Source of the DNA: an uncultured virus (IMG/VR IMGVR_UViG_3300030524_000005)
Taxonomy: Duplodnaviria; Heunggongvirae; Uroviricota; Caudoviricetes
Virus record (IMG/VR): IMGVR_UViG_3300030524_000005
Strand: one strand, 5' to 3'
DNA length: 64,000 nucleotides
In this document: positions 1 to 64,000 of the stretch, one piece after another
Layout: each line of letters starts with the position of its first letter
Numbering within the stretch: the stretch's first letter is position 1
Notes under the pieces: model-generated
Database searches by the model: none
The model's input: the letters and a program-made list of their open reading frames with translations, nothing else
Told to the model about the DNA's origin: nothing
Made by a program: the position numbers and the translations under genes

Positions 1-9
1 TGAACCTCA

Positions 10-420
10 ATGACAGACCTCGATTTGCGCGTCAAGCGCCCACTCAAAACAACCAGTGAAATCGACTGGCCCGCCTGGACTAGCGAGGCGAAAGTCATTG
101 CTGACACGTTGAAAAACAGCGGCCTGCAAGACAAGAGTGTAGCCATTGAGATCGGCGTGGATGCCGCGGTGCTGTCCAAGGTGCAGACGGGTCAAGCAAG
201 GCTGTCAGAGCCCCACATGGACGCGCTGATGGACGCCTGCGGGTCTGAGGCGTGGTTGCATTACTGGCTACTCAAGCGGGGCTATGACCCGCGCTGCTTG
301 CGTCGCATTGAGACGGACCTTGAAAGTGAGAACCGTATTTTGCGTGAGCGTCTTGAGGTAGTTGAGCGGGAGCGCGAAGTCGAGCTTCGGCTTTATTCGA
401 AAATCCGAGTTACTTCGTAG
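10..420 (+). CDS. cII-like HTH transcriptional regulator
   Basis: HTH-like segment DKSVAIEIGVDAAVLSK; lies just upstream of the replication genes. Confidence 0.6.
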   Translation: MTDLDLRVKRPLKTTSEIDWPAWTSEAKVIADTLKNSGLQDKSVAIEIGVDAAVLSKVQTGQARLSEPHMDALMDACGSEAWLHYWLLKRGYDPRCLRRIETDLESENRILRERLEVVEREREVELRLYSKIRVTS

Positions 421-430
421 GGGATGGATC

Positions 431-805
431 ATGAGTGGATTCTGTGTGTATGGCGGTTCGTTGGCGATTGCTCGGGCGCGCGCCGAAAAGCATGTGCCGC
501 TGCGCGACCCCGAAACCAAGCGCCCTTATACCGAGGCGGAATATCGCGCGCTGGTCGAGGAATACGCCAAGCGCACGTTTCCGCTTATGAAACCCCTGCA
601 AATCAGCCCCGCCTTCGATGCCCCGCAATTCGCCGGCGAGTGGCTTTCTCTTGCCTCCAAAACCGATCTCTATCGGGACTTCTCGATCATGTGTCGGGGG
701 GGGCTTCACGACGCCAAGGGCAACCCGAAGATCAGCAAGACTACCGGCCAACAGTTAATCGGCTGGGTCAAGTACGAGCCGGTTCCGCAGCGTCGCGCGG
801 CATAG
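431..805 (+). CDS. phage hypothetical protein
   Basis: ATG after GGATGGA; operon position. Confidence 0.6.
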   Translation: MSGFCVYGGSLAIARARAEKHVPLRDPETKRPYTEAEYRALVEEYAKRTFPLMKPLQISPAFDAPQFAGEWLSLASKTDLYRDFSIMCRGGLHDAKGNPKISKTTGQQLIGWVKYEPVPQRRAA

Positions 806-862
806 CCTAAAAAATTTTGCCCTTTTGTGAATGCGCGCAGCCGAACTGACAGGACGCAAATT

Positions 863-1135
863 ATGAAAGTCGAAATGGGAAGAATCCCGCTCCGCATCTC
901 ATTGGACTCGCCAGCGATTGGCGACGTCTACCGCGCTAAAGGCGGTCGCGGCACCAAGTTTTTCGTGGTGGCAGCCATCACCGGGAACATTGCGCATGCG
1001 TTGGGCCTGAACGCCGAGGGCGATATCGTCAGCACGACCAGCTACGGCACCCATGTGTTCGCCAGTCGCGATTTGGTCGGGCGCGTGAATGACTTGGCTG
1101 AGCTGACGCTGAATATCGAGTGGGAGCCGATATGA
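863..1135 (+). CDS. phage hypothetical protein
   Basis: AGGA RBS; ATGA overlap with next gene. Confidence 0.55.
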   Translation: MKVEMGRIPLRISLDSPAIGDVYRAKGGRGTKFFVVAAITGNIAHALGLNAEGDIVSTTSYGTHVFASRDLVGRVNDLAELTLNIEWEPI

Positions 1136-1317
1136 ACGCACGCATGCCAATTCCTGAAGATCCTCGCCTGTTCGATATCAATGAACTCGGCGCCCGCATG
1201 ACTGTTGCCGATACCAAGGACGTGCGCCTGCACTTGTGGGGCGAGCTGCGCGGGAAGATCGACGAGTACCTTCGCGATGCCACGGCGACGGCTTGTGTTG
1301 GGAAGAGGGCTCAGTAA
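1132..1317 (+). CDS. phage hypothetical protein
   Basis: GGAG RBS; abuts neighbours on both sides. Confidence 0.5.
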   Translation: MNARMPIPEDPRLFDINELGARMTVADTKDVRLHLWGELRGKIDEYLRDATATACVGKRAQ

Positions 1318-2130
1318 ATGCCGGTACGGATGCTCCGCGAAGGAATCTTGACGAGCGAGCGTATTGATTTGCTCAGCCCCTCCGGAGAGGTTTTCTATCG
1401 TCGCCTGATGTCTGTGGTCGATGATTACGGCCGCTTTTCGGCCAACCCTAAGTTGGTGCGCGCTGCCTGCTACCCGCTCAAGTTGGATACGGTGAATGAC
1501 GCGCACATCGCTGATTGGCTTCAGGAGTGCGCCAAGGCTTCGTTGGTTCTCTGTTACGAAGTCGCCGGTAAGCAGTACTTAGAGGTGCAGGATTTCCGTC
1601 AGCAAGTGCGTTCGAAACATAGCAAATTCCCTGATCCGTTATCGGTTGTTATCAACTGCTTAGCAGATGCAAAGCAAGTGCACGAATCTGCCCACTTAGA
1701 CGGAGACGGAGACGGGGACGTAGTCGAGGACGGTAATTCCTCTACTGACGTAGAGGTAGCGATCGGCGATGCCGAATCGCCCTCTGGGAGCAAGGTTCCT
1801 GATTGCCCTCACCAGCAGTTGATTGAGCTTTACGCGAAGCATTTGCCTGAATTGCCTTACCCGAGAATTTGGGAGGGAGAGCGACAGAAGTCGATGCGCG
1901 CTAGATGGCGGTGGGTTCTGACGGCCAAGCAGAAGAACGGCCAGCAGTACGCCACGGATGAGGCGAGTGCCGTCGCCTGGTTTGACCGGTTTTTTTCGTA
2001 CGTCGCAAAGAGTGATTTTCTGAGCGGCAGGAATGGCAAGTGGAGCGGCTGCGATCTTGGCTGGTTGGTGAAGTCTGAGAATTTCGCAAAAGTCGTGCAG
2101 GGCAATTACGAGAACAAGGAAGCGAAATGA
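1318..2130 (+). CDS. phage replication initiator protein
   Basis: N-terminal VFYRRLMSVVDDYGRF wHTH-type domain, DGDGDG linker, C-terminal WLVKSENFAKVVQGNY; precedes DnaB. Confidence 0.8.
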   Translation: MPVRMLREGILTSERIDLLSPSGEVFYRRLMSVVDDYGRFSANPKLVRAACYPLKLDTVNDAHIADWLQECAKASLVLCYEVAGKQYLEVQDFRQQVRSKHSKFPDPLSVVINCLADAKQVHESAHLDGDGDGDVVEDGNSSTDVEVAIGDAESPSGSKVPDCPHQQLIELYAKHLPELPYPRIWEGERQKSMRARWRWVLTAKQKNGQQYATDEASAVAWFDRFFSYVAKSDFLSGRNGKWSGCDLGWLVKSENFAKVVQGNYENKEAK

Positions 2131-3539
2131 ACGCACCTCACGACCTACCAGAGGAAAGCCGGCTGTCAGTCCCGCCCCAGGCAATCGAGGCCGAGCAATC
2201 GGTGCTTGGCGCGCTGCTTTTCGATAACGACGCGATTGATCGCATTACCGAGTTACGGGCCGAGCATTTTTACCGGTTCGACCATCGGATTATTTTTGAG
2301 CATATTTCCCGATTGATCGTCTCTGGACGCAACGCTGATGTCATCACAGTGCATGAGGCGCTGGGGGCCGCTGGCAAGGCTGCGGATGTCGGCGGCTTGC
2401 AATACTTGAATGCACTTTCGCAGAACACACCCGGCAGCGGTGGCGTGCGGCGCTGGGCGGAAATCGTCATTAGCCGCGCCAAGCTGCGCGGGCTGATCGC
2501 AGCAGCCGATGAAATTTCAACCATGGCCTATCGGCCTGACGGGCGCGCTATCGAGGAAATTGTCGCCCTGGCGCAATCGAAGCTCGAGCCGCTGGCTGAT
2601 GCGATCGCGCACGAACCCGCCTTCATTTCAACCTTCCTCACGCCGATCGTCCAGCGCATAGACGAAGAATTTCACGGTAGCGCGACGCAGAGAAAGGCGT
2701 ATTCGACGGGCCTGCGCGATCTTGACGCAAAGCTGGGCGGTGGGATGCGTGGCGGCCAATTAATCATTGTGGCCGGTAGGCCGTCGATGGGGAAGAGCGC
2801 GATAGCCTTGGGTGTGGCGGAATCGGTCGCACAAGTCGGTGAGCCGTCGATGTTCTTCACGCAAGAAATGACGGGCGACGAGTTATCGTCCCGGTCCTTG
2901 TCGCGCGCGTCAGGCCTGCCGCTCGAAAAAATTCTAGATGGCGCGAAATTCAGCAGGGACGACAACGACCCGGATTGGAGGATGCTTACCAAGGGCGTCA
3001 GTCAACTCGCTGACCTAGCCTTGCTGATCGACGAGACGGCGGGTATATCGCTACCCCAAATTCAAGCCCGCGCACGCGCCGCTAAGCGCAAGCATGGTCT
3101 TGGCCTGATCGTTGTCGACTATCTCGGCTTGATGGCAGCGTCTCAGGGCAATAATCGCACTGAGCAGGTCGGTGCCAACAGCCGTGGTCTCAAGACGCTC
3201 GCGAAACAGCTTGGCATCCCGATTGTCTTGCTGGCGCAGCTCTCCCGTAAATGCGAAGAGCGTACCAACAAGCGCCCGATGATGTCGGACCTGCGCGACT
3301 CCGGCGAAATTGAACAGGATGCGGACGTGATCCTGTTTCTGTATCGCGATGAGGTTTATGAGCCGGATTCACCCGATCGCGGAACTGCCGAAATAAACAT
3401 TGCCAAGCAGCGCAATGGCCCGACTGGAATTGTTCGAGCTGCGTACCTGGGCGAGCGGACCATGTTCGCTGATATGGCGCCGGGTTACGTCGCAGCCCCG
3501 CACAAGGCACCAGAGAAAGCCCGTAGAGGTATGGAATGA
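2127..3539 (+). CDS. dnaB: replicative DNA helicase, DnaB family
   Basis: PPQAIEAEQSVLG, Walker A AGRPSMGKS, VVDYLGLM, SDLRDSGEIEQDAD, KQRNGPTG. Confidence 0.97.
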   Translation: MNAPHDLPEESRLSVPPQAIEAEQSVLGALLFDNDAIDRITELRAEHFYRFDHRIIFEHISRLIVSGRNADVITVHEALGAAGKAADVGGLQYLNALSQNTPGSGGVRRWAEIVISRAKLRGLIAAADEISTMAYRPDGRAIEEIVALAQSKLEPLADAIAHEPAFISTFLTPIVQRIDEEFHGSATQRKAYSTGLRDLDAKLGGGMRGGQLIIVAGRPSMGKSAIALGVAESVAQVGEPSMFFTQEMTGDELSSRSLSRASGLPLEKILDGAKFSRDDNDPDWRMLTKGVSQLADLALLIDETAGISLPQIQARARAAKRKHGLGLIVVDYLGLMAASQGNNRTEQVGANSRGLKTLAKQLGIPIVLLAQLSRKCEERTNKRPMMSDLRDSGEIEQDADVILFLYRDEVYEPDSPDRGTAEINIAKQRNGPTGIVRAAYLGERTMFADMAPGYVAAPHKAPEKARRGME

Positions 3540-3898
3540 CCTCCCTCCACCTCCCCACCAAAGCCGCCGCGAAGCCGAGCAAATACCGCAATAAGGTAAT
3601 TGTGATGGACGGGTTGAAGTTCGATAGCAAGCGCGAATACGCCCGCTGGTGCGAACTGAAATTGCTTCAAAGCGCCGGAAAGATCCGCAACTTGGTTCGT
3701 CAAGTCGAATTCAAGTTGGCGCCCGCAGTTTCGATCAAAGGCAGGAAACGGCCGGCATTGAAATATATCGCGGACTTCGCCTATGACGATGGACCGCATT
3801 GGGTAATCGAAGACGTGAAGGGAAAAATCACCGAAGGCTACCGCATAAAGCGACACCTCATGGCGGTGTTGGGCTTTCAGATATTGGAGACCAAATGA
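3536..3898 (+). CDS. DUF1064-family PD-(D/E)XK nuclease
   Basis: SKYRNK..DGLKFDSKREYAR..YIADF..IEDVKG. Confidence 0.85.
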   Translation: MTSLHLPTKAAAKPSKYRNKVIVMDGLKFDSKREYARWCELKLLQSAGKIRNLVRQVEFKLAPAVSIKGRKRPALKYIADFAYDDGPHWVIEDVKGKITEGYRIKRHLMAVLGFQILETK

Positions 3899-4152
3899 TG
3901 CAGCAAGAGCTAACCGATTGGTTTGGACCAGACGTTCATCCCGTGCATGTGGGTTGGTATCACACAGGCGTCGATTGGCGCGATCCACAGAAAGACGATT
4001 CCCTTGAGTCTAAATTCAACTGGTGGTGGAGCGGCAAAGAGTGGTGGGATTTCCAGCCAAGAAGCCGCGAGGACGCCGAAGTCTGTCGTGTCCAAAACCG
4101 CTATTGGCGCGGCCTGGCATCCGATCCTGCAAAGGGAGTAAATCATGACTGA
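3895..4152 (+). CDS. Trp-rich phage protein
   Basis: TDWF..PVHVGWY..WSGKEW..QNRYWRGL; related to the N-terminal part of 6108-6494. Confidence 0.65.
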   Translation: MMQQELTDWFGPDVHPVHVGWYHTGVDWRDPQKDDSLESKFNWWWSGKEWWDFQPRSREDAEVCRVQNRYWRGLASDPAKGVNHD

Positions 4153-4498
4153 TTCAGTACGAGACCAGATCACGAGATATTTGCAAGTCGCGCATCTGGC
4201 GTCGCGCAATGAGATTTTCCGTGACGTCGACGCACCGGCAAACACGATCAACAAGTCGCTCGATCGACTGCTGAAGGATGGTTACGTCGGTGGCTGGCCG
4301 GATAAGTTCGCGGACTCGATTACGGGACGCGAGGCGACGCATTATTTCCGCACGCTTAAACCGTTTCCAGTGACAAGGGCGGTCATTCAACATGCACCGG
4401 CCCCGCTGGCGCGCTCGGTCGTAACTCGGCATGCCGAACAAGCCTCGCGCGCGCCTACGGATTTGATCAATGCTTTTAGCAGGATGGTGGCTCTATGA
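4145..4498 (+). CDS. winged-HTH-like protein
   Basis: SRNEIF..ANTINKSLDRLLKDGYV pattern. Confidence 0.55.
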   Translation: MTDSVRDQITRYLQVAHLASRNEIFRDVDAPANTINKSLDRLLKDGYVGGWPDKFADSITGREATHYFRTLKPFPVTRAVIQHAPAPLARSVVTRHAEQASRAPTDLINAFSRMVAL

Positions 4499-4824
4499 CT
4501 CGCAAGCCTCGCAAAAAGCTCGGGCGCACCCGCATCGAGGTCGACGTGTTCAAGTTCCTGAAACCCGGCGAAGTCTTGTCAATCGAGGAATTCGCCGGAC
4601 TATCCGGCTTGACTGGCAAAACCGCACGCAATCGACTTCTCGAATTTGAGGCCGACGGAATCATCCGTCGCGAATACGGACGCCGCAGACACACGAACGC
4701 ATTGTGCTTCCGACTCGCAGCCGAGCGGCCGGTTCGCAACGCAGAGGGTAACGATTTGCTGCGCCAGTGCTTTTTTGAGATGTGTCGGCGCGGGAATGGA
4801 TCGAACATAGGAGTCGCAGCATGA
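4495..4824 (+). CDS. winged-HTH-like protein
   Basis: SIEEFAGLSGLTGKTARNRLLEFEADGII. Confidence 0.6.
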   Translation: MTRKPRKKLGRTRIEVDVFKFLKPGEVLSIEEFAGLSGLTGKTARNRLLEFEADGIIRREYGRRRHTNALCFRLAAERPVRNAEGNDLLRQCFFEMCRRGNGSNIGVAA

Positions 4825-5153
4825 ACGCTGATCTATCCGCAGGCAGCCTAGTCGAGCGCATGACGCCCGGTAAGGCGCACACGATGACTGACCTCGGCAA
4901 GTTGTTCGGCTGCAGCGCCAAGGCAATTACGCCCACGCTCACCGCTGCCATCCGCGCAGGCCTGATCGTTGGCGTGAAGATCGGCGAAGGCTACAAGGTG
5001 TCGACGCGGTATTGCGTGGCGGGAACTGAGCCGAAGCCGGTCGAGAAAAAGGCGCCGCAAGTGCATCGCTGGCAGGTTGGCGAGTTGACGGGCTATGACC
5101 GGGGGAATCGGGAGTTTCAGGAGTTGGCGCGGCTTGGGCGGGGTGCGCGATGA
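4821..5153 (+). CDS. winged-HTH-like protein
   Basis: TMTDLGKLFGCSAKAITPTLTAAIRAGLI. Confidence 0.55.
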   Translation: MNADLSAGSLVERMTPGKAHTMTDLGKLFGCSAKAITPTLTAAIRAGLIVGVKIGEGYKVSTRYCVAGTEPKPVEKKAPQVHRWQVGELTGYDRGNREFQELARLGRGAR

Positions 5154-5911
5154 GAACTGAAATCATAGGCGATGCGATGCTGTATCTGGGCGATTGCCGC
5201 GAAATCCTGCCGACGCTCGATCGCGTGGATGCGGTGATTACTGATCCGCCATATGGGATCGTCCACGACTTTGGCGAGCAGAAACGCTTGGATGGATCGC
5301 GAAAGCTCCAATGGGATTGGGATGGTCCGGAAACGCATGGGCTGATTCGCGACGCGTTGATCGGTTCGTTGGATGTTCTGAATCGCCCCGGCAATGCATT
5401 CGCTTTCGCTGGGTTCGACACCCTTGAGATCTCCCGCGAGGTATTTCGCCAAGCTGGTATGACGCCGAAGCCGTGGTCATGGGTGAAGCTGTGCCCGCCT
5501 CCTGCGATGCCGGGGAATCGCTGGCCGTCTGCTTTCGAAGTCGCGTGCCTGGGTTATGACGCTGGCTCTTATTTCGCAGATGCGAACCCATCGCGCCGCA
5601 ACGCCATGGTCGCGGATGCATTGCGTGCCGGGAATTCCGAGAAAGCTGGTCATCCAACCCAGAAGCCGCTTTCTGTCATGGAACATTTGGTGTCTGCACT
5701 GGTCGCGCCCGAAAAGTGCGCACTAGACCCGTTCATGGGTTCCGGGACGACAGGCGTCGCTGCCATGCGGCTGGGCCGGAAATTCATTGGCATCGAGCGC
5801 GAACCCAAGTACTTCGAAATAGCCTGCCGACGCATCGAAGACGCCCAGCGCCAGGAATCGCTATTCGAGCCAGAAGCACCAAAAACCGAACAGATGGGAT
5901 TCGCACTATGA
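5150..5911 (+). CDS. beta-class amino (N6A/N4C) DNA methyltransferase
   Basis: TDPPY precedes HPTQKP and LDPFMGSGTT. Confidence 0.93.
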   Translation: MRTEIIGDAMLYLGDCREILPTLDRVDAVITDPPYGIVHDFGEQKRLDGSRKLQWDWDGPETHGLIRDALIGSLDVLNRPGNAFAFAGFDTLEISREVFRQAGMTPKPWSWVKLCPPPAMPGNRWPSAFEVACLGYDAGSYFADANPSRRNAMVADALRAGNSEKAGHPTQKPLSVMEHLVSALVAPEKCALDPFMGSGTTGVAAMRLGRKFIGIEREPKYFEIACRRIEDAQRQESLFEPEAPKTEQMGFAL

Positions 5912-6111
5912 ACGCCCGCCAAAACCTCAATCCCAAAACCGCCGCCGCCGACGCATTCGCCCGCGAGGTGCGCGACCTGATTAGCCGGCCGCTAAGCCAG
6001 CGCAAGCAATATCTCACCGAGGTCACTGCCATGCGCGGCGAAGATGCGGCTGATGCGTTGCGCGATGCGATGGCAGCGTTGTTCGTGGCAAATAATCCCG
6101 GGGTGCTGTGA
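5908..6111 (+). CDS. phage hypothetical protein
   Basis: Overlaps both neighbours. Confidence 0.5.
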   Translation: MNARQNLNPKTAAADAFAREVRDLISRPLSQRKQYLTEVTAMRGEDAADALRDAMAALFVANNPGVL

Positions 6112-6494
6112 TGAGCGTAACCGAGTGGTATCCGCCCGAATCAAAGCCTATTCGTGCTGGTTGGTACGACGCGGCCAATTTCGATGCTGGCTGGATCTAT
6201 GAGTCGCGCGTTTGGTGGGATGGCCGGTGGTTCGATAAACAGGATGGCGAGCCGCTTGGTAATCAGAATCAAACTTGGCGTGGACTGACGGAGCAGAGTG
6301 CCGACGGCTGGATCCCTTGGAGTGGTGGGGAATGTCCGGTGAATGATGATGGCGCTCCCGTCCAAGTTCGATTTGCAAATGGCACCGAGCCCAAGCCGGA
6401 CAATTTCCCGTCGATGTGGGACTGGAGGGCGCCGGATGCGAAGTATGGGCGGTCCGATAGCTGGGCGATCGTCGCCTATCGGGTGATTGCATGA
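6108..6494 (+). CDS. two-domain Trp-rich phage protein
   Basis: EWYPP..GWY..WDGRW..WRGL domain fused to a DGWIPWSGGECPV..IVAYRV domain. Confidence 0.65.
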   Translation: MMSVTEWYPPESKPIRAGWYDAANFDAGWIYESRVWWDGRWFDKQDGEPLGNQNQTWRGLTEQSADGWIPWSGGECPVNDDGAPVQVRFANGTEPKPDNFPSMWDWRAPDAKYGRSDSWAIVAYRVIA

Positions 6495-6838
6495 GCGAAG
6501 AAAGCGAAATCAACATTTTCAAATGTCTCGACTTCATCCGGGACAAGGCGCCAGAGTACGCGCAAGCCAAAGCCGCTCGGGTTTATCTGGAGCAATTCCG
6601 TAAAACCCAAAAGGCATTAGGGATGCGCGCCGCTGAATCGGCCGGTCACAAGTCGGCGGTGATCCAAGAGCGGGAAGCATACGCAGACCCGTCCTACATA
6701 TCGATTCTAGAGGGCCTAAGAGAGGCCGTAGAGGCAGAGGAGGCCCTTCGGTGGAGATTGGTAGCCGCACAGGCAAAGATCGAGGCGTGGAGGTCTCTGT
6801 CTGCCAACGCAAGAGCTGAACATAAGGTGATTCCATGA
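6491..6838 (+). CDS. helical phage protein, possibly a UvsY-like recombination mediator
   Basis: QEREAYADPSY..EAWRS coiled-coil pattern; function is inference. Confidence 0.5.
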   Translation: MSEESEINIFKCLDFIRDKAPEYAQAKAARVYLEQFRKTQKALGMRAAESAGHKSAVIQEREAYADPSYISILEGLREAVEAEEALRWRLVAAQAKIEAWRSLSANARAEHKVIP

Positions 6839-7002
6839 CCGCAACCGGCCTCTCCTTTTTCGTCGCCTGGTGGATATGGGCCGAAATAGTCCGATTCAGC
6901 AAATGGGATTGGCGCGCTCACATGCAACTGGGGTTATTTTTGGTCGGGCTGATCTTGACTGTGGCTGGTGTCATTCGGTGGGTTTGGGAGGTTATGCCGT
7001 GA
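6835..7002 (+). CDS. small membrane protein (55 aa)
   Basis: Translated by hand; two hydrophobic segments; overlaps both neighbours. Confidence 0.45.
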   Translation: MTATGLSFFVAWWIWAEIVRFSKWDWRAHMQLGLFLVGLILTVAGVIRWVWEVMP

Positions 7003-7202
7003 ATCTCAAGAAAAAGTTTCTCGATCAGTTTAATGCCGAGCGTATCGCTGAAGGACCGGCGACTGAGCATGTCCAGTTCATGCTGTACGCCCACGGCTAC
7101 AAGGCCGGGATGGAAGCAGCCGCCGAACTCCTGAAGGCTGAGTGGTTCAGGACGCAAGCGGATTGCGAGCTGGCGATTGTGCGCGCGGCGGCGAAGCTAT
7201 GA
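6999..7202 (+). CDS. phage hypothetical protein
   Basis: GGAGG RBS before GTG. Confidence 0.5.
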   Translation: MNLKKKFLDQFNAERIAEGPATEHVQFMLYAHGYKAGMEAAAELLKAEWFRTQADCELAIVRAAAKL

Positions 7203-7666
7203 CCCTCACCCGCAAAACCCCAATGAATCGCGGCACCTCGCAGCTCACCCGCACCGGCTTCAAGCGCCAGCCAGCGCGCTCGCTCAATCCGCATAGCGGC
7301 GAAGTGGTGCGCAGCGGGATGAAGCGCTCGCGCAAGCGTCGGCGTTCGGTAGTTGGGCTGGATGCCAAATACATTGCCGCGTGCAAAGGCGAGCCCTGCT
7401 ATCTACGCATCGAGGGCGTGTGCTGCGGCGACTGGCGCACGGTGGTTGATTGTCATTCGAATCAAGGCCGCCACGGCAAAGGAATGGGCATTACCGCAGA
7501 ACATCGGTACACGGTTCCGGGCTGCGCGACATGCCACGTTTTCATCGACCAGAGCGGTGCGGATCAAGAGGAAAAGTTTGTGGCGTGGGATCGGGCGTTT
7601 GAGATATGGGAGCCGCGACGGGCGGCGAAGATGGGGATGGCACAACCAGAATTGGAGGCGACATGA
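7199..7666 (+). CDS. DUF1364-like Zn/HNH-type nuclease
   Basis: CYLRIEGVC..CHSN..GKGMG..CATCH. Confidence 0.8.
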   Translation: MTLTRKTPMNRGTSQLTRTGFKRQPARSLNPHSGEVVRSGMKRSRKRRRSVVGLDAKYIAACKGEPCYLRIEGVCCGDWRTVVDCHSNQGRHGKGMGITAEHRYTVPGCATCHVFIDQSGADQEEKFVAWDRAFEIWEPRRAAKMGMAQPELEAT

Positions 7667-8256
7667 ATTCGACTAGTTTCATACGTCTGCTGGACGAGCT
7701 CGACTGCGAGGCGGCGGCGCAGCACTCGGTACTCAATCATCACGTCGACGGCATGGATTATCTGTGCCTACACCGCTCGCCAAAGCTCACCATGAAGCTG
7801 TATTTCATCGACACGGCGCGCATGTTCCGACAAGTGCCGAACACGTACCTTGTGACTCCGCACACGCACCGGTATGCGTTCAAAAGCACTGTTCTTGCCG
7901 GTCGCTTGATTCACGCCCGGTTTTGCGAGGCCAGCGGCGCCGGATATGACCGCTTCCAGTATTCGCCGGAAGATCGGAGCCTCATCGACATCGGGGCAGT
8001 CGGTCTTGGAGTGCCGGCGCTTGAGTTGCACGAAGCCGGTAGCAGCTATTGGTGCAGCACGACTGACATTCACACCTTGGTTGTGCCAGCGGGACCGGTA
8101 CTGCTCGGTTTGGTCCAGTTCAGCGATACCACCGAGAGGTCGACGGTCTATCTCCGAAAGGGATCGCGCATGGACTATCCGGAGTCGCGCAAGCCGACGG
8201 TAGACGAAGCGCTAAGCCTGCGCAATCATGCGCTTGAAATGATGGGCGCGGCATGA
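7663..8256 (+). CDS. cupin-fold protein (thiol-dioxygenase-like 3-His motif)
   Basis: PHTHRYAFKSTVLAG ... GSSYW..DIHTL. Confidence 0.6.
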   Translation: MNSTSFIRLLDELDCEAAAQHSVLNHHVDGMDYLCLHRSPKLTMKLYFIDTARMFRQVPNTYLVTPHTHRYAFKSTVLAGRLIHARFCEASGAGYDRFQYSPEDRSLIDIGAVGLGVPALELHEAGSSYWCSTTDIHTLVVPAGPVLLGLVQFSDTTERSTVYLRKGSRMDYPESRKPTVDEALSLRNHALEMMGAA

Positions 8257-8423
8257 ACAAATCCATAACCCAAGGCGCGATAACCTTCGCGGCCGCTGTG
8301 GCCGCTGGATCTGCCGCTTACGCCACGAAGGGCGCTGACGGGGCGACCGCTCCAATCATTTTCGTGCTCGCGGCGCTGTTCGGAGTGCTGGCCGGTGGCG
8401 CTCAGATTAAGGACCTGCCATGA
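8253..8423 (+). CDS. small membrane protein
   Basis: Translated by hand; hydrophobic; ATGA overlaps. Confidence 0.45.
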   Translation: MNKSITQGAITFAAAVAAGSAAYATKGADGATAPIIFVLAALFGVLAGGAQIKDLP

Positions 8424-8656
8424 GCACTCTCAACGAGATTATTTTGTACGCCGCATACGCGGTAGGCGTCCTTTTCTTCTTCTTGATGGCAAGAAATGAC
8501 ATGACCTATCGCATCAAAATGCACTTCATTGATACGGACCATCTGTGGCCCAAGGCCTATAACCGGCTGCCTTCATACGACGAGATGCTCGGTCACCCGA
8601 AGCACTGGCTGCGCTGGACCAAGCGTCAATGGCTTGAATATGTGGAGGCGGCATGA
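8420..8656 (+). CDS. small membrane-anchored protein
   Basis: N-terminal hydrophobic helix. Confidence 0.55.
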   Translation: MSTLNEIILYAAYAVGVLFFFLMARNDMTYRIKMHFIDTDHLWPKAYNRLPSYDEMLGHPKHWLRWTKRQWLEYVEAA

Positions 8657-8838
8657 AAACCTGCGGTGACTGCGAATACTTCGACCGCCTCAACGACGAT
8701 TGCCTGAGTCGCACCAGTCCGCGATTCCAGACGACTGGCGCCGATGAGGCGTGTATGGCGTTCTATCCGGACACGACCAAGGCTCGGCAGTGTTTGGCGT
8801 GCGGCGCGTCGGCCGATTCTAGCCTTTGCGAGCATTGA
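8653..8838 (+). CDS. Cys-rich small protein
   Basis: CGDC, CLAC motifs. Confidence 0.5.
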   Translation: MKTCGDCEYFDRLNDDCLSRTSPRFQTTGADEACMAFYPDTTKARQCLACGASADSSLCEH

Positions 8839-8839
8839 G

Positions 8840-9082
8840 ATGAGTCATCCATTCCTATTTGGTTTCATCGTCGGGTGGTGGGGGTCTTCGCTGATCGCCT
8901 GCATCGTGTTCGCAACTTTGAAATTGCGGCGCCCTTTGAGCACACCGAAAGCGCGTGCGCTTCCGCCTACTCGCCGGGAACCGCCGCCCATGCCCGCATG
9001 CAAGCCCGCGCGCGACGCCGACATGTGGGATGTGGGCAGCATCAATTATGAGTTTCTCGGTGTGACAGGAGAAGAGCGATGA
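8840..9082 (+). CDS. small membrane-anchored protein
   Basis: N-terminal TM followed by Pro-rich tail. Confidence 0.5.
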   Translation: MSHPFLFGFIVGWWGSSLIACIVFATLKLRRPLSTPKARALPPTRREPPPMPACKPARDADMWDVGSINYEFLGVTGEER

Positions 9083-9441
9083 AGCCATTCGACCTTGAGG
9101 CAGCCAAGCGCGGTGAGCCGATTCAAGTCAATTTCTACGACGAGAAAGGCCGGTACACGTGGACTGACGTTCATTTCGTCGGAACAACTCAAGAATCACA
9201 AATCATGATTCAGTTCGAGAACGGCTGCTGCTCGATCAAGGACGCCGACCAACTGCGCATGAGACCGTGCAAGCGCAGGTTCTTCGTCAACCTCTACCGC
9301 GACGCCGAATCGTGCACCTATATCGCTGGCGCAGTCGGGGATAGCAAAAGCGAGGTGGAGGGAAGGGCGGGCAACGTTTGGAATGGCCGAGGGATTCCAG
9401 CCCAGTACATCGGCGCGTTTCAGGTGGAGATTGAGGAATGA
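9079..9441 (+). CDS. phage hypothetical protein (KPFDLEAAK family)
   Basis: MKPFDLEAAKRGEP N-terminus typical of phage early proteins. Confidence 0.65.
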   Translation: MKPFDLEAAKRGEPIQVNFYDEKGRYTWTDVHFVGTTQESQIMIQFENGCCSIKDADQLRMRPCKRRFFVNLYRDAESCTYIAGAVGDSKSEVEGRAGNVWNGRGIPAQYIGAFQVEIEE

Positions 9442-9971
9442 GCGCGCCGACGAAAATCCTCTTTCTTGACATTGACGGCGTATTGAACAGCCACCGCACC
9501 GTAACGGTTCACGGCGGCCCTGCTGAGTTTGGCGGAACGCCCAAGGGAAATGGGTTTCCGCATAGCTTCGATGCCGCCTGCATGGCTAAATTCGATCCGG
9601 TCGCAATACTCCTGATTCGGCAGGTATGCATAGAGACGGATTGCTCAATCGTCCTGTCATCAGCATGGCGGGTCTTGTTCACGCCGCACGAATGCGCTAA
9701 TGGCCTTGACCTGCCCATCATCGACAAGACGCCATCCATGCCGGACGTGCGCGGCGCAGAGATAAAGGCGTGGCTCGATGCACATCCCGGGGTCGAGCAT
9801 TACGCCATCGTGGACGACAACAGCGACATGCTCGAATCGCAGCGAAGCCACTTCGTGCAAACGGATGGTCTGGAGGGCCTGGGATATCGAGACTTCTGCG
9901 CGCTGCGCGACATTCTCCAGGGACGCGGCTCTGGCCACCAGCGAAAAGCCTTGGTGTGGGAAGACGCATGA
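9438..9971 (+). CDS. HAD-family phosphatase (RNA-repair-like HAD domain)
   Basis: FLDIDGVLN, IVLSSAWR, RGAEIKAWL, YAIVDD. Confidence 0.85.
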   Translation: MSAPTKILFLDIDGVLNSHRTVTVHGGPAEFGGTPKGNGFPHSFDAACMAKFDPVAILLIRQVCIETDCSIVLSSAWRVLFTPHECANGLDLPIIDKTPSMPDVRGAEIKAWLDAHPGVEHYAIVDDNSDMLESQRSHFVQTDGLEGLGYRDFCALRDILQGRGSGHQRKALVWEDA

Positions 9972-10213
9972 CCTTCAACCGCCGCGATGATTTCGGACAA
10001 AGGCAATGGGAGCGCTGCGCACCGGCAGAAGACGTCGCCAGCCGCCGGCAGATGGAGGAATTGAATGCGAGATTGCGGACGTGTGTTGGGTGCGTCAGTT
10101 ACGTGGAGCAACGGGTAGTGAATGTTTGCTTTATGACCTGTTTGTTGGACCGCAAGAAGGCTTGGATCGAGGATTACAAAAGCAGGCGATGTGAGAAGTA
10201 CGCAGAAAAGTGA
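9968..10213 (+). CDS. Cys-containing hypothetical protein
   Basis: CVGC..C..C; ATGA overlap. Confidence 0.5.
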   Translation: MTFNRRDDFGQRQWERCAPAEDVASRRQMEELNARLRTCVGCVSYVEQRVVNVCFMTCLLDRKKAWIEDYKSRRCEKYAEK

Positions 10214-10281
10214 AAAAAAGGCCGCACAAAGAGGCGGCCGAAAATTGATAAGCACCCCAATTTTAACATTTGGAGTGTGGA

Positions 10282-10701
10282 ATGGATAGCGCAGAAAAAA
10301 CGGTTGATGAGAACCAGATGCTTCATTTGTTTTGCATGGATTGGGCTGATTGGCATTATTCGCGCCGACTCTTTGCGCCGCCGGTCCCGCCAAACATCCT
10401 GGCGCGGCTGCAACCAAGCCCGGTGCGCGAGGTGCCGGATGCGATCCTGTCATCGGACAAGAGCTTTTTCAATCTGTCCGTGCTGATGCAGGAAGAGTCC
10501 CGCGCCAAGATGATTTTCTATCTCTATTACATCCATCGCGTGCGCAACATCAAAATCGTTGCCGAGCAGATGGGCGTTAGCACATCGTTCTGGTATCGGG
10601 AGATGCGCGAGTTCCGTGCGCTGGCATGGCGGGCATATCGAAAGGCAATCTACGCCGATGCAGACAATCCGTTCGAAGTGTGCGAGGTCGAGAAAATGTG
10701 A
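10282..10701 (+). CDS. Q-like late antiterminator/activator
   Basis: Last early gene, directly before the late promoter; WADW N-terminus and C-terminal HTH (KIVAEQMGVSTSFWY). Confidence 0.7.
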   Translation: MDSAEKTVDENQMLHLFCMDWADWHYSRRLFAPPVPPNILARLQPSPVREVPDAILSSDKSFFNLSVLMQEESRAKMIFYLYYIHRVRNIKIVAEQMGVSTSFWYREMREFRALAWRAYRKAIYADADNPFEVCEVEKM

Positions 10702-10726
10702 ACCTGTGGAGTTCACATTTTAGTTG

Positions 10727-10755
10727 TTCACACTTTGCCCTGTAAATCGTATGAT
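10727..10755 (+). promoter_or_regulatory. late promoter (pR'-like)
   Basis: TTCACA-17 bp-TATGAT; preceded by the 11-bp inverted repeat AAAATGTGAAC/GTTCACATTTT. Confidence 0.6.
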
Positions 10756-10860
10756 TTGGTATAGGCTGAATTGCTGTCTCTGGAGTCATCGCGAGACGCA
10801 CCTATACCAAATCGACCGCAAGATAGGGCGGATGCACGATCCCGTAACGTGAAGTAGATC

Positions 10861-10896
10861 AAGCCCCGCAGGTTCGCCTCGGGGCTTCGTTCGTTC
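10861..10896 (+). terminator. tR'-like intrinsic terminator
   Basis: AAGCCCCG..CGGGGCTT followed by a T-rich tail, ~100 nt after the promoter. Confidence 0.55.
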
Positions 10897-10908
10897 TGGA
10901 TACGCCAC

Positions 10909-11154
10909 ATGATGAGCACGCACCCGCTAGACCTGGCGCTCTCATTCTGGGGCATCCCATCGCGCCCCGCCTGTCTCGATCCGGTCAAGCTCAGCGTTTG
11001 GATGTATGCATGCCTCGCACTGGCCGCCGACGCTGGCCTGATCGAGATGCCGTTCGTGCCGAGCGACTGCCTTCGCGACGTGCTGCAGGCGTATTTCGAG
11101 GCGCAGATTGACCATTTCGATACCGTGGATTCGCTGTTTGGCGTGAGGCATTGA
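10909..11154 (+). CDS. hypothetical protein
   Basis: First ORF of the late transcript. Confidence 0.45.
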   Translation: MMSTHPLDLALSFWGIPSRPACLDPVKLSVWMYACLALAADAGLIEMPFVPSDCLRDVLQAYFEAQIDHFDTVDSLFGVRH

Positions 11155-11321
11155 TGCAGACCGCCAGCCAGGACGAGCCAGTCTACGGCTGGAGTCGGCT
11201 CCCGAGCGTGATCCCGTTTGAGTATGACGCGGATGGCGAGCGTGATTTCGTTGCAGAGATTGCCGTGCGCACACAGAACATACCGGAAGCAGATGCCGGA
11301 CAGCGATATAAGCCGAGTTGA
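11154..11321 (+). CDS. hypothetical protein (55 aa)
   Basis: Translated by hand; GAGG RBS; TGATG overlap. Confidence 0.4.
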   Translation: MQTASQDEPVYGWSRLPSVIPFEYDADGERDFVAEIAVRTQNIPEADAGQRYKPS

Positions 11322-11329
11322 TCGCCGGC

Positions 11330-11700
11330 AACGAACCTGGCATGCCCAGGTTAGGTAGATGGCAGCAGCCAGAGAGCAAAGGGGTGAAGCCGCCCCGCCC
11401 AAGAGGTTTCTGGCTAGGGTGTTGCGCCAACATATAAGCTCAAAGCGCAGCCGGTTCCTCACGAAACGAGGACTTTCAAGCAATCTGCACCGCGCGGGAT
11501 CGCCGCGTAGAGCACATCCAGGCGGCTTGCTTGAGAGTTGACAGCCGCAACCGAACCTTTGATGTCCCAAGCTGGCGCCAGTATGCAGGGTCGAGGACAT
11601 TGCCGCATGTGATGTGGCTCAATAGGTTGCGCCGCCACGGGAAAGCGACCGCGCAGATCAAGAGCGCGCGGAACCATTCGCTTGTGGATTCTCTCTTCAT
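11330..11700 (+). ncRNA. candidate structured RNA in the late leader
   Basis: ~370 nt with no convincing gene and at least seven back-to-back stems, two of them multibranch. Confidence 0.45.
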
Positions 11701-11716
11701 CAACCGGCAGACACGC

Positions 11717-11929
11717 ATGGCGACGACACGCAAGCAAAAGCCCGCGCAAGAGCGCACGGACACTTGCAAAAACTGCCGCCACATGCACCACGAGCGCGAG
11801 CTCACCGAATGTCGCCGTTACCCGCCAACGCCCGTCTACGATGGCGCAACCGGGTTTATCGAGCATCACTATCCAACCGTCGAGATGACGTTGTATTGCG
11901 GGGAATTTGCCGCGCACCTGAGCTCATAA
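11717..11929 (+). CDS. small CxxC/CRRYPP metal-binding protein
   Basis: CKNC..CRRYPP..YCGEF. Confidence 0.7.
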   Translation: MATTRKQKPAQERTDTCKNCRHMHHERELTECRRYPPTPVYDGATGFIEHHYPTVEMTLYCGEFAAHLSS

Positions 11930-13099
11930 ATGGTCGATCCGAATCTGCGACAGTGGGCGACCGAGCGCGAGATTTCGATAATCGATGCCATCGAGCAATA
12001 TGGCAGCGGGACGGCCGCAGCACCGCATCTCGGGTTGAATAAGAGCAACGTCAACCGGGCTATTCAAGGACTGGCGAGGCGTGCGGCGAAGATGGGATAT
12101 TCGCCGTCGCACGACATGACGCACATCGTGCCGGACGGGTTCCGCGTCAAGGGTGTCTCGACGTTCTACGATAAGGACGGCAAGCCGCGTAACCAGTGGG
12201 TGAAGAGTCAGGTCGACCACGATCGCGCCGAGGCCATCCTCAAGGAATTTGCGGAATCGCTGTCAGAAAGCATCAAAGGCCTGGCGCCGATCACTGCGCC
12301 GCCCGAGCATGTGCTGTCCGATCTGATGTGCGTGTACCCGCAAGGCGACCCACACGTCGGACTTCATGCGTGGTGGGCGGAAGCCGGCGAGGATTTTGAC
12401 CTCAAGATTGCCGAGCGCCTGATGTGCGCCGCAGTCGATCGCCTGGTAGCAACCGCGCCGGCGGCCGAAACTGCTCTGCTCCTGAACCTCGGCGACATGT
12501 TTCATGCCGACAATCAGAACAACGAAAGCCAGTCGGGCCACCGTCTCGATGTGGATGGAAGATGGGCGAAGGTTCAGCAAGTCGGGCTTCGGGCGATGCT
12601 TCATTGCATGCGCCGCTTGCTCGAGAAGCACAAGCGCGTGATTCTGCGCATCAACCGTGGCAATCACGACGGCCACTCCGCTTACGCGCTGGCCCTGATG
12701 GTTTCGTGCTACTTCCATGACGAACCGCGCATTGAAGTCGACCTGTCGCCCGCCGTCGCATGGTATTTCCAGTTCGACAAGAATCTGATCGGCTCCACGC
12801 ACGGCGACACGCTCAAAGGCCCTGACATGCCGGCCATTATGGCGGCCGATGTTCCTGAGCTTTGGGGCGCGACGAAACATCGCATGTGGTTTGTGGGGCA
12901 CGTCCACCACCAGGACATCAAAGAGTACCGGGGCTGCACAGTCGAATATTTCCGCACGCTTGCGGCTCGTGATGCATGGCACGCAGGCCAAGGCTATCGC
13001 GCCGGCCGGGATATGCGCCTGATTGTGCTGCACCGTGAATTCGGTGAAATCGAGCGCCACAGAGCTGACATCGGCATGTTGGAAGCCGCGCAAACGTAA
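11930..13099 (+). CDS. HTH plus calcineurin-like metallophosphoesterase
   Basis: N-terminal HTH (AAAPHLGLNKSNV); GDPHVG, LGDMFH, GNHD, HGD, GHVHH. Confidence 0.88.
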   Translation: MVDPNLRQWATEREISIIDAIEQYGSGTAAAPHLGLNKSNVNRAIQGLARRAAKMGYSPSHDMTHIVPDGFRVKGVSTFYDKDGKPRNQWVKSQVDHDRAEAILKEFAESLSESIKGLAPITAPPEHVLSDLMCVYPQGDPHVGLHAWWAEAGEDFDLKIAERLMCAAVDRLVATAPAAETALLLNLGDMFHADNQNNESQSGHRLDVDGRWAKVQQVGLRAMLHCMRRLLEKHKRVILRINRGNHDGHSAYALALMVSCYFHDEPRIEVDLSPAVAWYFQFDKNLIGSTHGDTLKGPDMPAIMAADVPELWGATKHRMWFVGHVHHQDIKEYRGCTVEYFRTLAARDAWHAGQGYRAGRDMRLIVLHREFGEIERHRADIGMLEAAQT

Positions 13100-13273
13100 T
13101 AACCAGCCCCTTCATGCCTGCCGCCGGATGCCTGTTACGCACGTCCACGAGACCGCGTGCAGCCGACGTCAGACCTGAAGGCGTTGCTGCATCGAAGAGT
13201 GCCCAACCGAGTTAAACGCGCCGTAATGGCGACAGCTTGTCGGTGTGGTGGCGTTTTCAACCTATATAAGACT

Positions 13274-13726
13274 ATGCCGACCATTCTTGAAACGCCTCAG
13301 TCGCTATGCCGGCGTGCGCGCCAAGCGACGGATGACAATAGAGACGTGTCGCTTGATCCGGGAGTGGTCCGACAGATCGCCGAGTCGTGGCACGCCGACC
13401 GCGAGAAGATCGAGTATCTCGAATCGCTGATCGTGCGCGTCGGCAAAGAGCCGGCGCACCGGAATGGCGACGTGCCGACCCCGGCGATTCCGTGGACTTC
13501 GCCCAACGTATGGCCATCTGGCCCGGTGATCCCAAATATCGGCGAGCAGCGTTGCGCTCAGTGCGGAATCGCGCTTTCGCCAGTTATGGGCTATGCCTGC
13601 GGCCGGCCGAACTGCCCGACCGGTCTCGGCGGATTTTCGTGCGGCGTCACCAGCGTTACCGTATCAAACCGACCGAATCCGGCGGACGGCGCACCGAAGC
13701 CCGCAGGCCATAACCCGGTCGCTTAA
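13274..13726 (+). CDS. hypothetical protein with C-terminal Cys cluster
   Basis: CAQC..YACGRPNCP. Confidence 0.55.
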   Translation: MPTILETPQSLCRRARQATDDNRDVSLDPGVVRQIAESWHADREKIEYLESLIVRVGKEPAHRNGDVPTPAIPWTSPNVWPSGPVIPNIGEQRCAQCGIALSPVMGYACGRPNCPTGLGGFSCGVTSVTVSNRPNPADGAPKPAGHNPVA

Positions 13727-13783
13727 CCGATCTCCTCCAGTTGACGAAAGTCGACGGTTGCCCTGTTGCCCCAGGGCTTTTTT
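13725..13783 (+). ncRNA. candidate anti-Shine-Dalgarno small RNA with terminator
   Basis: Unpaired TCTCCTCC, GAAA hairpin, then GCCCTG/CAGGGC-T6. Confidence 0.45.
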
Positions 13784-13908
13784 ATTCTTGTCCCCCAGCC
13801 GGCGGTGGGTAAAACACCGGCAGCCGTTGACGAAATGTAAGCCGCCATTACCCGGTTGCACGGGTTCAAACCGCGACGGGCGACGGCGACCCCTAATCAA
13901 GAGCAAAC

Positions 13909-14121
13909 ATGAATCAGCCTGTGGTCGAGGATCAAGACGGCGCTGCACTTATCCGCGAGGGGGAGGCGCTGGCCCATGCGTCCCTGGCACTCGCTCAGAA
14001 GGTCATAGCGCGATATCCCATCGAGACGCGGGAGCGCTTGGTGGCCAGCATCGGTGCTTCCCGTCTGATGGATGGGTTTAATCGCCTGACGCTGACTTTG
14101 GCCGGCGGCTGGCGCGATTAA
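13909..14121 (+). CDS. hypothetical protein
   Basis: 70-aa ORF in late orientation. Confidence 0.5.
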   Translation: MNQPVVEDQDGAALIREGEALAHASLALAQKVIARYPIETRERLVASIGASRLMDGFNRLTLTLAGGWRD

Positions 14122-14174
14122 CCGCTATTGGCGAGTGAAACCTTCTCACGGCTCGCGGGTCTGCGAGCAAGAAT

Positions 14175-14348
14175 TTACTTCCGAATGACCTGCCCGCAGC
14201 ACGGACATCGCTCAGAAGCGGTTTTCTTCTCGTTTTCCACGGCTCGCCATACGGTCGACTGGCTCAGGCCAAACTTGATCGCTGCCGCATAACGCGTCTC
14301 GGTGGGGTTTTCACGGAGCCACTGAAGGGCTTGCTGAGTCTTGCTCAT
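14175..14348 (-). CDS. small HTH plus Zn-ribbon protein (57 aa)
   Basis: Translated by hand: TRYAAAIKFGLSQSTVWRAV..CPCCG; ATGA overlap with upstream gene. Confidence 0.7.
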   Translation of the reverse strand: MSKTQQALQWLRENPTETRYAAAIKFGLSQSTVWRAVENEKKTASERCPCCGQVIRK

Positions 14349-14662
14349 GCCGAGATCGTCATCAGTTCAGCGCGGAAGGCGGCAGCGCGCGTGATGTCTT
14401 GAGCGGCCAGCATTGCGGCGGACTCGGCATTCATGCGTTGCCATGCAGCCTTGGCAACCAGATTGCGCGCTTCTTGATCCGTGATCTTGCTGATGCCATT
14501 GTGCGGCACAAACGAATACATCTGCGTGCCGCGCGCCAGAACGTACGAGTCAGGGGCTGAATCACCGGGCGTTGCGACCTTCGCAATGACGGTCAAGCCC
14601 TTGATGAAGCCGACATTAACGGATTGACCCACTTCCCATGCCTGCTTGCTGTTCTTGATCAT
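14345..14662 (-). CDS. moron hypothetical protein
   Basis: GGAG RBS; own promoter; antisense to the late operon. Confidence 0.7.
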   Translation of the reverse strand: MIKNSKQAWEVGQSVNVGFIKGLTVIAKVATPGDSAPDSYVLARGTQMYSFVPHNGISKITDQEARNLVAKAAWQRMNAESAAMLAAQDITRAAAFRAELMTISA

Positions 14663-14690
14663 TTTCGACTCCGGTTCGGTTCGCTGGTGG

Positions 14691-14727
14691 AATGACTTCA
14701 GTATATGTCATTGGTAGAAAATAGCAA
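14691..14727 (-). promoter_or_regulatory. moron promoter with operator palindrome
   Basis: Minus strand TTGCTA-16-TATACT; AATGAC-N10-GTCATT spans the -10. Confidence 0.55.
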
Positions 14728-14747
14728 CATTAATTTCAAAGAATTCT

Positions 14748-15287
14748 ATGGGGCGCCCCTCCAAGCTAACCGACACCCAGTGGGAAGAGATCCGCAAGCG
14801 GCTCTTGGCGGGCGAGAAAGCTGCCGATCTGAGTCGCGAATACGGCGTTTCGAAAACACGGATTAGCGAGCGAGTTTCGAAACGCATCGAAAACATAAAA
14901 ACCGTTGCGAATCAAATCGTTGCGACAGAAGTTTCGTTACGATCACTGCCAGTTTCGGAACAAAACGACGCCATATCGCTGGCTGATGATCTGAAGTCGA
15001 TAAGCAGGCACCTGGCTGGCGCCGGAAGGTTTGGCGCCGCCACCGCGCACCGGCTGTCTGGCATCGCCAACATGAAGGTGTCGGAGATAGACGACGCTGC
15101 GCCGCTCACACAGGGAAGCCTTGACGCACTTAAGGGAATCTCGGTGCTCACCAAACTGGCCAACGAATCTAGCGAAATCGGCATCAACCTATTGCGAGCG
15201 AACAAAGAGGCGGTCGATAAGCTCAACGAGCCCGACTCAGACCGAAGCGCATTGCTGAAGGAGATCGCCGCTCACCTCCCTGACTGA
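14748..15287 (+). CDS. terS: terminase small subunit
   Basis: MGRPSKLT HTH N-terminus; precedes terL. Confidence 0.8.
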   Translation: MGRPSKLTDTQWEEIRKRLLAGEKAADLSREYGVSKTRISERVSKRIENIKTVANQIVATEVSLRSLPVSEQNDAISLADDLKSISRHLAGAGRFGAATAHRLSGIANMKVSEIDDAAPLTQGSLDALKGISVLTKLANESSEIGINLLRANKEAVDKLNEPDSDRSALLKEIAAHLPD

Positions 15288-16618
15288 TGGCACTCAACCT
15301 GCAAACTCAGCGTGAACTAGCCCGCTGGTACAAGTTGATCGACCATCCGGTTCAGGCGGAATTGATTCGCGCCGTAGAGAATGGCGTGCGGTTCCCGGTG
15401 GTTCCTGCAGGCCGACGTTCAGGAAAGACCGAGCGAGCCAAGCGTTTCGTTGCCAAAATGGCGATGAAGAATCCGGGCGAGATGTACTTCATTGCGGCGC
15501 CGACGCGAGACCAAGTAAAGAAAATTTACTGGGCTGACATGAAGAAGCTCTGTTTGGTGAGCCTCTGTAGTAAGCCGCCATCAGAAACCGATCTGATTAT
15601 CTTCTTGGACAACGGCACTCAGGTTCAGTTGATCGGCCTGGATCGACCCGAGCGAATTGAAGGTGTCTTCTGGTCCGGTGGTGTGATTGACGAAATCGCC
15701 GACGTTAAAGCCGAAGCGTGGGAATCGAACATCCGTCCCGCGCTGGACACCTTCAACCCGACTCGCCCTGATTACAAGGCATGGTGTTGGCTGATCGGTG
15801 TGCCCGACGGCCTGAATCACTACTACGACATGGCGAAGTATGCCGAGTCGGGTAACGATCCAGACTGGAAGCTTTTCCACTGGAAGAGCGCGGAGATCTT
15901 GCCAGCCGACACGATCGCCGCAGCCAAGCGGCAAATGTCCGCGAAACAGTACAAGCAGGAATACGAGGCTAGCTTCGAGGGCGCAACGGGCCGCATCTAC
16001 GAGGATTACGACCGCACGAACCACACAGACGCGCGCATCGAGCCGCATGAACAGTTGCTATGGATGCACGACCAGAACTTTACGCCGCTGTCTTCTGCGG
16101 TCGGCGTTCGGCGTGACAACGGGCTGTACCTGCTCGATGAGATCGTTTTGACGAGCGCCATTTCCAAGCAGTCGGCGATGGAGTTCGTCGAGAAGTTCGT
16201 CAATCACCAGAATCGCGAAGTGCTGATCTATGGCGATCCTGCTGGGCGGGCTGGCGAGAAGCACGGTCACGCGTCCGATTACACCGATATCGAAGGTGTG
16301 CTGAAGGCGCATAACTGGCGGTTCGTGCGCAAGGTCAAGCCTGCGGCACCGGCCATTAAGGACCGACAAAACGCGGTGCGCACGAAGATTCGCACCGCAG
16401 ACGGCATGCGCAGTCTGTTCGTCAATCCAACGACTGCCAAATGGTGCGACAAAGGCCTGGCGACTGTCCAGTTACAGGAAGGATCGACGTTTCAGGAAGA
16501 CCAGAAGAACAAGTATCAGCACATTACGACGGCGATTGGGTACTGCGTCGATGTCGAATGGCCGAGCATTAAGGGAATCGCAACCCAGGCGGCCCACGTT
16601 CCCCACATGAACAGGTAG
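15287..16618 (+). CDS. terL: terminase large subunit
   Basis: AGRRSGKT, VIDE, GVPDG, QEYEASF, RNase H-like C-terminus with YGDPAG. Confidence 0.95.
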   Translation: MALNLQTQRELARWYKLIDHPVQAELIRAVENGVRFPVVPAGRRSGKTERAKRFVAKMAMKNPGEMYFIAAPTRDQVKKIYWADMKKLCLVSLCSKPPSETDLIIFLDNGTQVQLIGLDRPERIEGVFWSGGVIDEIADVKAEAWESNIRPALDTFNPTRPDYKAWCWLIGVPDGLNHYYDMAKYAESGNDPDWKLFHWKSAEILPADTIAAAKRQMSAKQYKQEYEASFEGATGRIYEDYDRTNHTDARIEPHEQLLWMHDQNFTPLSSAVGVRRDNGLYLLDEIVLTSAISKQSAMEFVEKFVNHQNREVLIYGDPAGRAGEKHGHASDYTDIEGVLKAHNWRFVRKVKPAAPAIKDRQNAVRTKIRTADGMRSLFVNPTTAKWCDKGLATVQLQEGSTFQEDQKNKYQHITTAIGYCVDVEWPSIKGIATQAAHVPHMNR

Positions 16619-16621
16619 CGC

Positions 16622-16996
16622 ATGAAATTCATCAAGAAGCCAATTTCCGTCGAGGCGTCGCAGTGGTTCAAGAATGGCGACCATCCTGCGGATTACAGCA
16701 GCTCCATGGTCGGTCACGAGCACATTGATGGCTTGCGCCGAGAGCGCATGTTTTCGCCGGAAGAGCGTAAGGCAAAGGGCTGGGAAGGTGAGGTAGTCCG
16801 TTATTTCCGCCGCCCGGATGTTGGTGGCGAGAAGTTGTGTCGCCATTGCGATAACGAAATGCATGTGCATGGCTGGATCGATGCCGGCGCAACTGGCGAA
16901 ACCGTCTGCCCTGGCGACTGGATCGTGACAGACGCGAGAGGCAATCATTCCGCCGTCAAACCCGACGTCTTCGCCGCCACCTACGACGCTGAATAA
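16622..16996 (+). CDS. PGDW/PGDYG-like phage protein
   Basis: KKPISVEASQW..CPGDWIV..KPDVFAATY. Confidence 0.75.
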   Translation: MKFIKKPISVEASQWFKNGDHPADYSSSMVGHEHIDGLRRERMFSPEERKAKGWEGEVVRYFRRPDVGGEKLCRHCDNEMHVHGWIDAGATGETVCPGDWIVTDARGNHSAVKPDVFAATYDAE

Positions 16997-17034
16997 GCGC
17001 GGGCAGTTCCAAGCACACCAAGCACAAGGCCGGC

Positions 17035-18510
17035 ATGTTTAAGACCCTGCAAAAGGATTTCCCGAAAGACAAGGATTTCCCGGAGCGGACATTCCGCCTG
17101 CAGACGCTGCAACGAGTGCTCAACGGCACGCTGTATGACGAGCTCAAGCACGCGTTCGACGAGGAAGAGTCTGGCGACGGGACCTACATCCCGTTACGCA
17201 AGCGGCGCCCGAGCGTGCGCATGAATCTATGCCGAACGGTGGTGAATGATTCCGTCTCGCTGCTGTTCTCCGAGGGGCATTTCCCGACCGTCGACCTAAA
17301 AAGCCCCGAGCAAAAGCAGGCGATGGGGAAGCTCATCAAGGAATGCGGCATGAACGCGGTCATGATCGACGCGGCCACGAAAGGCAGTGTCGGGTCCGTC
17401 GCGATCCTGTTCCGCGTGCTCAAGCAGCGCGTGTTCTTCGACGCGATGGAAACCGATTACCTGACGCCGATCTGGAATCCAGAGGCGCCAGACACGCTGC
17501 TGAAGGTCGTTGAAAAGTACAAGGTCAAGGGGCGCGCGCTCAAGGATTCGGGCTATTCGATCAAGCTAGACGACTTCGGCGCCGATTTTTGGTTTTGCCG
17601 CGAGTGGGATGCCGCGGCTGAAACGTGGTTCACGCCGTGGAAGGTGGCGGACGAGGTTGACAAAAAGGCGGCCGGGCTTGAATTCGCGCCGTCGATCGAC
17701 AAAGACAAGACGGTCAAACACGCGCTCGGTTTCGTGCCGGTGGCGTGGGTCAAGAACCTGCCTGGTGGCGACGCGATTGATGGCAAGCCCACGTTCTGCG
17801 GCGAGGCGATCGACACGCAGATCGAGATCGATTACCAACTTTCGCAGGATGGTCGGGGGCTGAAATACACGTCCGATCCGACGCTACTCATCAAAGAACC
17901 GGCGTACGGCGAAAACGGGCCGACGGTCAAAGGTGCCGCCAACGCGATCAAGGTCAGTGCCGAAGGCGACGCCAAGCTGCTCGAAATCAACGGAACCGGA
18001 TCCGCCGCGGTGTTGGATTACGTCAAATACCTGCGCGAGATCCAACTCGAAACGCTGCACGGCAACCGCACCAGCCCCGAGAAAATGTCCTCGGCGCAGT
18101 CGGGCCGCGCAATGGAATTGATGAATCAGGCGCTGGTCTGGCTGGCCGATCGGCTGCGGATCAGCTACGGCGAGGGCGCGCTGAAAGAACTGCTGTGCAT
18201 GATTGCGAAGGCGTCCGAGAAGTCCGAGCTGGTGTTCAAGGATGGCGAAAAGGTCGGCAAGTTCGATATCAAGTCGGGCATCAGCCTGCGCTGGCCGGCC
18301 TGGTACGCACCGACCCTGCAGGACATGCTGACGCGTGCCACCACGCTTGCCAAGCTTTGTGACTCTGGACTGCAGAGCCGCGAGACGGCCATCAAGATCC
18401 TCGCCGCTGAATACGACATCGAAGATGCAGCCGCTGAAAAACGGCTTGCCGATGCCGAGATGGCTGAGCGCAATGCTGCGGCCACCGTAACCGCTGCGAT
18501 CACCGAATAG
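17035..18510 (+). CDS. portal protein
   Basis: 491 aa after terL; NLCRTVVNDSVSLLF, QSGRAMEL. Confidence 0.88.
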   Translation: MFKTLQKDFPKDKDFPERTFRLQTLQRVLNGTLYDELKHAFDEEESGDGTYIPLRKRRPSVRMNLCRTVVNDSVSLLFSEGHFPTVDLKSPEQKQAMGKLIKECGMNAVMIDAATKGSVGSVAILFRVLKQRVFFDAMETDYLTPIWNPEAPDTLLKVVEKYKVKGRALKDSGYSIKLDDFGADFWFCREWDAAAETWFTPWKVADEVDKKAAGLEFAPSIDKDKTVKHALGFVPVAWVKNLPGGDAIDGKPTFCGEAIDTQIEIDYQLSQDGRGLKYTSDPTLLIKEPAYGENGPTVKGAANAIKVSAEGDAKLLEINGTGSAAVLDYVKYLREIQLETLHGNRTSPEKMSSAQSGRAMELMNQALVWLADRLRISYGEGALKELLCMIAKASEKSELVFKDGEKVGKFDIKSGISLRWPAWYAPTLQDMLTRATTLAKLCDSGLQSRETAIKILAAEYDIEDAAAEKRLADAEMAERNAAATVTAAITE

Positions 18511-18582
18511 TTTTGCCCGCCGGCTCGATGCCGGATATCAACCTGGCCGCTCGATGCGGTCGTTTTTCATTGGAGAGGCTAG

Positions 18583-19248
18583 ATGCCAACCCTGTTGCGC
18601 CACTTGATGATGCAAGCCCGTCTGATGTCGCCCGATGGCGACCACGCATCAACCGGAGCACCGCCTGTTACGCCACCGGCGCCAGCCGCACCCGTCACGC
18701 CACCGGTGAAGACCGGTAATCCGCTGCTTGACCTTCCGATTGAGGAAGTCCCTGACCAGTGGCGTGAACACGCCCGCGAATTGCGCCGCGAGAACGCGAG
18801 CCTGCGCGAAAAAACGAAGGTAATTGATGAGGCGGCAGCACAGGCCAAGATCGACGAGGCGGTGAAGAAGGCGATTGATGCCCAGAAGGTCGAGACGAAA
18901 GCGACGCTCGATGCTGAACGCGCCGCTTCGGATCGCCGCATCATCAATTCCGAAGTCAAGGCCGTCGCCGTCTCGCTCGGCCTGCAGGATGTGGACGCGA
19001 TCAAGCTGATCGACACGTCGAGCCTGAAGGTGGATGAAACGACCGGCGAAGTGGCCGGCGTCGCGGAGTTGCTGACGACGTTCAAGACCGCCAAGCCGTA
19101 TCTGTTCAAGGAGCCGCTGGCGAGCACGAGCAGCACCAGCACCCCTCCGCCGAAGAAAAAGGCCGAAACCTTCGATGCGCGCACTGCAACGAAAGAGGAG
19201 ATTGCGGCTGATGCCAAATCTCGCGGCCTGAACCTCAAGGCGTTTTGA
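18583..19248 (+). CDS. capsid scaffolding protein
   Basis: ELRRENAS.R coiled coil, KPYLF; between portal and capsid. Confidence 0.82.
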   Translation: MPTLLRHLMMQARLMSPDGDHASTGAPPVTPPAPAAPVTPPVKTGNPLLDLPIEEVPDQWREHARELRRENASLREKTKVIDEAAAQAKIDEAVKKAIDAQKVETKATLDAERAASDRRIINSEVKAVAVSLGLQDVDAIKLIDTSSLKVDETTGEVAGVAELLTTFKTAKPYLFKEPLASTSSTSTPPPKKKAETFDARTATKEEIAADAKSRGLNLKAF

Positions 19249-19352
19249 TCGTTCGTTGACCTACCGGCCGCCTCACGCGGCCACTTGCATTATTGCCCGA
19301 CAGCCCTGGTGGCGAGGGGGAAACACCCTACCCAAACCACACAGGACTTGTC

Positions 19353-20714
19353 ATGGCTTTTAATAACCTCCCCGCATCAATTCAGTCGGTGATTCAGCTC
19401 GGCTATCTCGAGCACCAGTTCGGCATGCCGTTGCGCGCCAAACTGGGTTTCCGCGCTATTGCCGATCGTGAGCCGTTCATGGCGAACATCGGTGAAACGA
19501 TCGCCAAGACCCGCACCGGCTTGCTCCCGGCTATCACGACCCCAATGTCACCGGCGGACAACTCCGACATCACGTCGGGCCTGACCGCGCAGAACTACAG
19601 CGTCGAGCAGTACATTCTGGGCATCGCTCAATATCCCGGCATGATGCAGCTCAACATCGCTACGGCGCGTGTTGCGATCGACAACCTGTTCCTGCGCAAC
19701 GGTTACGCGCTGGGCGAACAGGCCTACCGTTCGGTCGATACGCTGGCGCAGATGGCGCTGTTCAACGCGTACATGGGCGGCAATACCCGTGTACGTACCA
19801 CGCTCGGCTCGCCGGCCGCCACCATCTCGGTCGATGATATCCGTGGATTCCAAAACACACTGAACAGCGCCGGCCAGGTGGTGCCGATCTCGTCGTCGAA
19901 TGCGGTGAACGTGGTTGTCGGCAGTGACACGTACTCGCTGCAAGGTTCGACCGCAGACGGGTCCAACGTATCGACTACGCCGGGCGGCGTTTCCGGCACA
20001 CTGACGTTCTCGACCTCGGTGACGGTTGCCGATGCTACCGCGCTGAATGCGGTTGTCTCGTCCGTGGCGCCAGTGGTACTTCGCCCGACGATCACGAGTT
20101 CAGGCCTGATGGCCGCCACATCCGCTGCCATCTCTGCGACCAACGACAACAACAGCGGCAAGTTGACGATGGGTATGATCCTGAACGCCAAGGCCACGAT
20201 GGCGGCCAATGGCGTGCCGGTGGTTGATGCGACGGGCATGTATCACATGTACCTCGATCCGCTTCAGGCGACCGGGTTGTACAGCGATCCGGCCTTCCAG
20301 ATGTTCTTCCGTGGTCAGGTGACGACCGAGGAATATCGCCAGGGCGTTGTTGCCGAGCTTCTGGGCGTGCGGCTCCAAGAAACCAACTTGAACCCGGTCC
20401 AGACGTTGGCCGGTGTCGGTACGGTTCGCCGTGGAGTCCTGTGTGGTCAGGGCGCGCTGGTCGAAGGCGTGTTCACGAACGAAGCCTATCGCGGCAATCT
20501 CGAAGGTCAGGACAAGGACGACTCGATCGTCATCGTCGACGACATTGCGATGGTGACTCGCTCGCCGCTTGATGCGCTTCAGCAGGTGATTACGCAAACG
20601 TGGTCGTATTCGGGCGGTTTTGCCGTGCCGACCGACACCACCACCACGTCCGCAACGATTCCGACCGCCAATAGCTCGGCGTGCAAACGCGCAATCATTC
20701 TGGAATCGCTTTAA
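19353..20714 (+). CDS. major capsid protein
   Basis: Position and size (453 aa); IGETIAKTR, DALQQVITQTW. Confidence 0.85.
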   Translation: MAFNNLPASIQSVIQLGYLEHQFGMPLRAKLGFRAIADREPFMANIGETIAKTRTGLLPAITTPMSPADNSDITSGLTAQNYSVEQYILGIAQYPGMMQLNIATARVAIDNLFLRNGYALGEQAYRSVDTLAQMALFNAYMGGNTRVRTTLGSPAATISVDDIRGFQNTLNSAGQVVPISSSNAVNVVVGSDTYSLQGSTADGSNVSTTPGGVSGTLTFSTSVTVADATALNAVVSSVAPVVLRPTITSSGLMAATSAAISATNDNNSGKLTMGMILNAKATMAANGVPVVDATGMYHMYLDPLQATGLYSDPAFQMFFRGQVTTEEYRQGVVAELLGVRLQETNLNPVQTLAGVGTVRRGVLCGQGALVEGVFTNEAYRGNLEGQDKDDSIVIVDDIAMVTRSPLDALQQVITQTWSYSGGFAVPTDTTTTSATIPTANSSACKRAIILESL

Positions 20715-20797
20715 TCGTCCAGTCACAAGGGACCGGGAGCAATCCCGGCTCCTTTTCAAGCCTCTGTCCCCTCGGGGGCTTCATAAAGGAGATCACC

Positions 20798-20998
20798 ATG
20801 GCCAGGCCCAAGCAAGAAGCACCGGACGCACCCGAAGTCACCGAGTCTGCGGCGCCCAAGTTCGTACTCAAGAAGAATCACGGCCTGATGACGCACGGTC
20901 GCACGCATCAGCATTTTACCGCTGGTACCGAGTTTGATCCCATCAAGGATGGTGCGCTGATTACGCAACTCGTCCAGTCCGGCGCGCTCTTCGAGTAA
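20798..20998 (+). CDS. small head-associated protein
   Basis: AAGGAG RBS; follows capsid gene. Confidence 0.6.
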   Translation: MARPKQEAPDAPEVTESAAPKFVLKKNHGLMTHGRTHQHFTAGTEFDPIKDGALITQLVQSGALFE

Positions 20999-21001
20999 TC
21001 C

Positions 21002-21397
21002 ATGGCCTTCACGCCCTATACCTTTACTGATGCGCAACTCGTTGATGTTCGGCGTTTCTGCGGGTACCCGGCGTACGGCGATGGTGACGTCGTGTTCCCC
21101 TACCCGTGGATCATGCGCCAGTACCTCGCGCTCGAATACCGCCTGCAGCACATCAGTGCGAACGAAGGTCTGGTGGTCGTGAATACCTACCTCACCAACC
21201 TCTACGCGCTGGAAACGGCCATCCCAGGTACGAGCGCGAACCTTGATACCGATGTGGCTGCAGTATGGACTCACAATAAGAATGAGCAATTGGACAGAGA
21301 TCGCCTCTTTGACTCCTGGCGCATGCGGCTGTGCAATTTCCTAGGGGTTCCGAAAGGTCCGAACTTTGGCGGCTGCTCTAACGCGCTGGTGGTTTGA
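21002..21397 (+). CDS. head-tail adaptor
   Basis: DVRRFCGYP N-terminus; position. Confidence 0.65.
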   Translation: MAFTPYTFTDAQLVDVRRFCGYPAYGDGDVVFPYPWIMRQYLALEYRLQHISANEGLVVVNTYLTNLYALETAIPGTSANLDTDVAAVWTHNKNEQLDRDRLFDSWRMRLCNFLGVPKGPNFGGCSNALVV

Positions 21398-21826
21398 ATG
21401 ACTGTTATCTGCTGGGATGGCAGCTCGCTTTCCGCCGATCGCCTGATGGAAATGAATGGCGGGAAGTTTCCAGTCTGCAAGATTCAGCGTCTCGATGACG
21501 GCTCTTTGCTGGGCGGCGCAGGCGATCTGCCGCGTGCGTATGAGATAGTCAATTGGTGCATCAAGGGACGCAAGCCGGGAAAGCTGGCAGCGCCTATCGG
21601 AGATACTTACGCGCGCATTCTGTTCATCGATCCAGATGGCACCGCATTGATCTACGCGAACAATGAGTTTCCGATTCGCATATTGCGGTCGTATGCTGCG
21701 ATTGGCAGCGGCCAGGATTACGCCATCACCTCAATGCATCTTGGCAAAACTTCTGCCGAAGCTGTCGCCATCGCATCCGAACTGTGCTCGTCTGTTGGTA
21801 TGGGCATCGACACGTTGGAGCTCTGA
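21398..21826 (+). CDS. Ntn-hydrolase, HslV/proteasome-beta-like peptidase
   Basis: N-terminal Thr, ADR, K, GAGD, AIGSG, EAVAIA. Confidence 0.75.
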   Translation: MTVICWDGSSLSADRLMEMNGGKFPVCKIQRLDDGSLLGGAGDLPRAYEIVNWCIKGRKPGKLAAPIGDTYARILFIDPDGTALIYANNEFPIRILRSYAAIGSGQDYAITSMHLGKTSAEAVAIASELCSSVGMGIDTLEL

Positions 21827-22461
21827 TGGACGCCGCACTGATTCAAGCCAAGATTTACGCGGGGTATGCGAAGGCGGCGCTGCGGATCGGGCCTCCACAC
21901 TGCCTGTATCGACCGGGACCCGTGTTGATCAATCCGATCCAGCCTGCGAACCAGCTCGGTACTTTGAACGCGAGTTTCAACATCGGCGGCACGTATAGCG
22001 GGCAGTCGAAATCGAATCAGTTGTACTGGCAGATCATCGTGGATGGGTCGCAGCTTGCGGTAGGCGATTATCTGGTCGGCTGCGAGACGTATTGCGTGCT
22101 GGCGATGGACAGTTTGATGCCGCCGATTGCACTGCGCTGCACGCAGACGCTGACATTCTCGCGACCACTGATCAACAGCCTGCCGGGCGAGCAGCCGTAC
22201 CCAAATCCAGACCTTGATACCGCTTACGCTCAGGGAATACCCGGAGTACTAAGCGTCAAGAAGGAAACAGGCCGACCGGCCGCGCAACTGCCCACTGACA
22301 ACGCATTACGGGCCTTTTACGCTGCATTCTTCTATCTTCCGGACGGTGCCGTACAAACTCGGGACCAAGTGACGGACGAAAACGGGGATAATTACCAGGT
22401 CGTCTCTGCGCAAAAGGGCCTTTTGGGCTACGAAGCGCTTCTCGAACTGGTTGAGGCATAA
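21826..22461 (+). CDS. head closure/neck protein
   Basis: Position in the head-tail block. Confidence 0.55.
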   Translation: MDAALIQAKIYAGYAKAALRIGPPHCLYRPGPVLINPIQPANQLGTLNASFNIGGTYSGQSKSNQLYWQIIVDGSQLAVGDYLVGCETYCVLAMDSLMPPIALRCTQTLTFSRPLINSLPGEQPYPNPDLDTAYAQGIPGVLSVKKETGRPAAQLPTDNALRAFYAAFFYLPDGAVQTRDQVTDENGDNYQVVSAQKGLLGYEALLELVEA

Positions 22462-23283
22462 ATGGCGGATCTGTCAGACGTCCAAAACACGCTAGTGAGT
22501 TTAGCGAGCGCAGCGCTATACCCGAACGGCGCGTCACAGCCAAGCGCGATCGCGGTGGCGGCCACTGTGGTTCCTGGCTGGCCGATTGCGGCGCAACTGG
22601 ATGCGATTATCAAGGCCGGCAACGCCATGGTGAGCGTCTACCAGATGCCTGGCATGGGCAAGAACACCACGCGCTTTATCGGTGACGACGACGCGCAGAA
22701 CGCGATTCCCACGCCGCAACTATCGCTGATCGTCTACCTGAATATGGTGACTGTCGGCGGCAGGATCAACCCGGGCGAAGCCGCCACGCTCACGGTGAAT
22801 TACCAGCCGTACAGCTACGCGGTCAAAGTGGGCGACACGGTCGAGACGATTGCCGCAGCACTCGCGGCGCTGATTCCCGGCGCATCGGTCAGTAGCTACG
22901 TGATCGTGATCAATGGCGCCTTCGAGATCAAGACGGATATTTCGGTGCCGGTCGTGATGCAGCATGAAATCGGCCGACAAGCACAGGTTTTCATGGTCGC
23001 CGGTTGGGCGCCGACGCCCGCTATTCGCGATGCCATAGGCAAAGTCCTGGAGCCAGCGTTCAAACTGCAACCGCGCATCGTACTGCCCGACAATACTGTG
23101 GCGCGCCTGTTGTATCGCGGCACCATCGAGACGGACACGCTCCAGAAACAGCGCATTTACCGCCGTAACCTACTGTACGAAGTCGAGTTCGCGCTGATCA
23201 CAGTCCATACCGACAACACCGTGACGAATCGGAGCGCAACCGTTACGTCGATCGGCGGTACAACCCACACTACCAACATCTGA
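22462..23283 (+). CDS. tail terminator/neck protein
   Basis: Position before sheath; MADLSDV..PGWP. Confidence 0.6.
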   Translation: MADLSDVQNTLVSLASAALYPNGASQPSAIAVAATVVPGWPIAAQLDAIIKAGNAMVSVYQMPGMGKNTTRFIGDDDAQNAIPTPQLSLIVYLNMVTVGGRINPGEAATLTVNYQPYSYAVKVGDTVETIAAALAALIPGASVSSYVIVINGAFEIKTDISVPVVMQHEIGRQAQVFMVAGWAPTPAIRDAIGKVLEPAFKLQPRIVLPDNTVARLLYRGTIETDTLQKQRIYRRNLLYEVEFALITVHTDNTVTNRSATVTSIGGTTHTTNI

Positions 23284-23290
23284 GGCGCAC

Positions 23291-23491
23291 ATGGCAACGA
23301 AACAATCCGATGCAGGAACGACCGAGCAGGTAGACGCTTCCGCTGAGCCGGTGAACACGCTGGGCCACTATCTAGTGGTGCGTCACGCCTTCGCGAATTA
23401 CCGCAAGGGCGATGCGATCCGCGATCCGGCCGAAATCGCCGCAGTGAAGTCCGGCGAAAACGCCCATTTCGTGCATAAGGTGATCGGATGA
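23291..23491 (+). CDS. small virion-associated protein
   Basis: GAGG RBS; VVRHAFANYRKGD. Confidence 0.55.
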   Translation: MATKQSDAGTTEQVDASAEPVNTLGHYLVVRHAFANYRKGDAIRDPAEIAAVKSGENAHFVHKVIG

Positions 23492-23730
23492 TTGCCGATC
23501 CCAGTCGCGCGGCTGGCATGGCGCTCAAAATAGCGGTCGAGCGCTTCGTCGGTCAGGAGGCAACGCCGCCTGTCTGCGTTCGCATCAAGAAGGCATTCAT
23601 CCAGATCATGCGCGATCAATTCAGCCTCGACTGGAGCCGGCACGCCTGGCAGATTCAGGTCTGGTTCATTGATGGCCACAAGCCGAACGTGAAAATCCCG
23701 CCGCACCTACTGATGACTGCAGTCCACTAG
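23488..23730 (+). CDS. hypothetical protein
   Basis: ATGA overlap; followed by terminators. Confidence 0.5.
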   Translation: MIADPSRAAGMALKIAVERFVGQEATPPVCVRIKKAFIQIMRDQFSLDWSRHAWQIQVWFIDGHKPNVKIPPHLLMTAVH

Positions 23731-23748
23731 ACACGCCCACCTTCGCAT

Positions 23749-23833
23749 AAGCCGCCTTCGGGTGGCTTTTTTCGTTTACGGCCGCCTCCGGGCGGCTTTT
23801 TCATTTCTAGACCCGCCGCGTGCGGGTTTTTTT
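23749..23833 (+). terminator. three consecutive intrinsic terminators
   Basis: GCCGCC-TTCG-GGTGGC-T6; GCCGCC-TCCG-GGCGGC-T5; ACCCGC..GCGGGT-T6. Confidence 0.8.
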
Positions 23834-23850
23834 ACGCCCGGAGCTCGTCC

Positions 23851-25845
23851 ATGCCAGTGTACCAAGCAGGCAATTTAAACGTCACCGCACTGCAGGCCCC
23901 CGACCTGTACGTCATCATCCAGCCGCCCAGCATCGCCTATATCAACGGCGTGCCGACCGATGGTCTTGGTCTGGTCGGCGTCGGTTCGTGGGGCCCGGTC
24001 AATGCCGCCATGATGGGCATCGGCAACAGCGCGCAGGCGCAGCAAATGGTCGGCCCGATCACGTTCCGCCAGCATGACATTGCCACGGCGGTGGCGATCG
24101 GTGACATGAACAACGTCCAGAATTACATCCTGGTGCGCGTGTCGGACGGCACGGATACGGCGGCCAGTGCAGCCCTGAAAGATACGCTCGGCTCACCGGT
24201 CACCGGGATGACGCTTACCGGCATGTACACCGGAATCGTCGGCAACGGCATCACGTCCTCGATTGTAGCGGGCACCGCGGCCAATACCTACAAGCTGACA
24301 ATTCAGCGCGCAGGCTTCACGCCGGAGGTGTTCAACAACCTCTCGCAGGGCGTGAGTAGCGGCGCGGTCACGCCGGGCACCGGCTTTACCTCGGTCCCGG
24401 CGCTGTCCATTTCCGCGCCACAGGGCGCCAATGGCGTGCAGGCGACCGGCATCATCAGCCTCGAAGTGCTGTCGGCCAACGTGACTGGAGGCGGTGCGAG
24501 CGGCGGCACTGGCTACGTGACTGGCGACACGATCACGATGGCGAATGGCGTGATCCTGACGGTTACCGCTGCCTCGGGCATCATCACGTCGCTGGTGGTC
24601 TTCAATGCTGGCGCGCTGACTGGTGGTGTGGCCCCGACGACCGCGGTCGCTCCCGCCTCGACTTCGGGTGTCGGTGTCGGCGCACTCGTGAATATGGTGT
24701 GGGGCCTCGGCGCCTTCACGCCAGTTACTCCGGGTGCGGCCTATACCTCGGCAACCGCAACACTCACGGGCGGCGGCGGTACCGGCGGATCGATCGCGCT
24801 GACCACCAGTGTATGGCTCAACATGGTCAACGCCGTGAACAACGGCCAGACCGGCTTGCGCGGCCCCTCGGTGAATTGCATCGCGACACTGGGCACTTCC
24901 GCGAATGCACCGAACCTGACGAACACCTATACGCTCTCCGGCGGTACCGATGGCGCGTATGGCGTCACCGATAACACGCTGGTCGGCGCAGACGGCCTGA
25001 CCCGCTCTGGTATGTATGCGCTGCGCAAGTCGGGCGCGCAAGTTGGCAACCTGATCGACTGCCAGACGCCGGCTACCTGGAGCGCGCAACTCGCTCTTGG
25101 CTTGCAGGAGGGCATCTATTTCCACGGCGCTAACCCGGTGGGTACCAGCATCACCACCAGTGCGACCAACCTCGCCAATTCCGGTGTCGATGGTTACGGA
25201 TTCGCATGTCTCGTGGGCGACTGGTCGTATTACAACGACACCGTCAACGGCGTGCAGCGCCTGGTGTCGCCCGCGACCTTCACCTCTGCCTTGCAAGCCG
25301 CAACCAGCCCGGAGCAATCGATTCTCAATGCCCCGATCGCGGGTGTGCTGGCGACGCAGAGCAGTATGCAGAACTTGCCGTACAGCGATGCGCAAATCGC
25401 ACAGTGCGCCACCTCACGGCTTGAGGTACTGACGCTCGGCGCCCCGGCTGGATCCATCTTTGCATGCCGCACTGGTCAGAACGCCAGCAGCAACAGCGCG
25501 ACGAACGGCGACAATTACACGCGCATGACCAACTACATCGCGTTCACGATCGCGAGCGCGTTCGGCTATGTACCGGGCAAGGTGCAGACGATCAACCTGC
25601 GGCGCAATGTGAAGGGCGCGATGGATGCGTTCTTTGCGAATCTGCAGGCGAACAACATGATCGGCAATGTGAATGCGCCGACGCAACCCGGCTGGTCGGT
25701 GCAGCTCAATGCGGCGAACAACCCGATGAGTCAGGTAGCGTTGGGCTACATGGTCGCGACCGTCATGGTCACGTACCTGAGCATTGTTCGGATGTTCCTC
25801 GTCAACATCGAAGGCGGCCAGTCGGTCACCGTCACCCCGCAGTAA
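23851..25845 (+). CDS. contractile tail sheath protein with inserted beta-domains
   Basis: APDLYV..GLVGVGSWGPVN, LVRVSDGTD, C-terminal MVATVMVTYL; central GTGY/FTS insert. Confidence 0.9.
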   Translation: MPVYQAGNLNVTALQAPDLYVIIQPPSIAYINGVPTDGLGLVGVGSWGPVNAAMMGIGNSAQAQQMVGPITFRQHDIATAVAIGDMNNVQNYILVRVSDGTDTAASAALKDTLGSPVTGMTLTGMYTGIVGNGITSSIVAGTAANTYKLTIQRAGFTPEVFNNLSQGVSSGAVTPGTGFTSVPALSISAPQGANGVQATGIISLEVLSANVTGGGASGGTGYVTGDTITMANGVILTVTAASGIITSLVVFNAGALTGGVAPTTAVAPASTSGVGVGALVNMVWGLGAFTPVTPGAAYTSATATLTGGGGTGGSIALTTSVWLNMVNAVNNGQTGLRGPSVNCIATLGTSANAPNLTNTYTLSGGTDGAYGVTDNTLVGADGLTRSGMYALRKSGAQVGNLIDCQTPATWSAQLALGLQEGIYFHGANPVGTSITTSATNLANSGVDGYGFACLVGDWSYYNDTVNGVQRLVSPATFTSALQAATSPEQSILNAPIAGVLATQSSMQNLPYSDAQIAQCATSRLEVLTLGAPAGSIFACRTGQNASSNSATNGDNYTRMTNYIAFTIASAFGYVPGKVQTINLRRNVKGAMDAFFANLQANNMIGNVNAPTQPGWSVQLNAANNPMSQVALGYMVATVMVTYLSIVRMFLVNIEGGQSVTVTPQ

Positions 25846-25863
25846 TCATTCCCAACCCATGCA

Positions 25864-25885
25864 GGCCGCCTCCGGGCGGCTTTTT
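25864..25885 (+). terminator. intrinsic terminator
   Basis: GCCGCC-TCCG-GGCGGC-T5. Confidence 0.75.
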
Positions 25886-25902
25886 GCATTCTGGAGCACG
25901 CC

Positions 25903-26337
25903 ATGCCGTTAAACGGTCTCTCAATTGGGAGTGATTATCGCTTCGACGTCTTGACGCCGACCGGTCTGCTCACGCTCCCCACGCTGACGAAGTTTTCGAA
26001 GAAAAAGATCAAGAGCTCGATCACGGTCAAGCCGATCGGAAGCCTGCCCATCATCCTCACGTTTCAAGAGGGCGGCTGGGAAGGCTCGTTCGAGATTTCG
26101 CGCGCCGATGCCACCCTCGACACGTACTTCTCGCAGTTCGAAGCCGCTTACTACGCGGGCGTGAATCAGCCGGCCGGCTTCATCTCGGAAACGATCAATG
26201 AGGTCAATGGGCCCCCGACCTCGTGGCAATTGCAGGGCGTCGTGCTGTTTTTCGAAGATGCCGGCGATATCGAAGCCGAAAAGAACGTGATTCAAAAGGT
26301 TTCGTTCGCCGCCAGCACTCGCATTGGACCCCTGTAA
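25903..26337 (+). CDS. tail tube protein
   Basis: 144 aa directly after sheath; GWEGSFEI. Confidence 0.8.
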   Translation: MPLNGLSIGSDYRFDVLTPTGLLTLPTLTKFSKKKIKSSITVKPIGSLPIILTFQEGGWEGSFEISRADATLDTYFSQFEAAYYAGVNQPAGFISETINEVNGPPTSWQLQGVVLFFEDAGDIEAEKNVIQKVSFAASTRIGPL

Positions 26338-26700
26338 ATGACCGAACTTCAAGTGACTGAAACCAGCGGCGCCGCAGCCGCCCCTGTGTTGAATGGTGAC
26401 ACGGTGGTGGTCGATGTGGCAGACGGCCGCAAGTTGACCCTGACCTATCCCGGCCCGCTTGCGCAGTACGAAATCGTGCTGGCCATCGGCAACGAAGCCT
26501 CCGAGAACACCCGTTTCGTTCAGATGTGCCTGCCGTTGATCTATTTGAGCGGGATCGATGCTGAGCCGATTTTCCTGCCGACGTCGCTGTTGCAGGTTAA
26601 GGCGCTGATCGGTCGACTGGGGCACAAGGGCCTGGCCGCGCTCACCAACGGCGTGAAGCTGTTCGACGGCAAGGAAGACGTCCAAGCAGCAAAAAAATAA
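26338..26700 (+). CDS. tail assembly chaperone (G)
   Basis: Follows tube; ends in slippery GCA AAA AAA TAA. Confidence 0.8.
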   Translation: MTELQVTETSGAAAAPVLNGDTVVVDVADGRKLTLTYPGPLAQYEIVLAIGNEASENTRFVQMCLPLIYLSGIDAEPIFLPTSLLQVKALIGRLGHKGLAALTNGVKLFDGKEDVQAAKK

Positions 26701-26870
26701 GCCGGGACGCTGGTGTGCGCCAGGTATTGATGCTGACGAAAGCCGGCGTCCCGTGGGATGTCGTGAATCGGTTCTCGCGCACTGAATTGCTCGGGTTTTG
26801 CGTGGCGTCAGGCGAAATCGAAGGCCGCAAGTTCTCTTGGTCGCGTATGGAGTGGATCGCCCCGAAATGA
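26697..26870 (+). CDS. tail assembly chaperone T segment (-1 frameshift extension)
   Basis: Open -1 frame ISRDAGVRQVL..GVPWDV..FSWSRMEW ending in ATGA overlap. Confidence 0.75.
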   Translation: MSRDAGVRQVLMLTKAGVPWDVVNRFSRTELLGFCVASGEIEGRKFSWSRMEWIAPK

Positions 26871-27349
26871 AGGAATACAAGTCATTCGGCGCCTTCGCTC
26901 GGGCGATAGAGCGTGCGGCAGCAGAACTAGAGGCCGCATATGCGACAGCGATGGAAGCGGGTGCCCTAGTGGTGGAGGCTGCAGCGAAGGCCGAGTTCGG
27001 CCATTACCAGCGCGAAGACATGGGGCCAATGACCCCGTGGGAAGAACTGAAGGACGCGACAAAATGGCAGCACAACATGGCGATTGTCAACGGTGAAGCC
27101 GCTGACGACGCTGGCGAGAATACCCCGCTGCTCGTCACGGGCGATTTGCGCGAAAGCATCAAGCACGAAACTGAGCCGAAGGCATTCGTGGTCGGCAGTG
27201 AGAGTGAAATTATGGTGTATCAGGAGGTTGGCACACCCGAAGGCATTCCGCCGCGCCCAGTACTCGGAACAGCAATGTATCGCAACGCTGAAGTAGTCGC
27301 GAATCTGGTTGGGCAGGCCGTCGAAGACACTATCGCAGGTAAAAAATGA
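26867..27349 (+). CDS. HK97 gp10/Mu gpG-like tail completion protein
   Basis: TGDLRESI..YQEVGT..IPPRPVL. Confidence 0.7.
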   Translation: MKEYKSFGAFARAIERAAAELEAAYATAMEAGALVVEAAAKAEFGHYQREDMGPMTPWEELKDATKWQHNMAIVNGEAADDAGENTPLLVTGDLRESIKHETEPKAFVVGSESEIMVYQEVGTPEGIPPRPVLGTAMYRNAEVVANLVGQAVEDTIAGKK

Positions 27350-29358
27350 TCAACGCTTTTGCCATCGGCGTCAGCGCCAACCTTGAGGACAACGTCAGCA
27401 ACCGGCTGATGATCATCGTCGAGTGGGCGAACAAGGCGAACTCCGCGATGATCGAGTTCGCCGAGAATGCGCGCAAGGCTTCTACGGCCGGCGCCGGCAT
27501 GGCGCGTAACTTCGAGAAGGCCGCAGCCGCAGCGACTGCCTTGGGCGATAGCGCTGGAAGTCTCACTCGCGCCAGCTACGTGCTCGACACGATGGCAGCC
27601 AGCAGCGGCGATCTTGCCCGCAACATGGCGGCGGCTCGCGCTGAATCTAGCGGCATACGCCCGCCAGGTGGTGGCGGTCGCCCGGATGGAGGCGGTTCCG
27701 GTGGTGAATCCGGCGGCCCGTCCGGCGGCCGCGTCGCTACCAGCGCTGGTGTTGCAGCCGCTGGGCTGCTGTACGGCGTGTATGAAAACGCACGCCTTGG
27801 AGACACCAACGTTAAAGCGGCGGCGACGTCGCAAGTACCAGCAGATCAATGGGGGATTGTATCCGAGGCGCTGCGCCAGCGTGAATTGGCCTATGCGGCA
27901 CAGTACGCTTTCGCGACAGGCGGCAAGATCGAGCCGTTCGCCGATGCGATGTTGGAAGGTTCGCGCTTGATGCGGACGTTGCCTGCCGCCAAGCAGGTGG
28001 AATTGATGGACGCCGCAATGCCCTACATGGCCGGCGAGGCGAAGCTCAAGGGTGTGCCGCTTCCCGAGGCCGCGAACGCCTTCATCGGACTGGCGCACAT
28101 GGCAGGCGCGTACGACCCGAAGCAGGCCGGTGCATTGTTTGAATCGATGATGCAGGCATCGCTCACTTCGCACGCATCGCTGAGCCAGATCTCGCGTGCC
28201 GCGAGCTACGCGCTGCCGTCACTGCATGCCGCTGGCGCGAACTCGAGCGACGTCATGTTGCTCGTCGCCACGATGATGCAGGGCGGCATTATGAACACGA
28301 AATCGGGCACTTGGCTGAATGCCATGGCCGCGAACGCATTGCCGAATACCCTCGGAAGTGGTCTGTTCTCGAACAAGAAGCAGAACGAGGCGTTGCACGA
28401 CCTGGGGCTGTACAAAGGCAACGAGTCCCAGTTTTACAAAAACGGCAGCATGGACCTGATGAAAGAGGTCGCAATTCTCGCCGAAGACCGCCAAAAGATG
28501 GAGCCGTTGCAGTTCAATGCCCTGCTCAGAATGGCATTCGGCGTGCAAGGCGCGCGCGGTGCATCGTTTTTCAGTGAGGATTCGACGCTCTCAAACCTGG
28601 GCGCTCTGTCCGACTTGAAGAACACCTCCATGGCCCCGACGGAGCTGGGGAAAATGATTTCCCAGTGGAGCACTGTTGCCAAGGCCGATCAGACCATCGC
28701 GCTGGCGAATATTACGCTAATGAATGGCACTGCGACGCTGATGGGGCCGGTCAATGCGGTGCTGGGTGGTGCCAATGCGGCACTTGGTTGGACAGCGGGC
28801 TTCACGAAGGGTCACCCGGCCGGAGGCACCGCGTTGGACGCGGGTATGTTGTTCGCCGGGGCGGTAGCAGGCATGTCGGCATGGGCTGGCGCGAAAGGCG
28901 CTGCCGGCATGGTTAATAAAGGCGTAGTCGGCCTTTCGAAATACATCGCAACAAGCGTTGGCACCCTTATTGGGCGCGCAGTACTTGGCGCGACAGCAGC
29001 AGAAATCGGTGCAACAACGCTTGCGGCAGCCGGCGGCATGATTGCAGTGGGCGCAGTCATCGCTGGCGGTATTGCATATGCGCTTGCATCAGGACTGAAG
29101 TATGCGCTGAACAACCTGATGCCAACGGCACCGCCTCCGCCCGGTTCAACCCCGAGAGGGATAGATCCGAGCGCGGCACATGGCGTAACAGCCGGTCATC
29201 CGTCGAATGCGCACCCTCAAGTGCACGTGCAGGTACAGGTCGATAGCCACGACCTAGCGGCGCACGTGACGACAAAGCTGATCCCGCCGAAAACCACCGG
29301 GCCGACCGGCTTCAATCCTGATTCAACGCCATTCACCCCGAGCATGGGGATGTACTGA
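27346..29358 (+). CDS. tape measure protein
   Basis: 670 aa, Ala/Gly-rich and helical with hydrophobic C-terminal stretches; position. Confidence 0.85.
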   Translation: MINAFAIGVSANLEDNVSNRLMIIVEWANKANSAMIEFAENARKASTAGAGMARNFEKAAAAATALGDSAGSLTRASYVLDTMAASSGDLARNMAAARAESSGIRPPGGGGRPDGGGSGGESGGPSGGRVATSAGVAAAGLLYGVYENARLGDTNVKAAATSQVPADQWGIVSEALRQRELAYAAQYAFATGGKIEPFADAMLEGSRLMRTLPAAKQVELMDAAMPYMAGEAKLKGVPLPEAANAFIGLAHMAGAYDPKQAGALFESMMQASLTSHASLSQISRAASYALPSLHAAGANSSDVMLLVATMMQGGIMNTKSGTWLNAMAANALPNTLGSGLFSNKKQNEALHDLGLYKGNESQFYKNGSMDLMKEVAILAEDRQKMEPLQFNALLRMAFGVQGARGASFFSEDSTLSNLGALSDLKNTSMAPTELGKMISQWSTVAKADQTIALANITLMNGTATLMGPVNAVLGGANAALGWTAGFTKGHPAGGTALDAGMLFAGAVAGMSAWAGAKGAAGMVNKGVVGLSKYIATSVGTLIGRAVLGATAAEIGATTLAAAGGMIAVGAVIAGGIAYALASGLKYALNNLMPTAPPPPGSTPRGIDPSAAHGVTAGHPSNAHPQVHVQVQVDSHDLAAHVTTKLIPPKTTGPTGFNPDSTPFTPSMGMY

Positions 29359-30374
29359 TGAACACGTTCGCGACCCTCACGCTGGACACGCCGAACGGGG
29401 CCTTCGTCTTTACGGACGCAGAAGTGCCGGAGAAGATCCGGTTTGGCGGTTCGCAACTGCTCGACGTGCAGAAAATGGTCGGCGGCATGCGGCGTATCAA
29501 TGCGATGGGGGGCGACGACGAACCGCTGCAATGGTCCGGGCTGTTTCTGTACGCGTCGGCGCTGTCCCGCGCACGGTTCCTCGACTCGGTGCGCCGGGAA
29601 GGTTTGCAATGCACGCTGTCATGGGATGCGCTGCTGTATCAGGTCGTGATCGCGGAATTCCACGCTGACTACGAATACCCGTTCAAGATCCCGTACCAGA
29701 TCAAGTTCGAGGTCATTGAGGATCAGACGGCGACGGTCGACTCGGTCCCGGCGATTACCCCGGCGCAATCGATGGCTAGCGACATGGCGCAACTCGGCAT
29801 GCTGTCGAACTGTATCGGGAGTTCAGCGCTGAATAGCCTCATTGGCGATCTGCAAAGCGCCATGAGTGCGGTTAGCACCGCAGTGCAGCCGATCGCCAAC
29901 GGCCTGATGGCGGTCACGTCGTTTATTGCGGGTGTCGCCAATTGCGCCGCCCAAGTGGTCAACTCTGTAGAGAGCGCGGTCGCGGCAGTCGTGGCTCCGC
30001 TTGCGGCCGTTGCATCACAGGTTCAGGGGTTGATCGCAACAGCCGAGAACACTGTCGCAAACGTCGCGGGTGTTCTCCCGGGCGTGCCAGCGGCGGCCAA
30101 CGTCTTTAACGCGCTGGCGACAATGAATTCGGCGGTCCAATTGCCCGAGTTGTACCAGATGCGCAGCATTTGCGCCCGGATGCAGGTCAACTTGCCGCTC
30201 GTCGCGATGCCGACCAGCGCGCAGACGATCACCGTTGGCGGGGGCGACCTATACACCATCGCGGCACAGCAGTATGGCGACGCGGGCCGATTCACTGACA
30301 TTTTGGCGGCCAATCCTCAGCTTGGCGGCGATCCGATTCTGACCGGCATCAACACTCTGACCATCCCAGCCTGA
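29358..30374 (+). CDS. tube initiator/baseplate protein with LysM
   Basis: C-terminal GDLYTIAAQQYGD..ILAANP..LTIP. Confidence 0.8.
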   Translation: MNTFATLTLDTPNGAFVFTDAEVPEKIRFGGSQLLDVQKMVGGMRRINAMGGDDEPLQWSGLFLYASALSRARFLDSVRREGLQCTLSWDALLYQVVIAEFHADYEYPFKIPYQIKFEVIEDQTATVDSVPAITPAQSMASDMAQLGMLSNCIGSSALNSLIGDLQSAMSAVSTAVQPIANGLMAVTSFIAGVANCAAQVVNSVESAVAAVVAPLAAVASQVQGLIATAENTVANVAGVLPGVPAAANVFNALATMNSAVQLPELYQMRSICARMQVNLPLVAMPTSAQTITVGGGDLYTIAAQQYGDAGRFTDILAANPQLGGDPILTGINTLTIPA

Positions 30375-30375
30375 C

Positions 30376-31494
30376 ATGATCAACACCCCCCCGACCGTTG
30401 GCTCGCTCGTTGCGCCGCGGGCGATCCTTCAGGTGGGCTCGAAGGTCATCAACTGGACGAGTTGGGACGCCGGGCACAACGGCATCAATGAGGCGGGAAC
30501 CATTAGCATCGAGGTGCCGTCGGTATTCACAGACTGGGCCTGGTGGACGCAGCAGACCGAAATTCTTGTCGACGTGTATGTGGGTTTTCCAAAAGACCCG
30601 CGGAACTACTCGGCCAGCGACCTCACGCTATTGCAGACCTATCGTATTGATTCGATCCGGCTCAACGCCATGACGGGCGGCATTTCCCTGTCGGGCCGAG
30701 ACCTGACCGCGCTACTGGTCGACAAGAAGATCGATATCAAGTTCCAGAACCAGACGGCCAGCCAGGTCGCTACCTACTTGGCTCAGCAAGCTGGGTTGAT
30801 TCCGAACGTGCAGCCAACAACCGGCCTTGTCGGGGCATTTTTTGCGGCGGACCATGTGAGCCTGCACCGGCAGCAGTCGATGTGGACGATTCTCACATAC
30901 CTCGCGCAGCATGTGGGTGTGCAGTGCTTCGTGCTGGGGCGCACGCTGTATTTTGGGTCGTTCAGCGCGGCTCTGTCGAATCAGCCTTATTTGATTCAGT
31001 ACACCCCGCCGACCACCCAGCGGCCCTATCCGACGTCCAATGCAACGAGTCTCGATTTCGAGCACGATTTGACGCTCGCGAACGATGTATCGGTGACCGT
31101 GCGCAGCTATCACGGCGCGAAAAATCAGGTCTATACCTCGCTTGCCACGTCGAGCAAGACGGCGAAGCGCATCGAACATGACGCGACGCTTGCGCAGTCG
31201 GTGCAGGAGTACAGCTTCACGTTCAACGACCTGACGCAGGCCCAATGCGATGCCAAGGCGCAGCAGTTGCTTGGGCAGATCAGTCAGCACGAGATGAAGA
31301 TGTCGGCCAATCTACCCGGCGATACGCTGATCTATCCGTGGACGCCGGTCATCGTGCAAGGCACCGGGACGCCATTCGACACGACGTATGAAGCCGCGCG
31401 GATCCGGCGCTCGTTTCGGGTCGATCCGCCGAAGTTCGAGACCTCGGTGCACGGCAAGACCGTAACGGACGCGCAAACGGTGACATTGACATGA
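30376..31494 (+). CDS. baseplate hub (Mu gp44/P2 gpD-like)
   Basis: LSGRDLT, FQNQTASQV; position. Confidence 0.8.
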   Translation: MINTPPTVGSLVAPRAILQVGSKVINWTSWDAGHNGINEAGTISIEVPSVFTDWAWWTQQTEILVDVYVGFPKDPRNYSASDLTLLQTYRIDSIRLNAMTGGISLSGRDLTALLVDKKIDIKFQNQTASQVATYLAQQAGLIPNVQPTTGLVGAFFAADHVSLHRQQSMWTILTYLAQHVGVQCFVLGRTLYFGSFSAALSNQPYLIQYTPPTTQRPYPTSNATSLDFEHDLTLANDVSVTVRSYHGAKNQVYTSLATSSKTAKRIEHDATLAQSVQEYSFTFNDLTQAQCDAKAQQLLGQISQHEMKMSANLPGDTLIYPWTPVIVQGTGTPFDTTYEAARIRRSFRVDPPKFETSVHGKTVTDAQTVTLT

Positions 31495-32135
31495 TCGAGC
31501 ACATCAAGCGGGTCGTGTCTGAGTTCATGGCTGGTTTTGCGTCGACCAAGTACGGACAGATCACCGCATACAACCCAAACGATTACACCGTCAAGGTGAT
31601 GATCATGCCGACCAAGGACGAGACGGGTTTCATCCCGCTCGCCGCGGCATGGGTCGGCAACAACTTCGGCGCCGTGTTCGGGCCCGGCATCGGTGACTCG
31701 GTGCGCCTAGATTTTATGGATGGCAAGGTCGAGGCGACGGTCGTTGGCGGCCGGTTCTTCAATAATTCGGCTCGACCGCCGATCGTGCAGTCCGGTCAGG
31801 CCGCGATCATTGATAGTCAGGGCTCATACGTCAAGCTGAATAACGACGGGACGATGAGCTTCAACGCCGCGACAGGGATGTATTTCTCGGCGCAGACGAT
31901 CGCTATGCAGGCGAGCCAGACCATCGGGTTGACCGCAGGTACCGAAATCACCAACTCGGCGCCAGCAGTCGAGATCGATGGGCAGTTGACCCAAGGTACC
32001 GGGCCGCAGGGTGGCACCGCAACGCTAAACGGTCCGGCTACGGTCAATAACGACCTCACCGCCGAAGGCAAGAGCGTGCACAACCACACGCACACGGCAC
32101 AGGGCGCCAACGCCGTCACCACACCGCCCAACTAG
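31491..32135 (+). CDS. baseplate spike (gpV-like)
   Basis: OB-fold-type N-terminus; C-terminal HNHTH metal motif. Confidence 0.88.
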   Translation: MIEHIKRVVSEFMAGFASTKYGQITAYNPNDYTVKVMIMPTKDETGFIPLAAAWVGNNFGAVFGPGIGDSVRLDFMDGKVEATVVGGRFFNNSARPPIVQSGQAAIIDSQGSYVKLNNDGTMSFNAATGMYFSAQTIAMQASQTIGLTAGTEITNSAPAVEIDGQLTQGTGPQGGTATLNGPATVNNDLTAEGKSVHNHTHTAQGANAVTTPPN

Positions 32136-32144
32136 AGCCAATTT

Positions 32145-32531
32145 ATGCCTGACAGTTTTCACTGGTGGGGCCAGGACACCCAGTTCTCGGCCTCGGGGGA
32201 TGACTTGCTCGCGACCGGCGTGGCGGAATTGAATCAGCGCATAGTACGCGCGCTGCTGACGCCACCCGGCACGTACATCTGGCATCCGACGTATGGCGCC
32301 GGCCTAGGTCGTTTCGTCGGCAAGGCGCTCTCGGTCGAAGAGTTCGCGCTGATCAAGTCACTGATCACTGCCGTGCTGGCGATTGAGCCTGACGTGCAAA
32401 AGCAGCCGCCGCCGACCTTCACCTACCAGAACGATGCTACCGGCCTGCTGAGCGTGGCGATCAATTACATCTACGCGCCCACGGGCGTGCCGCAGACCCT
32501 CAACTTCAACGTCCCGGCATATGGCTCTTAA
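32145..32531 (+). CDS. baseplate wedge (gp25/gpW-like)
   Basis: QRIVRALLTPPG..HPTYGAGL. Confidence 0.82.
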   Translation: MPDSFHWWGQDTQFSASGDDLLATGVAELNQRIVRALLTPPGTYIWHPTYGAGLGRFVGKALSVEEFALIKSLITAVLAIEPDVQKQPPPTFTYQNDATGLLSVAINYIYAPTGVPQTLNFNVPAYGS

Positions 32532-33705
32532 TACGCAAAGTTTCACGACGATCGTTCAGCAGCAGGTTGCGGCGATCCAGTCGGCGGTAGCGAAGGCAGG
32601 CGGCGCAGTCGTCACCCTCCTATCGTTCGTGATCGGCTCGCTTGAGCTGGCGCGCGTTGAAGCGGTCGCTGGCGTGTCGATGTGGCTACAGTCGCTCGTG
32701 ATGACGCTGCTCGCCGTGACACGCCTGTCGACGTCGACAGGAGCCGATATCGACAGTTTCATCGCTGACTTTGGCTGCCCGCCGCGCGAGGCTGCGGTGT
32801 CTGCCACTGGTCAGGTGGTCTTCTCGCGTTTCACGCCGACGAATGCGGCGACGATTCCGGCGGGCGTTTATACGCCGAACGCGAGCGGGACCGGGGGCAG
32901 TTATTCCGGTGGCGCCATGACGCTGACGGCAGACGGAACGCAACCGTTCCAAGTCATACCGGACCCGACGCAGACCTATTGGAATGCCGCAGCGAACGCC
33001 TACATTATCCCGGCTGGCGTGACGAGCGCACAGGTCACGGTGCAGGCGTCGAACGCTGGCATACAGGGCAACGTTGCCGCCGGCAGCATCACGACGATCT
33101 CGACGGCCATCGTCGGCGTCGACACGGTGACCAATTCGAGCTCGCTCGAGAATGGCGTAAATCAGGAAAGCGACGCGGCGGTGCAGGCCCGGTTCCAGGT
33201 CTATGTCCAAGGCCTGCGCGCAGCAATCGCAACGGCAGTCGAGTCGGCTATCGAAGGCGTGCAGCAGGGCATCCAGTACGAGATTGTCGAGAACCAGACG
33301 CTCGGCGGCGTCACGCAGTACGGATTTTTTTACGTGATCATCTCGCCGTTCACGACGCAACTGCACGACGCGGTTTATTCGGCCATCAACGCGATTCGCG
33401 GCCTCTCGATCACGTTCGCGGTGTACGCCGCAACGCAACTCACAGCCAACATCGCGGTGAGCGTCACCGCCGCGCCCGGCTACTTGCTGGCGAACGTCGA
33501 GGCGGCGGTCACGACGGCAATCGAGAATTTCATTGCATCGGTGCCGCTCGGCGGCACGCTGTCCTATTCGCAGCTTTATTCCGCGATTTGGGCCGTGCCG
33601 GGCGTGGCGATCCCCGTAACCGGTCTGACGATCAACGGCGGCACGTCTGATTTGGTTGCGACTGCAACTCAAGACGTAGTTGCGGGCACGGTATCGGTGA
33701 ACTGA
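32521..33705 (+). CDS. baseplate J-like protein
   Basis: ATGQVVFSR, AGIQGNVAAG, GVNQESDA. Confidence 0.9.
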   Translation: MALNTQSFTTIVQQQVAAIQSAVAKAGGAVVTLLSFVIGSLELARVEAVAGVSMWLQSLVMTLLAVTRLSTSTGADIDSFIADFGCPPREAAVSATGQVVFSRFTPTNAATIPAGVYTPNASGTGGSYSGGAMTLTADGTQPFQVIPDPTQTYWNAAANAYIIPAGVTSAQVTVQASNAGIQGNVAAGSITTISTAIVGVDTVTNSSSLENGVNQESDAAVQARFQVYVQGLRAAIATAVESAIEGVQQGIQYEIVENQTLGGVTQYGFFYVIISPFTTQLHDAVYSAINAIRGLSITFAVYAATQLTANIAVSVTAAPGYLLANVEAAVTTAIENFIASVPLGGTLSYSQLYSAIWAVPGVAIPVTGLTINGGTSDLVATATQDVVAGTVSVN

Positions 33706-34364
33706 TGGCCAGGGGAGATCCGCAGGATATTTTCAGCCGCCTGAAGGCACAGATCCCGAAGTCGTGGTTCCAGTCATCCCCGAACTTCGACGCGACGCTA
33801 CAAGGCCCTGCATGGGCGCTTTCGTCGATCTACGCGCAGATCACCTACGCGACGCTGCAGACGCGCATCGGCACGGCGACCGACGGCTATCTCGACCTGA
33901 TATCGAATGACTTCTTCGGCACCGCACTGCCGCGGCTGACAAACGAACAGGACGGCCCATTTCGCGCGCGCATTCTCGCGAACCTGTTTGTCAAGGGGCC
34001 GACGCGCGCCAACATGTCGGCGGTGCTCACCCTCGTAACTGGTCGCACGCCGGATATTTTTGAGCCGAGCAATACGACTGACTCGGGCGGTTGGGATGGC
34101 GCTTTCTATTGGGATACCGGCGTCGGCAAATGGGGTGCGCCGATGCCATACCAGAGCTTCGTGACTGCATACCGGCCGATCACCAGTGCGCAATCTCTCG
34201 GTGAACTCGATTCGTGGCGCTGGTCGTTCGATTCATACGGCGCCTGGTCTGATTCTCCGGTCACATCAATTACCGACGCCGCAATCATCGCCGCCGTCGA
34301 ATCAACCCGCATGACAGGCACGGTCGTTTGGCTACGCATAGCCAACGGGCCGATCACGCCATAA
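33705..34364 (+). CDS. baseplate wedge (gpI-like)
   Basis: TATDGYLDLI..R..EQDGPFRARI. Confidence 0.8.
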   Translation: MARGDPQDIFSRLKAQIPKSWFQSSPNFDATLQGPAWALSSIYAQITYATLQTRIGTATDGYLDLISNDFFGTALPRLTNEQDGPFRARILANLFVKGPTRANMSAVLTLVTGRTPDIFEPSNTTDSGGWDGAFYWDTGVGKWGAPMPYQSFVTAYRPITSAQSLGELDSWRWSFDSYGAWSDSPVTSITDAAIIAAVESTRMTGTVVWLRIANGPITP

Positions 34365-34387
34365 CCGCACTAAACCTGCACTCATTC

Positions 34388-34411
34388 AAGCCGCCTTCGG
34401 GCGGCTTTTTT
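34388..34411 (+). terminator. intrinsic terminator
   Basis: AAGCCGCC-TTCG-GGCGGCTT-T. Confidence 0.8.
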
Positions 34412-34427
34412 CGTTTCTGGAGCTTGA

Positions 34428-36020
34428 ATGGATCGCCCAACCGTTTACACACAGGAACAAGGCCGTAGCGTCGATTTCCTGTTCGCCGCGCGCTCGACCA
34501 TGATCGGCCTGGGTAAGTTGGCGCAAGCCGCCTTCGGCAGCAATACGGTGGTGCGCGGGTTGGCTGTGACGCCGAACTCGCCTGCCGCCTTGAACGTGCT
34601 TGTCGGCATCGGCGAAATCTACTCATTGGCGGACGTCGATGCTACGCCATGGGGCGCGCTACCGGCTGACACGACAGATGTCATTGTGAAGCAAGGCCTG
34701 AATATGGCCGCGCAGACCATCTCGACGCCGGCACCCGCAACAAGTGGCTTTAGCGTCGCCTACCTGATCGAATGTCAGTATCAGGATCAGGACACGAACC
34801 CGGCTGTTTTGCCTTACTACAACAGCAACAATCCCCAGATTCCACTGAATGGACAAGGCGGCAACGGTGCGCCGCAGGCAACGCAGCGCCAAGGTTTTTG
34901 CGTCATCCAGGCGAAAGCCGGTATTGCAGCCGCGACCGGCACGCAGGTAACGCCTTCGGTCGATTCTGGCTGGACGGCACTCGCAGTAGTCATCGTCGCC
35001 AACGGCGCGACCACGGTCACCTCCGGAAACATCTCCGTGCCGGTGGGCGTGCCGCAGATCTCGAGCCTGCTGCAGATGATGCAAACCGGCTCGACCATCT
35101 ACGCCGTCGATACCAGTACTTCCGCTAACACAATCACACTGGCACTCACCCCGGCTGTGACGTCATATACGGACGGTGAGCCGATCCGTTTCAAGGCTGC
35201 GAATAGCAATACCGGAGCCTGCACGATCAACTGGGGCGGCGGATCGATTGCACTCAATGGTGCGAACGCGGCGCTTCAGGGCGGCGAAATCATCGCCGCA
35301 AAGCAATACGAGGCGGCGTACAACTCGACCACAGGCACGGCGATTCTGATCGGGCAAACCGCTGGTGCGCTCCAAATCGCCCCCGCTACACAGCCAGCAC
35401 ATGCGGTCCAATTCGGCCAGGTCCAGCAAAACTACGCGTGGAATCATGGTTTCTCCGCGATTACGAGCAGTGGCAATTTCACCGTCCCAGCAAACGTCTA
35501 TTTTCTGCGGTACAGAGTATGGGGTGCTGGCGCCGGCAGCGGGGGGGTAGGATCTGCTAACAATGGTAGTGCGGGCGGAGGCGGGGCGGGCGGATTTGCT
35601 GAAGGCATTATGGCCGTCACCCCGGGGCAAGTCATTGCCGCAACCATAGGAGCGGCGGGCACCGCTGGCGGCACAGGTGGCGCGGGTACCGCAGGCGGAA
35701 CGACTTCGTTCGGATCTATCAGTGCAACCGGTGGCGCAGCGGGACAGGCAAATACCACTACTGGCGGCAACTCTGGCGGCGGGGGCGTTGGTAGTGGCGG
35801 ACAAAATAATTTAACTGGTGGATCAGGCAGCACAGGCGGTCCTGGGGCTAGCGCTGGCGGATGTGGCGGAACCTCGAGTTGCGGCGGAGCGGGTGGGGGC
35901 GGTGCTGTAGGGCAGGGCGCGGGCGGAGCGGTCCCAGGCGGCGGTGGTGGTGGGTCTGGGGGCACCGGCGCAAATGCTGGTGCGGCTGGCGCGCGCGGTC
36001 AAGTCAATCTGGAGTGGTAA
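34428..36020 (+). CDS. tail fibre protein with Gly-rich C-terminal domain
   Basis: Follows baseplate; FKAANSNTGA module; SSGNFTVP..WGAGAG Gly-rich tail. Confidence 0.85.
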   Translation: MDRPTVYTQEQGRSVDFLFAARSTMIGLGKLAQAAFGSNTVVRGLAVTPNSPAALNVLVGIGEIYSLADVDATPWGALPADTTDVIVKQGLNMAAQTISTPAPATSGFSVAYLIECQYQDQDTNPAVLPYYNSNNPQIPLNGQGGNGAPQATQRQGFCVIQAKAGIAAATGTQVTPSVDSGWTALAVVIVANGATTVTSGNISVPVGVPQISSLLQMMQTGSTIYAVDTSTSANTITLALTPAVTSYTDGEPIRFKAANSNTGACTINWGGGSIALNGANAALQGGEIIAAKQYEAAYNSTTGTAILIGQTAGALQIAPATQPAHAVQFGQVQQNYAWNHGFSAITSSGNFTVPANVYFLRYRVWGAGAGSGGVGSANNGSAGGGGAGGFAEGIMAVTPGQVIAATIGAAGTAGGTGGAGTAGGTTSFGSISATGGAAGQANTTTGGNSGGGGVGSGGQNNLTGGSGSTGGPGASAGGCGGTSSCGGAGGGGAVGQGAGGAVPGGGGGGSGGTGANAGAAGARGQVNLEW

Positions 36021-36023
36021 GCC

Positions 36024-36560
36024 ATGAACCAAATCTACGCATTGATCCAATCTGATGTCGTGATCAACACGATTATGTGGGACGGCAACACGGCGACATG
36101 GACGCCTCCCAGCGGCGTTACAGCACAACTGTTGCCCGCTGGCTCACCAGTCAGCGCGGGCTATACGTTCGACGGCACGAACTACACGGCACCCGTATCG
36201 ACGACCCCTGCGCCGACTGCGGCCGAAGTGCTTGCGTCTACCGTGATGGCAGCGCTGGCCGCCGGCCTGACGATCACAAGTACCAGCACCCCAGCGATCA
36301 ATGGGACATACGCGGTCGACAGCAAAACAACTGATGAAATCACCTCAGTGACGACATTCATCCTGACGAACGGGGCTTTCCCCAATGGCACAAGTACATT
36401 TCCTTGGCCTGATGCCTCCAATACGCCGCATATTTTCCCGAGCGTGGCTGTTTTCAAGGGATGGGCCACGGCGATTGCGAACTATGTATCGGCGCTCAAT
36501 CTGTATGGCGACGGCATGCCCGGCGCTACGCTTCCAGCGCCGAGCATGACCATCGCGTAA
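36024..36560 (+). CDS. tail fibre assembly/associated protein
   Basis: YALI..VINTIMWDG; follows fibre gene. Confidence 0.65.
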   Translation: MNQIYALIQSDVVINTIMWDGNTATWTPPSGVTAQLLPAGSPVSAGYTFDGTNYTAPVSTTPAPTAAEVLASTVMAALAAGLTITSTSTPAINGTYAVDSKTTDEITSVTTFILTNGAFPNGTSTFPWPDASNTPHIFPSVAVFKGWATAIANYVSALNLYGDGMPGATLPAPSMTIA

Positions 36561-36625
36561 GGCAGCCGATCTGATTCCATCTGGAGATCCAGTTTCTATT
36601 GGCTGGACCTATAGCGGCGTCGCTT

Positions 36626-37858
36626 TTACTGGCGCCCCTCCGGCGCAGACGCCCGCTCTGACATAAAGAGCGCGGCTTGCGGAGCATCCTCGGTAAGAGG
36701 CGAGATAGCTCCACTGCCCATTTCCATGCGTAGCGCAATCTGGCGTCCTTTGCGGCGTAGCGGTGTCTCGACGAATCGATAATTGAGCTCTGACAGGCCC
36801 AGTAGCAAGCAAAGCCAGACGACAAAATATCTCAATGTGTCGCTTGGCTCAAACGCGGTTCCACTTGGCTCAATATATCGACAGATGATCAGCGTCATGG
36901 GGATGGCTGGGTAATGAATGAGGTACAGGGCGTACGAGCGCGAACCGATCCACATCAGCACCGCTTTGACGTATTGATTGCGAACGATATAACCTTTGTT
37001 GTACGAGGCGATCAAAACCAATGCGACCGATACGATAGCAACGAGTCCTGTAGAAAAAGGTACGGGATTGATCTTGCCGGCCCAATCGGAAGGCAGATCG
37101 ATAAGCAGGAATATCAGGATCGCTACGACCGAAATTGCGTAGAAACTCTTCGCCATGAATTTCGGCTCAACGATTTGATAGATGGGATGGCGCGAGAAGA
37201 TGGCGAGGAGCACGCCCAAGCAAATAGCATCCGTCCTGATCGACCAAAGCAGCGACCAAATCGGCCGAGGAATGAATATCTGAACTAGCACGATGGCGCC
37301 GAGCGCGTAGGGCAGTTTTTTGCGAAAGAGCAGTGCAGCTAGCGGCAGGAAAATATAAAACTGCTCTTCAAGGGAGAGGCTCCACCATACGTTTGCACTC
37401 CCGCATTGGTTGGGTATAGCACTGTTCATGCAAGACCAAAAATGGAAATTGGCCACTTGCATTGCGACCGCAGAAAAATCGGATAAGGCGCGCGAGAAAT
37501 ATCCAAAATAATGCGGTTCCCGAAAAATCAGAGCGCCGACGGCGAAGACAGTAATCCATAGCCAGGACGTGGGCCATATCCGGTAGATTCGCCGGATCCA
37601 AAACGCGAAGGATGCGCGCCAAAACGTCTCGCTGTCTTTCGCTTTATCTAGGCGGCTCAGCAGATCGCGGGATATGACGAAGCCTGAGATCGCAAAGAAG
37701 AGGTCGACGCCGGACCACAGGCCGAAGTACATATCGGCAGTGTGAAGCATGGCATTTTCCGAGAATAAATACTGAAGATGGCCGAATATCGTAATTAGGA
37801 TCGCCACGGCACGCAGCGCTTCTATATCGTCGATTCTGCCGCTGGAGTTGCTATTCAT
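36626..37858 (-). CDS. membrane O-acyltransferase (acyltransferase-3/OafA family), moron
   Basis: IEALRAVA..H, GVDLFFAISGF, RRIYRIWP, WSLSLEEQFY, SYALYLIH, YRFVETP; AT-richer; antisense. Confidence 0.93.
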   Translation of the reverse strand: MNSNSSGRIDDIEALRAVAILITIFGHLQYLFSENAMLHTADMYFGLWSGVDLFFAISGFVISRDLLSRLDKAKDSETFWRASFAFWIRRIYRIWPTSWLWITVFAVGALIFREPHYFGYFSRALSDFSAVAMQVANFHFWSCMNSAIPNQCGSANVWWSLSLEEQFYIFLPLAALLFRKKLPYALGAIVLVQIFIPRPIWSLLWSIRTDAICLGVLLAIFSRHPIYQIVEPKFMAKSFYAISVVAILIFLLIDLPSDWAGKINPVPFSTGLVAIVSVALVLIASYNKGYIVRNQYVKAVLMWIGSRSYALYLIHYPAIPMTLIICRYIEPSGTAFEPSDTLRYFVVWLCLLLGLSELNYRFVETPLRRKGRQIALRMEMGSGAISPLTEDAPQAALFMSERASAPEGRQ

Positions 37859-37910
37859 TTTGTCACCCGCCGTTATGTCGCGCGATATTAGCACTTTTGC
37901 ATCGATCGTC

Positions 37911-37960
37911 TAGCCGCCACCGAGCGGCTTTTTTATGGCTCGCCGCGCGCGGGCTTTTTT
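37911..37960 (+). terminator. tandem terminator-like hairpins
   Basis: AGCCGC..GCGGCT-T5 and GCTCGC..GCGGGC-T6. Confidence 0.6.
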
Positions 37961-37980
37961 ATTCCTCGGAGTCATAACGC

Positions 37981-38349
37981 ATGAGCGAGATCGACGCTAT
38001 CAACGAGCGTTTGAACAGAGGCGAAGCAAAATTCTCCGAGTTCGCCGGGGTGCTGGCCGACATTAAAGGCCACCTTCAGAGCCAAGATCAGACGTTGGGC
38101 GCGTTGGCCGAAAAGCTCGATACCGTCGTGAACGGCACGGAATCCATCGTTGGTATGTGGAGCGGGGGCGTCAAGACGGTGCGATTCTTTTGCCGGCTGG
38201 CCGAGTCGTGGACATTCTTCCTGCGCAAGGTTTTTATCCCCGTGGTGCTGCCGCTGGCTGGCATGTGGGCGCTCGTGCGAATCGCTTCGCATCAGGCCCT
38301 GCCGGATTGGATGGCGGCCTGTATCAAGCTTGTTTTGGCGGTTTTATGA
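37981..38349 (+). CDS. putative holin
   Basis: Coiled-coil N-terminus and C-terminal TM; overlaps endolysin start. Confidence 0.6.
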   Translation: MSEIDAINERLNRGEAKFSEFAGVLADIKGHLQSQDQTLGALAEKLDTVVNGTESIVGMWSGGVKTVRFFCRLAESWTFFLRKVFIPVVLPLAGMWALVRIASHQALPDWMAACIKLVLAVL

Positions 38350-38801
38350 CACCTCAAGAATTCATCGCCGCGCTCACACCGGCCGCTCAGAAGTCGATGC
38401 TCATCACGAAGGTTCCTGCGTCCTTCACGATCGCGGAGGCCGCCGACGAAAGCGGGTGGGGCATACACGCGCCCGGAATGAATTTGTTCGGCATCAAGGC
38501 CGACGCGTCATGGCATGGACCGATCACCACGCAGCGCACGCGCGAAGTGATTCACGGCCAACCGATCATCGTGACCGCGAACTTCCGGGCCTATACCGAC
38601 TGGCTCGGAAGCATTCAAGACCATGCCGTATTTTTGACGACGAATCCGCGCTACCAGCCGGCCTTCGCTTATCGGAGTGGTGCGCTATTCGCTCGAGCTG
38701 TGGCTGCCGCCGGGTATGCAACCGATCCTGACTACGCCGACAAGGTCGTTTCGATCATCAATACGCATGGCCTGAGCGCGCTGGATACGCAGACCGCCTA
38801 A
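38346..38801 (+). CDS. endolysin, GH73 glucosaminidase (FlgJ-like)
   Basis: ESGWG, NLFGIKA, T.E, FRAY, GYATDPDY. Confidence 0.93.
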   Translation: MTPQEFIAALTPAAQKSMLITKVPASFTIAEAADESGWGIHAPGMNLFGIKADASWHGPITTQRTREVIHGQPIIVTANFRAYTDWLGSIQDHAVFLTTNPRYQPAFAYRSGALFARAVAAAGYATDPDYADKVVSIINTHGLSALDTQTA

Positions 38802-38860
38802 CCCCAATCCCCGCATCACACCAACCGCCTACGGGCGGTTTTTTTACGTCCCGGACAGCC

Positions 38861-39079
38861 ATGAGCACACTCCATTCCTTCACGGTGCATGCTGATTTCC
38901 CGGACAGCACCCCTTTTCTGGAAGCAGAGAGGGTAATCGCGCATGCAGTCGCGGCGGCTTTGCACGATGCCGGCATACCCGGAAATGTGACAGTGACCAA
39001 TACGCATATTGATCCGACGTCAGAAGTCGCGCGGGTGGCTGACGTGCTCGGGCGTACTGGGACTGCGGTGATTAGATGA
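38861..39079 (+). CDS. hypothetical protein
   Basis: Follows terminator 38823-38846; ATGA overlap with next gene. Confidence 0.5.
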   Translation: MSTLHSFTVHADFPDSTPFLEAERVIAHAVAAALHDAGIPGNVTVTNTHIDPTSEVARVADVLGRTGTAVIR

Positions 39080-40911
39080 CTGTTACCGTCCTCACGACGG
39101 GATCAAGCTTCACCCCTGCTGCGGGCGTCAGCACGCTAACCAACAGCGAGGTGTGGGCCGCGGGCGCGGGCGGCTCGTCCAATAACACAACCAGCGCGAA
39201 AGGCGGCGGGGGTGGTGGCGCTTATTCAGCAGTGGCGAATCTCCCGGTTACGCCCGGCACGCCTGTTGCTTACACGCTCGGCGTGCCCGGCACGGGCGAG
39301 ACGTCCAGCAAGGGCGCAGTAGCCGGTGGAGATGCGTGGTTTAACGGCAGCACGCTAGCGCTTTCCTCGGTAGGCGCCAAGGGTGGCGCGGTCAGTATCA
39401 GCACGGCTGGCGGCTTGGGCGGCGTCACGACGACAGGTGTCGGGACCACTAAGAATGCCGGCGGTCCTGGCGGAGCGGGAACGAGCGCCCACTCTGGGCC
39501 GGGCGGTGGCGGCTCTGCTAGTGCCGCTGGTATCGGCGGGACTGGTGGTGCTGGTACAACGCTGCTTGGCGGTAATGGCGGATCCAGCCCCAGCGCTGGT
39601 GCGGGCGGGACTGGCGGCACCGCAACTGCGGCGGCGACGGCTGGCGCGTCAAATTCGCTCGGGGGCGGTGGTGGTGGCGGCGGCGATATCACGGGCGTCA
39701 CAGATGGCAATGGCGCGGCTGGTGGTCTTCCCGGTGGTGGTGGTGGCGCTGGGTCGGGCAACACCGGCACGAATAGCGGTGGCGCTGGTGGCGGCGGTCA
39801 AATCACGATCACCTATACCGCGGCCAGTACCGCTGCAATTTCTGCATCAAATTTCGACGCTACGACCGGCGCTGTTTCGTTGGGTGGTACTGGCGCTCTC
39901 GGCGCAACGGGCCTGGACGCAACGGCTGGATCGATATCGCTAGGCGGATTTGCTCCAGTATCCGCCACCGCATTGACGGTCACAACCGGCGCGATCTCGA
40001 TTGGCGCGACCACGGCGGTATCTGGCTCGGCACTAAATGCGACGTCTGGATCGGTGGCCATCGCCGGCATTGCAGCACTTCGTGCGACAGCGCTCGATGC
40101 TGTGGCCGGAAATTCCTCGCTGACGGGTTCGGCGGCGCTCAGTGCGATCAGTCTTGACGCGCCGACCGGCAATGCTCAAGCCAGCGGTTCCGCAGCGCTC
40201 CAGGCTCAAGCACTCGACGCCACCACAGGATCATCGCAAGTCGGCGGGAAGGGCGCCATCGCCTCCACGGGTCTTGATGCCACAACCGGGACCGCGCAAA
40301 TCAGCACGCCGGGAGCGGGCTCAGTCGCCGCTTCCTCGTTCAATGTCGGCTCTGGATCGTTCGCGCTAACCGGTGTTGCTGGTGTATCCGCGACTGCGCT
40401 TGACGGCGTAGCTGGCTCGATTCGAGTTGGCGGATCAGCGGCGGTTCAATTTAGCGCGCTAGACGTGCCAGCCGGGGCGGTTGCGGTCGGCGGAGTTGCA
40501 TCGGTCAGCGGTGCGGCGAATGACGCGACGTTCGGATCCGCAAGCATCACCGGGTCGGCTGCTATTAGATCGGCTGGCCTGAATGTCGATACCGGTAGCG
40601 TTCTCGTCCTGGCGCCCAGCGCGTCGCAAATTTCCGCGGCTGGTTTCAATGCCTCTGTCGGAAGTGTTGTCGTCGGCGCACTTGCCCAGGTTTCGGCCGC
40701 CGCCCTGAACACGACTACCGGCGCCGTGCGCGTCTCGCTATTCCGCATCCCTGAGCGCGTCTTCAACGTCGCTCCAGAAAATCGCATCGCCAACGTATCG
40801 CCCGAGAACCGCATAGTTGCGGTTGCTCCTGAGTCGCGCATCGCAAATATCCCGCCGGAAAACAGAACCTTGAGCGTGCCGCCCGAGGATCGAATCGTCA
40901 ATGTGGCCTAG
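39076..40911 (+). CDS. Gly-rich repetitive fibre-like virion protein
   Basis: Gly-rich N-domain, ~20-aa A.LDATTG repeats, C-terminal 9-aa PENRI repeats. Confidence 0.75.
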   Translation: MTVTVLTTGSSFTPAAGVSTLTNSEVWAAGAGGSSNNTTSAKGGGGGGAYSAVANLPVTPGTPVAYTLGVPGTGETSSKGAVAGGDAWFNGSTLALSSVGAKGGAVSISTAGGLGGVTTTGVGTTKNAGGPGGAGTSAHSGPGGGGSASAAGIGGTGGAGTTLLGGNGGSSPSAGAGGTGGTATAAATAGASNSLGGGGGGGGDITGVTDGNGAAGGLPGGGGGAGSGNTGTNSGGAGGGGQITITYTAASTAAISASNFDATTGAVSLGGTGALGATGLDATAGSISLGGFAPVSATALTVTTGAISIGATTAVSGSALNATSGSVAIAGIAALRATALDAVAGNSSLTGSAALSAISLDAPTGNAQASGSAALQAQALDATTGSSQVGGKGAIASTGLDATTGTAQISTPGAGSVAASSFNVGSGSFALTGVAGVSATALDGVAGSIRVGGSAAVQFSALDVPAGAVAVGGVASVSGAANDATFGSASITGSAAIRSAGLNVDTGSVLVLAPSASQISAAGFNASVGSVVVGALAQVSAAALNTTTGAVRVSLFRIPERVFNVAPENRIANVSPENRIVAVAPESRIANIPPENRTLSVPPEDRIVNVA

Positions 40912-40920
40912 GAGCCGAAA

Positions 40921-41553
40921 GTGTTAGACACGAAATTTAAGCAAAATCAAAAGATCGATGCCGAATACCGCGGCCAGTCCGTCACTTACCCGACCCCTCG
41001 GTTTGTTGGCCTGATCGTCGCATCTGCGGGCCAATCGCCGCGCAGTACCGTGGTTGCGCTCAACGCCTACACGGTCCCTGCGACATTGAACGGTCGCCTA
41101 TACAAATGCACGACGGGCGGCACAACGGGATCAGGTGAGCCGACATGGCCGACGACGGCGGCCGGCACGGTAACCGATGGCACTGCCGTTTGGACCGAAC
41201 AAACCACCGCGCTCTATGGCGGCACGATTCCCGAAGGCTCAGCCACTGGCTACGCCCGCGTCTCGTATGCCTCCACACTGGCTAACTGGTCTGGTACGCA
41301 GGGCGCGGGCACTACGGTCGCCTCCACCGGTGCGACCGGCCAGATTAGCAATAACAATGCGATCGCATTTGCCCAGGTCACGACCAGTCTCGGCCTTGTA
41401 GTCGGCTTTGCCATGTATGACGCATCGACCAGTGGTAACGCATGGGAGTACTGCATCCAGGCAACCGGCACGCCCACGACTGTTGGCGCGAATATCTCGC
41501 CCAACATTGCCGCCGGCGCGGCCGTGATTGGCTACGACATTAACGCCCAATAA
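40921..41553 (+). CDS. fibre-associated virion protein
   Basis: GYARV..ISNNNAIAF..YDASTSGN, with inserted YKCTTGGTTGSGEPTWP module. Confidence 0.7.
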   Translation: MLDTKFKQNQKIDAEYRGQSVTYPTPRFVGLIVASAGQSPRSTVVALNAYTVPATLNGRLYKCTTGGTTGSGEPTWPTTAAGTVTDGTAVWTEQTTALYGGTIPEGSATGYARVSYASTLANWSGTQGAGTTVASTGATGQISNNNAIAFAQVTTSLGLVVGFAMYDASTSGNAWEYCIQATGTPTTVGANISPNIAAGAAVIGYDINAQ

Positions 41554-41563
41554 GGGGTAGGCC

Positions 41564-41911
41564 ATGCAAGCCTGCCAATGGGACGGCCCGGCTCAAAGCT
41601 TCGATCTTGGGCCTAGCGAAGAACTCGACTACGGCATCAACTGGGGAAGTCCTTCGCCACCCCTCGGCGTCGGTTCCTGGCTCGCTACCGGCGAAACGAT
41701 CGTCGGTACGCCAGCCGTTACCTACACCGGTACGGACTCAGCGCTGACCATCAACCCGGAGCCAAACGGGACGCTGGTAAGCGGCGGCCTGGTGACTTGG
41801 TGGCTATCCACGCCAACGGTCGGAAGCACGTACATCGTGACCGTGAACATCACCACCAGCCAGGGGCGCAAGTCGACGCGCTCGATTCAGATCATCGGCG
41901 TTCAGCGCTGA
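41564..41911 (+). CDS. fibre adaptor-like protein
   Basis: PSEELDYGINW..WLATGETI..WLS..ITTSQGR. Confidence 0.65.
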   Translation: MQACQWDGPAQSFDLGPSEELDYGINWGSPSPPLGVGSWLATGETIVGTPAVTYTGTDSALTINPEPNGTLVSGGLVTWWLSTPTVGSTYIVTVNITTSQGRKSTRSIQIIGVQR

Positions 41912-41927
41912 CTTAAAAAGTACCTCT

Positions 41928-42125
41928 ATGACAACTTCCATCCTAGTTTTGGTGGGGCTCGCGCTCGCGCTGTTTTTGTGGTCATGGCACATAGACCAGC
42001 GCGTAGGCGATCCCGAAGCAAAGATCGAGGCGACCATTCCGCTGATTATCGGATTGGCGCTCATGGCCATTGCGGCGCTCTTGTTCGTTGGGCGCGTGGC
42101 TTATCTGATGTGGAGGGTGCTATGA
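41928..42125 (+). CDS. small two-TM membrane protein
   Basis: Two hydrophobic helices. Confidence 0.6.
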   Translation: MTTSILVLVGLALALFLWSWHIDQRVGDPEAKIEATIPLIIGLALMAIAALLFVGRVAYLMWRVL

Positions 42126-42763
42126 CCACACGATGCAGCCATAAAGTGCCGCTTGAGTCTCCGTGCGCGCAATGCACGGCAGAAGGGATGGCGGCGCAGC
42201 CTATCGCCGGCGAACACCTCGTAAAAGTGACTCTTGAGGAAAGCGAGTATTACCCAGATCATCCGCCACGCACCGAGTCGCCGACCTTTAGGCAGACGAA
42301 GCGTGACGGAAAGAAGCGCGGCATGCGCTGCGCCATCAGCGGGCAACTCGTCGGCCTGGAATATCACCACATATTTTGCGAGGAAGCCGACATGCTGGCC
42401 GTGTGCTGGCAAACCATGAAAGGCATCGGCACGGGTGAAATAACCGAGCTGCCCGTGCTCGACCTCGTGACCGATCAGCCGACTGGAGAGATGGCGCCGG
42501 CGACGCACTTTCTCTGCTATTGGCTTGTGAAGATCGCCGCCGCTCGAGGCTTCGACTGGGCTGCATTCGATCCTGAAAAACCGGAAACCTTCGTTGACGC
42601 ACTGGAAAACATGCTTGTGCTGAACGAGAAATATCACCGCGCGAAGAATCACGGCATTCACATGAAAACTTTCCCGACGTACGTAATGCAGGCGCTGCCG
42701 AGAAAGCAGGGCTTCGTTTATACGGCGGACGAGTTACCCGTATCGACTCACCCAACAGCATAG
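42122..42763 (+). CDS. HNH-like protein
   Basis: YPDHPPRTESP..CAISG..LEYHH..NMLVL..HR..GIH. Confidence 0.65.
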   Translation: MTTRCSHKVPLESPCAQCTAEGMAAQPIAGEHLVKVTLEESEYYPDHPPRTESPTFRQTKRDGKKRGMRCAISGQLVGLEYHHIFCEEADMLAVCWQTMKGIGTGEITELPVLDLVTDQPTGEMAPATHFLCYWLVKIAAARGFDWAAFDPEKPETFVDALENMLVLNEKYHRAKNHGIHMKTFPTYVMQALPRKQGFVYTADELPVSTHPTA

Positions 42764-42771
42764 GAGCATCC

Positions 42772-43095
42772 ATGAGCACCAACGTATTGAAACTAATTGC
42801 CGGCGCTTTGATTGCGCTTTTTATCTTGATCCTGCTCGGCGTGTTGAGCTATTTCGCCTACCACGGTAAAGCGATGCCTGATCCGATCGCGTACGCAATT
42901 TACGGCTTGATCACGACCGCGACCGGTATGTTGACGGCGCTGGCTGGCCATGCCGCTGGAGCGAAGAATCCCGCCAGTGCAGCCGTTAGCCATTTCGTGA
43001 CAGGCACTTCGATGGCTGCGTTGCCGGGCCTAGTGGTGCCGCCGACATTGCCGCAAGAGCCCGTGACGCCGGCTCAACCCGCCGCACCGCAATGA
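42772..43095 (+). CDS. two-TM holin-like protein
   Basis: Two TM helices; GGAG RBS. Confidence 0.55.
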   Translation: MSTNVLKLIAGALIALFILILLGVLSYFAYHGKAMPDPIAYAIYGLITTATGMLTALAGHAAGAKNPASAAVSHFVTGTSMAALPGLVVPPTLPQEPVTPAQPAAPQ

Positions 43096-43397
43096 TTCGC
43101 GCCGCGCTCGCTCTTTGCCTGCTGGCGCTCCTGTCGGGCTGCGCCTCATATTCGGTTGAGCCGTTCTACGACACCATCTCGAAACAGGTTCTGTGCTGCC
43201 GCGCGACCGCCTGGTCAGCAAAGGACGTCGGCACGCTCAATTTTTTCGCCACTGAGCGAGGCGGGGCGTTTGTAGTCCGCTTTGCCGAGACTGGCGTGAA
43301 GGCATCTGCGCCCATAGCAGCCGCAGCAATTGCCGCATCCGATGTTTCAGCCGCGGTCATTGGCGCAACCGGCGCCATCGTCAAGTTAGCCCCGTAG
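43092..43397 (+). CDS. lipoprotein
   Basis: Lipobox LSGC. Confidence 0.75.
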   Translation: MIRAALALCLLALLSGCASYSVEPFYDTISKQVLCCRATAWSAKDVGTLNFFATERGGAFVVRFAETGVKASAPIAAAAIAASDVSAAVIGATGAIVKLAP

Positions 43398-43418
43398 TCC
43401 CTCTCCAAGGAATCCACC

Positions 43419-43925
43419 ATGAAAAAGATCATCGCCGCAATCGCGGCTGTTTCAGCTTGCCTGCTGTTCGCCGGCTGCGCCGCTACCGGCGCCCCCACCG
43501 CGCCAGCCGTAACGCTCACGCCGCTCCAGATCGCCGCCCTGGTGCAAGCCAAGGTAACGGCGGCCTGCAACGTCCTGACGCCGACCATTCAACCATTGGC
43601 GCCGCTGCTCGCATCGAAACCGGGATTTTCCGCTTTCAACACTGACCTCGGCAACACGTGTGCTGCCAATGCGACTCTGAATGTTACGTCGCTCACCAGC
43701 CTGATCAACACGTCGATTGCTGCGGCACAGGCGCAAGTGCCGAATATCTCGTCGCTGAGCGATACGGACAAGCTTCTGATTGTTGCGGGGCTCGGCGTAT
43801 TCAAGGGAGCACTGGAAAATGCGCTTGCATCGGTTCCGGCTGCTGTGCCGGCCACAGCCTCGGGTGTAATCGTCGCCCCTGCCGCGCCGACTCCCGCTAG
43901 TGGCACGCTGGTAGCTGCATCGTGA
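43419..43925 (+). CDS. lipoprotein
   Basis: MKK signal and lipobox FAGC; internal Cys pair. Confidence 0.78.
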   Translation: MKKIIAAIAAVSACLLFAGCAATGAPTAPAVTLTPLQIAALVQAKVTAACNVLTPTIQPLAPLLASKPGFSAFNTDLGNTCAANATLNVTSLTSLINTSIAAAQAQVPNISSLSDTDKLLIVAGLGVFKGALENALASVPAAVPATASGVIVAPAAPTPASGTLVAAS

Positions 43926-44740
43926 CTAAACCGATCCGCGTCGCGCTCAGCGGCTCGGGATTCCGGCTGGGTGCCCACCTTGGAGCGCTTCAGGCAATTG
44001 AAGATGCAGGCTATGAGGTGGTTGAGATTGCTGGGACGTCTGGCGGCTCCATTGTGGCGAGCCTTTACGCATCAGGCATGACGCTCGACGGATTGCGCCA
44101 GCTTTGTATGACGCTCAACTGGGCACCGTACATGACATTTTCGCCTTGGGCGATACTGACCAGGCAGGTACTGTGCACCGGCAATGCGCTGCTTGATTTT
44201 CTGACGAGACAGACCGCAGGGAAGAGGTTTTCCGATCTGGCGATTGACCTAAAATGTATCGCTTCTGATCTGGTGACAGAGAGCGAGTTTCAGTTCAGCA
44301 GACACAACACCCCAGATATGTCGATCGCTCTGGCTGCGCGCGCATCTGCCTCGATACCGATTGTGTTCGCGCCAGTTGAATATGGCGCAGGGGTGTATCA
44401 GGACGGAGGAATGTGCGACAACATCCCGGTCTCCGACCTGACCATTGATGCCATCCCGCGCATTGGCATCTACCTGCAGTCGAATGACCCTCCGCTGCTT
44501 CCCAATAAGCGGAGCATCATCGATCTGGCGCCCCGGATGATCGACTTGCTGCTTGCGTCCAATGAAGCGGCGCACGTTCATCTTGATACAAAAAATGGCG
44601 CACTGATTGTCCCGGTCGAAACAGCCTATGCGTCAAGCTTCGATCGCAATATGACGTTGGCGATTCGCCAGCGGCTGTTCAATGACGGCTACGCAGCAAC
44701 TAAAACAGCGCTCGCAGCACTCAACCCCTCCAGCCTCTAG
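43922..44740 (+). CDS. patatin-like phospholipase
   Basis: SGSGFRLG, GTSGG, ASASIP, DGG. Confidence 0.92.
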   Translation: MTKPIRVALSGSGFRLGAHLGALQAIEDAGYEVVEIAGTSGGSIVASLYASGMTLDGLRQLCMTLNWAPYMTFSPWAILTRQVLCTGNALLDFLTRQTAGKRFSDLAIDLKCIASDLVTESEFQFSRHNTPDMSIALAARASASIPIVFAPVEYGAGVYQDGGMCDNIPVSDLTIDAIPRIGIYLQSNDPPLLPNKRSIIDLAPRMIDLLLASNEAAHVHLDTKNGALIVPVETAYASSFDRNMTLAIRQRLFNDGYAATKTALAALNPSSL

Positions 44741-44955
44741 CCGGGTCTGCGTCATCGTCGCTTCCCGTCTCGCCAGTGGCGACGATCAATCAGCAACCAT
44801 CCAAGACAAAAATAGAACAGCGCCGAAACACGCGAGCACCATGAGAATTAGTGCGCCGAGAACGGCCGGCTGCTTTACGGCTAGCAATAGCACGGCAGCG
44901 CCGCCCACGCACGTGTAAGCCGTCTTTATTGCGCGCGTTATCGTCATCCCGCCTC

Positions 44956-45225
44956 CTAGCCCGCAGCTTGCGGCGCGTCAACCATCCCTACCAATTTTAC
45001 CGCCCAACATTCAACCTGCTCGCGCCACGTCACATAGGTCCATTTCGCCGAGCGCGATGTAAAAGTCGTGTCGATAGTGAGGGGTGAATCAGGTCCTGGA
45101 CGAAGCTCGAAGAGAGCGCATTCCTCCAGTAGCTGATCGCCCCAATAGAAGCCCATCCTCAAAATGCGCATGCGCGGCTTCTGCGCGGTCGATAGAGGCC
45201 AAACCAGTTCGGCGGCTTTCATCAC
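44956..45225 (-). CDS. hypothetical protein
   Basis: GAGGG RBS; overlaps upstream gene. Confidence 0.55.
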   Translation of the reverse strand: MMKAAELVWPLSTAQKPRMRILRMGFYWGDQLLEECALFELRPGPDSPLTIDTTFTSRSAKWTYVTWREQVECWAVKLVGMVDAPQAAG

Positions 45226-45494
45226 ACCCCTCCCTCAGCGCTCTGTCGAGCCGCGTCACCGAAAAATACGTCTCCCTGTTTTTTGTTTTGCCCGAAAGGG
45301 TGCGCCATCGCGTTAGCGAGCAGTCGCGGGATCGAATCCAAAACGGTCAAATCCTCCCCATGCCACCATGCGCTTTTTTCGCCGGTCGGGTTGCCTCCGC
45401 CAAGGTAGTCGATGGATGCGCCGCTGCTCCCGTATTCAGTGACCATGGCGATTCCGCCCAGCGGCGTACGTACGATGTCAAGCGGTTTAATCAT
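45222..45494 (-). CDS. hypothetical protein
   Basis: IKPLDIVRTPLGGIAMV; RBS. Confidence 0.6.
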   Translation of the reverse strand: MIKPLDIVRTPLGGIAMVTEYGSSGASIDYLGGGNPTGEKSAWWHGEDLTVLDSIPRLLANAMAHPFGQNKKQGDVFFGDAARQSAEGGV

Positions 45495-45498
45495 TTTC

Positions 45499-45771
45499 TC
45501 ACCCCTTCCAATCAGTTTGCGTCAACACGCCGCGGTGAATTCTAGAATGTTCCGGGTGATACGCGAACGCCAGAACCTTGGCGCGCTCATCCAGCCTTAA
45601 ATCCCATCGGTCGCCGAAATCAAAATCCTCGCCAGTCCACTCGCCCCACATATAAATCTCACGGAAGCGGAAATCAACCGTTGCTTCGCAAGCCACTTTG
45701 CAGACATACAGGCCCATGACAGGCGGTCGGCTTGCCGGATATTCGAGATACTCAAGGCTCATTACGTTCAT
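45499..45771 (-). CDS. hypothetical protein
   Basis: P..RPPVMGLYVC..W.G pattern; start uncertain. Confidence 0.55.
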   Translation of the reverse strand: MNVMSLEYLEYPASRPPVMGLYVCKVACEATVDFRFREIYMWGEWTGEDFDFGDRWDLRLDERAKVLAFAYHPEHSRIHRGVLTQTDWKG

Positions 45772-46024
45772 TGCGTGCCCCATTGGCTTTATTTGCTGCG
45801 GCCAGCGCTCGAATTCGCACCACCGCATCGGCGTAAATGTATGCTCGCTCGACATTGCCACTGGCTTGGCTGGACTTTCTCATTGAGCCAAAAATTGCCG
45901 CAGCTTTATCCGCCCAAGCAATCCCAATCCCACGCGCAATCTCCGGCGTCAGCGGATCGCCCCAGTTCACACCTTCGGGTAATGCTGCGCAGGCTGATTC
46001 GAAGTCTTCTGATTGCATGCTCAT
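45752..46024 (-). CDS. hypothetical protein
   Basis: GGAG RBS downstream of a terminator. Confidence 0.5.
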   Translation of the reverse strand: MSMQSEDFESACAALPEGVNWGDPLTPEIARGIGIAWADKAAAIFGSMRKSSQASGNVERAYIYADAVVRIRALAAANKANGARNERNEP

Positions 46025-46039
46025 GTGCGCGCTCCAAAG

Positions 46040-46069
46040 CAAAAAGGCCTGCCGTTTCGGGCAAGCCTT
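46040..46069 (-). terminator. terminator downstream of the tRNA fragment
   Basis: AAGGCTTGCC-CGAAAC-GGCAGGCCTT-TTT on minus strand. Confidence 0.7.
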
Positions 46070-46090
46070 AATGTGCTTTGGATCCAATGA

Positions 46091-46306
46091 TCTTCCAAAA
46101 TTTGGAAGATGATGGACTGTAAATTTGAGCGCGTGTCGCTAAGTCTTTGATTATACTGGGGTGACCGATGGGGCTCGAACCCACGACAACCGGAATCACA
46201 ATCCTGGTGTGTTTTCATTGTAAATCAATACCTTAAGTGATTATTTTTGGAATATCGATATCGCGGTGAGCCTTATGCAGCGGTGATGATATTTCCCATC
46301 TTCCAA
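46091..46306. promoter_or_regulatory. integrase arm-type repeats and two IHF-consensus sites
   Basis: TCTTCCAA at 46091 and 46299, inverted copies at 46102 and 46247 (variant); WATCAANNNNTTR at 46140-46152 (-) and 46223-46235 (+). Confidence 0.7.
46157..46207 (-). other. att core: 3' half of tRNA-His(GTG), not a complete tRNA
   Basis: CCAGGATTGTGATTCCGGTTGTCGTGGGTTCGAGCCCCATCGGTCACCCCA; no D-arm or 5' acceptor strand. Confidence 0.92.
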
Positions 46307-46322
46307 CGTTTTTAGGCCGCTT

Positions 46323-47423
46323 TTAGTCCGTGGAATCCGCTTTGCGCAGCCTGCGGCGGTCGTACACTTGCTCGACCATTCTGCCGTCGACGTGGCCGGT
46401 CGCATCCTGCACGTTCTTATCTCCCGCTTCCTTACGATCCGTCACGGCAGCCGGCCGCATATCCGCCAGGCTGAATCGCACGAATTCGCCACCTTCTTTT
46501 ATGGCCTGCGCCTCGCAGTAATTCATCAGGCGCCACCATATCTTCCCCCAGCCCGACTTCGTGTAAAGCTGTCCCTTCTGATTGCCAAACACATACATCC
46601 CCGGCGTTACCTGTAACGAAAGTGCTTCATCGATAGTTTCCTTCAATAACGGAGACCATCGGATCATCTTGGACCGCTCGGCTTGGCCGGCCTTACGCTT
46701 GCCAATCGGGATTGTCACGCCATCGGGGCCGAGTTGCTGACGGCGCAGCGCGCGGATTTCGCCGGGACGGCAAACCATCGAGTAGGCGGCGACCATAGTA
46801 AGGGCCAAAACGAGATATGAGCCCTTGCGCCGACGCGCCTCGGCTATGACGAAATCTCGCTGTGCCTTGGTTGTATAGGTCGTTCTCGGCTGCACGGGGT
46901 TATATCCAATGTCGCGGCATGGATTCTCGGTCACTTCGCCCAGCCGACGGCCATATTCAAGGATTGCCGACAGCAGGGCGATTTCCTTGTTCGCCTTGGC
47001 CGGCGCGCCCGCCGTCGCCCGCTTGTCGAGATACGTGTAAATGTGGTGCGTTTTGATGCCGGTTACCGCGGTCTTGCCGAATACGGCGATGAGCTTTTTT
47101 GCCTCCCGCGCGTTCTCGGTCAGCGTCGTTTCCGCCTTCCGACGCTCGTCGGTCGCCAGCATGCCCTTTTGCCATGCGAAGTAGCGAGTCGACAGATCTT
47201 CGAACGTGCCTTTTACGGTTGCCGGGTTGCCATTCAGCGCATTGGCCCGGTCGATAGCCTGCTTGCGAATCGCCGCGCACGCCGCTTTGTCGACGCTGGG
47301 CGCGGTGAGGCGAAAGGCCCATGTGCCGTCGGCGCTCTTATAACCGTAGCTGGTCTTGCGCTTTCCCACCCTTGGATAGAGCCGAAAGGGCAGGCCATCG
47401 GGTGATTCTCGGCGTCCTATCAT
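46323..47423 (-). CDS. int: tyrosine integrase
   Basis: CRPGE, ADMR, TGH, VYDR; adjacent to att. Confidence 0.92.
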   Translation of the reverse strand: MIGRRESPDGLPFRLYPRVGKRKTSYGYKSADGTWAFRLTAPSVDKAACAAIRKQAIDRANALNGNPATVKGTFEDLSTRYFAWQKGMLATDERRKAETTLTENAREAKKLIAVFGKTAVTGIKTHHIYTYLDKRATAGAPAKANKEIALLSAILEYGRRLGEVTENPCRDIGYNPVQPRTTYTTKAQRDFVIAEARRRKGSYLVLALTMVAAYSMVCRPGEIRALRRQQLGPDGVTIPIGKRKAGQAERSKMIRWSPLLKETIDEALSLQVTPGMYVFGNQKGQLYTKSGWGKIWWRLMNYCEAQAIKEGGEFVRFSLADMRPAAVTDRKEAGDKNVQDATGHVDGRMVEQVYDRRRLRKADSTD

Positions 47424-47431
47424 GGCTAATC

Positions 47432-47662
47432 CTAGGCTGCTTCAAGCGAAGAAAAGTCCGGCTCGCTGCTCGCGGCCGGCGCCGACTGTTTGCCAAGCAT
47501 AACGCTGTCGTGGAAGGCGCGCGATACGCTCGGGAAGCCGGAGACGCTGGTGACGTACGGCCACGCCTGCCGATCAAGCCAGCGGCGCATGCAGGCGTAA
47601 CTATTCGGCTGGCACCCAACTAGGCCTGCGAGTTCGGTGGCGAGTAAATATGGATCCATCAT
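47432..47662 (-). CDS. excisionase (DUF4224-like)
   Basis: YLLATELAGLVG..RWL..GFPSV..EPDFS; directly upstream of int. Confidence 0.75.
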   Translation of the reverse strand: MMDPYLLATELAGLVGCQPNSYACMRRWLDRQAWPYVTSVSGFPSVSRAFHDSVMLGKQSAPAASSEPDFSSLEAA

Positions 47663-47711
47663 ATCCCCCAAATCAACTTCGTTAATTCAATGATGCGTTT
47701 TGCTGCGTCGG

Positions 47712-48305
47712 TCATGCGGCGACCAAACTTGCCCGCAACGCCGCGAGCCATTGGTTGCGCTGCTCAGTTCGATCGACTTCCTCGCGATACGCTTTCTCGC
47801 GGTATGCGATGGTCCTGCGCAGCTCCGCAACGGCGGTCCCGAGCCAATCAGTCGGCGAGGCGCGTACCGGCTTCACGTCATATTCCGTGCTGCAATCCGA
47901 GTCCATCGACATCGATAGTTGCTCGATCATGAATTTTTTGAACGGCGCATGCCCGTCGGTCGGCGGCGCCCAGCACTTCACGCTCTCCAGCATGGTGCGA
48001 TACTTATCTTCCAGCGCCATCTTTTCCGCAATGCGCTCCGCGTGCTGCTCGCACTGGCGCTGATAGTCCGCCTCGGCCGCCGCCGCAATCTCCTGCGCCG
48101 TCATCGACATAAGCCGGTCAAACTCGGCCTGCGACTTTGCAAGCGCTGTGGCGCAATAGTCGGATGGCTCGAACCGCTCCGGGATCGGCGCATCCATCGG
48201 CGCATCGCGCATATCAATGCATGCACCCATGGCGCGAGCACAGCGCATTGCGAACTGCTCGAAACTGATACCGTCTTTGACGGCTTCCGTGTAGCCTGTT
48301 GGCAT
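47712..48305 (-). CDS. conserved phage protein (MPTGYT family)
   Basis: MPTGYT..FAMRCARAMGA..W.PPT..K.FM. Confidence 0.75.
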   Translation of the reverse strand: MPTGYTEAVKDGISFEQFAMRCARAMGACIDMRDAPMDAPIPERFEPSDYCATALAKSQAEFDRLMSMTAQEIAAAAEADYQRQCEQHAERIAEKMALEDKYRTMLESVKCWAPPTDGHAPFKKFMIEQLSMSMDSDCSTEYDVKPVRASPTDWLGTAVAELRRTIAYREKAYREEVDRTEQRNQWLAALRASLVAA

Positions 48306-48311
48306 TATTTT

Positions 48312-48596
48312 TTACCTCGAAACGTTAATTGCAAACACTCGAACCGGCTCGGGCCCAAAGTGCGGATGCTTGATTGTGCGGACAATGTAGCCGCGCCACG
48401 GCTTGATAATGCGGCGCTCCATATCGTCGGCACGCGGATAGCCGAGCGTGAGCACGACGCATCCGTAGTGACGATTCTCCAGCCGCTTGCGCCAGTAGGG
48501 CGTCGCGAGCCGGTATTCCTCGGACTTTTCGCCGCTCTTGATCGCATCGAAATATTCGCGCTTGAGCGGGAGGATTAGGGTTGGGAGACCGGTCAC
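48312..48596 (-). CDS. ASCH/PUA domain protein
   Basis: LPLKREYFDAIKSGEKSEEYR..YWRKRL. Confidence 0.85.
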   Translation of the reverse strand: MTGLPTLILPLKREYFDAIKSGEKSEEYRLATPYWRKRLENRHYGCVVLTLGYPRADDMERRIIKPWRGYIVRTIKHPHFGPEPVRVFAINVSR

Positions 48597-48841
48597 TTTG
48601 CCCGCTCCAACGCCGCTTTCAACCCCTCCACCTCCGCCCTAAGCCCCGCAATCACACTCGCATCAGCCTCGCCCTTTCTATCAGCCGCCGCGATAATGCG
48701 TCCGTTGAGGTCGGTCAAATAGGCGATACGGGTGTTGGCGAGTTCGAGGGCGGTGGCGGCCTCATCGGTCAACTGCTCGATTTCGTACGGTCTGGCGTCC
48801 ACAGCTTCCTGCGAACGCAGGCGGCTAATTAGGTCAGTCAT
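48593..48841 (-). CDS. coiled-coil phage protein
   Basis: DLISRLR..EAATALE. Confidence 0.55.
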   Translation of the reverse strand: MTDLISRLRSQEAVDARPYEIEQLTDEAATALELANTRIAYLTDLNGRIIAAADRKGEADASVIAGLRAEVEGLKAALERAK

Positions 48842-49130
48842 GGTGCCCCGCTGGATAGATATAATTCGGATCAGTCGCCCACATCTTGCGCTGCTGCTCG
48901 GCATCCTTGCGCAGCGCCAACGCCTCCAGCCGCATGGCCTCGTGTTGCTGAACGAGCCTCGCGTTGTAGTCGCAGACGTTTCGGTACTGCTCGTGCCAGC
49001 CTTCGAGTTCGTCCAGCAGCGCGATCACCGTTTGCGGCTTCATAGCATCGCGCAGAAGTAGATCATTCGGATAGCCGCCAGCTAGCGCGGCTTCTGCGAG
49101 GGCCCGCAACTTCTTCGTATCGATTTCCAT
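48834..49130 (-). CDS. Ead/Ea22-like protein
   Basis: IDTKKLRALAEAA..PQTVIALLDELE. Confidence 0.75.
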   Translation of the reverse strand: MEIDTKKLRALAEAALAGGYPNDLLLRDAMKPQTVIALLDELEGWHEQYRNVCDYNARLVQQHEAMRLEALALRKDAEQQRKMWATDPNYIYPAGHHD

Positions 49131-49145
49131 CTCAACTCCCTGTAA

Positions 49146-49416
49146 TTGCCCGTGTCGTGCCGCTTATGGCAAGAGCAGATCAGTCCAATATCGGTATGCA
49201 GCCGGCCAAATCTTCCCGCCGATGACTTGGCAGCAAGTTTCGTATGGCACGCCCATCTCGTGAGCGATTGTCGGGACTGCCTGATTCCGATCTGCCATGC
49301 AAAACCGCTCGAACATCTCCATCGCCTGAGCGTAGGTAACGCCGTCTCGCACTTCCTCTCGCCTCGGCAACATCGCCACTTGACCCATGAAATTCCCCGT
49401 TGCCCGTGTCGTGCCG
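49146..49416. repeat. 17-bp direct repeats flanking one small gene
   Basis: TTGCCCGTGTCGTGCCG at 49146-49162 and 49400-49416. Confidence 0.9.
49164..49388 (-). CDS. small HTH-like protein
   Basis: PTIAHEMGVPYETCCQVIGGKIW. Confidence 0.6.
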   Translation of the reverse strand: MGQVAMLPRREEVRDGVTYAQAMEMFERFCMADRNQAVPTIAHEMGVPYETCCQVIGGKIWPAAYRYWTDLLLP

Positions 49417-49435
49417 ATGGACCCTGGTCGGGCGG

Positions 49436-50203
49436 CTATTTAGCCAAATGTTTCGATTGAGGCGCGGATGAACGCAGACGCCGGGCGCGGGTCGATGGCG
49501 TTTCCGATGGCGCGCAACTTAGCCACTCGGGCGGGTATCCCAGTTCCCAGCCAGCGAACTCCGGGTGGAGGGAGCCGGCGCCATTTTCCATCGGGGCATT
49601 CGATGTATTGGCAGCCATCGATACCTGCGACGGAAGCGGACATCCCCCGGCTCCGAAAGTCATGTTCGGTCCACCCTTCTCCCCATCCGATGCTCGAATC
49701 GTCGACCGCAATGCGAGCACTACGTTCTGCAGCGTCACTTGCGCTTTCGATCCGTCCGGGCGGCGTCCCGACATCGTTGTGCCGGGCGGTGTCGTTTGGC
49801 CGCCACTTGGCGTCGTTGCGGTTGGCCACAAACCAATAACGATCCCTGAAATGGTCCGCACCCGCGCTCGCGGCCTCGATAGGCATTGCCCCCACGGCGT
49901 ATTCCAGGGCTTCCAAATCACTTCGCACGAGACCGAGCCAGTCAGAAGCTGCCGCAACCTGCTCTCCATAGAGCTTTGTAGGACGGCGCTCTTTGATGAG
50001 ATGGAGGTACGCGGGCCATAAGTGCCGCTCGTCAGCAAACCCAGCTCTGCGGCCTGCCGCGCTGAAAGGTTGGCAAGGACAGGAACCGGTCCAAACAGAT
50101 CGGTCGTCAGGCCATCCAGCGAGTCGAAGCGCGAGCGACCATCCGCCAAGTCCTGCGAAGAAGTGGCACTGGGTGTATCCGCGAAGATCGTCTGGTCGAA
50201 CAT
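49436..50203 (-). CDS. nested alternative-frame beta subunit of the methyltransferase (EcoHK31I-like); start uncertain
   Basis: Same-strand open frame with LWPTA and the motif IX-like LHPEFAGWELGYPPEW. Confidence 0.7.
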   Translation of the reverse strand: MFDQTIFADTPSATSSQDLADGRSRFDSLDGLTTDLFGPVPVLANLSARQAAELGLLTSGTYGPRTSISSKSAVLQSSMESRLRQLLTGSVSCEVIWKPWNTPWGQCLSRPRARVRTISGIVIGLWPTATTPSGGQTTPPGTTMSGRRPDGSKAQVTLQNVVLALRSTIRASDGEKGGPNMTFGAGGCPLPSQVSMAANTSNAPMENGAGSLHPEFAGWELGYPPEWLSCAPSETPSTRARRLRSSAPQSKHLAK

Positions 50204-50315
50204 CTCGAATGTCTCTCTCGTCAACGTCGCCGGCGGCAATATGCCCCGCGGCAATCAGGTTGCGCAGCCATTGAGCGCAATAGGGATCGCGCTCGTTGTA
50301 GTAAGCGCGCTTCAC
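49440..50315 (-). CDS. C5 cytosine DNA methyltransferase, alpha subunit
   Basis: FFAGLGG, GSCPCQPFS, EQV, RDRYWFV, LRAIGNAI; no motif IX in this frame. Confidence 0.92.
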   Translation of the reverse strand: MKRAYYNERDPYCAQWLRNLIAAGHIAAGDVDERDIRDVRPDDLRGYTQCHFFAGLGGWSLALRLAGWPDDRSVWTGSCPCQPFSAAGRRAGFADERHLWPAYLHLIKERRPTKLYGEQVAAASDWLGLVRSDLEALEYAVGAMPIEAASAGADHFRDRYWFVANRNDAKWRPNDTARHNDVGTPPGRIESASDAAERSARIAVDDSSIGWGEGWTEHDFRSRGMSASVAGIDGCQYIECPDGKWRRLPPPGVRWLGTGIPARVAKLRAIGNAIDPRPASAFIRASIETFG

Positions 50316-50797
50316 GCCCCACCTCCCTCAGAATCCGGCGCATCCACCGCACCTTGCGCGATGGGTGGGGTGCGGGCAGCGTCCACTGCCTTTTGCCCCA
50401 GCGCTGTGCGGCAATAGCATTCAACCGGCCACTCGTCGGCGGCTACCATTTCCGCGCAAGTGCAATGTTCGCCGCAGCGCTTGGCCGTCTGCACGACTTG
50501 AAGCAACCCGCACTCGACCGCAGTCTGCTGCAGAAAATCACCATCGACATCACCGGGATAGCCGTCGTTTTGATGTGCTTGCAGCACCAGGCCGGCGAAC
50601 TTCAAAATGCTCGCATCCACTGCTAGCGATTCGACCAGCGCGCGAAGTTCGATTTTTGACTGCTTGGCGCGGTCAAGAGTGCCCCCATCATCAAACGGGC
50701 CGCCGACAGATGACCAAGTGCATGCGAACTCAGTGATCGCGTCCATAACCCGCTCGACTGTTGGCGCTACTGTGGGGTTGGGTGTTGGTGTGGTCAT
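50312..50797 (-). CDS. hypothetical protein
   Basis: DVDGDFLQ..CGEHCTCAE; overlaps neighbours. Confidence 0.65.
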   Translation of the reverse strand: MTTPTPNPTVAPTVERVMDAITEFACTWSSVGGPFDDGGTLDRAKQSKIELRALVESLAVDASILKFAGLVLQAHQNDGYPGDVDGDFLQQTAVECGLLQVVQTAKRCGEHCTCAEMVAADEWPVECYCRTALGQKAVDAARTPPIAQGAVDAPDSEGGGA

Positions 50798-51318
50798 GAT
50801 TTATCTCCATGCGCAGCGGTCTTCATAAAGACGAGCCAGTGTGTGAGCCCTTTGCGGCCGCTTAGATGGCCAAAGAGCGGCTTGACCTCAGCCAACGCCA
50901 AAACCTCACTCACCTTGATCTGCGTTTCATTCCACTTGAAGATCAAAACGCCATCCACGGAGAGCACGCGAAAGCACTCTGCGAAGCCTCTGCGTAGGTC
51001 GTCGCGCCAGTCGGGACCGAGTTGGCCATACTTAGCTGCCAACCAACTCTTGGCTCCAGCACGCACCAAATGCGGCGGATCGAACGAAACCAGTTTGAAA
51101 GCGCCGTCCGAATACGGCAAAGCACGGAAATCCAGCATCACGTCAGGCTCAATGCGGAGCGTGCGCGTGCCGCTGTCGTTACCATGCGAGCGGTCAGTAA
51201 CGGTCAGCACCTCGTGACGCTGGTCGCCAAAGATCACGCTCGGGTGCTGGCGGTCAAGCCACATCATTCGTCCACCGCAGCACGGGTCGAGAATTGTCTT
51301 TTCGGCTACGTCGCTCAC
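50794..51318 (-). CDS. small SAM-dependent methyltransferase, probably DNA amino-MTase
   Basis: ILDPCCGGRMMW, FDPPH, ECFRVL. Confidence 0.85.
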   Translation of the reverse strand: MSDVAEKTILDPCCGGRMMWLDRQHPSVIFGDQRHEVLTVTDRSHGNDSGTRTLRIEPDVMLDFRALPYSDGAFKLVSFDPPHLVRAGAKSWLAAKYGQLGPDWRDDLRRGFAECFRVLSVDGVLIFKWNETQIKVSEVLALAEVKPLFGHLSGRKGLTHWLVFMKTAAHGDKS

Positions 51319-53159
51319 GCTCCGCTCCCAGTAGCGCTAGCAGCAGCGATGCGGTCGATGCGCTCAATTTCGGCAAGGATCAATGCCCCGGCTTTAATAA
51401 GCATCCAACGCAGCGTGTCAGGTTTCCACCACTCGCGGCTCCAAGGCCACCATGGAGGAGGCTCGCAAAATGCACGCATAGGATCATTGGGCCATCCGAT
51501 CGCTATGTTTCCTGCATTCAGTGCATATGCTGCGGCAGCTTTCGCCATCTCCCCATTTGTATGCTCGTCATCGTGCTCGACCGTCCAACCTTCAACATTC
51601 ACCTGACGAACTCGCTCGGCCAGCACATCGCGTACCGCATCACTCAGCCCGCTCGGCGCTGCTGTCTGATCGCCCATGCCAGCCGCGTAAGCATCCCGCG
51701 CTATCTGCTTGGGACTCGCGCCGTGCGCACGGTAGTCCGAATACCAACCTTCGAACCTGGAATCGCCAACGTGCCGAGTATCAGTGCTCGGCGCTGCTTG
51801 CGGCTGGGCGGCGAAATAGAGAGGGAGTGTCGGGTAATGCTTCGGACGATCACCGACATCGAGCAATGGCACCGTGTTGGCCCACAACGGCCCTTGCGTC
51901 GGATGAATCGGAACATGCGCCACCACTCCCCCAGCCTCACCGATAGGGGCGCCGTGGGTTTTAAGGTGATTCTCAAATCTTGCGAATGCCTGTTGTGACT
52001 CAGCACCGCGCCGGGATAATCTCCAGTTTCGAGCAAGGCTTTTTGCCGTTTCAATCCAATCTTCGCTTAAGTTTTTTTCGTGCCAAAACAGGTGCCCCGC
52101 ATCAAATGACAGCGAAGAAATTTCCTTTGCCGGCATCCCGGAAAAGTCTTGTGCGGCATACCACTTCGAAAACTGCACGAGTGCGCCTCCTTCGGGGCCT
52201 GCCGTTCCTACCGGCGCAGCCTCACCGCTATGGGGCACGGGGGCGCTAGCTTGCATCCGTTCTATCTGGAAGCGGATCTGACCCAGCACCGAAAAGAGAG
52301 AGTCAAGCAGTTCAGCATCGTCCGCTGGAATAGCGCTCTCTAAACCCAGCGTCTTACAGATGCCACGCAAACGGGTTGCAGCGTAATCGTCCGTGCTCGA
52401 TGCTACTTGCGGTGCCTTGGCGATCAGCGCGTCTGCATAGCCCAAGTCATATCCGAAGCTCCATGCTTCATGCATTCCTGCTGGGCACGTCATAGCCCCG
52501 TTCGGGTCGAGGCAATACCCCTCTGGCCATTTGATCTGTTTCGAGTAGCTCGGCGCTGCCGCAGGGACTATCACAGGTCCGTCAAATATGCGGTCTAGAA
52601 CCGCATCCAATTGCTTGACTTGGCCCGTCGTCATGGAAAGCCGATCAGCAATCTGCGCATTAAGCAGCGCCTTCAATGCCGGGTCGCGCTTCGTATCGCC
52701 GTTGTACATAATCGGTGGAATGCTCGCATCTACCGGCACAGCGACGGGCGCAGCAGGTGCTGTTCCCGTTCCTGAGCACGATTTACACAAGTCAGCAGGC
52801 GCTTCGTCTATCCCGGTCCAAATCGAACCGTAGCCATCACATGCTTTGCAGGAGACAGCGACGAGATTGTGTTTCGCAAGCCATACTGCCAAGCTTAGAA
52901 GTGTTCCCTCGAACACTTGCTTAGCGGTGTGATCGGCCGATATTTGACCTTGCTGGTACATTTCCCAGCAATGATCCAATACGTCTTGTGTCAACCGCAC
53001 CTTAACTCCCTCGCTCTTGTGGGCGATAGCTGCTTGCCAGCCGAGCCAGCAGATTTGCGCTTCGGTCGATGGGTAGTCATCGACCATCAGTGGGCCGGTA
53101 TAGTTGTCAGCCCAATATTTCTCAAACGCCTCTCGGCTATCGCTAAGTTCTTTGCTCAT
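51315..53159 (-). CDS. mosaic multi-module early protein
   Basis: REAFE..W, CKAC..CKSC, DVLAERVRQ..EHDDEH..WPW modules joined by AAP linkers. Confidence 0.75.
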   Translation of the reverse strand: MSKELSDSREAFEKYWADNYTGPLMVDDYPSTEAQICWLGWQAAIAHKSEGVKVRLTQDVLDHCWEMYQQGQISADHTAKQVFEGTLLSLAVWLAKHNLVAVSCKACDGYGSIWTGIDEAPADLCKSCSGTGTAPAAPVAVPVDASIPPIMYNGDTKRDPALKALLNAQIADRLSMTTGQVKQLDAVLDRIFDGPVIVPAAAPSYSKQIKWPEGYCLDPNGAMTCPAGMHEAWSFGYDLGYADALIAKAPQVASSTDDYAATRLRGICKTLGLESAIPADDAELLDSLFSVLGQIRFQIERMQASAPVPHSGEAAPVGTAGPEGGALVQFSKWYAAQDFSGMPAKEISSLSFDAGHLFWHEKNLSEDWIETAKSLARNWRLSRRGAESQQAFARFENHLKTHGAPIGEAGGVVAHVPIHPTQGPLWANTVPLLDVGDRPKHYPTLPLYFAAQPQAAPSTDTRHVGDSRFEGWYSDYRAHGASPKQIARDAYAAGMGDQTAAPSGLSDAVRDVLAERVRQVNVEGWTVEHDDEHTNGEMAKAAAAYALNAGNIAIGWPNDPMRAFCEPPPWWPWSREWWKPDTLRWMLIKAGALILAEIERIDRIAAASATGSGA

Positions 53160-53365
53160 GATTGTTCCTTTTCCGGGTGTGGGACTGGTTCCGAGATGCC
53201 GCAGTCCATCGGGGCCCATCCCGACGTCCACCCATCCTCTAGCTGACCATTGCGGCGTGTGTGAGGACCCATAGCAGACCGATATACGTAGAGCCCTCCC
53301 TGCTCATCGAGCCCGTACAGGTCTCCGTCTTCCCCTCCCATAGCTTGTATCTGAATGATTTTCAT
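53156..53365 (-). CDS. hypothetical protein
   Basis: MKIIQI..LYGLDEQG. Confidence 0.6.
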   Translation of the reverse strand: MKIIQIQAMGGEDGDLYGLDEQGGLYVYRSAMGPHTRRNGQLEDGWTSGWAPMDCGISEPVPHPEKEQS

Positions 53366-53670
53366 CCCAACTCCTTCTCAGCCTTAATAGCTGCGCGCAT
53401 CGATTCCAACTTGCCCCATGTGCTATTTGGCTTATCTGGGCATGGATACGTGTTCTTGGCGATAATCGCTTCGGCTTCCTCAAGCGCTGCTAGCAGTGCT
53501 GCATGTGATGCAGAGAGACGCCGCAATTTGTCAAACTTCCTGTTGATATACTCGGTAAGTACCTGCGCCTCTTCTCGATTCTCTCCAAGACGCAGTCAAT
53601 CGAACCCATTTCCTTTGATGGTTGGCCGTTCGTCAGCGCTGTAGTGGCGAACCACGAAATCTTCCATCAT
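53362..53670 (-). pseudogene. ~102-codon gene with internal TGA at codon 25
   Basis: GGAGG RBS; ATGA overlaps at both ends; single in-frame stop at 53596-53598. Confidence 0.7.
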
Positions 53671-53891
53671 GCACCTCCCTTAGACGCCGACTGGGTGAGC
53701 ACCTCATCGGTCTGCTCGCTCGCCTTCGGATGCAAATGCGCAGGCTTGTGCAGCTCGACCGATTCGTATGCTGCCAATGTTGACCAAAGCTTTCCCATAC
53801 CATATACGGTGACACCGTCGAGCCGCACGTGATTCATATCAATCACATCATGCGCGGCTGCTATGAATGCTTCTAGCTCTTTGGTTTTCAT
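53667..53891 (-). CDS. hypothetical protein
   Basis: AAGGAG RBS; overlaps neighbours. Confidence 0.55.
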   Translation of the reverse strand: MKTKELEAFIAAAHDVIDMNHVRLDGVTVYGMGKLWSTLAAYESVELHKPAHLHPKASEQTDEVLTQSASKGGA

Positions 53892-54115
53892 TTCTTGCTC
53901 CTTACGATGTCGTCAGCCCAGTGTGGGAAATGTGGCTCACCGCCCGCGCGCATCTGTGCGTGGTATTCATCAAGCATGATCTGAGCTGTACGTTCAATTG
54001 AAGGATCGGGCTTCGGCTCTGAACGCAAACATCGCTCATCAGCACCGCGGATGAATACACACAAGAAGGTAACAAGCAGCGAGACTAGTCCGAAAATGTA
54101 TATCCATCCGATCAT
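53888..54115 (-). CDS. small membrane-anchored protein
   Basis: N-terminal TM. Confidence 0.55.
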   Translation of the reverse strand: MIGWIYIFGLVSLLVTFLCVFIRGADERCLRSEPKPDPSIERTAQIMLDEYHAQMRAGGEPHFPHWADDIVRSKK

Positions 54116-54127
54116 GGCGAACTCCGG

Positions 54128-54415
54128 TTATGTGGCGGATGATTCAATGCACTTGAGGTCTTGCAGGCGACTGTTGATCGGCGTCACGCGTCTCTTGAAT
54201 TCCAAGGTCAACTCTGCTTTTTTGCGCTTCAGCGCCTGCGTCTCGATAGCGATTGGGTTTAACTCGCCAGGAACCTCAAAGGTTAGTTCGTGCTCGCATA
54301 CGAACACCCAGCCGATACAAGTCATGTCTTGGTAAGTGGCGAATTTGTATTCGAGCAGCTTCGTGTAATCGTCTACGGCGGCGTGGATAAAACCCTTCTG
54401 CGTGATGGTTGGCAT
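54128..54415 (-). CDS. hypothetical protein
   Basis: GGAG RBS; C-terminal coiled coil. Confidence 0.6.
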   Translation of the reverse strand: MPTITQKGFIHAAVDDYTKLLEYKFATYQDMTCIGWVFVCEHELTFEVPGELNPIAIETQALKRKKAELTLEFKRRVTPINSRLQDLKCIESSAT

Positions 54416-54470
54416 GCCTATCTCCAGCGAAGAAAAAGAGGCGCCGGGGATGCGCGCCCAACGGGGTTGG

Positions 54471-55241
54471 TTATGCGCCTAGCAATTCTTCGCGGCGCTG
54501 GTGGTAACGCTCGGTCGCTTCTTCGCGGTCGGCTTCGGGCAATTCGCTGATCAGGGTGGCGTCGGCGTCGAGTGCGTCGATGTCCATGCGGCTGTTCATG
54601 GTGTCGATGAGGTGCTTGGTACCGACGCTGAGTGCGGCAGGTTGGGGCTCGACGGGCGGTTGGGCGCTCGTCACACCGCCGCGCAACTCTTTCGCGCGTT
54701 CAGCATAAGCATCACTAGCTGCCTGCACGTCGCTCTCGGAGGTGAGCTTCATTGCCATCACCTTCGCCGCGTTCATCGCGTTGCGACCAGTAGCGGCCTT
54801 GATTGCCTTGAGCACGTCATCGAGCGTTACGACCGTGAGTGGCAATATCGTATGCGTCGCTTTCTTGCCCTTCGTAGAATTCAGCGACAGCGATATTTCG
54901 CGCTCGATATTGCTCAAATGGCTGATGCGAATTCCACCCACGACCATCCCGCCGAACTTCACAGCATGATCGTTGTAAAGCGTCATGGACTTGCCGATCC
55001 ACTCGCGCCCGTCCTCACCCCACGCGAAAATCAGCAACTTGCGCATGGTCTTTCCAGGCTTGAACGGACGCCCCTGATCATCCTTGTAGTGCAGGATCAC
55101 GGGCTGTTCATCATTGCCCATGCGCACGTCTGTAACGGTGATCGTCATATCGCCGTCAAGCAGTTGATCGGCGTTTAGTTGATCCGACTTCGGTACGATC
55201 GTACTGCGAAGATTTGTGATATCAGACGTAGCCAATTTCAA
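54471..55241 (-). CDS. putative recombination/ssDNA-binding partner of the exonuclease
   Basis: PKSDQLNAD..KPGKTMR..WIGK..VKFGG..GGIRIS; coupled to the RecE-like gene. Confidence 0.65.
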   Translation of the reverse strand: MKLATSDITNLRSTIVPKSDQLNADQLLDGDMTITVTDVRMGNDEQPVILHYKDDQGRPFKPGKTMRKLLIFAWGEDGREWIGKSMTLYNDHAVKFGGMVVGGIRISHLSNIEREISLSLNSTKGKKATHTILPLTVVTLDDVLKAIKAATGRNAMNAAKVMAMKLTSESDVQAASDAYAERAKELRGGVTSAQPPVEPQPAALSVGTKHLIDTMNSRMDIDALDADATLISELPEADREEATERYHQRREELLGA

Positions 55242-56133
55242 CCTCCTGAGATTTGAATGCGTACGGCGGCAGGTCTATCGTGGTGGTGCTGTCCGCATAG
55301 CCAGGCCATACATTAGTGCGCAGGCATTCCTCGTAGATGTCCAACAGGCGGTGGACTTCGAGAAATCCTTCCTCGCGGCTCTCATTGCCTAGTTCATACG
55401 ATGCCGCGGCATATGGCCATTCGGACTCGACGGCGATAAAAATGAATTTCTCGACAGAAACATTTGCCGCTACACCATAGCCGCCAGAGTAAAAGGCATC
55501 CTGCCGGTGATAGTTCTTGCGTGCTGCGACTCTCGCAAATTCTGCTTTCGATGCGTCGCCACAGGTTTTCACATCGAGCAGCACGACTGAGCTTTTGCTG
55601 AGCGGACGCACGAAGTCAGGACGGCACCTGCATTTCACGTTGGTGATTGAATCGGTCCAGTAGCCCGACACCTCGGCGCGACCGCGCGACAGAAACTCAC
55701 GAATCTCCGGCAAAGCGCGCACGCTCTCAGCCTGCCGCATCGCCACTTCGTACTGACCGAGCGCAATCGGCAACTTCTGTTGGTTCTCAGTGGCCCACGC
55801 AGACCACCATTCCATAGCCGCGATACTGTCATCGGACGGCTTCTTTGCATTCCACTGGGCTTCGGTGGGCTTGCGTGGCGCATTCTTCGGCGGTACTGCG
55901 TACCGCTTGCCAAACTCTTCCGGCTCAAGAATCGCGCAGTGCGCAAGGTGGCCCTCAAGTTGCCCGGGCTTAGCGACACGAGCGGGCGCATCGGGCGACT
56001 GCCACGCATGGAAGATTGCTGGCGCCTTGTCGATCAGGTCGAGGCCTGTCTTCGAGATGCTGTCGCGATCGGCATGGTATTTCTCGATGGAGAGGTCGTA
56101 GACGACCCTACCGGGGAACATGGAGTCATTCAT
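55222..56133 (-). CDS. RecE/exonuclease VIII-like PD-(D/E)XK nuclease
   Basis: ISKTGLD, HCAILEP, CRCRPD, DVKT, YHRQDAFY. Confidence 0.9.
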   Translation of the reverse strand: MNDSMFPGRVVYDLSIEKYHADRDSISKTGLDLIDKAPAIFHAWQSPDAPARVAKPGQLEGHLAHCAILEPEEFGKRYAVPPKNAPRKPTEAQWNAKKPSDDSIAAMEWWSAWATENQQKLPIALGQYEVAMRQAESVRALPEIREFLSRGRAEVSGYWTDSITNVKCRCRPDFVRPLSKSSVVLLDVKTCGDASKAEFARVAARKNYHRQDAFYSGGYGVAANVSVEKFIFIAVESEWPYAAASYELGNESREEGFLEVHRLLDIYEECLRTNVWPGYADSTTTIDLPPYAFKSQEVEIGYV

Positions 56134-56366
56134 TTATGGGCATCCCAACTCTGGTCATCGTCGTAATCGTTTCGCGCGGCGAAGCCTTCGATATATGCCG
56201 CGTTCTGGCCCGTGCGCTTTTCCTGCTTCTTTGCCTTGCACGACTTCGAGCAGAACAAGCCCCAGCCGCGCTTAACATCTGCTTCACGCGCTTGGAAAGG
56301 GTCTCGACACCATGCACATTTACGGCTCACCATCTTCGGCGCCCCATAGTGCTTTTGTGCGTTCAT
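56130..56366 (-). CDS. Zn-finger protein
   Basis: CAWC..RGWGLFCSKSC. Confidence 0.75.
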   Translation of the reverse strand: MNAQKHYGAPKMVSRKCAWCRDPFQAREADVKRGWGLFCSKSCKAKKQEKRTGQNAAYIEGFAARNDYDDDQSWDAHK

Positions 56367-56545
56367 AACAGCACCACCAGATAAGCCGAAACAATCGCCA
56401 GAAGAGTAGCCAGCACCATCCCGCAGACCGGGTGTGCGCGATCCCATGCGACGAAGCGGCGAAAGGTTGAGCGCAGGAAGCTGCGAGCACGATATAGCGC
56501 GCCCGAGCGGATGCGTTTAAGGTCGACGTTTGGAGAGAGGTTCAT
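56363..56545 (-). CDS. small membrane protein
   Basis: C-terminal TM; overlaps neighbours. Confidence 0.5.
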   Translation of the reverse strand: MNLSPNVDLKRIRSGALYRARSFLRSTFRRFVAWDRAHPVCGMVLATLLAIVSAYLVVLL

Positions 56546-56727
56546 TCGTCATCTCCGAGGATTGCATCGATAGCTCTGTGAGCGTCGCCGCCCTGGTCGA
56601 TCGCGGCCAAACCAGCGGACACAAGCTCAGGCGGATAGCCATAGAGGCCATGCGCTTGCTCGATGCGCAAACAGGCGTCGGTGTCGCCGCGCACCATCGC
56701 TTCGGCGTAAGCTTTGGATTCGCTCAC
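56542..56727 (-). CDS. hypothetical protein
   Basis: GAGG RBS; overlaps neighbours. Confidence 0.5.
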   Translation of the reverse strand: MSESKAYAEAMVRGDTDACLRIEQAHGLYGYPPELVSAGLAAIDQGGDAHRAIDAILGDDE

Positions 56728-57089
56728 GCTGCACCTCGCTCGGCAGCCTTCTCAGCCGCAGTCATCAGCTCATCTGCCTTGTTGTCGGCCATCTTGCCGA
56801 ATGCAGTCGCCAGCAGTGTGCGCACAGCAAAGCCGAGACGCGCATCGCGATTCGCTTCGTCGCCGGCCCATGCGCAGCTCAGAATCGTGCCCTCAGCTTG
56901 CGCGAAGTATTCGACAGCGCATTGCATGTCGAGGCCGGTTGGAGCTGCACAGAGGCGCTCGTATTCAGTGCGAGCGAGCTTCTCGTGCTCAGCGTTGTAT
57001 GCCTCAATCTGGCCCAGCAAGCGCGTGTAATGCGATGCAGCTTGCTCGTGGCGCGCTTCTGCTATGGATTCGGTACGGGCTAAGTTCAT
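56724..57089 (-). CDS. hypothetical protein
   Basis: GAGG RBS. Confidence 0.6.
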   Translation of the reverse strand: MNLARTESIAEARHEQAASHYTRLLGQIEAYNAEHEKLARTEYERLCAAPTGLDMQCAVEYFAQAEGTILSCAWAGDEANRDARLGFAVRTLLATAFGKMADNKADELMTAAEKAAERGAA

Positions 57090-57153
57090 GGATACCTCTG
57101 AGAGTGGTGCGGCGTCCCACCGCTGCGGCGTATGGAGCGGCCGTCGCTTAACG

Positions 57154-57850
57154 CTATTCGGCGTCGATCATCCGCGACAGCAGTTCATGCGCGGAGGCTT
57201 GGAGGGTTTTTACTGTAGGCCCCTGCGGCGGCCCATGCGGCGGCCCCTGCGGCGGCCCGTGCGGCGGCCCGTGCGGCGGCCCCTGCGGCGGCCCATGCGG
57301 CGGCCCCTGCGGCGGCCCATGCGGCGGCCCATGCGGCGGCCCCTGCGGCGGCCCATGCGGCGGCCCGTGCGGCGGCCCCTGCGGCGGCCCCTGCGGCGGC
57401 CCATGCGTTTGCGGCTTCGGTTTTTGCCTTTTCAAGTGCTGGCATCGCAAGACGCAAGTCTTGCTCGCACGTTAAGGGTGGCAGCGCTTTCAGCGCATTA
57501 GCATGGGGCATGAGTGCCGGCGTTAAAGTGAGCCAGGCAGCGGTATGCACGCGTACCAACCAGTCCATCGCCATCCAAGAACGCTTGCGGGAGAGTTCGG
57601 GACCCTTGTTCGTGCCAACCAGGCGCACGATGTACTGCTTGAGCTGCTCGCGCTCTTCGTCGCAGTGCATGCCGTCGTTCCACGAGATGCCGAAAGAACG
57701 AAGCACCGGATCGACGCATTCCGGCGTGTCGCCAAACGGTTCGTTAGCGAACATGCTCACGACTTCGAGCAGGCAGTGACCATCGTCGGGCGAGCCGTGA
57801 CCGCCATGATTCAGGGCGATTGCATCGAGCATTTCCAGTGTCAGTTTCAT
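57154..57850 (-). pseudogene. AAA(W/G/R)-repeat protein, probably frameshifted after the repeat
   Basis: GHGSPDDGHCLLE..PECVDP..WND domain; a plausible C-terminus PTVKTLQASAHELLSRMI lies in another frame. Confidence 0.6.
57218..57408. repeat. 16 x 12-bp coding tandem repeat
   Basis: GCGGCGGCCC(A/C/G)T units with one variable base. Confidence 0.95.
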
Positions 57851-57867
57851 CTCTTCCTCTCCAGTTA

Positions 57868-58005
57868 TTAGAAATTGAGCCAGCGCACCACATACCGCAC
57901 GTATCCGATTGCTTGTTCCAGCCGATCAGCCAAAGTGTGGGCGTCGTCAGGCGTATCAAAGCCGCCTTCGTCAGCACCGGTTCGGATATCGATTACGTGG
58001 TACAT
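57868..58005 (-). CDS. first early-left small protein (45 aa)
   Basis: Translated by hand; GAGG RBS. Confidence 0.5.
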   Translation of the reverse strand: MYHVIDIRTGADEGGFDTPDDAHTLADRLEQAIGYVRYVVRWLNF

Positions 58006-58096
58006 GACGGCCTCGCGGTTGTTCGTGGTGCTGCGTTGGAATCAACTATAATTCAACGTATGCATTTTGCCAATGATTTTTGAATAAATATTTGCG

Positions 58097-58390
58097 TCAT
58101 GGCAATAGCGGTATTGTCCTTTTCCTCCGCTTGCGGCCTCGGACTATGGAGAACTTGACAATCGATGTGCGGTTGTCGTCGCCATTTCCGAAGTGTGCGA
58201 CGAGTTCTTCTATAGACAGATCAAGCACTCGGGCTATCTGTTGAGCCTCGCCGAGCCTGACTTCTCGCTTGCCGCTGAGAGTGAGGGACATGCTTGACGG
58301 ATTCATATGGATCGCGTCCGCCAGTTCCTTCTGAGACATCTTGCGGGTCTTGAGCAATGCGCGGAACCATTTCAGGTCAATGTGTCGCAT
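58097..58390 (-). CDS. XRE-family repressor, HTH only
   Basis: MSQKELADAIHMNPSSMSLTLSGKR; divergent from the cro-like gene. Confidence 0.85.
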   Translation of the reverse strand: MRHIDLKWFRALLKTRKMSQKELADAIHMNPSSMSLTLSGKREVRLGEAQQIARVLDLSIEELVAHFGNGDDNRTSIVKFSIVRGRKRRKRTIPLLP

Positions 58391-58501
58391 ATTGGATACT
58401 CCAGTGGGGTAATGACAACTTGACCACCGAAGTATAGGAAAGATTCCCTTGAGGTGTTCTTGGTGATACGCTAATATCAACGAAACGGAAAGAGGACTGC
58501 T

Positions 58502-58732
58502 ATGACCCCCGCTGAGATTGTCATCAAAGAATTCAATGGAATCGCGCCACTCGCTAGAGCTCTGGGTATAAGCTCAGCAACGGTTTGCCGGTGGCGCAGG
58601 CCTCGCCCGAAAGATCCGCAAGGAGGGCAAGTGCCGGGCAAGCACCATCGTCGCATCATCGAAATTGCGAAAGATCGCAACTTACCGATTGTCTTAAAAG
58701 ACCTCTGGTATGGCCGAGAAGAGCAGGAATAG
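58502..58732 (+). CDS. Cro-like regulator
   Basis: FNGIAPLARALGISSATVCRW..GQVP. Confidence 0.85.
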   Translation: MTPAEIVIKEFNGIAPLARALGISSATVCRWRRPRPKDPQGGQVPGKHHRRIIEIAKDRNLPIVLKDLWYGREEQE

Positions 58733-58738
58733 AGCATC

Positions 58739-59554
58739 ATGGCGTGCGCTGAGAAGAACAAGGCCGACATATGGATGCCGATTTATATCGGTAACTATTT
58801 GGCGGACACAACTCGCTTGACCACCGAACAACATGGGGCATATTTTCTGCTCATGATGGACTATTGGCGCTCTGGTCCGCCGCCCGACGATGATGAAATT
58901 CTGCAAAACGTCACGCGTTTATCTGCATTTCTTTGGAAGAAAACGCGGCCTGTTCTAGAGAAATTATTTTATGTCCATGATGGTGCATGGCATCACAAGA
59001 TAATTGATGAGGAAATCGCTGCTGCCCTTGAGGGAAAAGGGGCAGCGAGCGAAAAGGCACGGAAGGCAGCGGAAGCGAGATGGGGAAAAAAGGATGCTCC
59101 GAGCATTGCTCAAGTAGATGCCCCAGAGGTGCTTGAGGAATGCCCTTTACCATTACCATTACCGTTAACACCTAAAACCTTAGCAACAGGCGGAAAAAGT
59201 ACGCATAGCGGTATACCTCGCGCGCAACCTGCCGAATTGTCTGCTGCAATGCGTCGATACAGCATCGCAGCGCAACCCGCAGATCCCCGAATCATCGCAG
59301 CGGCTGATGCCGGTGTTTCCGTCGCAACGGTCGAAGCCGCATGTGCGGAAGCCAAAGCCGCTAAGCCAGGTCAGCGCATAGCGCCGGCGTACGTCCTTCG
59401 AATCGCCGAGCGATGGACCACCGAAGCAGCTGCGCCACAGGCCCGCGCATCACCCTCTAAGCCTTTGAACGTGCATGACGATCGCAGACGCGCCTACGAA
59501 ATTCTCACCGGAAACACGCCTCATGAACCTGCCAGCGACATCATCGACATCTAA
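58739..59554 (+). CDS. DUF1376/YdaU-family replication initiator
   Basis: WMPIYIGNYLADTTRLTTEQHGAYFLLMMDYW. Confidence 0.9.
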   Translation: MACAEKNKADIWMPIYIGNYLADTTRLTTEQHGAYFLLMMDYWRSGPPPDDDEILQNVTRLSAFLWKKTRPVLEKLFYVHDGAWHHKIIDEEIAAALEGKGAASEKARKAAEARWGKKDAPSIAQVDAPEVLEECPLPLPLPLTPKTLATGGKSTHSGIPRAQPAELSAAMRRYSIAAQPADPRIIAAADAGVSVATVEAACAEAKAAKPGQRIAPAYVLRIAERWTTEAAAPQARASPSKPLNVHDDRRRAYEILTGNTPHEPASDIIDI

Positions 59555-60164
59555 CCCCCTAGCGCCGAGCAATTGGCCGAAGGATGCTGCGCCGGAGCAT
59601 TGGGTCACGGGTCTGTTCGAGAAAATGGCCAGGACGTGGGGCGCTCGTTTCCTCGACCAGTGGCGCGGGGTTGACCTCGAAGGCGTTAAGGTCGAGTGGG
59701 GCAGGGCACTCGCGAAACTATCGAACGCTGAGCTCAAAGCCGGGGTTGGCGCGCTTCTTACGCTGAAATTTCCGCCGACGCTTCCCGAGTTCTTCGGCCT
59801 GTGCAAGCAGACGCGGCTTTACGAATCTGCCAGCCATACGCTTCGGCTTGAAAGCGGAGGTCAATCGACGCCGAGTGTTGTTGATGCCCATATCGCGCAG
59901 ATTGGACCGCTGCTCAAGCGGTTGACCAACCCCGAGCCGACCGCTGAGTGGGCATTTAAGCTGCTTCGGCGTGGGATGTCGCTATCTGGCTTGCCACTCA
60001 CCTATGAGGTCCGTCGCTGCGCTACTGACGCGATGCTTTCGAGCGCTGGACGCAAGGTGCTCGAGAACTGTGCGGATGAGGATCGCGAGGAATACACGAA
60101 CCTGTACCAGATCGCCAGGGCTTTGAAACTGGCCACTGGGCAGAAGATTTGGGAGACACCATGA
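59523..60164 (+). CDS. replication partner (P-like helicase loader candidate)
   Basis: LFEKMARTWGARF.DQW..FPPTLPEF..LC; follows initiator. Confidence 0.65.
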   Translation: MNLPATSSTSNPLAPSNWPKDAAPEHWVTGLFEKMARTWGARFLDQWRGVDLEGVKVEWGRALAKLSNAELKAGVGALLTLKFPPTLPEFFGLCKQTRLYESASHTLRLESGGQSTPSVVDAHIAQIGPLLKRLTNPEPTAEWAFKLLRRGMSLSGLPLTYEVRRCATDAMLSSAGRKVLENCADEDREEYTNLYQIARALKLATGQKIWETP

Positions 60165-60198
60165 TCACCAGCACACGCGTGCGCGATGGAGCTAAAGC

Positions 60199-60690
60199 AT
60201 GACTATCGTCATTGGTATCGACCCTGGCATAACCGGTGCTCTCGCCACTCTCGACGGTGAAAGCGTCTACGTCGATGACCTGCCGATCCGCCTCAAGCGA
60301 GATGTGAGCAAGGTCAAGAACGAGATCGACCCCGTCGCTTTGAAGGCGCTTCTGCTGAAACGCTTGCCAGCTGATCGCAGCGCCATATGCGTCATGGAGG
60401 TGCTAAACACCTTCGCTGGCGGTTCGGTGCAGACGATGGCATCACTGGCGGCTACGAAGGCTGTCATCAGCACAGTGCTCGAACTGTGCGGTGTAGACAC
60501 GCTATTCGTCTCGCCCCAGGCATGGCAGAAATGGTATGGCATCCGCAAGAGCGAAATCAGCGATACCAAAGATCAGAGTCTTGCCCATGCGCGAAAGCTG
60601 TTCGGCTCTGCATTCTGTCCGCTCAAGAAGCATCATGGGCGTTCTGACGCTCTGTTGATCGCTAGGTATGCGCAGAGGCATTTCGTATGA
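60199..60690 (+). CDS. RuvC-like Holliday junction resolvase
   Basis: IGIDPGITGA, VME, SPQAWQK, DALLIA. Confidence 0.88.
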   Translation: MTIVIGIDPGITGALATLDGESVYVDDLPIRLKRDVSKVKNEIDPVALKALLLKRLPADRSAICVMEVLNTFAGGSVQTMASLAATKAVISTVLELCGVDTLFVSPQAWQKWYGIRKSEISDTKDQSLAHARKLFGSAFCPLKKHHGRSDALLIARYAQRHFV

Positions 60691-60745
60691 GCAGCCTCGC
60701 GCCGATCAGTTATGCCGTGGCTCAACATTCGTTGGAGATTTTGTG

Positions 60746-60949
60746 ATGACGCCAGAACGATTGAGGGAGAAGCGCACGCAGCATGTAGCGCGTGAGCTTC
60801 TGCGTATGCAGATGGCTGTCGTGGAGCAGAACGCGGTGATGCACTCAGCGATGCTTAAAGAGCAAGAAAATTACATGATCGCCGTTGAAACTGCGTCTCG
60901 GGAGTTCAATGCGATTTGTTTGGCGCTTTCGTTTACGAGATTCGTTTAA
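60746..60949 (+). CDS. hypothetical protein
   Basis: GGAG RBS. Confidence 0.45.
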   Translation: MTPERLREKRTQHVARELLRMQMAVVEQNAVMHSAMLKEQENYMIAVETASREFNAICLALSFTRFV

Positions 60950-60951
60950 CC

Positions 60952-61188
60952 ATGCAGTCCCTCGCACGCCTCTCAGCAATCCTCTGCCGCGACCCTGTGT
61001 TTCGACAATGGCTCGTGCACGACACCGATTTCAATCCGGGGGATGCGGCAGAGGCTGCCGAGGTCGTGCGCGTCGTATGCGGCATAGACAGCCGCCGCGA
61101 GCTGGACACGAATCCGACCGCTGCTGAGCGGTTTCACGAGCATTTGCGCAAGCCGTTCATCGAATGGAGAGATCATCATGAAGGATAG
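60952..61188 (+). CDS. conserved phage protein
   Basis: LCRDPVFRQW..CGIDSRRELD. Confidence 0.7.
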   Translation: MQSLARLSAILCRDPVFRQWLVHDTDFNPGDAAEAAEVVRVVCGIDSRRELDTNPTAAERFHEHLRKPFIEWRDHHEG

Positions 61189-61540
61189 TCATCGCAACCT
61201 ATGCCTGGCGGTCGAGGCGAATCCAGGGGCCACGTTCGATGAATTGGCCGAGGTGATGTGCCAGAAGCCGGACGCGATCCGCAAGAAGGCGCTACTACTT
61301 ATCGAGCTGGGCATGCTGCGTGGTGATCGCAAAGGTCGAGCGCAGAAAACTCGTCTATTCCGCACTAGCGAGCCCCTTGGCGACGCTGCCGAGTTCAGGA
61401 TAAGCGCCTACACGGCCAAGCGATACGCAGAGGCACAGGCGCGGCTAGCGCCGCCTCCTGTGCCGGATTTAGCGCATCTCATGCCCGAATTCGTTCGGCA
61501 GTCGCTACGATTCACATCAACCCTGGAGCAATCATGCTGA
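61178..61540 (+). CDS. winged-HTH-like protein
   Basis: NPGATFDELAEVM..LIELGML. Confidence 0.6.
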   Translation: MKDSHRNLCLAVEANPGATFDELAEVMCQKPDAIRKKALLLIELGMLRGDRKGRAQKTRLFRTSEPLGDAAEFRISAYTAKRYAEAQARLAPPPVPDLAHLMPEFVRQSLRFTSTLEQSC

Positions 61541-61707
61541 AATTCTGCCTTTGCACGCTGTTTGTCGCCTTTTTGGTCGGACTGTTCGTCCATCCGGTGG
61601 CTGCATCGCTCGTTTTCGCGGGTGCTTGGCTAGTCCACACCCGATAATCTTGCCAAATCATCAAGATTGAGGTATGAATACCGCCATCAACATTTCGGAG
61701 AGTCGCC

Positions 61708-61863
61708 ATGCCAGCAGCTAAACAGGGCGAGAAGCTTTCCGACTTCCTCTCGCGGTTTGTGTCATCGAAACGTGAGGATCGCAAGTACTCGAACGTCAAG
61801 CAGCGCCTTGCTTTGGGCTACTCGGAAGCCAGAGAGCAGGCCAAGAAAGGAGTTAGGTCATGA
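61708..61863 (+). CDS. small basic protein (51 aa)
   Basis: Translated by hand: MPAAKQGE..QRLALGYSEAR; GGAG RBS. Confidence 0.55.
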   Translation: MPAAKQGEKLSDFLSRFVSSKREDRKYSNVKQRLALGYSEAREQAKKGVRS

Positions 61864-62354
61864 GACGAATTGCGATCGCTAGGTTACATTTTTTGTTGCG
61901 CCTCGATGAAGCGACCGGGTTCCTGTGCTGGCGAGGGGCTAGCTTAGGGCATCACGCCGACGATCGCGCCGGAAGCCTGAAGAGCGATGGGTATCGCCGG
62001 GTCTACATCGATGGTTCGCGCATCTATGAGCACCGAATCACGTTCGCGATGACAAATGGTCGTTGGCCAGATTTGCACGTTGACCATGCCAACGGAGTAC
62101 GTGATGACAATCGTCCCTGCAATCTTCGCGAGGCAACAAGGTCCCAAAACAATGCAAATAGTAAGATTTCTTTGCGTAACACCAGTGGGCTCAAGGGTGT
62201 CGGGTTCCACAAGCAAATAGGTAGATTCAGGGCCGACATACGGATTGAGGGGAGCCTCAAGTACCTCGGCCTATTCGATAGCGCAGAAGAGGCGCATGCC
62301 GCCTATATGCGAGCAGCGCAGCAATTCCATGGCCAATTCGCGAGGGCAGCATGA
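61860..62354 (+). CDS. HNH-AP2 endonuclease
   Basis: HR..VDHANG.RDDNR..NLR; SGLKGV..YLGLFDSAEEAH. Confidence 0.92.
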   Translation: MRRIAIARLHFLLRLDEATGFLCWRGASLGHHADDRAGSLKSDGYRRVYIDGSRIYEHRITFAMTNGRWPDLHVDHANGVRDDNRPCNLREATRSQNNANSKISLRNTSGLKGVGFHKQIGRFRADIRIEGSLKYLGLFDSAEEAHAAYMRAAQQFHGQFARAA

Positions 62355-62502
62355 GCAAAATCTCACAGAAACCGAGTCAACCCAAATCGCAGCCTAGGCT
62401 TCCCACTGGGCACTTCGACCGGAATGGCACCAGCCAAGGCCAGCAGAGCGGCGCAGTACGCAAGTCGCCAGACGCCTACAACGATCGCAAGGAGCAAAAA
62501 TA

Positions 62503-62967
62503 ATGCCCCGTGACGTCAAAGGAAAGGCCAAGGGCGACGAGACCATGAGCGCGGTCAACATGACCGACATGCGCCGCACCAACGCTGCGAAGAAGGAAGG
62601 CGCGACCAATGCCATGACCAACTCTGACGGCCCCGAGTATCCGTACGGCCTAAAGGTGCATCTCGACCACGACAGCATGAAGAAGATGGGCATGAACGAT
62701 ATGCCCGAGGTCGGTAGCGAGGTCACGATGCATTCGAAGGCGCATGTCGTCGGCGCTCGTGCAGAGAAGCGCGAGGGCGGCGATGAAGAGCGCCATGTCG
62801 AGTTGCAGATTACGCACCTTGGCGTTCATCACAAGCCGGATGGCATGACCAAGCAAGCGCAGGCTGGCAGTGGTAAGACGCCGGATGCTGGCAAGGTGAC
62901 CGAGAAGAAGGGCGCTAAGCCGGGTTATACGAAGCCTGAGCCGGCATACGGCAGGAAGCGCCACTGA
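62503..62967 (+). CDS. capsid staple/decoration-like protein (epsilon15 gp10-like)
   Basis: DM..PEYPYGL.VHLD..KKMG..P.VG..VELQIT. Confidence 0.6.
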   Translation: MPRDVKGKAKGDETMSAVNMTDMRRTNAAKKEGATNAMTNSDGPEYPYGLKVHLDHDSMKKMGMNDMPEVGSEVTMHSKAHVVGARAEKREGGDEERHVELQITHLGVHHKPDGMTKQAQAGSGKTPDAGKVTEKKGAKPGYTKPEPAYGRKRH

Positions 62968-63317
62968 TGCCTAACCAGCTTATCACCATGGAAGAAATGG
63001 CCGCGGACTTCGATCGGATCTGCCTGGAGAACGGTGTAACGCCGCAGGAGTTCTTCGGGGCTTTGCGCCATGCTGCTGCGACTGAATACGATGCGGATGA
63101 GGATGCCAGAGTAAGGAAGATTTATGGGTTGGAGGCTTATTGACATGATGCACCTACCTTCGATTGTGAGTCCGCCGCAGCGCAAGTCACACATCTTTTG
63201 CGAGGCTGGGAAGTGGGTGCTGCGCACATTCGGACCTGCTATGGCATGGGATATGCCGTTTGAGTCGGTTACGGATATTCAGCGGTATCACAAGCGCTAC
63301 ATACGGAGATTTCGCTG

Positions 63318-63596
63318 ATGACTATCGATTATGAGCGTGGAACTGGGCGCACGACAGAGCAAATGAAGGCTGCGCCGCGCGGTGCCGTATATGTTTCTCC
63401 GCATCCTTTCGCCACCGACTATGTCCGCAAGCTCGCTGCGAAGATTTTGCGGGAAGACCTAAGGATCGTAGAGCCTTCGTGGCTAGACCATGGATGGCAC
63501 GGCAAGATTTTGGAGGGCATCGTCGTGGACCATGCATGCCATCTGGATGACCATCATCGACAACTTCTTTTGAATGCCGAAACAAGGATTCGATAA
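63318..63596 (+). CDS. minimal P-loop-like protein
   Basis: RGTGRTT..AVYV..IVVDH in 92 aa. Confidence 0.5.
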   Translation: MTIDYERGTGRTTEQMKAAPRGAVYVSPHPFATDYVRKLAAKILREDLRIVEPSWLDHGWHGKILEGIVVDHACHLDDHHRQLLLNAETRIR

Positions 63597-64000
63597 TGGG
63601 CGTCAACCTCAAGACCAATGGCGCTGGCGGGGAGTTGTCTTACGAGACGAAGACCTACGTTGCGCCCGACGAGAAGATCCAGCCGCTTCACGACTACATC
63701 GTGGTCGAGCCGCTGCCGATAGAGCATTCGAAGATTCTGCTTGTTGTCGAAGAGATCAAGCCGGTTCGCGGGATCGTGAAGGCTGTTGGGCCTGGCCACT
63801 TTCCATTGCGATATGACCACCCGGACAAGCACCGTCGCACGAAGATGTGGCGCAGCAAGACATTTTTGCCAACCCAGGTGAAGGTGGGCGATATCGTTGA
63901 GCTCGGCTCGGTGCAGTTGGAAGGCCGGTATGTTGGCTACAGCTTTCAGCAAATTTATTGGGGAAACACGATGCATATCATGTGCCGTGAAGCCGATGTG
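63596..64000 (+). CDS. GroES/Cpn10-like co-chaperonin, truncated by window end
   Basis: Translated by hand: IQPLHDYIVVEP..GIVKAVGPG..VKVGDIV..CREADV. Confidence 0.85.
   Translation, partial: MGVNLKTNGAGGELSYETKTYVAPDEKIQPLHDYIVVEPLPIEHSKILLVVEEIKPVRGIVKAVGPGHFPLRYDHPDKHRRTKMWRSKTFLPTQVKVGDIVELGSVQLEGRYVGYSFQQIYWGNTMHIMCREADV

Follow-up and report, generated by a model that had tools for sequence, protein, structure and literature searches.

Structured RNAs of phage late regions and operon heads

Between the Q antiterminator gene and the late genes, lambdoid phages carry tRNAs and toxin genes as well as leader RNAs with regulatory roles. To our knowledge, only a few structured RNAs encoded by phages are well supported by sequence comparison, and almost none of them come from Burkholderia-type temperate phages. 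ROOL and GOLLD, large phage structured RNAs adjoining tRNAs in some genomes, are in that respect placed similarly to the element described here, which differs from them in having no Rfam match to either, in being much smaller (~230–350 nt) and in its hosts. The element is also, presumably, far larger and more structured than leaders of the lambda 6S or StxS type. In Stx phages, the terminated PR' transcript is described as being itself a regulatory sRNA (PMC7547250); RNA-based processive antiterminators are described as lying early in long mobile-element operons (PMC9378689), and the account of conAn2 is of a large RNA acting with a small protein encoded beside it, at an operon head (PMC8191782). 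The RNAs of the Rfam family RF02278 (Betaproteobacteria toxic sRNA) are described as double hairpins with unpaired CU-rich stretches complementary to ribosome-binding sites (PMC5688073).

The DNA considered here is a stretch of 64,000 nucleotides (hereafter, the window) from an uncultured virus of the Caudoviricetes (IMG/VR record IMGVR_UViG_3300030524_000005), a lambdoid-type temperate myovirus. Within what would be the untranslated portion of its late transcript lies an element of ~230 bases (11470-11700, + strand) with five helices common to 25 distinct sequences, which come from contigs of phages, prophages and metagenomes. The element shows conservation, covariation of its helices and no coding capacity, and it keeps its place in the gene order. 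The reading preferred here, at a probability of about 0.45, is that it is a copy of a conserved structured RNA outside Rfam, situated in the late leader where the late operon begins. Probably it is a regulatory RNA not previously described in phages, because its fold is kept by compensation, it matches no described family, and it occupies the antiterminator-to-late-gene position.

The likeness to a lambdoid late leader lies in the order of the parts, in which the element comes after a Q-like gene, a site resembling a promoter and a hairpin resembling a terminator and ahead of the first late genes, with tRNA genes in the same Q-to-late-gene gap of two relatives, just 5' of the element; it differs in standing 0.6-0.8 kb past the first terminator-like hairpin, behind two small ORFs. 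HK022 put, EAR and conAn2 are likewise structured RNAs near the head of a long mobile-element operon, 5' of terminators, but here a Q-like protein antiterminator is already encoded, and some copies of the element have no downstream terminator. The resemblance to RF02278 belongs to the relatives, whose 3' module aligns with the consensus UGUCUCCUC...GAUUC...terminator, sharing a stretch of CUCCUC, a hairpin whose loop is CU-rich, the GAUUC spacer and the terminator; the matches are sub-threshold (27.5 bits in L035 and L080 and 30.3 bits in L038, against a gathering score of 50), and they cover only this 3' appendix, not the five-helix core. RF02278 has no match in the window.

A search of the whole window against Rfam 15 gave 0 matches at gathering score, the only overlap with the element at E ≤ 10 being a minus-strand lncRNA match (16.9 bits, E 1.2); among 15, and then 18, relatives, tRNAs were the sole matches at gathering score. 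The window itself has no tRNA, as the preliminary description had noted (ARAGORN, 0 tRNA genes in 64 kb), and a keyword search of open-access text found no description of the motif.

Table 1. Features of the window around the element (P1-P5, helices of the element; all on the + strand).
Feature	Coordinates	Strand	Remarks
Q-antiterminator-like gene	10270..10701	+	143 aa; identity to PBR31 Q
Promoter-like site TTCACA-17-TATGAT	10727..10755	+	Candidate late promoter directly 3' of Q-like gene
Conserved 43-nt block with small hairpin	10809..10851	+	91% identity to L007 1886-1928
GC-rich hairpin AAGCCCCG..CGGGGCTT, then CGTTCGTTCT	10861..10888	+	Candidate tR'-like terminator, read by eye
Small ORF	10909..11154	+	81 aa
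Small ORF	11151..11321	+	56 aa
5' module	11334..11472	+	Three stems/hairpins plus the 11367-11415 stem with inner hairpin 11381-11396
Stem AACCTGG/CCAGGTT	11334-11340/11346-11352	+	
Stem AGCCAGAGA/TTTCTGGCT	11367-11375/11407-11415	+	
Stem GTTGCGC/GCGCAGC	11421-11427/11445-11451	+	
Hairpin TCCTC..GAGGA	11456-11472	+	Loop ACGAAAC
P1, long hairpin	11473..11537	+	Arms CTTTCAAGCAA/TTGCTTGAGAG at 11473-11483/11527-11537; inner hairpin 11493-11507
P2, stem CGCAACC/GGTTGCG	11546-11552/11625-11631	+	Encloses P3 and P4
P3	11561-11567/11595-11601	+	Inside P2
P4, hairpin	11602-11618	+	GCCGCAU-GUG-AUGUGGC; inside P2
P5	11634-11638/11684-11688	+	Inner stems 11643-11648/11678-11683 and 11649-11654/11666-11671
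Stem CCGCGC/GCGCGG	11649-11654/11666-11671	+	Inner stem of P5
CU-rich 3' tail	11689-11695	+	Single-stranded
Small Cys4 protein ('CRRYPP')	11717..11929	+	70 aa
HTH + calcineurin-like metallophosphoesterase	11930..13099	+	389 aa
ORF	13157..13726	+	From ORF list
Intrinsic terminator GCCCTGTTGCCCCAGGGC TTTTTTATTC	13760-13777	+	Closes small operon

Structure and covariation of the element

All of the stems named in the preliminary description are present where it had placed them (Table 1), and in 25 distinct relatives those from 11473 onward are maintained through compensatory changes. In alignment A7, which like A5 was fitted to the structure of the model, 99.7% of 630 cells are paired, with 6 pairs and 28 cells changed on both sides; none of 500 shuffles scored as high, and slid controls were 23-46% paired. 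A MAFFT alignment that was not fitted to the model (A3) gave 97.5% paired cells and 9 pairs with double changes, again with 0 of 500 shuffles as high.

The model, R1, spans 184 positions of the 3' domain; P1 lies outside it and was tested separately by script. Among the relatives P1 has 18 distinct arm pairs, and the native inner-arm duplexes have a mean energy of -15.3 kcal/mol, against -7.2 kcal/mol for 304 cross pairings, 2% of which reach the native mean; double changes occur in 5 of its 9 base pairs. P2 has two pairs with double changes, and in P3 two pairs are changed in 10 of 24 sequences, much of this covariation being one haplotype swap carried by 10 sequences. P4 is near-invariant, with one change of G-U to A-U and the loop variants GUG, AUG and GUA, while P5 occurs as CCGC:GCGG (19 sequences), CCAC:GUGG (5) and CCAG:CUGG (1). 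The minimum-energy fold of the window's copy recovers P2, P3 and P4. The 3' tail, ACUCCCUC, is near-invariant; the window has CUCUC there and, at 11533-11537, GAGAG where GAGGG would stand, and the GAGGG:tail pairing rests on this single compensatory event, in the window itself. GAGGG can pair with either of two partners, the 5' CCUUC of P1 or the 3' tail. The + strand is indicated by 36 G-U pairs in the 18 P1 duplexes, of which 13 are more stable on that strand, and the tRNA genes and terminators of the relatives have the same orientation as the element.

The preliminary description had joined these helices and the stems 5' of them into one multi-domain, undescribed phage RNA of ~370 nt. An undescribed structured RNA is very likely for 11470-11700, to judge by the comparison of sequences, and not for the whole ~370 nt: the conserved element is only ~230 nt long, and on alignment the 5' ~150 nt (11322-11470) is a separate module, common to only one relative, L010, which carries it without the 3' element. 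Positions 11359-11425 are 87% identical to L010 2214-2280, and the alignment of these two sequences shows compensation in three hairpins; scanning for the pattern gave 4 loci, all on contigs of the window itself or of L010, and a search for further relatives of 11359-11425 found none. The structural evidence for 11322-11470 is thin because there is only one other distinct sequence.

Genomic setting

The Q-like protein matches the 'antiterminator Q protein' of Xanthomonas phage PBR31 (42% identity, 104 aa, E 8e-28), its look-alikes in the atlas are clusters with PF06530 (score 0.95), and a structure match gave TM 0.65/0.77; the Pfam PF06530 HMM itself did not match the protein. A CACATTTTAGTT block directly 3' of the Q stop codon is common to the window, prophage L048 and PBR31. 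By its consensus match (10 of 12 positions, promoter scan), the site at 10727-10755 is a candidate late promoter; none was found in L007 and L048. The conserved 43-nt block, with a hairpin that changes from CCGC..GCGG in the window to CCGG..CCGG in L007, lies in L007 immediately 5' of two tRNA-Ser genes. The GC-rich hairpin that follows it aligns with intrinsic terminators 3' of the Q genes in L048 (425-456) and PBR31, and was not called by the terminator scan of the window because its T-run is weak.

Both small ORFs between this hairpin and the 5' module have elevated third-position GC in their frames; they have zero protein-family matches, and no relatives among the fetched loci apart from identical contigs. 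The element stands ~0.8 kb 3' of the Q-like gene and 5' of the genes for the Cys4 protein and the HTH-metallophosphoesterase; in prophage L048, a Q homologue lies 1.2 kb 5' of it. A DNA search of the cultured-phage collection with window positions 10900-13300 gave only two short coding matches.

Distribution of relatives

The exact P4 23-mer was found at 24 viral-contig loci and its degenerate form at 10 metagenome loci; a second anchor, in P2, gave 16 loci, 3 of them new contigs. Each of the 25 sources chosen, none of them duplicates, is matched by R1 with a score of 86-191 bits. Applied to 150 Burkholderiaceae-family genomes, with only ~17 candidates scored per genome, the model found 1, and a pattern search of 401 genomes gave 3 matches, among which G081 was confirmed; the match in G103 was rejected as a chance match inside coding-like sequence. 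The element occurs in phages of Burkholderiaceae type. Rfam tRNA matches in relatives L025 and L031 lie only 5' of the element.

Most relatives have a CU-rich double hairpin and terminator module 3' of the element, and words of the CUCCUC/UUCCCC type occur within 75 nt in 15 of 20 loci. The window's copy is without this module and directly abuts the Cys4 gene.

Alternative explanations

Possible, if doubtful, is a cis-acting leader, either an RNA processive antiterminator of the HK022 put, EAR or conAn2 type or a riboswitch-like sensor, that would gate a terminator 5' of the Cys4 and phosphoesterase genes. A terminator-like hairpin, taken as an intrinsic terminator, does lie within 170 nt 3' of the element in 15 of 20 relatives, and ends ~10-20 nt 5' of the next start codon (by eye, in the alignment), so that there is no room for a promoter; however, 4 of the 20 copies, including that of the window, keep the core without a terminator, and the conserved 3' strand has no consistent pairing, by eye, to the very different terminator stems of the relatives. 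An HTH-metallophosphoesterase of either of two types is encoded within 1.5 kb in 15 of the 17 loci with sufficient downstream sequence (the exceptions being L038 and L048; Pfam confirmed the type in L039 only), but the gene directly 3' of the element varies, belonging to at least six families. Invariant junction nucleotides amid variable peripheral hairpins give the core an aptamer-like character, and the alternative partners of GAGGG would suit a switch, although the tests made suggest no ligand or effector. The large RNA and small protein described at an operon head provide a precedent (PMC8191782), against which a Q-type antiterminator is already encoded 5' of the element in both the window and L048, and an RNA antiterminator would therefore be redundant. 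Distinctly less probable is the RNA-protein system of the preliminary description, in which the element would serve the Cys4 protein, the HTH-metallophosphoesterase or both as a scaffold or guide. Although 10 distinct loci have a Cys4 gene after the element, two HTH-metallophosphoesterase types occur 3' of the same RNA, and in the window as in PBR31 the Cys4 gene abuts that of the phosphoesterase, the pair exists in PBR31 without the RNA: homologous Q, Cys4 and phosphoesterase genes are present there, with a Q-to-Cys4 gap of only 115 nt and a terminator 20 nt 5' of the Cys4 gene, and because of this close spacing the link to the phosphoesterase looks positional. Moreover, R1 was positive in only L007 and L011 among 18 phosphoesterase-anchored loci, L048 has the RNA and neither gene within 1.5 kb, and tblastn finds matches to the phosphoesterase family in 2052 of 50,697 phage records. 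Q, Cys4 and phosphoesterase form a conserved late-operon head, and the neighbourhood that had suggested a coupling is best explained by the location of both RNA and phosphoesterase at that head; as a pair, the Cys4 and HTH-metallophosphoesterase genes are commonplace in late operons and widely distributed, and do not form a dedicated partner of the RNA.

It is very improbable that the element acts as DNA, in double-stranded or cruciform form, perhaps as a promoter bearing a regulator site or as a packaging or recombination site. In its DNA sequence a 45-nt core does not vary, an invariance that is partly by construction, in a narrow family, because the sequences were fetched via near-exact anchors; the helices spanning or flanking this core nevertheless covary and tolerate G-U pairs (A-C mismatches on the other strand), and the fixed blocks are separated by inserted hairpins that differ in length. 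Inside the core, TTGCCG-17-TAGATT can be read by eye as -35/-10-like but was not called by the promoter scan, and the several metagenome contigs that end within the element do so at four different positions, a pattern to be expected if assembly breaks in shared repeat sequence, rather than of a fixed genome end. Hardly credible at all is that the region has no function, being chance stems in a GC-rich spacer or coding for extra N-terminal residues of the Cys4 protein. Folding is not energetically superior to that of shuffled controls, an outcome that the preliminary description had named as evidence against its proposal: the 397-nt gap has z -1.06, with 14 of 100 shuffles folding equally well (minus strand, z +0.11), the 232-nt element alone has z -0.44, with 65 of 200 shuffles as good, and one relative has z -0.09. 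ORF 11531-11929 is open in the window, third-position GC in its frame climbs from ~11580, and L011 retains one open frame through the region. Against these points, all three + frames are stopped in 16 of 22 relatives' sequences, the Cys4 homologues all start at the equivalent of M63, and the core is higher in nucleotide identity than the protein genes that flank it (36-83% protein identity); the spacing between conserved blocks represents all classes mod 3, and no reading frame is conserved across the element. With the covariation in A3, A7 and the P1 arms also standing against it, a lack of function is already largely refuted by the stop-codon, P1-arm and A7 results.

Proposed mode of action

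As a conserved structured RNA of the late leader, the element would be transcribed from the + strand once Q allows polymerase read-through, by analogy with the adjoining tRNA genes of two relatives, and would then act as RNA. The preferred mechanism, given roughly one chance in three, is that of a stable late regulator of the small-RNA type, with exposed CU-rich stretches (the tail CUCCCUC and, in most relatives, also the following CUCCUC and the hairpin and terminator module) that would pair with purine-rich ribosome-binding sites in phage or host messages; the internal GAGGG, by pairing with the 5' strand of P1 or with the tail, could mask or unmask this seed. The 3' CU-rich hairpin and terminator module would have been lost from the window's copy, the tail of which, CUCUCUUC, is a poor anti-Shine-Dalgarno sequence; the RF02278 likeness, sub-threshold as it is, is located outside that copy.

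More elaborate versions are rather unlikely, namely an RNA of a new regulatory class with a built-in switch, combining a GAGGG toggle, an anti-Shine-Dalgarno seed and a late-infection shutdown of translation in host or phage, or a fourth kind of RNA antiterminator or sensor gating an operon for the Cys4 protein and an Mre11-like nuclease. Roles as an antitermination RNA, a decoy or an RNP scaffold, as raised in the preliminary description, are possible. Since the element stands at the Q-to-late-gene junction, it may exemplify a novel phage strategy for timing late expression or disturbing host translation, and the model and the 25-sequence alignment make it directly testable.

The Cys4 protein, the phosphoesterase and the end of the operon

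The two genes 3' of the element abut, as had been noticed. For the first, the start codon is taken to be ATG 11717, since every homologue opens with M-[AP]-x-[RK]-K; C17, C20, C32 and C61 of the encoded Cys4 protein are invariant in 13 of 13 homologues, including (E 2e-10) one encoded 5' of the phosphoesterase in PBR31. The five calcineurin-like, metal-binding motifs ascribed to the second protein (D140-x-H142, G188-D189-x-x-H192, G244-N245-H246, H291 and G323-H324-x-H326) proved invariant in 14 of 14 aligned homologues (36-83% identity), and the protein has a full-length match to phrog_704 'DNA repair exonuclease' (E 2.8e-106). PF00149 did not match it at E ≤ 0.01; the second-type protein of L039 was matched by PF00149 at E 1.9e-4. 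The AF2 model of the phosphoesterase (pLDDT 76.7) has as its best solved matches Mre11 nucleases (E ~1e-6), at a TM of only 0.36-0.45, and Foldseek returned Mre11, Vps29, purple acid phosphatase and others at probability 1.00 and TM 0.25-0.57. The protein resembles Mre11-SbcD-like phage metallophosphoesterases in keeping the motifs and in having a model nearest, among solved structures, to Mre11 cores, but it has an N-terminal HTH, and no Rad50/SbcC gene is nearby. Annotations of the records in the family disagree (phosphatase, exonuclease, regulator, oxidoreductase).

Searches of NCBIfam and of the sequences of solved structures with the proteins gave nothing useful, and a predicted complex of the Cys4 protein with the phosphoesterase scored 0.00 against a mark of 0.32, which is no answer and weighs neither way. 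Beyond the terminator that closes the small operon, minus-strand genes come ahead of the terminase genes at 14748.

Genomic setting

The window phage is a lambdoid-style temperate myovirus with a G+C content of 58%, in which the gap under study, ~395–397 nt long, is flanked on one side by a 56-codon ORF and on the other by a pair of abutting genes. Upstream of it, a 143-aa protein shares 42% identity (E 8e-28) with the Xanthomonas phage PBR31 protein annotated as antiterminator Q; PF06530 is found in atlas look-alikes of the window protein, although the Pfam HMM itself does not match it. In PBR31, a 115-nt gap that includes an intrinsic terminator separates Q from a 70-aa homologue of the four-cysteine (Cys4) protein; a phosphoesterase homologue (52% identity), terminase and portal come next. 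The window has the same Q, Cys4 and phosphoesterase genes, but its gap spans 1015 nt and contains, in order, a promoter-like site, a conserved 43-nt block, a GC hairpin, two small ORFs and the RNA modules. The stretch just after the Q-like gene looks like a unit of late promoter, Q-site and tR′ belonging to this type of Q. The structured element occupies the Q-to-late-gene junction; in prophage L048 the element has a Q homologue 1.2 kb upstream, and two further loci (L025, L031) have co-oriented tRNA genes immediately before it.

Coordinates of features in the window and in related loci
Feature	Location	Remarks
Replication initiator and DnaB-like helicase genes	1318–3539	
phrog_21472 matches	1318–2130; 58739–59554	replication/primosomal-type proteins
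HAD-family gene	9438–9971	HAD_SAK_2 match, E 1.9e-25
Q-like gene	10270–10701	
Q-like gene, CACATTTTAGTT block and terminator or terminator-like hairpin together	10270–10888; L048 2–456; L065 (PBR31) 2760–3282	
Promoter-like site	10727–10755	
43-nt block	10809–10851; L007 1886–1928	91% identity
GC hairpin	10861–10888	aligns with terminators after Q in PBR31 and L048
Gap under study	11322–11716	
Upstream hairpin set	11334–11472; L010 2175–2340	
Shared block	11359–11425	L010, 87% identity
Structured element	11470–11700 (+)	
Shared block	11539–11636	L011, 82% identity
Shared block	11585–11658	L007, 84% identity
Open frame	11531–11929	
Cys4–phosphoesterase pair	11717–13099; L065 3283–4652; L039 2–1379	Cys4 ATG at 11717
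Terminase, portal, head, tail-sheath, baseplate genes	14748 onward	
O-antigen acetylase-like acyltransferase gene	36626–37894 (−)	phrog_3333, phrog_6705
Integrase gene	46323–47423	
RF02278 sub-threshold match	L035 1356–1413 (−)	directly 3′ of element
RF02278 sub-threshold match	L080 635–692 (+)	directly 3′ of element
RF02278 sub-threshold match	L038 980–1035 (−)	about 390 nt further on

Several further features of the region were observed. The CACATTTTAGTT block directly follows the Q-like stop codon in three phages, and in each is succeeded by an intrinsic terminator or terminator-like hairpin. The non-coding 43-nt block recurs in the otherwise diverged phage L007, 12 nt before a pair of tRNA-Ser genes, its small hairpin changing from CCGC..GCGG in the window to CCGG..CCGG. 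A HAD-family gene matching the ‘Swiss Army Knife RNA repair’ domain precedes the Q-like gene by 300 nt. The acyltransferase gene, which follows the tail fibre genes but is encoded on the other strand, is likely a lysogenic-conversion moron, and the phrog_21472 matches at both window ends may reflect a circularly permuted record or two related replication genes.

Comparative evidence for a structured RNA

A stem-rich region preceding two genes had been reported in the preliminary description and is confirmed: all seven stems it named are present at the positions it gave, and ARAGORN finds no tRNA within the window. Its interpretation as an undescribed RNA of ~370 nt holds in part: a new structured RNA family is well supported, with a length of about 230 nt.

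Loci fetched around phosphoesterase relatives (22 viral and one Paraburkholderia prophage) have only short blocks in common with the window in their non-coding flanks. An exact 23-mer from the block shared with L007 was found in 24 viral-contig loci and its degenerate form in 10 metagenome loci, and a second anchor gave 16 loci, including 3 on contigs that the first had not reached. Fixed sequence blocks alternate in the alignments with hairpins of varying length and sequence, and RNAalifold yields a junction of helices. The element comprises a long 5′ hairpin (P1), a helix P2 enclosing P3 and hairpin P4, and a further stem, P5. A MAFFT alignment of 15 sequences has 97.5% of its cells paired and 9 pairs that change on both sides, a level reached by 0/500 column shuffles, with slid partners 30–48% paired; a second alignment, of 25 distinct sequences fitted to the covariance model and therefore biased toward that model's structure, is 99.7% paired with double changes in 6 pairs (28 cells; 0/500 shuffles as high, slid partners 23–46%). 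P1, outside the covariance model, was tested by script: 18 distinct arm pairs form duplexes of 18–22 bp, the inner arms averaging −15.3 kcal/mol natively versus −7.2 for 304 cross-pairings. The family is narrow; since all members were obtained via near-exact anchors, P4 invariance is partly by construction, although in three sequences from the other anchor P4 has a G-U pair turned to A-U and altered loops, and the P3 covariation represents a single shared haplotype.

The element is non-coding. Although an open frame crosses it in the window, third-position G+C climbing from about 11580, no conserved ORF spans the region: in 16/22 relatives every one of the three + frames is interrupted by stops, conserved-block spacing falls in all three classes mod 3, and every Cys4 homologue starts downstream. 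Rfam 15 gave no match at gathering score anywhere in the window and nothing meaningful over the element at E ≤ 10, in the window or relatives, and keyword searches of open-access literature found no description of the motif.

Four metagenome or viral contigs (L027, which begins at window 11548, L029, L033 and L037) start or stop inside the element, each at its own position, probably through assembly breaks where co-occurring phages share it. The upstream hairpin set, common only to L010, has compensatory changes in three hairpins, one with a conserved ACGAAAC loop; on so few sequences, it may represent a small RNA module in its own right.

Sequences 3′ of the element in relatives

In 15/20 loci, a terminator-like hairpin and its T-run come within 170 nt 3′ of the element, and in L025 one missed by the hairpin finder is also present; CUCCUC- or UUCCCC-type words occur between element and terminator region in 15/20 loci. 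Three loci have sub-threshold matches (27.5–30.3 bits versus a gathering score of 50) to RF02278, the Betaproteobacteria toxic small RNA, which has in common with the relatives' 3′ appendix a consensus 5′ UGUCUCCUC, a GAUUC spacer and a terminator. In PMC5688073, RF02278 RNAs are described as sRNAs that are abundant in Burkholderia cenocepacia and form two hairpins, their unpaired CU-rich stretches being complementary to ribosome-binding sites. Phages may carry relatives of this host sRNA family. Unlike most relatives, the window's copy lacks the appendix, its Cys4 gene beginning 18 nt past the element.

Possible roles of the element

The element is conserved, covarying and non-coding, and its position within the late region is constant; it would be transcribed when the Q-like protein permits read-through, and would act as RNA. 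The favoured reading is a stable late regulator exposing CU-rich single strands, on the grounds of tRNA neighbours, an own terminator, the toxic-small-RNA-like appendix and a tail that hardly varies, ACUCCCUC. In P1, the GAGGG of the 3′ base could pair with either 5′ CCUUC or the 3′ tail; all three parts are altered together in the window (CUUUC, GAGAG, CUCUC), which is one event only, the same-position 5′ U also occurring in relatives that keep GAGGG. The main rival is a cis-acting role, in antitermination or sensing.

Chance stems are less likely given the double changes, although folding energy, better than shuffled controls in neither the gap (z −1.06 on the + strand, +0.11 on the −), the 232-nt core (−0.44) nor one relative including its terminator (−0.09), speaks against structure by the criterion that the preliminary description itself set; shuffles of DNA this G+C-rich fold about equally well. 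A DNA site is likewise less probable: G-U pairs are frequent on the + strand, P1 having 36, and the + strand duplex is the stabler in 13/18, which suits an RNA transcribed the same way as the adjacent genes. Coupling of RNA and proteins was the other part of the earlier proposal. An HTH-metallophosphoesterase of either of two types (assigned by reading, with Pfam run on L039 only) lies within 1.5 kb at 15/17 loci with enough downstream sequence, the exceptions being L038 and L048, yet the covariance model of the 3′ domain matches only L007 and L011 among 18 phosphoesterase-anchored loci. The link to both proteins looks positional, the element neighbouring the phosphoesterase because it sits at the Q-to-late-gene junction, and a complex with them is a less likely role.

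The downstream proteins

All Cys4 homologues begin M-[AP]-x-[RK]-K at the assigned start, and the four cysteines are invariant in 13/13 sequences. The 389-aa phosphoesterase aligns over its full length with phrog_704 (‘DNA repair exonuclease’; E 2.8e-106), and the five metallophosphoesterase motifs recognised earlier are kept in 14/14 homologues; among solved structures, its AlphaFold model (pLDDT 76.7) is nearest to Mre11 nuclease cores, at a TM of only 0.36–0.45. It is a common phage gene, found by tblastn in 2052/50,697 phage records, mainly enterobacterial and Vibrio siphoviruses, with discordant annotations. Cys4 and phosphoesterase form a conserved abutting pair spanning Burkholderia-type and Xanthomonas phages, a pairing that persists with a second phosphoesterase type bearing a homing-endonuclease-associated repeat.
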